Virus record (IMG/VR): IMGVR_UViG_3300032225_000493
Location: 1-37,978 of that record
Source: a virus
Taxonomy: Duplodnaviria; Caudoviricetes
Strand: one strand, 5' to 3'
Length of the DNA stretch: 37,978 nucleotides
Positions 1 to 37,978 of the stretch are shown in pieces. Within the stretch, counting starts at the first letter, position 1. Each line of letters opens with the position of its first letter. The notes under the pieces are model-generated. The model did not search any database. It saw only the letters and a program-made list of their open reading frames with translations, and was not told the origin of the DNA. The translations under genes and the position numbers were made by a program.

Positions 1-1
1 A

Positions 2-3000
2 CAACTACCTGACACAGGACGGGGCGCTGGAACTACCGCCGGTGGAGGACGAGGAACAGCTGGTGGAGCTGGTACTACTGAACAGCAGCCGGATAACGGA
101 AAAGGTAAACGCAGGGGACCCAGCGGTGTCGAAGCCGGCGGAGCCCAAGCTGGCGGAGTTGGCGGCGAAGGATCAGGAGCTGAACTGGGAGGACTTTCTG
201 ACTTAGACCTAGAAGCATTATTTAAAGACATCAATGAGTCTTTAGAAGAGAAAGAAACAAAAGGTAAGCGAGAAAAGCCAACTGGCGGGGCTAGAAAACC
301 AAGAGAAGTTAAAGAGCCGGGCGCTAAACGGGAACCTAAAGCGCCTGCTGTTGACGTTTCTCCAGAGATGCAAGCCTTGGTTGAAGAGCTAAGAATTGCT
401 TTAACTGGCAAAGCGCCACAAGTAACCAAAGAAACTACACCAGAAAACAGTCCAGAGCGCTTGGATAAACAAGTTGGTGAAGCATTGGGACGTATTGCCC
501 AAGATACAAAGAACACCAGTGATGACCCTAACAGTGGTCAATACTCACGCAAGGGTGATCAAGAGTACGCTAACGTACAGCCAATCATTCAAAAGGTATG
601 GAACTTAGCTGGAGAAACAATAAGTGATTTTAGTGCGCGAGTTAAACACATTGTTAATGTGTTGGTTCCCCAGCTAGGGAAAGCAATCGTAGCCCACATC
701 CAAACATTTATTGGCAGCCTACGTACCGTAATACAAAAGCGGCCAAAGAACCAAACGCCTGTCCAAGCTGAACCTATTGATACTGAATCACGGGTTGTCT
801 ACCTTGGTAAGTCACGGTTTGCCAGCGATGGTATTTATCTACCACGCGCACAGTCCCAACACGCTTACTCTGCATTAGAGAACCTAGAAGCGCAAGTTGG
901 TAACATTGATGAGTTTGTAGCTAATGAACTGGGTTATCCATCGGTAGAAAAGATGGCCAAGGGATTGGCGGGCTATCAGATTGATGGCTTGGCTCTGGCT
1001 ATTCAGGCCAACAAGCTTGGCAAAGGCTTCATCATTGGTGATGACACCGGCGTAGGTAAAGGCCGTGCAGCTGCTGCCATGATCGTTTGGGCTAAGAAGA
1101 ACGGAAAGATCCCTGTCTTTGTGACTGTTAATGATTCAATGTACACATCCATGTACGAGGACTTAATTAACATTGGTCATGAAGAGTTCAAGATTGGCAT
1201 GACCAATAACAACGCTGCTATTTCTAGGAATATGGGCGGCGGTAAGATCAAGACTGTATTTGAGAACAAGGGTAAAGATGGCCCTGAGTTGATGGCTTAC
1301 ATCAAAAAGAACGGTGCATTGCCAAAAGGCATGGACGTTTTGTTTACAGCCTACTCTCAGTTAAACGGTGGAGCTGGCTCTCCTCAACGTCAAGATGCCA
1401 TAGCGTCTTTGGTAGCCCAAGGCAAAGCTGTCTTGATTATGGACGAGGCTCATAACGCAGCTGGTGTGCCATCTGATACAGAGTCTAGGGGCCAGAACGC
1501 ATTCTTTATGTCTTTGCTTACAGGTATAGACTTGCTTGGCAAAGATGTAGAGACTCCAGAAGACTGGACACCACCACCAGCGGTTTATTTGTCTGCCACG
1601 TTTGCAAAGCGTCCAGACAACATGCCACTCTACATCCATACCAACTTGCGGTATGCGGCTAACACTCCAGAAGAGCTGACCACTTTGTTTGGTAAGGGCG
1701 TTAAGACAGACGTTCTGCAACAGGTTTCCTCTGAGATGTTGGTGGAGTCTGGCTCTATGCTTCGCCGCGAGAGATCGTATGAAGGCGTGACGATGGAGTT
1801 TGTGACGGATGATGAGAACGCACCGCGCGACATTCGTGAAGTTGACAAGGTAACAACCATCCTTAGAGCGTTGGTCAATGCTGACCGTGCTTTGAAAGAA
1901 TGGTCAAAAGATCCTGCAAATCAAGCGTTAATTATTTTTAACCTTGGCCCTCCCGGCTCCATGATGGGTAAAGAAGGACCGGGCGTCTTTAAAGAAGCCA
2001 AAGGCAACCCTTTCACTTCCGTAGTTCACAACTACATCGGTACTTTACTGCTGTCTGCAAAGACTCAGACTGCCGTAGACATGGTGGTGGACAAGATGAA
2101 CAACGGCGAGAAGGTCGTTGTTGGCTTGCAGAATACCAATGGTAGTGCGCTAGATGATTTTGTTGCAAAGAACGGCATCAAGATTGGCGATGAGATTCCC
2201 AACTTTGGCTGGCAGACTTTGCTTCAGCGAGCAATTGATTCGACTAGAAGAATCACATTGAAGGCGGCTACTGGCAATCCAAAAGACAATGTCAAGGTAG
2301 AGATTCCATACTCATTGATGCCTCCGTCAGTCAGAGCCGGCTACGACAATCTGGCGGATATGGTCAAGGACTTTCAGTCTGATCTACCTGTTGCACCTAT
2401 TGATTACATGCGTACACAGCTTGAGGGTAAGTACGTTTGGAACATTGGTGACAAGACCGTTGTGGGTAATGAACCTCCAGCGGGAGTTAAGGCTCGCCGC
2501 TTGGTGGTCAAGGAGATTACTGGCCGTAACACAGCCGTAGATTACAGCGGTGATACACCTAAGTACATGGCTTTAGATAACCCAGAGCGTGTAGAGATGA
2601 TCTCTTCATTCCAGAACGGTGAAGAATCAGAGAACGGTCCAATTGATGTATTGATCATTAACTCTGCTGGTGCGACTGGTATCTCGTTACACGCATCCGT
2701 TGAAGCTTTTGATCAGCGCCCACGCCACATGGTTGTGCTCCAGCCTCATGGAGACATTAGCGTGTTCATCCAGTTGCTGGGTCGTATCCACCGCACTGGT
2801 CAGGTCGAGTGGCCTTCATTCACGATGTTGGCTACCGGCATTCCAGCCGAGCGCCGCATCTTAGCCATGCTCCGTAAAAAGCTGTCTAGCTTAAAGTCCA
2901 ATACTTCAGGTGGCTCTAGCAGCACAAAGGTAAATGGCGTTGACTTCATTAACAGATATGGTGACGTTGCTACTGCTGAATACTTGAACGAACATGCTGA

Positions 3001-6000
3001 CATTCGCGCATTCTTAGCCCAGCAATCATATGCAGATCCTGACGAAGCCGCCGGCACAGACTTGGCTCACAAAGCCTCTGGTACAGCTGGCCTTCTGTCC
3101 TCTTCCGATCAGCAAGAGTTCTTTGACTCCATCGAAGCTAGTTACTTGGCTAATATTGAGCTGCGTAACGCAACGGGAACTAACGCCTTGGAGCGCCGGG
3201 TTCTGCCGCTTAACGCTGAGATGATCAAAGAGAACCTGATCGAGGAAGGCTTGGACAGCTCTAATCCATTCTTAGCAGATGTGGTGATGGCTCAGTTCAA
3301 TGTAGATGTGATTGGGTCAATCCCCACACAGAAAAACATTGAAGACGATATAGCCCAAGCTTTGAATGGCCGTACCGCCCAACAAGTCGTAGAAGAGATT
3401 GATACAGACCTGAACACTATCTTTGTTGAAGTGCGTAATCAGATCATCTTGAAACAGCAAGCTTTGAGCGCCGCTATTGCCGCACCGGGAGCTACTGAGA
3501 AAGATATTGCAGAGGCAACAAAGCAAAAAGAAGCTTTGGACATACAGTTTGCCACTCTTGGTGAGCGTAGAGAAAAGACTTTAAGCGCTTTGAGGAATCA
3601 GTTTGCCATTGGTACTGGCTTTGATTCATTCATGATTAACAACGTGCCAGCCGGTGCTGTTGTTATCGGTGTTAAGGTGGACAAGGCTAGGATTGGTAAG
3701 TCAAAGACTGGCAACCCATACTCGCCTTCTAACTTCCAAATCATCATTAAGCGCAACATCCCAGAGGGCCGAGTAGCTCCTACGTTGGCTACCCTTGAAG
3801 GACCAAGCATTGAGCGAAGCGTTCCAATGCGTAGACCTCCACTAGACGAATGGTTTGCTCTGAAGTCAGTGACGGGCGGTCGTACTACTCGTTATATTGC
3901 ACTTGGTAACATCTTAAAAGCAGCCCAGCTGTTTGACAGAGATGGTGGTGAGATTGCAAAGTTCACCGTCATGAATCAGTTGGAGCCAGTCTCCGGCGTG
4001 GTCATGCCTGTTAAGTACCAGCCTGTTGCTATCAGCGAGCAGCCTGTGCGTATGCGTAACGCTAATGCTGCAGTGCAATATACGTTAGCTGCTTGGAATG
4101 AAATCCTACGCAACAAGTATGACGCCACTCAGATGGAAGATTACAAAAACATAGCAGATAGTTTGGGGCAGTTTATGTTGCCAAACTTGCCCAGCTTTGC
4201 GCCGTATGCAGAAAACTCAAAGAACTCTTACACCAGCAAAGTTGTTCGTGGTGCTAACAACATTTGGACATTAACGTTAGACGGCTACAGGCCGACTGGC
4301 TTTAGGTTGTCTATCTCTGGTGATGCTCCAAAGAAGTTTGTAACGTCTATCAAAGGCGTTACGCTGGCTAAGAAAAAAGGTGGTCCTTATGAGATGTCCC
4401 CACGGGATGTTATTGCAGACCCAGCAAACCTTATCGCCCTGATTAAAAACCTACACAAGCAGTACCCTGCCACAGTGGAAGCTGACGCTGGTCAACTTGC
4501 CCGTGACGTAATGAAAGTCGAGTTTGATGACAGCGAGTCCAAGAAGGGTATGTTCTCTCGCGCGATCCCAGAGGGCGGTCAGAGCGTTGAGGACGTAGAA
4601 GCGCAGATCAAAGCCATCAAGGGTATCAATGTTAAAGTGGTTCAGTCTGCTGATAACTTGCCTGACGCAGCTGCTCCCTCAGATGTAGAGGGCGCTTGGT
4701 TCTCAGGTAACACTGTTTACTTGGTGGCTGATAACCTACCAAATGCCAAGCGCGTTCAAGAAGTGTTGGCCCATGAAGGTATTGGTCACGCCGCAATGGA
4801 GGGCATGTTGGGCTCTGACCTAATGAAGGTCATGGTTCAGAACGTTCAGAACTTAGAGAAGACTTCTAAGGTTGTTCAAGAAATTGCCGCCCGTGTAGAC
4901 AAGACCCAGCCCGGTTTAACAGCCGAGCGCCGCGCCAAAGAGATTGTTGCCATGATGGCAGAGCGTGGAATGCACAACAGCTTCATCCAGCGAATCATTA
5001 AAGCTATCCGTGGTTGGTTGCGTAATAGTGGGTTTACTCTGCAGTTCTCTGATAGTGACATTATTTCTTTGTTGCAGAACGCTGAAAAATACGCTGGTGA
5101 AAGATCAACTGCAGCCGGTGACGTTTTGTACTCCAGAAACTACAAAGGCGCTGCAGGAGCGTTGGCTACATGGAATGCCGAAGATGAGCTTAAGATGTCG
5201 GACACACTTGTTTACAAGTACATCGACAAGCACATTGACACCAAGCGTGTCGTTGAAGCCATCAAGATGGAAGCTGGCCGTATTGAAGACAACTGGAACC
5301 CTTACCTTCAAGAAGAGTTGTTCCACGGCAGAACAGCCAAGCAGACCATAGACTTCCTGCAAGATGACCTGCGTCCTTTGCTTGAGGATATGGGCAAGCG
5401 CGGCGTTACGTTAGATGATTTCAATGCTTATCTGCATAACAGACATGCAAAAGCTCGTAATGACTTTATTGCTAAACGTGACCCAGCCAAGCCTGATGGT
5501 GGATCTGGCCTGTTTAACGATGAAGTAGACACCTACATGGATGCTTTGGATGCAAATCCATCGCTTAAGAAAACATACGAAGAGCTTGCTCAAAAGATTG
5601 ACAAGATCATTGATGATACTCAAACATTGTTAGTGTCATCTGGTTTGGAAAAGCAAAGCACGATTGATAACTGGCGTGAGAGCCTGCCTTTTTATGTGCC
5701 TTTAAACCGTGAGCCTGATGAACTTGACTTTATCAATGCAAGCAGTGGTATGGGCCAAGGCTTTGCAGTAAAAGGTTCATTTACTAAGTCTGCAGTAGGA
5801 TCGTTTAAAACTGTTAGTGACATTATTGCAAGCATTGCACTTGCGCGTGAACGTGCCATCGTTCGTGCAGAGAAGGTGCGTGTTGGCCGTGCGCTGTATG
5901 CACTGGCCATCCAGAACCCTAATCCTAACTTCTGGAAGCCAATCAACCCTGACGCCATCAAAAACAAGACCAAGCTTATTGATGAGTTAGTTGGCATGGG

Positions 6001-7867
6001 GATGAACCCAGCTGACGCAAACAACATTTTCCAAGAGCCAAAGACTGGTTCTATTGACTCAAAGACTGGCCTTGTTAAGTACGCGGTCAATCCAAACATG
6101 CGTAACTCGCCTAACGTATTGGCATTGCGTATCAATGGTGAAGACCGCTATGTGTTCTTTAACCCCGGGAATCCTATTGCCAAGCGCATGGTGGAAACCC
6201 TTAAGAACATGGGCACGAACGATCTGGATGAGGTTTTGAGTAGCGTAGCAGAAGTAACCCGCTTCATTGCTGCGGCCAATACTCAGTACAACCCTGTGTT
6301 TGGTGCGTGGAACTTTGCGCGTGACGTTCAAGGCGCTGCGATTAACTTGTCTAGTACGCCTATTGCTAATCGTAGAGGTCAGGTTATTGCTGACTCGATG
6401 ATTGCTGTTAGAGCTATTTATCGCGTCCTGCGCGGTAAGCCGGCCACAAACCCAGCGATGCAGGGATGGATGGACTTGTTTGAGAAATTCCAGAAGGCTG
6501 GTGGCCAGACAGGATTCCGCGAACAGTTTAGCCGTGGTAAAGGTAGCGACACAATTGTTACGCGCGAGTTAAGTCGCCTTAACCAAGGTAATGCTAAAAA
6601 AGCCGCCCAAGCTGTCTTTGATTGGCTGTCTGACTATAACGATGCGATGGAGAATGCTGTCCGTCTGGCTGCATTCAAAGCCGCGTTGGATGAAAATATA
6701 TCCCTTGATCAGTCAGCAAGCATAGCTAAGAACATCACTGTTAACTTTAACCGCAAGGGTGCAAGCACTCAAACGATTGCCGCCTTGTATGCGTTCTTTA
6801 ACGCAAGCGTACAAGGTACCAAGCGGTTAGGTGAAACACTGCTTACCAAAAACAAAGACGGCAAGCTGGTACTAAGCTCTGTTGGCAAGAAGATTATTGC
6901 CGGTGGTATGTTCATCGGTGTTATGCAAGCTGCCCTTCTGGCTGCAGCCGGCTTTGGCGGAGATGATCCTCCTGAGTGGGTTAAGTCAAAAAACTTGGTT
7001 ATCCCAGTTGGCGATGGTAAGTACATTACTGTCCCCATGCCGCTTGGATTTAACGTCTTCCCTAACATTGGTAGACTGGTTGCTGAGTACATGATGATTC
7101 AGTCTGGCGCGATGAATGGTAGACGCGACATCCAAAAGACGGTTACTAGCATCTTCTCTGCAATGTTGGATTCTGTTAATCCGCTTGGTTCCAGCACGTT
7201 TGCTCAAACACTGGCGCCAACCATTGTTGATCCATTTGTTGCGATTGCCGAGAACAAAGATGCCTTTGGACGTCCCATCTCTAAGGAAGACAAAGCTCTT
7301 GCACCTTCGCCCGGATACGCGCGTAGCCGTGATACTGCAAACTTTGTGTCCCAAGGTTTGGCTTACGCGCTGAACTTTATCACTGGTGGTGGCGATAAAG
7401 GAATTGGCTTGGTCAGCCCTACGGCGGATCAGATCAGTTATATAGCCGGCCAGTATGCTGGTGGTGTGGGTAAACTTGTTGTCCAGACTGCTGAATACGC
7501 TAAAGCCAAAGTTACTGGTTCCGAGGTCCAGAACTACCAAGTGCCAGTGCTAGGCAAGGTTTACGGCGACATTAACACGCCTGCAGCGATTGCCGGTAAG
7601 TTCTACGACAGCATCAAAGTTATGGCCAATCATGAAAGAATTATCAAAGACATGAAGGGCAAGGGCGTAGAGGCTTACTACAAAGAAAACCATGAAGCCA
7701 GACTGTGGCGCAGGGCTAACTACGTAGAGAACGAGATTGTTAAGCTGAAGAAAGAAAAAAAGGACCTTGTTGCAAAGAATGCACCAGAGGCCCAGATTAA
7801 ACGCAAGGATGAAGCCATCAAGCAAAAGATGGAAGCGTTTAACAAAGAAGTTAGCAGGGTCCAATAA
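2..7867 (+). CDS. Giant polyvalent protein, 5'-truncated (Strawberry-notch-like SF2 helicase + zincin-like motif + LPD38-like C-terminus), probable internal virion/ejection protein
   Basis: The frame is open from base 2, upstream of the listed ATG at 368, so the gene starts before the window. Walker A GFIIGDDTGVGKGR (~1025-1066), DEAH (1442), YLSATFA, and the helicase-C motifs IINSAGATGISLHA / IQLLGRIHRTGQ / AERR match the Strawberry notch family. LAHEGIGH at ~4766-4789. The C-terminal PEWVKSKNLVIP...VPMPLGFN region resembles LPD38. Confidence 0.85.
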   Translation, partial: QLPDTGRGAGTTAGGGRGTAGGAGTTEQQPDNGKGKRRGPSGVEAGGAQAGGVGGEGSGAELGGLSDLDLEALFKDINESLEEKETKGKREKPTGGARKPREVKEPGAKREPKAPAVDVSPEMQALVEELRIALTGKAPQVTKETTPENSPERLDKQVGEALGRIAQDTKNTSDDPNSGQYSRKGDQEYANVQPIIQKVWNLAGETISDFSARVKHIVNVLVPQLGKAIVAHIQTFIGSLRTVIQKRPKNQTPVQAEPIDTESRVVYLGKSRFASDGIYLPRAQSQHAYSALENLEAQVGNIDEFVANELGYPSVEKMAKGLAGYQIDGLALAIQANKLGKGFIIGDDTGVGKGRAAAAMIVWAKKNGKIPVFVTVNDSMYTSMYEDLINIGHEEFKIGMTNNNAAISRNMGGGKIKTVFENKGKDGPELMAYIKKNGALPKGMDVLFTAYSQLNGGAGSPQRQDAIASLVAQGKAVLIMDEAHNAAGVPSDTESRGQNAFFMSLLTGIDLLGKDVETPEDWTPPPAVYLSATFAKRPDNMPLYIHTNLRYAANTPEELTTLFGKGVKTDVLQQVSSEMLVESGSMLRRERSYEGVTMEFVTDDENAPRDIREVDKVTTILRALVNADRALKEWSKDPANQALIIFNLGPPGSMMGKEGPGVFKEAKGNPFTSVVHNYIGTLLLSAKTQTAVDMVVDKMNNGEKVVVGLQNTNGSALDDFVAKNGIKIGDEIPNFGWQTLLQRAIDSTRRITLKAATGNPKDNVKVEIPYSLMPPSVRAGYDNLADMVKDFQSDLPVAPIDYMRTQLEGKYVWNIGDKTVVGNEPPAGVKARRLVVKEITGRNTAVDYSGDTPKYMALDNPERVEMISSFQNGEESENGPIDVLIINSAGATGISLHASVEAFDQRPRHMVVLQPHGDISVFIQLLGRIHRTGQVEWPSFTMLATGIPAERRILAMLRKKLSSLKSNTSGGSSSTKVNGVDFINRYGDVATAEYLNEHADIRAFLAQQSYADPDEAAGTDLAHKASGTAGLLSSSDQQEFFDSIEASYLANIELRNATGTNALERRVLPLNAEMIKENLIEEGLDSSNPFLADVVMAQFNVDVIGSIPTQKNIEDDIAQALNGRTAQQVVEEIDTDLNTIFVEVRNQIILKQQALSAAIAAPGATEKDIAEATKQKEALDIQFATLGERREKTLSALRNQFAIGTGFDSFMINNVPAGAVVIGVKVDKARIGKSKTGNPYSPSNFQIIIKRNIPEGRVAPTLATLEGPSIERSVPMRRPPLDEWFALKSVTGGRTTRYIALGNILKAAQLFDRDGGEIAKFTVMNQLEPVSGVVMPVKYQPVAISEQPVRMRNANAAVQYTLAAWNEILRNKYDATQMEDYKNIADSLGQFMLPNLPSFAPYAENSKNSYTSKVVRGANNIWTLTLDGYRPTGFRLSISGDAPKKFVTSIKGVTLAKKKGGPYEMSPRDVIADPANLIALIKNLHKQYPATVEADAGQLARDVMKVEFDDSESKKGMFSRAIPEGGQSVEDVEAQIKAIKGINVKVVQSADNLPDAAAPSDVEGAWFSGNTVYLVADNLPNAKRVQEVLAHEGIGHAAMEGMLGSDLMKVMVQNVQNLEKTSKVVQEIAARVDKTQPGLTAERRAKEIVAMMAERGMHNSFIQRIIKAIRGWLRNSGFTLQFSDSDIISLLQNAEKYAGERSTAAGDVLYSRNYKGAAGALATWNAEDELKMSDTLVYKYIDKHIDTKRVVEAIKMEAGRIEDNWNPYLQEELFHGRTAKQTIDFLQDDLRPLLEDMGKRGVTLDDFNAYLHNRHAKARNDFIAKRDPAKPDGGSGLFNDEVDTYMDALDANPSLKKTYEELAQKIDKIIDDTQTLLVSSGLEKQSTIDNWRESLPFYVPLNREPDELDFINASSGMGQGFAVKGSFTKSAVGSFKTVSDIIASIALARERAIVRAEKVRVGRALYALAIQNPNPNFWKPINPDAIKNKTKLIDELVGMGMNPADANNIFQEPKTGSIDSKTGLVKYAVNPNMRNSPNVLALRINGEDRYVFFNPGNPIAKRMVETLKNMGTNDLDEVLSSVAEVTRFIAAANTQYNPVFGAWNFARDVQGAAINLSSTPIANRRGQVIADSMIAVRAIYRVLRGKPATNPAMQGWMDLFEKFQKAGGQTGFREQFSRGKGSDTIVTRELSRLNQGNAKKAAQAVFDWLSDYNDAMENAVRLAAFKAALDENISLDQSASIAKNITVNFNRKGASTQTIAALYAFFNASVQGTKRLGETLLTKNKDGKLVLSSVGKKIIAGGMFIGVMQAALLAAAGFGGDDPPEWVKSKNLVIPVGDGKYITVPMPLGFNVFPNIGRLVAEYMMIQSGAMNGRRDIQKTVTSIFSAMLDSVNPLGSSTFAQTLAPTIVDPFVAIAENKDAFGRPISKEDKALAPSPGYARSRDTANFVSQGLAYALNFITGGGDKGIGLVSPTADQISYIAGQYAGGVGKLVVQTAEYAKAKVTGSEVQNYQVPVLGKVYGDINTPAAIAGKFYDSIKVMANHERIIKDMKGKGVEAYYKENHEARLWRRANYVENEIVKLKKEKKDLVAKNAPEAQIKRKDEAIKQKMEAFNKEVSRVQ
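3..206 (+). CDS. Putative overprinted ORF (+1 frame) inside the giant gene, 5'-truncated
   Basis: Frame 3 reads NYLTQDGALELPPVEDEEQLVELVLLNSSRITEKVNAGDPAVSKPAEPKLAELAAKDQELNWEDFLT-stop (TAG 204-206) with G/C-ending codons. The giant frame is Gly-rich over this span. Confidence 0.5.
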   Translation, partial: NYLTQDGALELPPVEDEEQLVELVLLNSSRITEKVNAGDPAVSKPAEPKLAELAAKDQELNWEDFLT

Positions 7868-8138
7868 TCCCTTGCTCAAAGAAAAGACCCAGAGTTTTGC
7901 GGTGTGCTTCTTCCCACATTTCAACCCTCTGGGCTTTATCCATCTTAGAGCCTTGGTCCAAGTCGCTGTGACACCTAAAACATAATGACGCTATGCGGTA
8001 GTCGTGAGCCTTCAGGCCACGGCCTTTGCCGTCCCGCAGCTGGTTACTGTGGGCGGCTACCACTGTTCCGTCACTCACCCCGCAGTGTTGGCACGGTAGG
8101 AGCCTTGCGGCTTCGAGTAGTTTTTTGTTTCGGTACAT
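7851..8138 (-). CDS. HNH-like Zn-binding nuclease (DUF1364/Ref-like)
   Basis: MYRNKKLLEAAR..PCQHCG..TVVAAHSN..GKGRGLKAHD..LCFRCH; start re-assigned to ATG 8138. Confidence 0.75.
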   Translation of the reverse strand: MYRNKKLLEAARLLPCQHCGVSDGTVVAAHSNQLRDGKGRGLKAHDYRIASLCFRCHSDLDQGSKMDKAQRVEMWEEAHRKTLGLFFEQGIIGPC

Positions 8139-8274
8139 TTTTCTTCTTTGGTTTGCAATCAAAGCACACCCAGCGATTGCTCTTTGGGTCCACAAGTCTG
8201 CCGTTGTCTAGGGATTTGGAGTGCTCACAGCTGGCGCAGTAGCGTTTACCGTATATCCTCATGTTTTCTGACAT
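8071..8274 (-). CDS. Small Zn-finger protein
   Basis: CASC...CFDC pairs and basic tail; sits in the operon chain. Confidence 0.55.
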   Translation of the reverse strand: MSENMRIYGKRYCASCEHSKSLDNGRLVDPKSNRWVCFDCKPKKKNVPKQKTTRSRKAPTVPTLRGE

Positions 8275-8455
8275 TGCGTTTGCCTTTCTTAATTGCAGCC
8301 AGTCCTTCTTCGGGCTCTTTGTCTCGGGCTTCCATCCATTGATCGGCTATGTCATGAGCTGCTTCGGCTAAGTTCTCACCTTCCCTGTTGCGGATGATGA
8401 GCCCAGCCAAAGCAAACATAGACGCCAGATCACGCAGATTGGTGTCATGTTCCAT
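8246..8455 (-). CDS. Hypothetical phage protein (LRDxxA...ADxxxxAR family)
   Basis: LRDLASMFALAG..AHDIADQWMEAR; similar to 13628..13876. Confidence 0.7.
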   Translation of the reverse strand: MEHDTNLRDLASMFALAGLIIRNREGENLAEAAHDIADQWMEARDKEPEEGLAAIKKGKRNVRKHEDIR

Positions 8456-8688
8456 CAGTGAACCTCTCTACCTTTGTCTGCTTCTAAAACGGCTTGATAG
8501 CATTGCTTCATGCAGTACACAAATACTTGTTCTGGCATCTTTAACTCCATGGCAATTATGCTGGCCACATGAGCCAATGCTGAAATAGCGGCTTCGGGAG
8601 CAACATTTTCAACGTTCATAACAACAGCAAGAACGTCATCGGCCAACTTGCTGGTGCGTTTGATTTCGTCATCGTTAATGTCCATCAC
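8455..8688 (-). CDS. Hypothetical protein
   Basis: 77 aa ORF with overlapping start/stop coupling. Confidence 0.7.
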   Translation of the reverse strand: MMDINDDEIKRTSKLADDVLAVVMNVENVAPEAAISALAHVASIIAMELKMPEQVFVYCMKQCYQAVLEADKGREVH

Positions 8689-8957
8689 ATCTCCAGTTCT
8701 TTGATTTGATCAGCCAACACATCGGCCAAGTACTTACCGCGAATGGCAATGTGCTCGATCTCTTTGCAGGCATCAATCTCTTTAACACAGTCTTTGAGCG
8801 CCTTGTTATACCCGGACTTGAATTTATCGTCACCATCAATGATCATGCAAATAGCGTCCCGCACCATGCTAGATGCTTTACGTTGTTTAGCAAGCTCTTT
8901 GATTTTGTCGTAATACTCTATTGGTAAGTAAACGCTGTAAGGGATTAGTTTCTTCAT
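8685..8957 (-). CDS. Ribbon-helix-helix-like DNA-binding protein
   Basis: MKKLIPYSVYLPIEYYDKIKELAKQRKASSMVRDAI has the beta-alpha-alpha RHH pattern; ATGA overlap with the upstream gene. Confidence 0.6.
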   Translation of the reverse strand: MKKLIPYSVYLPIEYYDKIKELAKQRKASSMVRDAICMIIDGDDKFKSGYNKALKDCVKEIDACKEIEHIAIRGKYLADVLADQIKELEM

Positions 8958-9376
8958 GCTTTCCTCCAAGCTTCAAAGCTCGTTCGCAATTGATTAAATA
9001 AATGGCGGGCTTCTTCGTTGGTCTTAAGCTCTTTGCGAGACTCTATGTCCAAGTAGGATGAAATCCACTGGGCACAAGCCTTCTCATTCTTTTCCATCAG
9101 CCACTCTTTCTGGTGCAGCCACTCCCAAAAGTCTGGGTCACGGCACAGAATGCCGGCCAGCTTCACCGCATGATCGCCCGGAAATTCGTTCTCTCGGTTC
9201 ATTGGTTGTTCATCGTCACCCAGTCTGACCATCACAACAACGTAGCGCGAGCCTACAAAGTCGCGCATGAGGTCGTTGTGAATCTCATCAGGGTGAACAG
9301 CCAAAGACAACATATAGCCATCCTTGGATTGTTTTAGGCCAGTCTTAATTGCCTCAAACTGAATTGGATCGGACAA
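8954..9376 (-). CDS. Conserved-type phage hypothetical protein
   Basis: 140 aa ORF, TTG start, coupled to neighbours. Confidence 0.75.
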   Translation of the reverse strand: MSDPIQFEAIKTGLKQSKDGYMLSLAVHPDEIHNDLMRDFVGSRYVVVMVRLGDDEQPMNRENEFPGDHAVKLAGILCRDPDFWEWLHQKEWLMEKNEKACAQWISSYLDIESRKELKTNEEARHLFNQLRTSFEAWRKA

Positions 9377-9563
9377 TTTTTAACTCCAAGTATTTGATCA
9401 CGCCTACAGACATGGTCAACTGTTCTTCCAGCTTGCCAATCTGTTCTTCAAGATTGTCAATCTTTGCTTCAAGCTTGGCTTCGTCTTTAATTGACGCCTG
9501 TAAAGCATCATCAAGGACGGAGCAGACCTTTTCCCACTGCTTAACTGTTTTAGGCTTAGTCAT
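9354..9563 (-). CDS. Small coiled-coil protein
   Basis: Heptad pattern LEAKIDNLEEQIGKLEEQL. Confidence 0.7.
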   Translation of the reverse strand: MTKPKTVKQWEKVCSVLDDALQASIKDEAKLEAKIDNLEEQIGKLEEQLTMSVGVIKYLELKIVRSNSV

Positions 9564-9816
9564 CCCACGGGTCCTTTCCGGGTGCAGACTCTTCTGGCTT
9601 CTTGTAAGTATTAACCTTCAAGCCAACCTTACGATTGCCGTCTTTGTCTTTGGAAAGCCATGCGTCAAGCTTGATCACAACGTGATCTGACTCTGCATTG
9701 GCCATGAGCTCCTTCATCAAGGCCAACTCAATCTTGATGTCACCAACCATGTCCGGCTGCATGTCTTTCTTTTTGTACTTGTTGCTCCACAAAGTACCGC
9801 GATTTGGATAGTCCAT
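9556..9816 (-). CDS. Putative ssDNA-binding protein (DUF736-like OB fold)
   Basis: NRGTLWSNKYK..QPDMVGDI..LDAW, acidic/aromatic C-tail DPWDD; directly downstream of ERF; RBS AAGGAG. Confidence 0.6.
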   Translation of the reverse strand: MDYPNRGTLWSNKYKKKDMQPDMVGDIKIELALMKELMANAESDHVVIKLDAWLSKDKDGNRKVGLKVNTYKKPEESAPGKDPWDD

Positions 9817-9826
9817 TAATTACTCC

Positions 9827-10534
9827 TTAAAAAAATGATCGTTTTGCTTTTGTAAAGTTGTCGATGACGTCAGCATAGACAGATGGGTTCAAGGCTTTGA
9901 GCTTGTCGTACAAAGGCTTGTTCACTTGGAACATCTGCTTAAGTTGGTCGGCATCGGTGGCCATGCCAATCTTCAGATTGTTCATGTCTACCATCATGTC
10001 AACCCATGCCTCATCATCGGGCGCATCAATAATAATGGTCCACTCAGGCTTTGTTTCCACATACTGTGGTGGGATGGGGTCTACTTTGCCTTTAACGTGC
10101 TTTGTAGGCGGTTTCAGCTCTTGGACAGGGCTTGGCTTGGGTTCGGGCTTTGGAGCCTCTACAGGAGGTGCTGAATCGACTGCGTCCCCTTCCACAAGCT
10201 CCATGGCGGCCATCCAAAGGTAACGGCGTTGATAAGACAAAACAGCGCCCAAATTTTGTATGGGGTGAGCGCCTTTCAGTTCAGCGGCGGCCATCGGGCT
10301 AGTGACCACAATAACTGTGCCGTCATCTACATCGGTGATGCACAGCTGGGCATACTCAGTGTTAAACGTCACGACACCGCACAGGCCAAGGTCGTTGAAG
10401 ATGACTTGAACGTGGGGGATAAAATCACCCAGCTCAAAGTATGAGTAACCCGCATATTTGTTAAGGCCAGACTTCTTCATCTCTACAGACTGAAGCTTGA
10501 CCCTCGCGGCCATGAGTTTCTTATGCACTGACAT
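9827..10534 (-). CDS. erf: ERF-superfamily ssDNA-annealing protein
   Basis: KKSGLNKYAGYSYFELGDF and QNLGAVLSYQRRYLWMAAMEL ERF signature. Confidence 0.85.
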   Translation of the reverse strand: MSVHKKLMAARVKLQSVEMKKSGLNKYAGYSYFELGDFIPHVQVIFNDLGLCGVVTFNTEYAQLCITDVDDGTVIVVTSPMAAAELKGAHPIQNLGAVLSYQRRYLWMAAMELVEGDAVDSAPPVEAPKPEPKPSPVQELKPPTKHVKGKVDPIPPQYVETKPEWTIIIDAPDDEAWVDMMVDMNNLKIGMATDADQLKQMFQVNKPLYDKLKALNPSVYADVIDNFTKAKRSFF

Positions 10535-10808
10535 TAGTTGTTCCTTCTATTGCTAACTGTTGTACCAATTTCCAATTGTCTTCTTCTTGCTTCTTGCGAG
10601 CTTTGTACGCCCTTTGATACTCGCGCTGTCTGGTTTTCTGCTCGGGCGTCAGAACCTTCTTGGTCTTCTTAACCTTGACTCGCAAAGCCTCAAGTTGTGC
10701 AACCTTCTTTTCTAACGTTGCAACAACCGTGATCAGTGCTGTGATCTGGTTTGAAGCTAGGCTTAGTTCGCTTAAAATTCTCAATTTTTCTTCGGTTGAT
10801 ATAAACAT
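10521..10808 (-). CDS. Hypothetical basic coiled-coil protein
   Basis: 95 aa; REYQRAYKARKK; RBS AAGGAG. Confidence 0.7.
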   Translation of the reverse strand: MFISTEEKLRILSELSLASNQITALITVVATLEKKVAQLEALRVKVKKTKKVLTPEQKTRQREYQRAYKARKKQEEDNWKLVQQLAIEGTTNVSA

Positions 10809-10811
10809 GAC

Positions 10812-11690
10812 TCACTCCTTTGTTGATAAATAGTCTTTGTACTGGTTACAGAATCCACTGACAGAGCAGAAGTTCGCGCATCGCGTCCTTTCACCCTGAC
10901 GAACCTCTATCTCGTACTCTTTCCCATACTCAGCCACCTTGGCTTGAGCTTCTTCATCGGTATTGCAAACATTACGTGCTTTGACATTACCAATCTTTTT
11001 CACTGCGTATGTTGTAGGCTTCTCCCAAGTCTGGGCGGGCGTACAAAATGGCAGTTCATCTCCTGTCTCCAAGTCAAATAGTGCGTTGGAGTGTTCTTTG
11101 ATTCGTTCCTGAATGAATGCTTCGCGCTGTTCCATCGGCCAGAGCTGGACGGGGATCACCTTGATGGGGGCATCAGGATAGCCGGGTTTGAGGGCGGCAT
11201 CTCTGCGTGACCAATCACGAATGATGGCTACGATCTCGAGCTTGGAAACCTTGGTCTTCTTGACGCGCTCTACCAACCATGCGTAGATGTTGAGCTGATA
11301 CTCCCAGTCAATCTTCTCGTTCATGACAGACCAAGCGCCTGTAGTCTTGTAATCGTTAATTGTTAGGGTGCCGTCTGCATTAACAATCTGCAGGTCAATG
11401 GCACCAGAGATAGACCATCCATCAATGCTTGTGTGAAGGCGCTCTTCGATCAGGTGGTTCTCGTCTTTGCCATGCTCGAGGACGCCGTGAATGGCTGTGC
11501 CAAAGATAGACCAGACCATCTCTGTGACGTCAGTCTCGATCTTGTCCTCGTGCAGTTTGCGTAACTGGACGATGCGTGGTGAGTTGATCAGCTCTGTTGC
11601 AGAGATATTGGCCTTACCCTTAGAGTAGGTAGGCCGCTTCATGATGTTCACAAAGGTCTGGGGTAGGTTGTACTTGTTTGTGATGATCAT
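10812..11690 (-). CDS. PD-(D/E)XK exonuclease (RecB/Cas4-like)
   Basis: GTAIHGVLE, EERL, SGAIDL, INDYKTT, QLNIY, C-terminal Cys cluster RCANFCSVSGFC; paired with ERF. Confidence 0.85.
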   Translation of the reverse strand: MIITNKYNLPQTFVNIMKRPTYSKGKANISATELINSPRIVQLRKLHEDKIETDVTEMVWSIFGTAIHGVLEHGKDENHLIEERLHTSIDGWSISGAIDLQIVNADGTLTINDYKTTGAWSVMNEKIDWEYQLNIYAWLVERVKKTKVSKLEIVAIIRDWSRRDAALKPGYPDAPIKVIPVQLWPMEQREAFIQERIKEHSNALFDLETGDELPFCTPAQTWEKPTTYAVKKIGNVKARNVCNTDEEAQAKVAEYGKEYEIEVRQGERTRCANFCSVSGFCNQYKDYLSTKE

Positions 11691-11983
11691 GGTGCTCTCC
11701 TCTTAAACAAACCCAAGCCCTCGCCATGAACGAGTAACCGTTTGGTGTATTCGTATACACACTGGTAAAACTCATCAAGCAGTGGCTCTTGCTGTTCTTC
11801 TGTAAACATAACCTTGTTGGCCACAAAATGCCTTGCAGTCACCTCGACAGCCAACCTATTGATAACGTATGTTGCGGTCTTTGAGCCTTTATCCTTAACA
11901 ACCAGCGCCATCTCGGCTGCGAGCAAATCGCTTAAGCGCTCGTATTCGTTCTCCATTCTTGTTAACTCTATGTCTTTGTGCAT
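11687..11983 (-). CDS. Hypothetical protein, first gene of the leftward operon
   Basis: Start MHKDIELT at 11983 with AAGGA RBS, downstream of the promoter at 12015-12044. Confidence 0.7.
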   Translation of the reverse strand: MHKDIELTRMENEYERLSDLLAAEMALVVKDKGSKTATYVINRLAVEVTARHFVANKVMFTEEQQEPLLDEFYQCVYEYTKRLLVHGEGLGLFKRRAP

Positions 11984-12014
11984 TGCAGTTCCTTGTTGTA
12001 TAATTGGGCAACAC

Positions 12015-12044
12015 ATTATACCCATGGTATTTCATGTCTTGCAA
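12015..12044 (-). promoter_or_regulatory. Sigma70-like leftward promoter
   Basis: TTGCAA-N18-TATAAT on the minus strand. Confidence 0.65.
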
Positions 12045-12067
12045 GTTTTATTTTAAAGAAAGTTCAT

Positions 12068-12529
12068 ATGCTCAAAATTGGAATAGACCCGGGACTGTCT
12101 GGCGCCATAGTTTTTGCGCGTGATGAATCTCCTGTCGAGTGGCACAAGATGCCGACAATGAAGATTGGCGCGTCTAACAGAGTTAATGCGGCAGCGCTTG
12201 CAAGAATTATTAAAGCGCGCATGTATGGTGATGATGACATCAGGGCGTATGTCGAGCTGGTGGGTAGTATGCCCGGCCAAGGCGTTGCCTCGATGTTCTC
12301 GTTTGGCCATTCTGCTGGTGTGATCCAAGGTGTATTGGGCGCGTTTGAAATCTCTGTAGTGATGGTTACGCCCCAATCATGGAAGAAGCGCGCGGGGTTA
12401 GTGGGTAAAGACAAAGACGCATCAAGGACGTTGGCCATACAGATGTGGCCTTACTGGCGTGAGCTTGACAAGAAGGGGGTCGGCCAAGCGTATGCTGATG
12501 CCGCATTCATTGCACTTTACGGAGATTGA
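12068..12529 (+). CDS. ruvC: RuvC-like Holliday junction resolvase
   Basis: MLKIGIDPGLSG, VELVGSMPGQGVASMFSFG, VTPQSWKK, ADAAFIA. Confidence 0.85.
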   Translation: MLKIGIDPGLSGAIVFARDESPVEWHKMPTMKIGASNRVNAAALARIIKARMYGDDDIRAYVELVGSMPGQGVASMFSFGHSAGVIQGVLGAFEISVVMVTPQSWKKRAGLVGKDKDASRTLAIQMWPYWRELDKKGVGQAYADAAFIALYGD

Positions 12530-12537
12530 TGTAGAAT
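12510..12537 (+). promoter_or_regulatory. Sigma70-like promoter for the sRNA
   Basis: TTGCAC-N16-TAGAAT overlapping the end of ruvC. Confidence 0.5.
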
Positions 12538-12544
12538 AAATTCC

Positions 12545-12614
12545 GGCAATGCAGTTGCCACTCTCCTTTGTTGGGTTGTCCTTTCCCCCGGGCTAATCAC
12601 TCGGGGGTTTTTTT
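12545..12614 (+). ncRNA. Candidate ~70 nt small RNA with an exposed anti-Shine-Dalgarno seed
   Basis: 5' hairpin GGCAAT-GCA-GTTGCC, single-stranded ACTCTCCTTTGTTGGGTTG, then an intrinsic terminator. Confidence 0.55.
12585..12614 (+). terminator. Rho-independent terminator
   Basis: CCCCCGGG-CTAATCA-CTCGGGGG followed by T7. Confidence 0.8.
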
Positions 12615-12632
12615 CACACTAACAGTGGTAGA

Positions 12633-12726
12633 GCTAACACGCATGAGGATTGTCGAATAAAGGTTGCAGAGTTTCAGCCTATGCAATCTCCAGATGCCGC
12701 TGGCTTCAGTCCTCAGTCGTGTTGGT
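12633..12726 (+). ncRNA. Structured RNA element (multi-branch hairpin closed by a GGAUUG/CAGUCC helix)
   Basis: GCTAACACG/CGTGTTGGT and TGAGGATTG/CAGTCCTCA stems; inner AGGTTGCA/TGCAATCT and CCAG/CTGG hairpins. Confidence 0.55.
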
Positions 12727-12729
12727 GGT

Positions 12730-12793
12730 AAGCGGGTTAGCGCCGCTTGTAGTTTTCCTTAGTTCGGTTTTTACACAAACACTGCTTCATGTG
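12730..12793 (+). repeat. Scaffold unit 1: GCGGGTTAGCGCCGC-N30-AAACACTGCTTCATGTG
   Basis: Exact 15-mer (12732-12746) and 17-mer (12777-12793) shared with unit 2, with identical 30-nt spacing. Confidence 0.85.
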
Positions 12794-12820
12794 CCCACTA
12801 ACTTTATTTTTTGTAGGGTA

Positions 12821-12851
12821 TTGACAAACCCAAATCGTTTTAGTTTATAAT
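12821..12851 (+). promoter_or_regulatory. Sigma70-like promoter
   Basis: Consensus TTGACA and TATAAT, but with a long 19-nt spacer. Confidence 0.6.
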
Positions 12852-12853
12852 TC

Positions 12854-12981
12854 GCTTGCTAGGTGTGGAAACCGATGCAAGTAGAGCCGTTAATGAAGTC
12901 CCGACCCCGACTGGGGTAGCGCGACAGCCACAAGCTGAAGTGTTTTTCCACCGGGGTTTCATTAACGGCTTTTTTGTTTTT
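12854..12981 (+). promoter_or_regulatory. Attenuator-like structured leader
   Basis: 5' hairpin with a GTGGAA loop; 19-bp stem 12885-12903/12952-12970 followed by a T-tract; TTCCAC inside the stem-loop. Confidence 0.6.
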
Positions 12982-13075
12982 GAGACTGGGATTGTGTTGC
13001 GGGTTAGCGCCGCAAACTCCTAAAGTGGACGAATGTTTTGATGAAACACTGCTTCATGTGAACAGTCCCAGTCTC
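12982..13075 (+). repeat. Scaffold unit 2 inside a 13-bp closing stem
   Basis: GAGACTGGGATTG/CAGTCCCAGTCTC encloses the 15-mer (12999-13013), 30 variable nt and the 17-mer (13044-13060). Confidence 0.85.
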
Positions 13076-13087
13076 TCCTCCACACGC

Positions 13088-13397
13088 AGCCGTCAGAGCG
13101 CGTTAGCCAATGGCCTGTATGGGCTGAACTCAAAAAACACAAGAACCTCGGTGTGACCCGCACCTCCAAGTAGAGTAATCGAACGGGATAAACAAGGAAG
13201 TCGAAAGACACATACCCTAGTACGCTGGGAGTTGATCGTTAAGGATGGTGAAAACTGACCTTATCGGGATCTCAGGGGAGGGCGGCTTGGCCAGCCGATA
13301 GTCCACGTAAAAACTGGACAACGCTCCTTGATAATGAGCTGTTAGCCCTTTACGCCTGCCCTGTGGGGGAGGGAGGGTCAACGGGTAAGAGGGCTCT
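13088..13397 (+). ncRNA. Candidate ~310 nt structured non-coding RNA or origin region
   Basis: Serial hairpins with GAAA and UACG tetraloops; no convincing ORF. Confidence 0.4.
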
Positions 13398-13415
13398 TAG
13401 GTGGTAACATAACAG

Positions 13416-13445
13416 TTGACACATGATTGATTCATGAGTTATATT
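13416..13445 (+). promoter_or_regulatory. Sigma70-like promoter of the rightward replication operon
   Basis: TTGACA-N18-TATATT, then AGGAGGT RBS and ATG 13464. Confidence 0.65.
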
Positions 13446-13463
13446 CTTAACACAGGAGGTAAT

Positions 13464-13631
13464 ATGGAAAATGATACAACAAAGCGTTTCCCACGCACTA
13501 TGCACGAAGCGTTTAACTGCGATAACGAACCCATCAGTGGGCCATATGGCAAGCAAGCAGTCTGGCCGGTGGCTGCGATCTTCTTCATTGTGATTGTGGC
13601 TGGGATCATTTTGTTCTGGAGCAAAATATGA
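13464..13631 (+). CDS. Small membrane protein
   Basis: RFPRTMHEAF motif and a C-terminal transmembrane helix; strong RBS. Confidence 0.7.
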   Translation: MENDTTKRFPRTMHEAFNCDNEPISGPYGKQAVWPVAAIFFIVIVAGIILFWSKI

Positions 13632-13876
13632 AAGCATTCCCAACCCACTCTATCAATGTTAATGACCAAGCTCGCCTCACTGCCATAGGCGGCGAAGGTG
13701 GTATGGAGTTACGGGATTACTTTGCGGCCAAGGCTCTCAGCACCATACTTGGTCAATACGACTTTACTTTTTTTGAAGATGACGAAGACGAAAAAGAAGG
13801 CGACACCTTTGCTCTCATCATTGCAAAAAATGCGTACGAAATGGCAGACGCAATGTTGAAAGCGAGGGAAGCATGA
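13628..13876 (+). CDS. Hypothetical phage protein (GMxLRDYFAAKA family)
   Basis: GMELRDYFAAKAL..AYEMADAMLKARE. Confidence 0.8.
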   Translation: MKAFPTHSINVNDQARLTAIGGEGGMELRDYFAAKALSTILGQYDFTFFEDDEDEKEGDTFALIIAKNAYEMADAMLKAREA

Positions 13877-14040
13877 CTGATGACGATGACATCCAAGAAT
13901 ACGTTCGCCCTTGGAGGGGTCTGACGGAGTTAGAAAAGGCCGAGATTACAAGCCTCAAATGGTGGGATTGGGAAGACACTTTTGATATTGATGGATTTGT
14001 CAGAGCCATTGAAGCCAAACTCAAGGAGAAAAACACATGA
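13873..14040 (+). CDS. Small protein with WxGLT..IEAKLKEKN module (not in ORF track)
   Basis: MTDDDDIQEYVRPWRGLTELEKAEITSLKWWDWEDTFDIDGFVRAIEAKLKEKNT; ATGA overlaps at both ends. Confidence 0.75.
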   Translation: MTDDDDIQEYVRPWRGLTELEKAEITSLKWWDWEDTFDIDGFVRAIEAKLKEKNT

Positions 14041-14342
14041 TTGATGGATTTGACCACGTTGGAACTGACCACAAGTGCAATGTCTGCCAGTGTGACTTTA
14101 CAGATGATGAAGGCGGTGTACAGGGATACCTTGGCATCCTGCCAGTGGCCTTCTGTCCCACTTGCTTTGCCGGCTTGTGTGACATGGTGGAGCAGATGAA
14201 TAACCGAGAGTGGGAAGGGCTGACGGAAGAAGATAAGAACGAAATTTTGTTAGATGCGATTCGGCACGGATGGAATGATCGCGTAATAGTGGAGCAAATT
14301 GAAGCCAAGCTGAAAGAGAAGAACTATGAAGATCAGGACTAA
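14037..14342 (+). CDS. Zn-finger protein with WxGLT..IEAKLKEKN module
   Basis: CNVC...CPTC followed by WEGLTEEDK..IEAKLKEKN. Confidence 0.75.
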   Translation: MIDGFDHVGTDHKCNVCQCDFTDDEGGVQGYLGILPVAFCPTCFAGLCDMVEQMNNREWEGLTEEDKNEILLDAIRHGWNDRVIVEQIEAKLKEKNYEDQD

Positions 14343-14511
14343 CCGCAAGCGTGTGCTGGCCAAGCTCGCGCACAACAATCAATACCACTGGTACGTCACA
14401 CCGTTCAGAATCAAAGCTGAGATGGCGGCAAAAACCAATAAAAGAATCCGCGAGATCGTAGATGCGGCATTCCCAGAACTGAAAGGAATCCCATGTCCGA
14501 GTTGGATTTAA
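14326..14511 (+). CDS. Hypothetical protein
   Basis: 61 aa basic ORF in the operon chain. Confidence 0.6.
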   Translation: MKIRTNRKRVLAKLAHNNQYHWYVTPFRIKAEMAAKTNKRIREIVDAAFPELKGIPCPSWI

Positions 14512-14693
14512 ACGTGTGGGAGCGAGCATTGGGTTGGCGCAAGCGTCAGATGATCCAGCGCCAGCTTGACCCGATCTCAAACCAGATTAGAAACAATACT
14601 TTAGAGGAGGTAGCACAAGAGTTTGACAAGATGAAGAACGGTGGGGATACAACGGCAGGTTTTGCCATATACATAAGGAGCATGAAAAAATGA
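14493..14693 (+). CDS. Hypothetical protein
   Basis: RNNTLEEVAQEF..FAIYIRSMK; AAGGA RBS. Confidence 0.7.
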   Translation: MSELDLNVWERALGWRKRQMIQRQLDPISNQIRNNTLEEVAQEFDKMKNGGDTTAGFAIYIRSMKK

Positions 14694-15517
14694 CTGAAAG
14701 AATAAAGCTAGAAAAGATCCGCCTTGATGGCGGTACACAACCACGCAAAGAGATTGACGAGCCTTTAGTCCAACATTACACAGAGATACTGCTCGAAGGC
14801 AAAGACAAGTTCCCGCCTATTGATTTGTGGTTTGATGGTAAAGCTTACTGGCCTAGTGATGGCTTTCACCGCTATCACGCACACAAGCGCGCAGGGTTCA
14901 AAGACATCGAGTCCAATGTTACGAAGGGCACAAAGCGCGATGCTTTCTTGGCCTGTCTTCCTGCAAATGGTAAGCACGGCAAGCAACGCACCCCAGAAGA
15001 GCGCCGTTGGGTTGTCCAGTTGGCGCTTGAAGATATTGAGTTGGGCGAGAAAACAGATACAGAGATTGCCGTTCACTGCGATGTGTCTTCAATGACTGTT
15101 GGTCGTGTACGAAAGGCTTTGGGTCTTGACAAGTCCGTCCGAGTTGATAAAAAAGGCCGCAAGGTAAACATCACTAACATTGGTAGAGTGAAAGTGGAAC
15201 CGCCATTCTGGCCTGCTGCTCCTGAGTACACAGAGGCAGACAAGATGGAAGAGATGGCCAAAGAGCACACCATCATTGCTGAAGAGAACGCAAAGCTCAA
15301 AGACCAGTTAGCGATTAAGTCGTTGCCTGTATCACAAACAGCGAAGAAAGAGATCGAGGAAACCATCGAGACACTTCGCGCAGAGGTCAAAGATCTTGAG
15401 TTCCAACTTAGGACAATGACCCAGTCACGCAACGAGTTCCAGAGTAAGAATGCTGAGATGATCAAGCAGATGGCTTACTGGAAGAAGCGCGCTGAAAAGG
15501 CAGAGAAAACCAAATAA
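14690..15517 (+). CDS. ParB/Srx N-terminal domain protein with HTH and coiled coil
   Basis: GTQPR, FPPI, DGFHR motif; TDTEIAVHCDVSSMTVGRVRK HTH. Confidence 0.8.
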   Translation: MTERIKLEKIRLDGGTQPRKEIDEPLVQHYTEILLEGKDKFPPIDLWFDGKAYWPSDGFHRYHAHKRAGFKDIESNVTKGTKRDAFLACLPANGKHGKQRTPEERRWVVQLALEDIELGEKTDTEIAVHCDVSSMTVGRVRKALGLDKSVRVDKKGRKVNITNIGRVKVEPPFWPAAPEYTEADKMEEMAKEHTIIAEENAKLKDQLAIKSLPVSQTAKKEIEETIETLRAEVKDLEFQLRTMTQSRNEFQSKNAEMIKQMAYWKKRAEKAEKTK

Positions 15518-15552
15518 ACCCGAAGCTGGGCGTATCCCAGCAGGAGAATTAA

Positions 15553-17025
15553 ATGCTTACATTAAGACCGCATCAAGCGGAAGTCGTGGAGAAGCTTGCC
15601 CAAGGCTTTAAGGATGGCCACAGAAGCCAGCTACTTTACGCACCCACAGGGTTTGGCAAGACCGAGGTGGCAATGGCTGTCATGCTCGAGGAGGCCAAGC
15701 AGTACAAGAATGTTGCCATGGTGTTAGACAGGATCGTGTTGGTCAACCAGACGAGTACGCGCCTTGGCAACTACAACATCAACCATGGCGTCATGCAAGC
15801 TGACCATTGGCGTTATCGGCCTTATGAAAAGATTCAGGTCTGCAGCGCACAGACTTTAGAGAGTCGGGATAACTTTCCCGAAGTCTCTATGCTGATCATT
15901 GACGAGTGCCATGTTCAACGTAAACAGGTCATTCAGTTCATTAAAGATCGCCCAGAGATGAAAGTGATTGGCCTCACGGCTACTCCTTTCACCAATGGGT
16001 TGGGTGATACCTACACTAACGTTGTTGGAGCCAGACCTACTGGTGAGTTGATTGAGAACAAGTGGCTGACCCCTTTAAAGATCTACATCGCTAAAGAGAT
16101 TGACATGAGTGGTGCCAAGAAGGTGGCTGGTGAGTGGTCGCAGGATGAGACTACCAAGCGCGGTATGCAGATCACTGGCGATATTGTCCAAGAGTGGATC
16201 ACCAAGACCATGCAAGTGTTTGGTAAGCCGAGGAAGACAGTCGTGTTTTGCTCGGGAGTTGAGCATGGCAGGGACTTAGTTAGGCAGTTCAACGAGGCAG
16301 GCTATAACTTTGTTTCTATCAGTTATTTGGAGGATGACGAGTACAAAGCGGCAATGATTGAGGATTTTGCGCGCCCAGATACGCTAATCAATGGTCTGGT
16401 GGCCACAGACATACTGACTAGAGGATTTGACGTCCCTGATGTGATGATTGGAGTCAGCGCAAGGCCGTTTTCCAAGTCGTTTAGCAGTCACGTACAACAG
16501 ATGGGGCGGATCATGCGTCCCTACGATGGTAAGGATTATGGCCTTTGGCTTGACCATTCAGGTAACTACCTGCGATTCCGCAAGGAGTGGGATACGCTTT
16601 TTGAGGAGGGTGTAACAGAGTTATACAACGGGACTGAGACTACCAAGAAAGAGCCTGAAGAGGTGGAGAAGAAGGAGTCCAAGTGTCCTGCTTGCGGTGC
16701 TTTGTGGATCTGGGCTGATCGTGAGTGTGGTGAGTGCGGGTATGAAAAGCCAGTCAAACAGATCATAAATGTTCCGGGCGAGTTAACAGAGTTAGAGACA
16801 ACCAAGCGGGAAGTTCTGTCTGAAAATCAGAAGTTTTACTCTGAGCTGATTTACTTTGCCCGCCTGCGTGGATACAAAGAAGGTTGGGCGGCACATAAGT
16901 ACAAAGAGAAGTATGGCGCTTTCCCCCGAGGGCTACACACAAATTCAGAGCCAACATCTACAAAAACCAGTGGCTGGATAAAATCCAAGAACATTGCGTG
17001 GGCTAAATCAAGGGCAAACAAATGA
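15553..17025 (+). CDS. SF2 DExH helicase (RadD/YejH-like) with C-terminal Zn finger
   Basis: APTGFGKT, DECH, TATP, RGFDVP, QQMGRIMR, CPAC..CGEC. Confidence 0.9.
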   Translation: MLTLRPHQAEVVEKLAQGFKDGHRSQLLYAPTGFGKTEVAMAVMLEEAKQYKNVAMVLDRIVLVNQTSTRLGNYNINHGVMQADHWRYRPYEKIQVCSAQTLESRDNFPEVSMLIIDECHVQRKQVIQFIKDRPEMKVIGLTATPFTNGLGDTYTNVVGARPTGELIENKWLTPLKIYIAKEIDMSGAKKVAGEWSQDETTKRGMQITGDIVQEWITKTMQVFGKPRKTVVFCSGVEHGRDLVRQFNEAGYNFVSISYLEDDEYKAAMIEDFARPDTLINGLVATDILTRGFDVPDVMIGVSARPFSKSFSSHVQQMGRIMRPYDGKDYGLWLDHSGNYLRFRKEWDTLFEEGVTELYNGTETTKKEPEEVEKKESKCPACGALWIWADRECGECGYEKPVKQIINVPGELTELETTKREVLSENQKFYSELIYFARLRGYKEGWAAHKYKEKYGAFPRGLHTNSEPTSTKTSGWIKSKNIAWAKSRANK

Positions 17026-17807
17026 GGTTCGAGGAGTTTGCAAGAGATCATGGCCTTCTGATCAAAGAATTAGTCTTGGACAGGTGGGTCAGAGTCGGCA
17101 CTGAAGACCATCCGAGGAAGCAGAACGGCGCGTACATCTTTGATGGTCGTGAAGGTGCGGTGATTAACTTTGCCGTACATGATCGGCATATACGCTACAA
17201 GTCGGAAGAGCCGTTCATCCCAGACCCAAACGCCCATGCAAAGAGGTTGGCTGCAGAGCAAGAGCGCGAGCTACGCCAGAAGAAAGCGGCTGGCAAAGCT
17301 ACGTTTATTCTCAATAACTCTGTTAAAGAACAACATCCTTACTTGATTCGCAAGGGGTTCGTGGACAAGGGATTGGTGTGGAATGGCCTTCTGATCTTGC
17401 CAATGAGGGTCGGGAATCATCTTGTCGGATGTCAAATGATCCAAGAAGACGGCACAAAACGCTTCCTGTCAGGGCAACTAACCAAGGGCGCAAGCCTCGT
17501 GATTGATGCCAAAGGTCGCAATATTTTGTGTGAAGGGTTCGCAACTGGTATGTCAGTTCGCAGAGCAATGAAGCATTTAAGGGAGAGATACACAATCCAT
17601 GTGTGCTTTTCTGCGGGGAACATGCTTGAGATTGCAAAGGTTGTGCGTGACCCACTGGTGGTTGCCGACAACGATGCTATGGGCGTGGCAACTGCCAAAA
17701 AAATAGCCTCACGCTACTGGGTAGGAGAGGCTAACGAAGACTTCAACGACACTGAGCAGAGACTCGGAACGGCTGGCGTAGCCGAATCCCTGCGTGGTTT
17801 TGTTTAG
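17022..17807 (+). CDS. Toprim-domain DNA primase
   Basis: HPYLIRKG, CEGFATG, VADND Toprim motifs. Confidence 0.85.
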   Translation: MRFEEFARDHGLLIKELVLDRWVRVGTEDHPRKQNGAYIFDGREGAVINFAVHDRHIRYKSEEPFIPDPNAHAKRLAAEQERELRQKKAAGKATFILNNSVKEQHPYLIRKGFVDKGLVWNGLLILPMRVGNHLVGCQMIQEDGTKRFLSGQLTKGASLVIDAKGRNILCEGFATGMSVRRAMKHLRERYTIHVCFSAGNMLEIAKVVRDPLVVADNDAMGVATAKKIASRYWVGEANEDFNDTEQRLGTAGVAESLRGFV

Positions 17808-18019
17808 TCGCGTCTAGTGATTTCAGCGAAGTTAGGGATCATTTGTTCAAATTGCTCGAGGACTTTGGCGCGTGTACCTGTCAGGCCGAAGTCTCTCTTG
17901 ATAATCGAGTAGCAACTGCGTCCCGAATGTCGCATCCCTTTGATTTCAAGTTGTAAACCTTTGCGTAAAGTGAGCATCCGTGCTACTGCAATTTGGTCGG
18001 GTGTATCTAAAACAATCAT
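17804..18019 (-). CDS. Hypothetical protein
   Basis: MIVLDTPDQI..LEIKGMRHSGRSCYSIIK; start re-assigned to ATG 18019. Confidence 0.7.
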   Translation of the reverse strand: MIVLDTPDQIAVARMLTLRKGLQLEIKGMRHSGRSCYSIIKRDFGLTGTRAKVLEQFEQMIPNFAEITRRD

Positions 18020-18020
18020 C

Positions 18021-18191
18021 TCATTCCTCGTTAATGGGTTCGTCAATATCAGCTTGGGTGTAGTGGCCTAGCACCACTGGGTTGTACTTGGAAAGTACGT
18101 GTTCAACGCATTTGTAGCAGACTCGGGCAAGTGGAATGCCCTGTCCATCGTATTCCCACCAAGAATCTTCGCGTGTGTGTTGGCAATTCAT
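18021..18191 (-). CDS. Small Cys/His protein (not in ORF track)
   Basis: MNCQHTREDSWWEYDGQGIPLARVCYKC..DIDEPINEE; fills the gap with an ATGA overlap. Confidence 0.7.
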   Translation of the reverse strand: MNCQHTREDSWWEYDGQGIPLARVCYKCVEHVLSKYNPVVLGHYTQADIDEPINEE

Positions 18192-18589
18192 TCTGATTTC
18201 TCCTCTGTGTAAAATTTTTTAGTTAGTTCCTTGGCAAAGAATCGTTTGGCGTCATACCAAACGCCTCGGGCATCAGCCAGTCCTGTGTAGTATTCATCGC
18301 CATGCTCTTCGCAGAATGTGTCGTGATCTTTGGCTAACAAAAACTTCTTGACAGTATCGCGGTCAGCACTTGCCACATTGGACAAGTAAGCTTCCGTGAA
18401 TGCGAGTTGTTCTGCGGTGAAGTTGGCATCAGACAAAGTTATGTCTTTGATCTTGATGTCTTCAGTTCCAGTCGTTTTGAAGTTGTCAAAGTCAATCAGA
18501 CTGGCAAGCCTGTAGGCTTCATCGTAGTTGTCTGCCTCGATCTCTGCGGTCAAGTGGGTGATGAATGCTGATTTAACTGTGTATTTCAT
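18188..18589 (-). CDS. Hypothetical protein
   Basis: 133 aa; N-terminal EIEADNYDEAYRLA motif. Confidence 0.75.
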   Translation of the reverse strand: MKYTVKSAFITHLTAEIEADNYDEAYRLASLIDFDNFKTTGTEDIKIKDITLSDANFTAEQLAFTEAYLSNVASADRDTVKKFLLAKDHDTFCEEHGDEYYTGLADARGVWYDAKRFFAKELTKKFYTEEKSE

Positions 18590-18590
18590 T

Positions 18591-18794
18591 TTATTCCTCC
18601 ATTAAAAAAATGCCCTTGTCTACACAAACTGTAAACAAGCTATCGTCAGGGTAGTTCTTGTATCCACGAATGCCGTGCATCATGATGTGACGGAACACTT
18701 CCCTTTGTTCTGTGGGTTCTCTGTCAAAAAAAAACCAATCTACCTCGTAGTCAACACAGGCGTTCACCATCTGTGTTTTAGTCATTGCAGTCAT
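18591..18794 (-). CDS. Hypothetical protein
   Basis: 67 aa, coupled to neighbours. Confidence 0.65.
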   Translation of the reverse strand: MTAMTKTQMVNACVDYEVDWFFFDREPTEQREVFRHIMMHGIRGYKNYPDDSLFTVCVDKGIFLMEE

Positions 18795-18982
18795 TTTGTG
18801 ATCTCCTGAAAGCTTGGGGGTTTAAGGTCTTTATCAACAAAAGCAGGGTTTCCTGTTTGTTGTTTGTAAAACTTGGCTTCAGCGTTGGCTTCTTCAAGTG
18901 TGTCGAATGTGCCGAGTTCTGTGCCGTTGTGATTGGTCACGATATAGATTGAAGGCCATGAGAGGCCAATTAAATGCTTCAT
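18791..18982 (-). CDS. Hypothetical protein
   Basis: LGTFDTLEEA motif common in small phage proteins. Confidence 0.65.
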   Translation of the reverse strand: MKHLIGLSWPSIYIVTNHNGTELGTFDTLEEANAEAKFYKQQTGNPAFVDKDLKPPSFQEITK

Positions 18983-18984
18983 GA

Positions 18985-19149
18985 TTAGTCGTCCGTGTCT
19001 GTGTTGAGTTCTACAAAAGGGTACTGCTCGTCATGGATGAATGCGTCATCTACCATTGCAATGTTCATGCGGTTGCCCGCGTCCCAAATCAAAACATCTA
19101 GGTCTTGTGGCAACTGGCTGAGTTGTTGGATTAGTTCAAATACTTTCAT
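18985..19149 (-). CDS. Small protein (MKVxELIxxL family)
   Basis: MKVFELIQQLSQLPQDLDV; AAGGAG RBS. Confidence 0.7.
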   Translation of the reverse strand: MKVFELIQQLSQLPQDLDVLIWDAGNRMNIAMVDDAFIHDEQYPFVELNTDTDD

Positions 19150-19162
19150 ATGCAGCTCTCCT

Positions 19163-19411
19163 TTATTCAATGATTACAACTTTACGTACAGGGAATTCTT
19201 CTTCTTCGCCATCTTCCGATTCTTCTATGTCGTCTGAATCAACAAGCTTGTCGGATTGGTGGTAGGTCGCATACTGGACTGTTCCGTTGAACACTGTCCT
19301 GACCTTTGGCGCGAGCGTTGACTTCCAATAGTCTCCTGCTCCATAGGCCATATGGACTTCTGCGTCCTCGTCATAGCACTGCAGTTCTGTGATTAGTTCT
19401 GATACTTTCAT
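19163..19411 (-). CDS. Small protein (MKVxELIxxL family)
   Basis: MKVSELITELQCYDEDAEV; N-terminus similar to the neighbouring gene. Confidence 0.7.
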   Translation of the reverse strand: MKVSELITELQCYDEDAEVHMAYGAGDYWKSTLAPKVRTVFNGTVQYATYHQSDKLVDSDDIEESEDGEEEEFPVRKVVIIE

Positions 19412-19587
19412 TGCGTGGTTTCCTTCTTGGGTTTGGTGGCTTTAAGAATGCCTTTTGCGAATTCAATGTCCAGTGATAAATGCTCAATCCATGATCCGTC
19501 TTCGATGTAGCGGTCAGCAGATTGGGCGAGGTTCTGTAGTGCCGTCCTGAGATAGACGATTTGTTCGCGCGTGGTCTGGTCGCTCAT
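19408..19587 (-). CDS. Hypothetical protein
   Basis: Start MSDQTTREQ with an ATGA overlap. Confidence 0.65.
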   Translation of the reverse strand: MSDQTTREQIVYLRTALQNLAQSADRYIEDGSWIEHLSLDIEFAKGILKATKPKKETTQ

Positions 19588-19736
19588 TTGGTATCCCTCA
19601 ATGCTTGCAAATAGCCTTCGATCCAAATCATGCGGTCGTCATCTGATAGGTCGGACTCGTCTCCAAAATCGCGCTCCCACAAATAGAATGCTTCGTTGGC
19701 TTGCGCCCAATTGGTTTTAATGTCTTCGTTGTTCAT
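19584..19736 (-). CDS. Small acidic protein (not in ORF track)
   Basis: MNNEDIKTNWAQANEAFYLWERDFGDESDLSDDDRMIWIEGYLQALRDTK; ATGA overlaps. Confidence 0.65.
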   Translation of the reverse strand: MNNEDIKTNWAQANEAFYLWERDFGDESDLSDDDRMIWIEGYLQALRDTK

Positions 19737-19948
19737 ATCTGTGGATCTCCGTAAGGGTGGTAATCTCCGTAATCGTGGTCATCGTCCTCGGGCTCTTCGC
19801 TTTCTGTGGCGGTGTGTTTGAGGTCGTGCTCGCGCATGGCTTTTGTGCGCCTGTCAATCTCGGCTTGCTCTGCCTCTGTGCGTGTTGGGTTGCGAAACCC
19901 ATCAGCATTTTCGGCTTCGAGTTGTCCCATTGTTTTAGGCGTAATCAT
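19733..19948 (-). CDS. Small acidic protein
   Basis: 71 aa with an acidic C-terminus; GGAG RBS. Confidence 0.65.
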   Translation of the reverse strand: MITPKTMGQLEAENADGFRNPTRTEAEQAEIDRRTKAMREHDLKHTATESEEPEDDDHDYGDYHPYGDPQI

Positions 19949-20141
19949 TTTGCTTTGCTCCTAAGTTGATAAGGTGTTTTGTGGGGGTAGCGACTCCTCG
20001 GTCGTAAACCATCATGCGCGCGCGTTCTTTCCATACTGGCGCAAGCTTTTGAATGGCCTGTGAAAGTGTTTGGGCGGTACTGGCACAATGCCAGTGGTCG
20101 CCCTCCATCGGTGTGTTGCAGTGAACCCATAGACGAATCAT
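19935..20141 (-). CDS. Hypothetical protein
   Basis: 68 aa; ATGA overlap, GGAG RBS. Confidence 0.6.
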   Translation of the reverse strand: MIRLWVHCNTPMEGDHWHCASTAQTLSQAIQKLAPVWKERARMMVYDRGVATPTKHLINLGAKQNDYA

Positions 20142-20341
20142 CGTGCTCCCCTTATCTCTTGGCGTCCAACTTGCATGCGCGCCTCTTCTATGCCTTTGTT
20201 AAAGAGGTAAATGTGTTGTTCACGGGTTTCGGGGTGTAATTCGCTCAGAATTAAACTAAACGAATGGCGCAGGGCTTGCGCCCTAGCACCATTGGCGCGC
20301 TCGTATCTGTATCCCAGTGTGATAAGTTGTGATTCGGTCAT
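20138..20341 (-). CDS. Hypothetical protein
   Basis: 67 aa, coupled. Confidence 0.65.
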   Translation of the reverse strand: MTESQLITLGYRYERANGARAQALRHSFSLILSELHPETREQHIYLFNKGIEEARMQVGRQEIRGAR

Positions 20342-20484
20342 TGGAATGCAATCACAGTGATGATGAAGATAGCGACAGGCACAAGCACGATTACGACAAG
20401 GTCATAGCCTGCTTGGATGCGGTCGCGCCTGCGTTGCGCTAAGAATTCTTCGCGCATGGTGGTCATGTGGCGGTAGTGTTTCAT
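20338..20484 (-). CDS. Small membrane protein (not in ORF track)
   Basis: MKHYRHMTTMREEFLAQRRRDRIQAGYDLVVIVLVPVAIFIITVIAFQ; AGGAG RBS. Confidence 0.65.
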   Translation of the reverse strand: MKHYRHMTTMREEFLAQRRRDRIQAGYDLVVIVLVPVAIFIITVIAFQ

Positions 20485-20488
20485 GGGT

Positions 20489-20656
20489 TCACTCCTGAGT
20501 AATGTGGCAAACAGTGTTGCCGTTGGAATCGCGGGCAGAATCAGGTAGGACTTCGCAGTCTCTGTAGTAGTTCGCGAGGCGTTCCAACAGTTCAGCCATT
20601 TCGCGCGGGTTCTCTTCGAATGCAGAGTTATCAGTGTTAATGGTTATGGTTATCAC
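20489..20656 (-). CDS. Small protein (not in ORF track)
   Basis: GTG start, MITITINTDNSAFEENP..RDSNGNTVCHI; AAGGAG RBS. Confidence 0.7.
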   Translation of the reverse strand: MITITINTDNSAFEENPREMAELLERLANYYRDCEVLPDSARDSNGNTVCHITQE

Positions 20657-20832
20657 AGTGCTATCTCCTTTGTGGTTTGGTTAATCGTGTAGCCCATAGA
20701 CTTGATGATGCGGAGGGCGTCTTGGGTCAGGGTCTTTGTGCCTGCAATTTGCGCGAATCTCTTACTGGTTTCGCACAAAGGGTAGAAGGCGCAATTGCCA
20801 TACTGCCATTTGAGTTCAATCGTGATTTGCAT
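20653..20832 (-). CDS. Hypothetical protein
   Basis: MQITIELKWQYGNCAFYPLCETSKRFAQIAGTKTLT; AAGGAG RBS. Confidence 0.75.
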   Translation of the reverse strand: MQITIELKWQYGNCAFYPLCETSKRFAQIAGTKTLTQDALRIIKSMGYTINQTTKEIAL

Positions 20833-20854
20833 AGTTCTCCTTTGGGTTGGTGGG

Positions 20855-20892
20855 TAATCCTCAAAACCCTGCGCGCAGGGCTTCAAGCATTA
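20855..20892 (-). promoter_or_regulatory. Long intergenic hairpin, possible RNase III processing site
   Basis: TAATGCTTGAAGCCCTG-CGCG-CAGGGTTTTGAGGATTA on the coding strand, with G-U pairs and no U-tail. Confidence 0.45.
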
Positions 20893-21258
20893 AGCATCGT
20901 CCAAGAGGTACTGTTGGCGTTGATCCCATGCACAGGCTTCAGCGCGTTCTTCTTCTTCGCGTTCAGCAACTGGATCAATAGCGCGCGCGATTAAAGCGGA
21001 AGGGTTGTCACGTATATCAGCCACTTGAGCGCGGTAGTCGTCACCCTCACTGGTAAAGACATCTTCGAATGTCCAATCATCAGCAAGGCGGTGGAACACA
21101 GTGGATTGACCCTCTACCATAGTAGGCCAAGCTTTCATCATTACTGCAAAACCATCTTTAACAAAGAGGATGTCACCATCTTCAATGTGGCGGTTAATTT
21201 GTGTCTCGTCATAGGCGTCACCCATAGACATAGAGGTAAGGTCATGGACTGCATACAT
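20890..21258 (-). CDS. Hypothetical acidic protein
   Basis: 122 aa; AAGGAG RBS. Confidence 0.75.
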   Translation of the reverse strand: MYAVHDLTSMSMGDAYDETQINRHIEDGDILFVKDGFAVMMKAWPTMVEGQSTVFHRLADDWTFEDVFTSEGDDYRAQVADIRDNPSALIARAIDPVAEREEEERAEACAWDQRQQYLLDDA

Positions 21259-21269
21259 AGAAGTTCTCC

Positions 21270-21395
21270 TTATTTATTGCGGTTAAGGTGTTCCAAGGCT
21301 AGTGCCTTGGTTTTAAACAGGCCACTGATGGGCGTGTCGTGCGCGCCACGGACGATTAACCATCCGCGTAGCAACTTGTTATAGACAATTTTCAT
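21270..21395 (-). CDS. Small protein, first of the leftward cluster (not in ORF track)
   Basis: MKIVYNKLLRGWLIVRGAHDTPISGLFKTKALALEHLNRNK; AAGGAG RBS. Confidence 0.65.
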   Translation of the reverse strand: MKIVYNKLLRGWLIVRGAHDTPISGLFKTKALALEHLNRNK

Positions 21396-21648
21396 AGGGA
21401 CTCTCCTTAGTGGGTTACAGGGACTAACACATGAATAACGCCTTAACTATATCATGTGTTGACTCCATTGCAATACTTTTTATGTTTTTTTTACATTAAC
21501 AATGTTGGTGTTGTAATTACAATACAAGCAGCGTATTGGCATAAAAACAGGCAGCACTCGACTCCAGGATTTTGGGAGGCCATTTGCACTGGGGTTAAAG
21601 GTCTGGTATCTTCGGGCTTATTCACATTTCGTACCCACGGAAACACAC

Positions 21649-22377
21649 ATGCCACAGAAACTTACACGCGCGCAGATCAGAGAAGGTCTTGATACGATCC
21701 CAGTAGAGACTCTATTAAGTAGTGGACAAGGCAAACAACCTAAGATCACAGGGAAGATGAAAGCTTTTGCCCATGCGGTCGCACTGGGAGAGACAAAGGC
21801 ACAGGCATACAGAAAGGCGTATAAGCCTAACGCCACCAAGAGAACAATGGCTTGTAAACCATATGAGCTGATGCGTGATGAGAGAGTAAAGAGGGAGGTC
21901 GAGGCTTACAGGCTTGCGTTGGACACGGAGAAACACAGAAACCCAATCCAATTGAAGGCACTGCTTGTCCAGCAACTGGTTCAGCACTCACTCGATGAGG
22001 ACTTTCCACCTGCACAGAGGATGAAGGCACTACAACTGATAGGTAACTTGTTCGAGGTTGGCGCGTTCCTAGAACGCAAAGAGGTCACGACTGTACGTAC
22101 AAGCATAGACATACGCACAAGACTGTTAGAGAGACTCGGCACTATAACAACTGTTAGTGTGAAGGATGACGGGCTTACATTGATGGAGGAAATCAGGGGT
22201 GATGGGCTTGTGGATACGCCTGCACGCGCACCCACGGAGGGGGCGGTCGCCCTAGAGGCCGTGCCTGCCGTGCCATGCACCCCACATACTATTCCTGACA
22301 CTCAAACATCAAATAAAAACGAGGGGGTGGGGGTATCAAAAAATCCTGACACCGTTTTGGACTTTGATAAAGAATGA
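21649..22377 (+). CDS. terS: Terminase small subunit
   Basis: FAHAVALGETKAQAYRKAY HTH and RMKALQLIG; lies upstream of TerL. Confidence 0.7.
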   Translation: MPQKLTRAQIREGLDTIPVETLLSSGQGKQPKITGKMKAFAHAVALGETKAQAYRKAYKPNATKRTMACKPYELMRDERVKREVEAYRLALDTEKHRNPIQLKALLVQQLVQHSLDEDFPPAQRMKALQLIGNLFEVGAFLERKEVTTVRTSIDIRTRLLERLGTITTVSVKDDGLTLMEEIRGDGLVDTPARAPTEGAVALEAVPAVPCTPHTIPDTQTSNKNEGVGVSKNPDTVLDFDKE

Positions 22378-22421
22378 CCCCCCCTATGTTAATGTGTACA
22401 AAAAAGGGCGGGGGGGTACAT

Positions 22422-22438
22422 TAACAGCTGTTAGTGTG
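22422..22438. promoter_or_regulatory. Palindromic operator-like site TAACAGCTGTTA-GTGTG
   Basis: Perfect 12-bp palindrome; related copies at 22145, 21497 and 12615. Confidence 0.5.
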
Positions 22439-22476
22439 GGACTATGAGAACTTTAGAAGCTTGTATAGGAGGGTGT

Positions 22477-22701
22477 ATGACTGAGAAGCAAAGGACTGTG
22501 TTCCTTGTGATAGATGAGTATTGGAGGAACTTTGGTTATGGGCCTTCTATAGATGACATTATGTTCCATACAGGAGATAGAGGGCGGGGGAATGTACACC
22601 GTGTGGTGAAGAAGTTGTGTGACCTGAAGATTTGTAAGCGGGCGAAGAACTCGGCTCGCAGTGTTAGACCTTCGTATATTAGTTTAAGGAATCTGCCATG
22701 A
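22477..22701 (+). CDS. LexA-type DNA-binding domain-only protein
   Basis: MTEKQRTVFLVIDEYWRNFGYGPSIDDI..VHRVVKKL..ARSVR parallels the LexA N-terminal wHTH; AGGAGG RBS; no peptidase domain. Confidence 0.75.
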   Translation: MTEKQRTVFLVIDEYWRNFGYGPSIDDIMFHTGDRGRGNVHRVVKKLCDLKICKRAKNSARSVRPSYISLRNLP

Positions 22702-22796
22702 AGCCAGAACAAAAGAAGCCAGAACCAAAACCTAAGAAGCATAAGATGCCCAGTGATAAAGACTACTTAGCTGCGTTGGGTCCTTGTGGTAAATAA
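22698..22796 (+). CDS. Tiny basic peptide (not in ORF track)
   Basis: MKPEQKKPEPKPKKHKMPSDKDYLAALGPCGK; AAGGA RBS, ATGA overlap. Confidence 0.45.
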   Translation: MKPEQKKPEPKPKKHKMPSDKDYLAALGPCGK

Positions 22797-24372
22797 AAAA
22801 CAAGAGATGGAGCAGAAAGAGGAGTACGACCTGTTTGTCAGGAGGATCACTCACGCATTAGGTTTATCACTGTTAGAGTCAGAGGCTGCTGCTAACAAGT
22901 TTTTTACACTACCATCGAACGAGCAAGCCGCTTACCTTGATGACCTTGATGCTCTTGAGGCGAGTCAACAGAGGGAAGAAGCCTTTGATGATTTTCTAAA
23001 GTTTGCCCATGCGATGTGGCCCGGGTTTATTAACGGACGCCACCATAAAGTAATGGCTAAGAAGTTTGAAGAGATTGCCACGGGGAAGATTAAACGCCTG
23101 ATCATCAATATGCCCCCTCGGCATACAAAGTCTGAGTTTGCTTCTTATATGCTGCCGGCTTGGTTTCTCGGAAGGGATCCAAGTAAGAAGATCATCCAGT
23201 GCTCTAACACTGCAGAACTCGCTGTAGGCTTTGGCCGTAAGGTTCGTAACTTAGTAGCCAGTGAGCCGTTCTCTAAGATTTTTCCCAATGTTAATCTGAG
23301 ATCTGACAGCAAAGCCGCTGGCCGTTGGTCTACGAATAAGAACGGAGAATACTTTGCGATTGGGGTTGGAGGTACAGTGACGGGAAAGGGTGCCGATCTT
23401 TTAATCATTGATGATCCCCACTCCGAACAAGAAGCCGCCTTGGCCCAAGGAGACAACTCTGTCTTTGATAAAGTCTATGAATGGTACACCTCTGGCCCCC
23501 GCCAACGACTCCAGCCGGGTGGTGCGATTATTGTTGTGATGACGCGCTGGGCTAAACGGGATCTGACTGGAAGAATCCTCCAATCTTCAATTGACAAAGA
23601 CGGAAATGACGATTGGGAGGTAATTGACTTTCCTGCAATCCTGCCTAGTGGTCTACCCTTATGGCCAGAGTATTGGAATTTAGAAGAACTCCACGCCTTA
23701 CAGTCTGAACTGCCTGCTTCTAAATGGAACGCCCAGTACCAACAGAGCCCGACCTCAGAGCAGGGCGCGATTGTTAAAAGGGAGTGGTGGAAGGAATGGA
23801 CAGCAGAAGACCCACCTAAGTGTGAGTTTGTAATTCAGTCTTGGGATACTGCGTTTACAAAGAACGAACGCTCTGACTATTCGGCCTGTACGACTTGGGG
23901 AGTGTTCTACCTAAACGAAAACCAGAATGATGCCAATGTGATTCTCTTGGATGCGTTTAAAAAGCGGATGGAGTTCCCAGAGTTAAAGGAGAAAGCCTTT
24001 AACCACTACAAAGAGTGGGAGCCAGATGCGTTTATTGTTGAGGCCAAGGCTTCTGGAGCTCCACTTATCTATGAATTAAGAGCAATGGGAATACCTGTTC
24101 AAGAGTTTACGCCATCTAGGGGTAATGATAAGATGGTCAGGATCAATTCTGTATCTGATTTATTTGCCAGTGGAAAAGTTTGGGCGCCACCTACGCGCTG
24201 GGCTGATGAGTTAATGGAAGAAATGGCTGCGTTTCCCAACTCAGACCACGATGACTTAGTTGACTCTTCTACGCAGGCTCTGATAAGGTTCAGAAAAGGC
24301 GGGTTTATACGCTTGCAGACGGACGAAGAGGACGAAGTTCGCTCGTTTAGACGCAAGGTTTCTTACTATTAA
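22786..24372 (+). CDS. terL: Terminase large subunit
   Basis: NMPPRHTKSE Walker A, LLIIDDP Walker B, SWDTA and HDDLVDS nuclease motifs. Confidence 0.95.
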   Translation: MVNKKQEMEQKEEYDLFVRRITHALGLSLLESEAAANKFFTLPSNEQAAYLDDLDALEASQQREEAFDDFLKFAHAMWPGFINGRHHKVMAKKFEEIATGKIKRLIINMPPRHTKSEFASYMLPAWFLGRDPSKKIIQCSNTAELAVGFGRKVRNLVASEPFSKIFPNVNLRSDSKAAGRWSTNKNGEYFAIGVGGTVTGKGADLLIIDDPHSEQEAALAQGDNSVFDKVYEWYTSGPRQRLQPGGAIIVVMTRWAKRDLTGRILQSSIDKDGNDDWEVIDFPAILPSGLPLWPEYWNLEELHALQSELPASKWNAQYQQSPTSEQGAIVKREWWKEWTAEDPPKCEFVIQSWDTAFTKNERSDYSACTTWGVFYLNENQNDANVILLDAFKKRMEFPELKEKAFNHYKEWEPDAFIVEAKASGAPLIYELRAMGIPVQEFTPSRGNDKMVRINSVSDLFASGKVWAPPTRWADELMEEMAAFPNSDHDDLVDSSTQALIRFRKGGFIRLQTDEEDEVRSFRRKVSYY

Positions 24373-24380
24373 GGATACAT

Positions 24381-26804
24381 ATGTCCATTGAAAAATCACT
24401 TTACGCCGCCCCAGAGGGTATTGAGTCCCTAATGCCTGATACTGAAGATGGCGGTATAGAAATTGAGATTGTTGACCCTGAGTCGGTCACAATTAACGCT
24501 GGTGATATGGAGATCACTATCAATGGTAGTGAAGAGGATGATTTTGACGCCAATTTAGTGGACTATTTAGACGACAGCATAGTCTCTAGCATCGTAACTG
24601 AGTTAATTGGCGACTATGACGATGACGTCAACTCCCGTAAAGACTGGATGCAGACCTATGTAGACGGTTTAGAGCTCTTAGGTATGAAGATTGAAGAGCG
24701 AGCCGACCCTTGGATTGGCGCTTGCGGTGTTTATCACCCCCTACTCTCAGAAGCTTTGGTTAAATTCCAAGCTGAAATTATGATGAGCACGTTTCCCGCC
24801 GCTGGTCCCGTAAAAACCCAGATCATTGGCAAAGAAACCCAAGAGAAAAAAGACGCCGCCACCCGTGTTTCTGATGATATGAACTATCAACTGACCGATG
24901 TGATGACGGAGTTCCGCCCAGAGCACGAAAGAATGGTCTGGGGACTGGGTCTTTCGGGTAACGCTTTTAAGAAAGTCTATTTTGACCCTAGCTTTGATAG
25001 ACAGACGTCTATTTTTGTACCGGCTGAAGATTTGGTTGTCCCTTATGGTGCGTCAGACATCCAAACATCCCCCCGTGTTACGCATGTTATGCGTAAAACA
25101 GAGAACGAGCTGCGTAAACTTCAGGTCGCAGGCTTCTATGCCGACATTGACTTGGGTGAACCCAACAACACGTTGGATGAAGTAGAGAAAAAGATTGCCG
25201 AGAAGATGGGATTCCGCGCTTTGTCGGATGATCGTTACAAAATCCTTGAGATGAACGTGGAGCTTGACCTTGAAGGGTACGAGCACACTGATAAAGAAGG
25301 TGAACCCACAGGAATTGCCCTACCCTATATTGTTACTGTCGAATATGGGAGCATGAAGTGTCTGGCTATTCGTAGAAACTGGAAGCAAGGCGACAAATTA
25401 CACACAAAACGTCAACATTACGTCCACTACGGCTACGTTCCCGGATTTGGTTTCTATTGTTTTGGTCTGATTCACTTAGTTGGCGCGTTTGCTAAGTCTG
25501 GTACATCAATCCTGCGTCAATTGGTGGACGCTGGTACTCTGGCCAACTTGCCCGGTGGCTTTAAGACCCGTGGACTCAGAGTTAAAGGTGACGACACACC
25601 AATCGGCCCAGCTGAGTGGCGCGATGTAGACGTACCTAGTGGGACTATTGCAGAGAACATCATGGCTCTGCCTTATAAAGAGCCATCACAGGTGTTGGCT
25701 GGTTTGTTAGACAAGATCGTAGAAGAAGGCCGTAAGTTTGCCTCTGCAGCTGACATACAAGTTGCCGATATGTCTGCAAATTCTCCCGTTGGTACGACAC
25801 TGGCCATCTTAGAGCGACAGCTTAAGGTAATGACCGCTGTACAAGCTCGCATTCACTATTCTTTTAAGCAAGAGCTGGCTTTGTTAAGAGACATTATTCG
25901 TGAGTACACACCACCCGAGTATTCTTACGAGCCAGAAGAAGGATCCCGCAAAGCCAAACAGTCTGACTATGACTTAGTTGATGTGATCCCTGTAAGCGAT
26001 CCCAACGCGGCCACGATGGCGCAAAAGATTGTTCAGTATCAAGCGGTAATTCAGCTGTCCCAACAAGCGCCTCAGATCTATGACTTACCACAGTTACACA
26101 GACAGATGCTTGATGTCTTAGGAATCAAACACGCTGATAAGTTAGTGCCGTTACCTGATGATCAAACTCCTAAAGATCCAATCAGCGAGAACATGGCTGC
26201 ACTAAAGGGCGAGCCAATGAAGGCGTTTATTTACCAAGACCAACAAGCCCACATTGCTACGCACCAGACGTTTATGCAAGACCCATTGATCCAAAAGACG
26301 ATTGGTCAAAACCCGATGGCCAACCAAATCATGGCGGCTATGCAAGCACACATTGCAGAACACTTAGGCTTCCATTATCGTCAGTTGATAGAGAAGCAAA
26401 TGGGCGTACCGTTGCCCGGCCCAGAGGAGAAATTGCCAGAGGATGTGGAAGTGCAGCTGTCGCAGCTCATTGCACAGGCAAGCGCTCAGTTACTGCAGGC
26501 CAACCAAGCACAAGCCCAGCAAGCTCAAGCAGCACAGCAGGCACAAGATCCTTTGATTCAGATGCAACAGCAAGAGTTGCAAATTAAGAGTCAAGATGCA
26601 CAGCGTAAAGCTCAGAAGGATGCTACTGACGCTCAACTTAAACAATCACAGCAACAGATTGAACGTGAACGTATTGCTACTCAGAAAGAGATTGATATGG
26701 CGCGGATCCAAGCTTCGGTGCAGAAGGACCAGCAGAATTTGGCTCAAGATGCACAGGCCGAGAAAAACAAACTCTTGGCTGAAATCATGAGGAACAAACA
26801 ATGA
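24381..26804 (+). CDS. Portal protein (P22-like, long Gln-rich barrel)
   Basis: 807 aa directly after TerL; HPLLSEALVKFQAE, GNAFKKVYFD, LVDAGTLANLPGGFK; Q-rich C-terminus. Confidence 0.9.
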   Translation: MSIEKSLYAAPEGIESLMPDTEDGGIEIEIVDPESVTINAGDMEITINGSEEDDFDANLVDYLDDSIVSSIVTELIGDYDDDVNSRKDWMQTYVDGLELLGMKIEERADPWIGACGVYHPLLSEALVKFQAEIMMSTFPAAGPVKTQIIGKETQEKKDAATRVSDDMNYQLTDVMTEFRPEHERMVWGLGLSGNAFKKVYFDPSFDRQTSIFVPAEDLVVPYGASDIQTSPRVTHVMRKTENELRKLQVAGFYADIDLGEPNNTLDEVEKKIAEKMGFRALSDDRYKILEMNVELDLEGYEHTDKEGEPTGIALPYIVTVEYGSMKCLAIRRNWKQGDKLHTKRQHYVHYGYVPGFGFYCFGLIHLVGAFAKSGTSILRQLVDAGTLANLPGGFKTRGLRVKGDDTPIGPAEWRDVDVPSGTIAENIMALPYKEPSQVLAGLLDKIVEEGRKFASAADIQVADMSANSPVGTTLAILERQLKVMTAVQARIHYSFKQELALLRDIIREYTPPEYSYEPEEGSRKAKQSDYDLVDVIPVSDPNAATMAQKIVQYQAVIQLSQQAPQIYDLPQLHRQMLDVLGIKHADKLVPLPDDQTPKDPISENMAALKGEPMKAFIYQDQQAHIATHQTFMQDPLIQKTIGQNPMANQIMAAMQAHIAEHLGFHYRQLIEKQMGVPLPGPEEKLPEDVEVQLSQLIAQASAQLLQANQAQAQQAQAAQQAQDPLIQMQQQELQIKSQDAQRKAQKDATDAQLKQSQQQIERERIATQKEIDMARIQASVQKDQQNLAQDAQAEKNKLLAEIMRNKQ

Positions 26805-27001
26805 TTGACAAGTATTTAAAACTTCTAGCTTCAAAGATAGATGACAAGGTATCCCAACTTCAAATGTCAATAGCCGATGGCAAGGCTGATGATTATGCGG
26901 AGTACAAGAAGATGTGTGGAGAGGTTAAAGGTCTACTCACTGCACGTTTATACATCATAGACCTACAGGAAAGAGTAACGAACGATGACGATGACGAGTG
27001 A
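26801..27001 (+). CDS. Small head-module protein
   Basis: DYAEYKKMCGEVKGL; lies between portal and GroES-like genes. Confidence 0.75.
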   Translation: MIDKYLKLLASKIDDKVSQLQMSIADGKADDYAEYKKMCGEVKGLLTARLYIIDLQERVTNDDDDE

Positions 27002-27404
27002 GATTTCAAGTCTCGACATAACCAAGGCCGTGGATTTATCCAAGATCTTGAACAAACCAGAGGAGAAGGCTAAACAACTTCCCCGCCCATCTGGTTACAG
27101 AATTCTTTGTGCTATCCCAGAGATAGAGAAAGAATACGGAGAGTCCGGACTCGTAAAAGCGGATGAAACTATCATGATTGAAGAAACCCTGACTACTGTG
27201 TTATTCGTAGTAGACATGGGCCCAGATTGCTATAAGGACAAAAGCCGATTCCCATCCGGCCCGTACTGCAAAAAGGGTGACTTTATCTTGATTAGACCCA
27301 ACTCAGGAACCCGACTGGTCATTCACGGCAAAGAATTCCGTGTGATCAATGACGATTCTGTTGAGGGAATAGTAGACGATCCACGCGGTATACGCCGTAA
27401 ATAA
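26985..27404 (+). CDS. groES: GroES-like co-chaperonin
   Basis: PSGYRIL, ESGLVKAD mobile loop, MGPDCY, KKGDFIL, GKEFRVINDDSVEGIV. Confidence 0.8.
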   Translation: MTMTSEISSLDITKAVDLSKILNKPEEKAKQLPRPSGYRILCAIPEIEKEYGESGLVKADETIMIEETLTTVLFVVDMGPDCYKDKSRFPSGPYCKKGDFILIRPNSGTRLVIHGKEFRVINDDSVEGIVDDPRGIRRK

Positions 27405-27412
27405 GGAGCGAC

Positions 27413-28354
27413 ATGAGCACATTTAAATTTCCAGATGAACTGGATGACGTAAAAGTCACCAATGAAGATGATCAAACTGATGAACAAATCATCATTGATG
27501 TAGAAGACAACACGCCTGCGGAGGACCGCAATAAGCCTCCCATGGAAGAAAAGGCCAAAGAGGAACTCTATAACGATGAGTTAGAGGACTACTCTACCAA
27601 AGTTAAGAAGAAACTAATCCAGATGAAGCGTCTGGCTCACGAAGAACGCCGTGAGAAAGATAACGCTATACGGGAGCAGCAAGAAGCTATTAATTTTGCT
27701 CAGAAAATGATGCAAGAGAACCAGCGTCTTAAGTCCAACCTCAATAACAGTGAGAAGAACGTGCTTGCCACGGTTCAAAAAGCTGTTGCTATGGAGATGG
27801 AGGCGGCCAAGCGCGCTTATCGTGAAGCCTACGACTCTGGCGACACTGATAAAGTAATGGACGCACAGGAAAAGCTGACTCAAGCAACGTTAAAGTCGGA
27901 AAAAGTAAAGAATTTTCGACCACCTGCTTTACAAGAGGAAGAAACTCCTGTACAAATGCAATCACAGCCGGCACCACAGTTCCGTCCTGACCCCAGCGCG
28001 CAAGCATGGCAACAGGAAAATCAGTGGTTCGGAGAAGATGAAGAGATGACCAGCTTGGCTCTTGGGCTCCATGAAAAGCTCAAGCGCGAAGGTGTTCAGG
28101 TTTCATCACAAGAGTACTATCGTAAGATTGACGCCACTATCCGCAGGCGGTTCCCAGAGAAATTTGAGGAAGAAGCGGAACAAAATGAGCGCCCAGTCGC
28201 TCGCAAAAGCTCGGTGGTAGCACCGGCTACAAGGTCAACATCTCCTAAGAGGGTTCGTTTGAATCCATCTGAAATGAGTCTGGCCAAAAAACTTAATTTA
28301 ACGCCCGAGCAATATGCCAAGGCGAAACTCGAAATGGAGGCCAATAATGGCTGA
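27413..28354 (+). CDS. Probable capsid scaffolding protein
   Basis: Acidic coiled coil; C-terminal VRLNPSEMSLAKKLNLTPEQYAK; position in the head module. Confidence 0.7.
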   Translation: MSTFKFPDELDDVKVTNEDDQTDEQIIIDVEDNTPAEDRNKPPMEEKAKEELYNDELEDYSTKVKKKLIQMKRLAHEERREKDNAIREQQEAINFAQKMMQENQRLKSNLNNSEKNVLATVQKAVAMEMEAAKRAYREAYDSGDTDKVMDAQEKLTQATLKSEKVKNFRPPALQEEETPVQMQSQPAPQFRPDPSAQAWQQENQWFGEDEEMTSLALGLHEKLKREGVQVSSQEYYRKIDATIRRRFPEKFEEEAEQNERPVARKSSVVAPATRSTSPKRVRLNPSEMSLAKKLNLTPEQYAKAKLEMEANNG

Positions 28355-28796
28355 AAACAGAAAACCGCGTGAACTTGAAGATAGATTGATGGCAGAACGC
28401 CCCAAGCAGTGGCAGCAGCCTGAACTTCTACCTGAACCAGATAGGCACCCGGACTACGCATACCGTTGGATTCGTGTTTCTAATTTGAACACAGCTGACC
28501 CCCGTAACCTTTCAAGCAAATTGCGCGAAGGATGGGAGCCAGTTGCACTAGAAGAGCAACCCAAATTCAAACTGCTAGCCGATCCAGCAAGTCGATACAA
28601 AGACAATGTTGAGATTGGCGGATTGTTACTCTGTAAGACTCCAAAAGAGTTTGTGGAACAACGCAATGCACACTTTGCGAAAGTAACACAGGCCCAAACG
28701 GAAGCTGTAGACAACAATCTAATGCGTCAAAGTGATGCGCGGATGCCGCTTTTCAAAGAAAGCAAATCCTCGTCTAGCTTTGGCAAAGGTACTTAA
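28347..28796 (+). CDS. Head-module hypothetical protein
   Basis: YRWIRVS..KLREGWEPV..GGLLLCK; start re-assigned to ATG 28347 (GGAGG RBS). Confidence 0.75.
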   Translation: MAENRKPRELEDRLMAERPKQWQQPELLPEPDRHPDYAYRWIRVSNLNTADPRNLSSKLREGWEPVALEEQPKFKLLADPASRYKDNVEIGGLLLCKTPKEFVEQRNAHFAKVTQAQTEAVDNNLMRQSDARMPLFKESKSSSSFGKGT

Positions 28797-28816
28797 ATCT
28801 TTTTTAGGAGTCTTAA

Positions 28817-29641
28817 ATGGCTTATCCCGTTATCGCGGCCCCTTACGGCCTAAAACCGATCAATCTGATCGGAGGTCAGGTATTTGCGGGTTCTACTCGT
28901 GATTACCCGATCACTAACGGTTACTCTACGAACATTTTCTACGGCGATTACGTAGGTTTGTCTCGTGGTGAAATCGTGCGTCTGTCTGTGTCTACTGGCA
29001 CAGCAGGCAATCAAACAGGCATCTTTTTAGGATGCCGTTATACAAACCCTGTCACTAAACAGTTGACCTTCTCGCAATACTGGCCCGCATCCACTGCGGC
29101 TGGTGATGCAGTAGCTATTGTTGCTGACGATCCTGACCAAGTGTTCAAGGGTGTTGTTTGTTCTGCTACTACCGCTGTTGCTTCTGGCGCTCGCGCTATG
29201 ATTGGTCAAAATTTGGCCATGATTAACAACACAGGTAGCACTGCAACTGGCAATTCTAAGAATGCTATTCTTGCACCTAGTGCAACACCCGCTACTACTT
29301 CGTCTTTGCCCGTTCGCGTGCTTGGCTTAGTGACTGATACGGCTGTTTCGCTTGGAACTGCAACGTACTCCAGCATTTCTACCGCTACCGTAACTTGCTC
29401 GGCTTTGCCAAGCGCGTTGGTTGTTGGTACAGACGTTGGCTCGTTGGACTCTAACGGAAACTACGTTTCTGCGGGTTCTTTTGTTACCACCGCAGCAGCT
29501 GCCGGTGCTACAACGTTTGTTTTGAATCAAGCTCCTGTTGCTACACTGAACAGCACTATTGTGTTCATGCAGTACCCAGAGATCTTAGTCAAGATCAACT
29601 TTGGTCAGCACCAGTATTATGCTGGCACCAGCATTGCTTAA
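28817..29641 (+). CDS. Probable capsid decoration/cement protein
   Basis: APYGLKPI, NIFYGD, VADDPD; beta-rich; immediately upstream of the major capsid gene. Confidence 0.65.
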   Translation: MAYPVIAAPYGLKPINLIGGQVFAGSTRDYPITNGYSTNIFYGDYVGLSRGEIVRLSVSTGTAGNQTGIFLGCRYTNPVTKQLTFSQYWPASTAAGDAVAIVADDPDQVFKGVVCSATTAVASGARAMIGQNLAMINNTGSTATGNSKNAILAPSATPATTSSLPVRVLGLVTDTAVSLGTATYSSISTATVTCSALPSALVVGTDVGSLDSNGNYVSAGSFVTTAAAAGATTFVLNQAPVATLNSTIVFMQYPEILVKINFGQHQYYAGTSIA

Positions 29642-29654
29642 GGAGTAACTTAAA

Positions 29655-30563
29655 ATGGCAATTTCACGCGCACAACTACTTAAAGAGTTGCTTCCCGGCC
29701 TGAACGCTTTGTTCGGCTTGCAGTATGCAACTTACGATCAAGAACACAAAGAAATCTACGAAACAGAGACTTCTGAGCGTTCTTTTGAAGAAGAAACCAA
29801 GCTATCTGGCTTCTCAGCTGCACCAGTCAAGAACGAGGGCTCTGCCATCGCTTATGACAATGCACAAGAGGCATGGACAGCTCGCTATAACCACGAAACC
29901 ATTGCTTTGGGCTTCAGTTTGACTGAAGAGGCTATTGAGGACAACCTCTATGACTCTTTGTCAGCTCGCTATACCAAAGGTTTGGCCCGTGCTATGGCTT
30001 ACACCAAGCAAGTTAAAGGTGCTGCTGTTTTAAATAACGGTTTCTCTAGCGCTTATGTTGGTGGTGACGGCGTTTCTTTGTTTAACTCTGCACACCCTTT
30101 GGTGTCTGGTGGTACTAACAGCAACATCCCTGCTACAGCTGCTGACTTGAACGAGACTTCTTTAGAAGCCGCCGTTATTCAAATTAGCTTGTGGACAGAC
30201 GAGCGTGGCTTGTTGATCGCTGCTAAACCCAAGAAGTTGATTGTTCCTACATCATTGCAATTTGTTGCAACACGTTTGTTGGATACAGAACTCCGCGTTG
30301 GTACAACCGACAACGACATCAACGCATTGAAGAACAATGGTTCCATCCCTGATGGTTACGCCATTAACCACTTCTTGACCGACACAAACGGCTGGTTCTT
30401 GACCACCGATGTTCCTAACGGCATGAAGCACTTTGTTCGTTCACCCTTGTCTAACAGCATGGACGGCGACTTCGATACAGGTAACGTTCGTTACAAGTCT
30501 CGCGAGCGTTATTCATTCGGCTGGTCTGATCCTTTGGGTATGTACGGCTCTGCTGGTGCTTAA
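29655..30563 (+). CDS. Major capsid protein (HK97 fold, Mu gpT-like)
   Basis: MAISRAQLLKELLPGLNALFG..SERSFEEE..DFDTGNVRYKSRERYSFGWSDP; strong RBS, followed by a terminator. Confidence 0.9.
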   Translation: MAISRAQLLKELLPGLNALFGLQYATYDQEHKEIYETETSERSFEEETKLSGFSAAPVKNEGSAIAYDNAQEAWTARYNHETIALGFSLTEEAIEDNLYDSLSARYTKGLARAMAYTKQVKGAAVLNNGFSSAYVGGDGVSLFNSAHPLVSGGTNSNIPATAADLNETSLEAAVIQISLWTDERGLLIAAKPKKLIVPTSLQFVATRLLDTELRVGTTDNDINALKNNGSIPDGYAINHFLTDTNGWFLTTDVPNGMKHFVRSPLSNSMDGDFDTGNVRYKSRERYSFGWSDPLGMYGSAGA

Positions 30564-30583
30564 TATTTCTTAGGAAATATTTG

Positions 30584-30615
30584 AAGGGGGGCCTTGTGCC
30601 CCCTTTTATTTTGTT
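30584..30615 (+). terminator. Rho-independent terminator after the capsid gene, overlapping a possible promoter
   Basis: AAGGGGG..CCCCCTT plus T-rich tail; TTGTGC-N17-TATATT (30594-30622) overlaps it. Confidence 0.75.
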
Positions 30616-30631
30616 GTATATTGTTCTTAAT

Positions 30632-30699
30632 CCGGGCTTTCCGGTGCATCAAACAGTCCCGGCTGACGACATACAGATTGATGCACTTAACTTGTATGT
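30632..30699 (+). ncRNA. Candidate double-pseudoknot cis-regulatory RNA
   Basis: Three interleaved stems: CCGGG/CCCGG, GTGCATCAA/TTGATGCAC, ACATACAG/TTGTATGT; abuts the RBS. Confidence 0.55.
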
Positions 30700-30710
30700 A
30701 AGGAATTATC

Positions 30711-31175
30711 ATGGGATTCGCAACTCACCTTGGCCCTTGGCTGCTTGGTACAACCAAAAATACCACTGGCACAACAGCCGCTACAACACGTAACACTGGC
30801 TGCACAGTAGTTTCTCAATCTTCTGACGTTGTGTTTGGCACATTGACCGGCAACGCTATTGCTGTCCCTGCTGGTTCACAAATCATCGACGTTAAAGTTG
30901 TTACAACTACCGTTTTTAGTGCAGCTACAACCTGCAAATTGAGCATTGGTGGTACAGACTTTACTACCACAGGCACTATTACTAGTGTGGGTAGCGTGGC
31001 TTTGGGCGCTAACGCAACAACCCCCGGTGGTTGGTTGAATGTTGGTTCAACAGACACATTTATTACTTATACATTGGCTGGTACTTCCTTGACCACTGGC
31101 GCTGCAACTATTGTTATCACTTACGCAGTGCGCGATTCAAGTGGTAATCAATCCCAACCTGCCCAACAACAGTAA
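30711..31175 (+). CDS. Virion structural protein
   Basis: Thr/Gly-rich beta protein; VPAGSQIIDV motif. Confidence 0.75.
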   Translation: MGFATHLGPWLLGTTKNTTGTTAATTRNTGCTVVSQSSDVVFGTLTGNAIAVPAGSQIIDVKVVTTTVFSAATTCKLSIGGTDFTTTGTITSVGSVALGANATTPGGWLNVGSTDTFITYTLAGTSLTTGAATIVITYAVRDSSGNQSQPAQQQ

Positions 31176-31181
31176 TTGATC

Positions 31182-31205
31182 TAGGGGGCTTCGGCCCCTA
31201 TTTTT
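31182..31205 (+). terminator. Terminator with a C(UUCG)G tetraloop
   Basis: GGGGC-TTCG-GCCCC followed by TATTTTT. Confidence 0.7.
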
Positions 31206-31218
31206 AAGGAGATTAATT

Positions 31219-31512
31219 ATGATGCAAACAGACGTAAAAGCGGCGCATTTGAGCGCGGCGGGTTCTTTTATATCAGGGCGAACACGCCTTAGAGGTATTG
31301 TGGTTAGCCCCAAGGTAACTACCGCAGCAACATTTGAAATTCGTGATGGCAGCGCCACTGCTGCTGTGTTGTTTACAATGGATATTGCCAGTGTAGCTAC
31401 ACCTGTAAATTTTAATATCACAATACCCGGCGAAGGTATTTTGGCATCTACAGGACTGTACTTAACAACCAGCGTAGGAACTGTTGTAGGTATTGAAGTG
31501 TTCTATGGCTAA
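31219..31512 (+). CDS. Small virion structural protein
   Basis: MQTDVKAAH..IPGEGIL..VFYG. Confidence 0.75.
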   Translation: MMQTDVKAAHLSAAGSFISGRTRLRGIVVSPKVTTAATFEIRDGSATAAVLFTMDIASVATPVNFNITIPGEGILASTGLYLTTSVGTVVGIEVFYG

Positions 31513-31759
31513 GAAAGCCCCATCCCTTGCAATTGGTCGTGGCGAGAAGCTACCCGCTTCCAAGGGGGCTGGTCTGACTGCCAAAGGCCGCGCTAAGTAC
31601 AATGCTGCTACGGGTAGTAACCTTAAGGCCCCACAGCCACAAGGTGGTAAACGCAAAGACTCGTTCTGCGCGCGTATGTCTGGCGTACCCGGCCCAATGA
31701 AAGACGAGAAGGGTAAGCCCACCCGTAAAGCGGCTGCTCTTGCGAGGTGGAAATGCTAG
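31505..31759 (+). CDS. Small basic protein
   Basis: GAGLTAKGRAKYN..RKDSFCARM..ALARWKC. Confidence 0.75.
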   Translation: MAKKAPSLAIGRGEKLPASKGAGLTAKGRAKYNAATGSNLKAPQPQGGKRKDSFCARMSGVPGPMKDEKGKPTRKAAALARWKC

Positions 31760-31995
31760 ATCTCAATACAGTATGGTCTGCCACATTAACATTGTTAGTA
31801 ACAGTCATGGCTTACATCCTTAACGAAAAGTTTAGGGAGTTGGCCCGCATTAGCATATTGCTTAACAAAACCCGTGAGGAGGTTGCCCGTGATAACGTTA
31901 CTCAAACAGAAATTGACCGTATTACAACTCACATTGACCAACGCTTTAACAAGCTTGAAGAAAAAATTGACCAGCTTATTCGGCAGGGGAGATAA
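31753..31995 (+). CDS. Small membrane-anchored coiled-coil protein
   Basis: N-terminal transmembrane segment; RFNKLEEKIDQL. Confidence 0.7.
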   Translation: MLDLNTVWSATLTLLVTVMAYILNEKFRELARISILLNKTREEVARDNVTQTEIDRITTHIDQRFNKLEEKIDQLIRQGR

Positions 31996-32480
31996 TGATG
32001 CCGAGCACAAGTAAAAAGCAGCACAATTTCATGGAAGCGATTGCACATTCGCCATCGTTCGCCAAGAAAGCAGGAGTCCCACAGTCCGTGGGAAAAGACT
32101 TTGCAAAGGCCGATAAAGGCCATAAATTTAAAGGTGGCGGTATGGCAACAAAGATGAAAATGTTTGAGAAATCAGGCAAAGACATGGAAAAAGGTATGCG
32201 TGAAGGCTCTAAAGCTGACATGGCTATGGACAAAAAGCAAATGATGGGCATGAAAAAAGGCGGTATGGCTGAAGGCGGTATGTCTGACAAAGCTCAAGAC
32301 AAAGCCATGATTAAGAAAGCCTTCAAACAGCACGATGCTCAAGAACACAAAGGCGGCAAGGGCACATCCTTGAAGCTGGCTAAAGGTGGAACGTTCCGCG
32401 CGTCTGCTAATGGAGTTGCTCAACGTGGCAAAACCAAAGGCACTCAGATTAAAATGTCTATGGGCGGCAAAGCCTGTTAA
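31995..32480 (+). CDS. Lys/Gly/Met-rich basic protein
   Basis: Repeated xxxGG motifs; C-terminal GVAQRGKTKG. Confidence 0.75.
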   Translation: MMPSTSKKQHNFMEAIAHSPSFAKKAGVPQSVGKDFAKADKGHKFKGGGMATKMKMFEKSGKDMEKGMREGSKADMAMDKKQMMGMKKGGMAEGGMSDKAQDKAMIKKAFKQHDAQEHKGGKGTSLKLAKGGTFRASANGVAQRGKTKGTQIKMSMGGKAC

Positions 32481-32489
32481 GGAGCAATC

Positions 32490-33125
32490 ATGGCAACTAG
32501 TCCATACGAAGATGATGAAGTATCCACGCCAAGTGGACGTACTCAGATGAGCGATCCTTACGAGGACCGTGATCAAGCCAATATTGCTCGTGCAATTGCT
32601 GAAGGAATGAAAAATTCAGGTGGTGATGCCAGAATTGCTGAAGAAACAGGCCAATTTGGTGAAGCCGGTACTAGCAGAATTGTTAAACCTACAGAAAAGC
32701 CAACGGCCAAAGTTACACCAAAACCAAAGCCCAAAGAAACTGTTACTGATACTGGCAGTGATATGGCTCGCATGATAAACCGTGGCAAATCTGCTGAAAT
32801 GCCATCAGGTAGCCCCGGTCGTGGCAAGTTTGCTGAAATGCCTACTGATTTAACTAAAATGTCATTAGCAGATCGCTCCAAACAAAGCCGTGAAATGGCT
32901 AGAAGTGGAAGTGGTTCAACTGATGATCGTTCTGTTAATCAGCGGTTACGTGACTCTGGTATTGGTTCATCAATCAGCAATTACTTTAGCAACTTTAAAA
33001 CGCCAGCAGAACGCAAAGCTCAAGAACGAAAATCTACAAATATGGCTTCAGGCGGTAAGGTTACCGCATCAAGTCGTGGTGACGGCATTGCCCAACGTGG
33101 TAAAACACGCGGAAAGATGTGTTAA
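32490..33125 (+). CDS. Disordered protein with C-terminal GIAQRGKTRG motif
   Basis: AAGGAG RBS; MASGGKV..RGDGIAQRGKTRGKMC. Confidence 0.75.
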   Translation: MATSPYEDDEVSTPSGRTQMSDPYEDRDQANIARAIAEGMKNSGGDARIAEETGQFGEAGTSRIVKPTEKPTAKVTPKPKPKETVTDTGSDMARMINRGKSAEMPSGSPGRGKFAEMPTDLTKMSLADRSKQSREMARSGSGSTDDRSVNQRLRDSGIGSSISNYFSNFKTPAERKAQERKSTNMASGGKVTASSRGDGIAQRGKTRGKMC

Positions 33126-33128
33126 ATC

Positions 33129-33377
33129 ATGATGGCAAGCCGTGGAATGGGGGCTGTCATGGCCTCAAAAATGCCAAAAGGTGTACGCAAGTCACGCAGG
33201 GATGACACTGACTTCACTGAATATGCTGATGGTGGTCCTGTTGGCTTGTATGCAAATATTAACGCCAAGAAAAAACGTATCGCCAATGGCTCTAAAGAAA
33301 AGATGCGTAAGCCCGGCTCTAAGGGTGCACCTACGGCTCAAGCGTTCATTAACTCTGCAAAGACTGCGAAAAAATAA
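33129..33377 (+). CDS. Small basic protein
   Basis: YADGG; GLYANINAKKKR..MRKPGSKGAPT. Confidence 0.7.
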   Translation: MMASRGMGAVMASKMPKGVRKSRRDDTDFTEYADGGPVGLYANINAKKKRIANGSKEKMRKPGSKGAPTAQAFINSAKTAKK

Positions 33378-33553
33378 TGGCTACAAAAAATTGGATCAAA
33401 GACGCTATCAAAAAGCCCGGAGCTTTGCGCTCTGCTCTTGGTGCCAAAAAAGGTGAGCCTATTCCTGCCAAAAAACTTGCTAAAGCCGCAAAAGCCCCGG
33501 GCAAGATGGGCCAGCGAGCTCGTTTAGCTCAAACCCTTAAGGGTATGAAATGA
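33377..33553 (+). CDS. Small basic protein (not in ORF track)
   Basis: MATKNWIKDAIKKPGALRSALGAKKGEPIPAKKLAKAAKAPGKMGQRARLAQTLKGMK; coupled at both ends. Confidence 0.75.
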   Translation: MATKNWIKDAIKKPGALRSALGAKKGEPIPAKKLAKAAKAPGKMGQRARLAQTLKGMK

Positions 33554-34479
33554 CCACTACAGGAACCACAGCCTTTAACATGGAGTTCACTGAGCTCGCG
33601 GAAGAGGCGTGGGAGAGAGCTGGCCGTGAGATGCGTACAGGCTATGACCTACGCACAGCGCGCCGTTCTCTTAACCTGATGACGATTGAGTGGGCTAATC
33701 GCGGCATCAATATGTGGACGATTGACACTGGAACTATTACCCTGACTCAAGGGTTAAACACATACGCCCTACCTACAGATACGATTGACTTACTGGATCA
33801 TGTGATTCGGACGCAGGCTAATAACGCTTCTACTCAGTCAGACTTGAGCATTACCCGTATTAGCGTTTCTACTTACGCAACTATTCCAAACAAGTTAGTC
33901 CAAGGCCGGCCAATCCAAGTTTGGATTCAGCGTTTGTCTGGTGAAGTCAACCCCACTACGGCTGTACTTGATGGCGCAATAACGTCTACAGCTACAACTA
34001 TTACGCTTAGTAGCGTTTTGGGACTGGCGGGATCTGGGTTTATTCGTTTAGGCACTGAAGACATTTACTACACCTATATCAGTGGTAATGTGCTTGGCGG
34101 TGTATTCCGTGGCCAGAACAATACAACAGCTGCTGCACAGACAGATGGCACGGCGGTGTTTGTGCCCCAGCTTCCCGCTGTAACTGTGTGGCCTACTCCC
34201 GATGGATCTCAGACTTACCAGTTTGTGTACTACAGAATGCGCCGCATCCAAGACACTGGCGCCGGTATACAAACAGCCGATATGAATTTCCGCTTCCTAC
34301 CATGTGTAGTAGCTGGACTAGCGTACTACATAGCCATGAAGGTGCCTGAGTTACAAGGCCGTCTGGATATGCTTAAAGCTGTTTATGAAGAGCAATACAA
34401 ACTTGCTGCTGGTGAAGATCGTGAGAAGGCTGTATTGAGGTTGGTGCCTCGTATAGCGTTCATTGGTGGTGGTTCTTAA
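33550..34479 (+). CDS. Probable head-tail adaptor / tail tube protein
   Basis: EEAWERAG..ARRSLNLM..WANRG, VWPTPD, RFLPCVVAGLAYY. Confidence 0.7.
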   Translation: MTTTGTTAFNMEFTELAEEAWERAGREMRTGYDLRTARRSLNLMTIEWANRGINMWTIDTGTITLTQGLNTYALPTDTIDLLDHVIRTQANNASTQSDLSITRISVSTYATIPNKLVQGRPIQVWIQRLSGEVNPTTAVLDGAITSTATTITLSSVLGLAGSGFIRLGTEDIYYTYISGNVLGGVFRGQNNTTAAAQTDGTAVFVPQLPAVTVWPTPDGSQTYQFVYYRMRRIQDTGAGIQTADMNFRFLPCVVAGLAYYIAMKVPELQGRLDMLKAVYEEQYKLAAGEDREKAVLRLVPRIAFIGGGS

Positions 34480-34862
34480 TGACAACACCATTTGCATCCG
34501 GTAAATATGCTATTGCCGAATGTGATCGGTGTGGCCAGCAGTATAAGTTGAAGAAGCTAAAGATGGAGGTCATTAAGACCAAGCTTTATCAGCTTAAAGT
34601 ATGTGAGGATTGCTGGGATCCAGACCAACCGCAGCTGCAGTTGGGAATGTATCCTGTTAATGATCCGCAGGCTTTGTATCAGCCACGGCCAGACACAACA
34701 TATGTGACGGCGGGTTTAAATACAAGTGGTAATTTAACTGGTGGTTCACGGGACATCCAGTGGGGCTGGTATCCAGTTGGTGGATCTAAGTCCTTTGATA
34801 CATATTTAACACCAAACTACTTGGTTGCAACGACATTTGTTGGTACAGTAACAGTTTCATAG
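34479..34862 (+). CDS. Zn-binding morphogenesis-module protein
   Basis: ECDRCG..VCEDCWD..PQL..DPQAL..PRPD. Confidence 0.75.
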   Translation: MTTPFASGKYAIAECDRCGQQYKLKKLKMEVIKTKLYQLKVCEDCWDPDQPQLQLGMYPVNDPQALYQPRPDTTYVTAGLNTSGNLTGGSRDIQWGWYPVGGSKSFDTYLTPNYLVATTFVGTVTVS

Positions 34863-34871
34863 GAGCTAAAC

Positions 34872-35057
34872 ATGGCATACACAAAATCAGCTGACGGAGT
34901 CGCTAAAAAAGGTAAGACTAATGTTCAAATCTTTCCTGACAGCGGGCCTACTGCAAAAGAAACAAAAGGCGGCAAGAAATCTGCCGGCGTAACTGGCATG
35001 GAAATGCGTAAAGTTGGCCGCAATATGGCCCGCGCTAACAACCAAAAGCGAGGTTAA
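34872..35057 (+). CDS. Small basic protein
   Basis: ADGVAKKGKT motif; AGGAG RBS. Confidence 0.7.
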   Translation: MAYTKSADGVAKKGKTNVQIFPDSGPTAKETKGGKKSAGVTGMEMRKVGRNMARANNQKRG

Positions 35058-35059
35058 TC

Positions 35060-35317
35060 ATGGCTGGATATAGTAAAAAAGTAATGGGTAAAGAAGTTGG
35101 CGATGCCAAAATCTATGCTGCACCGCACGACATGAATGGTAAATCTATTGCGCCAAGCGGTACATTAGGCCCCAATCAAAGCCGTGCTGATCAATACAAT
35201 ATGTCGGTTGGAAATATCAACAAGTCAGATGGCCCGGGCCCTAAGACTTCCGGTATTAAAATGCGCGGCACTGGCGCGGCCACTAAAGGCACAATGTCTC
35301 GCGGCCCTATGGCTTAA
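35060..35317 (+). CDS. Small basic protein
   Basis: C-terminal GIKMRGTGAATKG. Confidence 0.7.
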   Translation: MAGYSKKVMGKEVGDAKIYAAPHDMNGKSIAPSGTLGPNQSRADQYNMSVGNINKSDGPGPKTSGIKMRGTGAATKGTMSRGPMA

Positions 35318-35327
35318 GGTTTACACA

Positions 35328-36179
35328 ATGGCAATGACATACGCTCAACTTGTAGCTGCGGTAACTGATTACACGCAGAACACGTTTGACACAACTACGA
35401 TCAATACAATGATCAAGCAGGCGGAGCAGCGCATCTATAACACGGTGCAAATTGCCAACTTGCGTAAGAACGTGACGGGCGTTTTGTCTTCCGGAAATAA
35501 ATACTTGGCTTGTCCAGAAGATTTTTTGTCAACTTACAGCTTGGCAATTTATCCATACAACACTACAACAGCTACTGGAACTTCCGGCCAGCGCACTATT
35601 GTTGTGGCAAGTAATTCTGGTATAGAGGTGGGCCAACAGGTCACTGGTACTGGTATTGGAACTAATGCACAAGTTCGCAGTATTAACGGGACGACAATCT
35701 ATTTAACAGTGTTAAATAGCGGGGCTGTTTCTGGCACCATGATATTCCAAGGTGACTTTTTGTATTTGCTTAACAAAGACGTCAATTTCATGCGTGAGGC
35801 TTACCCTTTAACTGCAACAGTGGCCGAACCAAGGCATTATGCTATTTTTGGCCCGCAGTCTACCAATGTTAATGAGCTGTCGTTCATCCTTGGCCCAACG
35901 CCAAACAATAATTACTACGCCGAATTGCATTACTACTATTACCCAGAGTCTATTGTGACCGCCTCAACTACATGGCTGGGTGATAACTTTGATTCAGCAT
36001 TGCTGTATGGAACACTTTGCGAAGCTGGTGTTTATATGAAGAGCGCGCCAGATGATGGGATGTACAAGATGTACCAAGAACGGTACGTTCAAGCTATTGC
36101 TCTTCTCAAGAATTTGGGTGATGGCAAACAGCGTATGGATGCTTACCGCGATGGTCAAGTTAGGGTTGCAGTCTCATGA
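35328..36179 (+). CDS. Probable adaptor/tail tube protein
   Basis: MTYAQLVAAVTDY..IKQAEQRI, LGPTP, TTWL..ALLYGTL; start re-assigned to 35328. Confidence 0.7.
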   Translation: MAMTYAQLVAAVTDYTQNTFDTTTINTMIKQAEQRIYNTVQIANLRKNVTGVLSSGNKYLACPEDFLSTYSLAIYPYNTTTATGTSGQRTIVVASNSGIEVGQQVTGTGIGTNAQVRSINGTTIYLTVLNSGAVSGTMIFQGDFLYLLNKDVNFMREAYPLTATVAEPRHYAIFGPQSTNVNELSFILGPTPNNNYYAELHYYYYPESIVTASTTWLGDNFDSALLYGTLCEAGVYMKSAPDDGMYKMYQERYVQAIALLKNLGDGKQRMDAYRDGQVRVAVS

Positions 36180-36592
36180 GTATTGTTCAAACCCAAACTA
36201 CAAGCTTCAAAGCGCAGCTGTATCAAGGCATTCACGACCTTACTACAGACGTTATCAAGATTGCTTTGTACACGGCCAGCGCCGATCTAAACGAAGCAAC
36301 TACGATTTACTCGTCTACCAATGAAGTAGTGGCATCTGGTTACACAGCTGGCGGCTCTACATTAACACCTGTTAGTGTCACATCCTCTGGGTACACGGCC
36401 TATGTTGGGTTTCCCAATATATCGTGGACTTCTGCATTAACGGCCAGATGTGCTTTGATTTATAACTCTAGTAAAGGCAACAAGTCTGTGGCCGTGCTGG
36501 ATTTTGGGTCTGATAAGACTTCAACAACTATTTTTACCATCACAATGCCGGCCAATACCGCAACGACCGCATTGATTCGTTCTTCTAACTAA
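36176..36592 (+). CDS. Tail-associated structural protein
   Basis: TSFKAQLYQGIHD..KIALYT..GYTAGG..VAVLDFGSDK. Confidence 0.7.
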   Translation: MSIVQTQTTSFKAQLYQGIHDLTTDVIKIALYTASADLNEATTIYSSTNEVVASGYTAGGSTLTPVSVTSSGYTAYVGFPNISWTSALTARCALIYNSSKGNKSVAVLDFGSDKTSTTIFTITMPANTATTALIRSSN

Positions 36593-36601
36593 GGAGTCAC
36601 C

Positions 36602-37165
36602 ATGACTATCGACAAAATGACTGCCACCGACATGGTGCAAGCATCTACCAAATACAACACAATGCCTGAAGACACAATGTCTATCCAAGGTCATTACACT
36701 GCCGTTTGTTATAGCGCAGACGGTTTTGTTAAATGGGCTGATGACATTGAAAACTTAGTAACGACTGTAGGCAAGAACTTTACGCTGGACACCACGTTGG
36801 GTAATACCGCTGGCGGCGCAGTTGTAATGGGTCTGAAGGGTACAGGTACAGCAGTTGTAGCTGATACGCAAGCTTCTCACGCAACATGGTTGGAAGTGGG
36901 CTTGGCTAACGCTCCTACATACTCAGGCAATCGTCCTACGCCGTCATTTAGCGCGGCTTCTGCTGGTAGCAAGGCCACATCCTCTGCGGTGTCGTTTTCT
37001 ATTACCAGCACTGGCACTGTAGCCGGATGTTTCATTAACATTGGTGGTAGCGCAACTAAAGATAATACAACTGGCACATTGTTCTCTGCTGGAGACTTTT
37101 CTAGTTCTAAGTCTGTTGTGTCTGGCGACACCATCGCTGTTACTTACACTGCTACATTGACATAA
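36602..37165 (+). CDS. Tail-associated structural protein
   Basis: NLVTTVGKN, GTLFSAGDF, VVSGDTIAVTY. Confidence 0.7.
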   Translation: MTIDKMTATDMVQASTKYNTMPEDTMSIQGHYTAVCYSADGFVKWADDIENLVTTVGKNFTLDTTLGNTAGGAVVMGLKGTGTAVVADTQASHATWLEVGLANAPTYSGNRPTPSFSAASAGSKATSSAVSFSITSTGTVAGCFINIGGSATKDNTTGTLFSAGDFSSSKSVVSGDTIAVTYTATLT

Positions 37166-37166
37166 C

Positions 37167-37978
37167 ATGGCTGGAGCCGCTTGGGGTGATAATGCTTGGG
37201 GCGACTTAGGTTGGGGTGGAGTTACCACCTACGATGTAAGCGTTACTGAGTATTTGACCCCAGCTACGGCTTGGGGGGCTGACACTTGGGGTGATAATCC
37301 TTGGGGTGGCACAGTCCCTATGTTTGAGACTCAGACTGTTGCGTTTACTGCGAATGCGTCAATCACAGAAACAACGGCTATAGCTGATGCTCAGACGGCA
37401 ATTACGTCTTTCTTGGGTTCAGTCACCGAAACTGCGGCTATATCTGAAACAAATGCGGCAACAACTGCCTATACAAGCACGGTTGCGGATAGCTTAGTTA
37501 CCTCTACTACAGAGTCAGCTTCAGCCACATTCCCGGTATCACTTACAGAAACATCGGCTACATCAACAACCGAAATGGTAGCGGCAACATTTGCCAAATC
37601 AATTACTGAGACTGCGGCAACTTCTACGACAGAAGCTGTGGCGGCTACGTTTGCTAGAAGTGTTGCTGAAACAGCGGCATTGACGGATGCAAATACAGCA
37701 ACAACGGCCTATACGACCACGGTAGCAGATTCTGTGGTTACAAGTACAGCAGAATCCGCAGCAGTTACGTATACGGCTTCAGTCACGGAAACCAACCCGA
37801 TTGTTACGGTTGAGCAGGCTGTAGCCACATTCTTAGGTAGTATTACCGAATCAATGGCTATCTCAGAGCAGCAGTTGTTTGTCTGGTTAGCTTCTATCAT
37901 TGAGACAATGGCTACGTCTGACGCTACAACCGTTGGCACGTATTACACAGAATTTATTGCAGAGCTTGCGGCTATCGC
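37167..37978 (+). CDS. Tail fibre-like repeat protein, 3'-truncated (not in ORF track)
   Basis: ATG 37167, open to the window end; N-terminal WG repeats, then ~20-aa Thr/Ala/Ser repeats. Confidence 0.75.
   Translation, partial: MAGAAWGDNAWGDLGWGGVTTYDVSVTEYLTPATAWGADTWGDNPWGGTVPMFETQTVAFTANASITETTAIADAQTAITSFLGSVTETAAISETNAATTAYTSTVADSLVTSTTESASATFPVSLTETSATSTTEMVAATFAKSITETAATSTTEAVAATFARSVAETAALTDANTATTAYTTTVADSVVTSTAESAAVTYTASVTETNPIVTVEQAVATFLGSITESMAISEQQLFVWLASIIETMATSDATTVGTYYTEFIAELAAI

Follow-up and report, generated by a model that had tools for sequence, protein, structure and literature searches.

A phage RNA family with a constant three-way-junction scaffold and an exchangeable loop: candidate antisense regulators of translation start sites

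Two structured units and their neighbors

The window, that is, the whole stretch of DNA analyzed (37,978 bases), is a phage record that is ∼60% complete. Two copies of a structured unit were found in a gene-free stretch bordered on one side by a gene for a RuvC-like resolvase and on the other by early genes, beyond which ParB-like, helicase and primase genes are located. Positions 368–7867 encode a protein of 2,499 aa that has a Strawberry-notch-like helicase domain and an LPD38 domain. The 15-mer (12732–12746 and 12999–13013) and the 17-mer (12777–12793 and 13044–13060) that the initial annotation had reported as shared by the two units were both located exactly, with a spacing of 267 nt in each case, and no extra copy of either was detected in the whole window with up to 3 mismatches (shuffled sequences gave means of 0.53 and 0.14 matches). 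The inserts of both units are 30 nt each, with the sequences given in that annotation, and the first 2 nt of each belong to the P2 hairpin. The longest exact antisense match to the inserts elsewhere in the window was 9–10 nt, in keeping with the earlier statement that it contains no long match.

The predicted fold of both units, on the plus strand, consists of two hairpins (P2 and P3) and an outer stem (P1). Unit 1 (12721–12802) folded weakly (z = −1.2) and matched the covariance model, whose training alignment included it, at 63.9 bits. It contains P1 of 8 bp (12721–12728/12795–12802), P2 (12730–12735/12743–12748, loop GUUAGCG), a variable loop (12749–12778) and P3 (12780–12782/12791–12793, loop UGCUUCAU), with a U-rich run after P3 and the unit. 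Unit 2 (12982–13075; z = −4.7), also a training member, scored 67.9 bits and contains P1 of 13 bp (12982–12994/13063–13075), P2 (12997–13002/13010–13015), a variable loop (13016–13045) and P3 (13047–13049/13058–13060). Folding agreed with the proposals that each unit is closed by an outer stem of its own and that the second motif forms a CAC…GTG hairpin, which is P3. An anti-Shine-Dalgarno (anti-SD) word was present in each insert as described, namely TTCCTT at 12755–12760 in unit 1 and CTCCT at 13017–13021 in unit 2.

The units are members of a non-coding array on the plus strand. Located 3′ of the resolvase gene is an element with an anti-SD word (ACTCTCC) and a terminator (12530–12614), part of which (12560–12614) resembled Betaproteobacteria_toxic_sRNA below threshold (20.8 bits, cut-off 50, E = 0.16). 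It is followed by an array member at 12636–12725, recognized by folding and sequence, in which the stem frame AACACGCATG...GTCGTGTTGG carries a different cargo RNA. This conserved frame (AACACGCATGGGG...CCCCAGCCGTGTTGG) was found with at least 37 distinct cargos of 34–87 nt, three of them of the present unit type, in the window, in L006, L008, L017, L026, L038 and L053 and at other loci, and it resembles a processing cassette common to phage ncRNA arrays. An attenuator-like leader (12855–12981; stem 12885–12970 plus a U run; z = −7.5 and −5.6) lies directly 5′ of unit 2, and pairing is possible between its 5′ end and the terminator arm; in related phages the same slot is occupied by at least three unrelated leader types. 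A large conserved non-coding element (13073–13373), with a stem 13073–13083/13363–13373 recognized by eye, gave z = −0.8 and no Rfam match. In the arrays of L010 and L017, degenerate tRNA-like elements were read by eye downstream of the unit; they have Leu/Ser-type D and T arms with an enlarged D loop and received no Rfam call.

A σ70-like promoter with two perfect hexamers (TTGACA, 19 nt, TATAAT; 12821–12851, plus strand) was read from the sequence; the leader, unit 2 and the large RNA all lie downstream of it. A promoter scan restricted to spacings of 16–18 nt does not list this site, and −35/−10 pairs with 18–19 nt spacing recur in homologous loci. Across the family, a promoter-like site was present within 60 nt upstream of 45 of 214 units, compared with 1.4 in shuffled sequences. 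Some units stand directly before a terminator in the leaders of lambdoid prophages. The region was partly present, in small shares and always as assembled contigs, in eight RNA runs, and relatives of unit 2 occurred in two of the four runs examined (X1, with a 135-nt contig over 12983–13120, and X4). Contigs reveal neither the strand nor the ends or level of an RNA, and the runs also covered coding parts, so they do not show transcription.

A conserved three-way junction in phages and prophages

A pattern joining both motifs recovered 121 loci from 18 of the 64 parts of IMG/VR, from which the total was estimated at ∼440 stretches (∼460 with motif 2 alone). Carriers include hundreds of lake-water phages, some Burkholderiales prophages and chromosomes, and the cultured Acidovorax phage ACF1, with 1–3 dispersed copies per record (36 records). 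The contig search and covariance model proposed in the initial annotation thus recovered a widespread family with conserved flanks and a variable middle. GTDB yielded 13 stretches, from Variovorax (3), Curvibacter, Achromobacter, Undibacterium, three Burkholderiales or betaproteobacterial bins, one gammaproteobacterial assembly and three copies of one phage contig. This last contig (L127, L129 and L130; terminase, ncRNA array, portal) is identical in three unrelated assemblies, which suggests contamination or mis-binning, and its array resembles that of ACF1.

The covariance model found a unit in 2 of 151 genomes in a sample of the Curvibacter family and scored the ACF1 unit, which sits between terminase and portal, at 50.6 bits; genome G387 has three units, two of them in prophage leaders. 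BLAST against annotated plasmids and phages returned no unit, and ACF1 was reached via a neighboring element. Apart from Vreelandella, in which the shared contig occurs, the named isolate hosts all belong to Burkholderiales, and the host of the window is therefore presumably a member of Burkholderiales too. Stand-alone chromosomal copies were found in Variovorax and Curvibacter. One Variovorax chromosome (L128, 2984–3074 and 4043–4135; G006:C2) has two copies ∼1 kb apart that are divergent and yet share their loop; one of them lies beside a secreted chorismate-mutase-like ORF.

Alignment of 225 distinct units revealed a three-way junction of a long P1, P2 and P3. Inside P1, the order is the covarying P2 (loop GUUAGCG), the variable loop and the invariant CAC-UGCUUYAU-GUG hairpin P3. 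The base covariation of P2 noted earlier was confirmed by folding and by the family: its four variable pairs were retained in 220, 216, 200 and 188 of the 225 units, and double-change cells numbered 117 versus 31 after shuffling (78-row alignment). G-U pairs outnumbered A-C mismatches (67 versus 20 in the 225 units), which indicates an RNA of the plus strand. P1 reached at least 7 bp (median 14) in 219 of 225 units, compared with 39–55 if the arms were swapped between units. P3 was invariant in the 78-row alignment and hence gave no covariation test. When motif 2 alone was used as the anchor, the P2 motif was present in 106 of 109 distinct contexts (118 loci), 93 of them exact and 13 variant, some compensatory (e.g., GT..AC and TG..CA); two of the three contexts lacking it were cut by locus ends. 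A loop–loop contact (AGC/GCU) between P2 and P3 is predicted. It is near-invariant, shows no compensatory change and fits most variants, the exceptions or variants being one P2 with AGU and five P3 offering GCUA.

At the gathering score, Rfam returned nothing for the whole window, and over both units, with E up to 10, it returned no sRNA-scaffold, C4, tRNA or ribozyme family, so the earlier view that the units belong to no named RNA family stood. ARAGORN found no tRNA in the window. Identity as a ribozyme, riboswitch or tRNA was rejected on these Rfam and ARAGORN results. An antisense leader peptide through P2 was rejected as well, since ATG is absent there in most units.

The variable loop and searches for its targets

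The modular organization that had been proposed, a constant scaffold with an exchangeable middle, was found across the 225 distinct units; the fixed length of that middle was not. Its equal length of 30 nt holds for the two units of the window, where we regard it as a coincidence, and for 15 of the 225 units, and a fixed 30-nt guide was rejected because the free loop spans 10–58 nt (median 29, quartiles 25–32). Final loop counts are from the 225-unit set, since a looser earlier pattern had mis-parsed 5 loops. Depending on the cut-off, the loops form 46, 76 or 108 clusters. A single 3′ outer-stem sequence occurred with 9 unrelated loop clusters across 13 units, which is evidence for loop exchange. 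Loops in the unit-2 slot differ by indels around common words instead of by whole exchange, and loop subfamilies are conserved across phages.

Clusters were weighted and compared with dinucleotide shuffles. An anti-SD pentamer was present in 7.1 of 46, 14.7 of 76 and 28.3 of 108 clusters, compared with 2.6, 4.3 and 6.3 in the shuffles, none of 150 of which reached the observed value. Sense SD words were not enriched (0, 0.8 and 1.7 clusters versus 2.1, 3.4 and 5.5 shuffled). Moreover, CAT or CAC followed 3–10 nt on by an anti-SD word occurred in 4.8, 9.1 and 13.6 clusters (1.1, 2.1 and 3.2 shuffled), which is the order expected of a guide against start sites, and the reverse order was at chance level (1.0, 3.4 and 4.6 versus 1.4, 2.4 and 3.5). 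The reverse complements of several loops read as an SD followed by a start codon, and the anti-SD words had a mean unpaired probability of 0.60. The pentamer was present in 76 of the 225 units and absent from 149, and ∼80% of clusters lacked it. The proposal of anti-SD middles therefore stood as to enrichment, antisense polarity and CAT-first order, and failed as a general rule. Several loops form a hairpin of their own (in the looser-pattern set, z fell below −1.5 in 11 of 73 clusters), and TCC in the unit-2 type can pair with GGA downstream. Neither G/U-rich nor C/A-rich words were enriched at the cluster level, and GcvB-like G/U-rich seeds were rejected on that ground.

Searches close to the units gave control-level results. 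Pairing within ∼500 nt had a mean z of 0.04 downstream and 0.08 upstream (164 units); start regions of the own locus paired better than control in 30 of 64 cases and worse in 32; and nothing exceeded control in the own phage records, whole or partial (25 loops, 21 records), or within 10 kb. In ACF1 (∼58 of 59 kb), the best score was 40 against a shuffled mean of 38. Over 21 phage records, pairings scoring at least 38 showed no overall excess (439 versus 393 for reversed loops), and 22 versus 6 of them fell in predicted start regions, in a loop set in which loops are related and 5 of 223 were mis-parsed.

Wider searches gave a similar picture. Four target patterns run against IMG/VR found only the units themselves or scattered matches, and the unit-1 target plus ATG had 8 unrelated matches in JGI metagenomes. 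None of 301 Burkholderiales genomes matched in one sample; in a second, 50 of 201 matched, which is the control level, with no recurring gene. No recurring partner was found in two freshwater genera or in 251 genomes, and in three copy-carrying genomes only the copy itself matched exactly. Of the initial proposal of guides against host ribosome-binding sites, start-site-like words were found in a minority of loops, and all target searches were at control level. What these negatives rule out is a long, perfect guide to a conserved gene in the genomes sampled; short, gapped pairings and strain-specific targets in unsampled hosts would escape them.

Individual candidates were also inspected. S-layers can serve as phage receptors. 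In Undibacterium, 15 contiguous bases of a prophage loop can pair (2 G-U) with the start region of a DUF4214-domain host gene that is present in three copies and that we take to be S-layer-like (p about 0.11 given the seed-based search). As general targets, S-layer-like genes were rejected, since the average pairing of 15 such start regions was poorer than that of 138 control regions, and nothing strong was seen in their start regions in two freshwater genera. In part of this comparison some loci had been picked by guide patterns, which biases its real-versus-reversed counts, and these counts are left out of account. The start region of a comEA-like gene of the host can pair over ∼14 bases with a loop of a G387 prophage (L672), and comEA was likewise rejected as a general target (10 versus 12 reversed at scores of at least 28; 218 loops, 29 start regions). 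Surface-receptor genes are a lead only. The L090 loop matches an unrelated prophage (L624, 401–423) at 23 of 23 nt in the start region of an SSB-like gene, which is probably chance and illustrates how start-site-like the loops are.

Five further candidates were discarded. Pairing of unit 1 with the adjacent leader (12863–12875) is lost in homologues with other leaders; pairing of unit 1 with the start region of ORF 18985–19149 (−29.3 kcal/mol) is no stronger than shuffled sequences can give (mean −26.8, best −31.3); and the double match in a G560 scaffold gene is broken by synonymous changes in the 95%-identical orthologue of the window. A 19-nt match to a small phage gene involves one gene family on the sense strand and was taken as chance, and the match of an L075-family loop to a virion-like gene family (16–17 nt, 13 of 17 matches) is within chance for the scan.

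Proposed function, alternatives and relation to known systems

The reading we favor, in which we place about even confidence, is that the units are a family of trans-acting antisense sRNAs that is C4-like but unrelated to C4. The fold, the plus-strand polarity, the loop exchange and the anti-start-site signature are drawn from sequence comparison. We infer transcription, processing, a host cofactor and repression from C4 and mobile-element sRNAs. A unit would be transcribed from a nearby σ70 promoter or cut from an array transcript, and P1 would protect both RNA ends. The invariant loops may pack together or bind one host factor, holding the variable loop out. That loop would form short, imperfect pairings like the a′/b′ loops of C4 RNA, and pairing at translation-start regions of mRNAs of the host or of co-resident mobile elements would block ribosome loading, apparently with no need for a phage-encoded effector. 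More speculatively, and with clearly more doubt than belief, the family may be a reprogrammable translation-silencing platform of Burkholderiales phages: a self-protecting frame that recruits a host factor, takes any anti-start-site loop, needs no phage protein and is part of modular ncRNA arrays whose members have a processing frame in common, its loops being exchanged against strain-specific host genes (receptor, defence) or genes of rivals.

Alternatively, the working part could be the conserved core, which would engage a host protein as its decoy or ligand (RNA polymerase, a ribosomal protein, a defence nuclease or a tRNA-binding enzyme), and the middle would be a tolerant linker or optional extra arm. 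The invariant 11-nt and 14-nt motifs, including stems that never vary, the wide range of loop lengths with many loops forming hairpins, the location of units among pseudo-tRNAs and the lack of a target found all fit a decoy. It leaves unexplained the strand-specific anti-SD enrichment, the CAT-before-anti-SD order and the loop subfamilies conserved across phages, and ARAGORN and Rfam gave no tRNA in the window; we consider it unlikely.

A cis-acting, self-targeting regulator of the phage's own early operon, in the manner of C4 RNA and its P4 analogue CI RNA or of an antiterminator such as put RNA, would agree with the frequent position of units directly behind a promoter and with the adjoining attenuator-like leader or, in lambdoid prophage leaders, the terminator that follows. 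With complementarity at control level within ∼500 nt, 10 kb and whole records, the unit 1–leader and scaffold-gene matches not conserved in homologues, and stand-alone chromosomal copies in Variovorax and Curvibacter, this reading is distinctly improbable. Still less probable is a sponge that pairs with host sRNAs or ncRNAs of other phages instead of mRNAs. Phage anti-sRNAs have reportedly been described, most loops lack an anti-SD word, and non-coding targets would evade start-site searches; a sponge for anti-SD sRNAs, however, should hold sense SD words, which are not enriched, and the same holds at the cluster level for words rich in G/U or C/A.

A guide RNA of a dedicated effector (CRISPR-, TIGR- or IS110-like, with a DNA or RNA target) shares the constant frame with an exchangeable middle, the 1–3 copies per record and the RuvC-like resolvases often lying upstream, but it is the least credible reading, as Pfam found no Cas, Nop, IS110, Hfq/Sm, ProQ or TROVE domain among the 63 ORFs of the window, the most frequent neighboring protein clusters (recombination and small early genes) are seen at 28 of 88 units at most, the resolvases belong to different families, loop lengths vary and no protospacer-like perfect match turned up in the searches made.

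If the antisense reading is true, phages diversify RNA guides much like receptor-binding proteins, with dozens of loops on one frame, and each loop would mark a gene whose silencing in the host a lake phage requires, most of these hosts being uncultured. Being compact and protected at its ends, the frame might also be of use as a scaffold for synthetic sRNAs in Betaproteobacteria. The copies in cultured, harmless carriers such as Undibacterium sp. Rencai35W, Variovorax paradoxus 35b25 and Curvibacter sp. CHRR-16 make the family directly testable. To our knowledge, the phage small RNAs known so far are mostly of the one-RNA, one-seed type.

A full-text search for the motif sequences, together with topic searches, found no description of the family, and the motifs were absent from the supplements searched, namely those of Brewer 2021 and those of Fremin 2023 other than the alignment archives. 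The family may stand without a name among the DNA-virus candidates of Fremin 2023, which number roughly 8,500. Within the reach of these searches, our verdict is that the units form a new RNA family. Betaproteobacteria toxic sRNA (RF02278) is an anti-SD small RNA of the same host group; it has a linear seed and a terminator and no P1/P2/P3 frame, and the units themselves do not match it.

TIGR systems have 36-nt dual-spacer units with box C/D motifs and an adjacent Nop-domain gene (PMC12045711). TIGR-Tas and CRISPR arrays and the units alike have constant flanks with variable inserts and occur in phages. In contrast to TIGR, CRISPR and IS110 systems, the units have no tandem fixed-length repeats and, in the ∼60% complete record of the window, no adjacent Cas, Nop or IS110 gene; in the initial annotation, too, the units were not recognized as CRISPR.

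C4 RNA of P1/P7 is an RNA of ∼80–100 nt with an outer stem and two inner hairpins that is released from a longer transcript by cutting; its variable single-stranded part sets specificity, one part covering the ribosome-binding site (PMC5320573). The three-stem fold closed by an outer stem is found likewise in the units, and a single-stranded part antisense to start-region features in only 14.7 of 76 clusters. Unlike C4, which has short a′/b′ loops, the units have one long variable loop; their invariant loops differ, no C4-type Rfam match appeared with E up to 10, and cognate target sites beside the unit or in the same operon were not found. The units are not C4 members, the Rfam and cis-target tests having both failed. 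DicF and RocRp, functional analogues of the units, are mobile-element sRNAs predicted to pair with host mRNAs and block their translation (PMC12197685; PMC6744872). They have a single seed and a terminator end and use Hfq or RocC, whereas the units have their ends locked in a long stem and combine one frame with dozens of unrelated loops.
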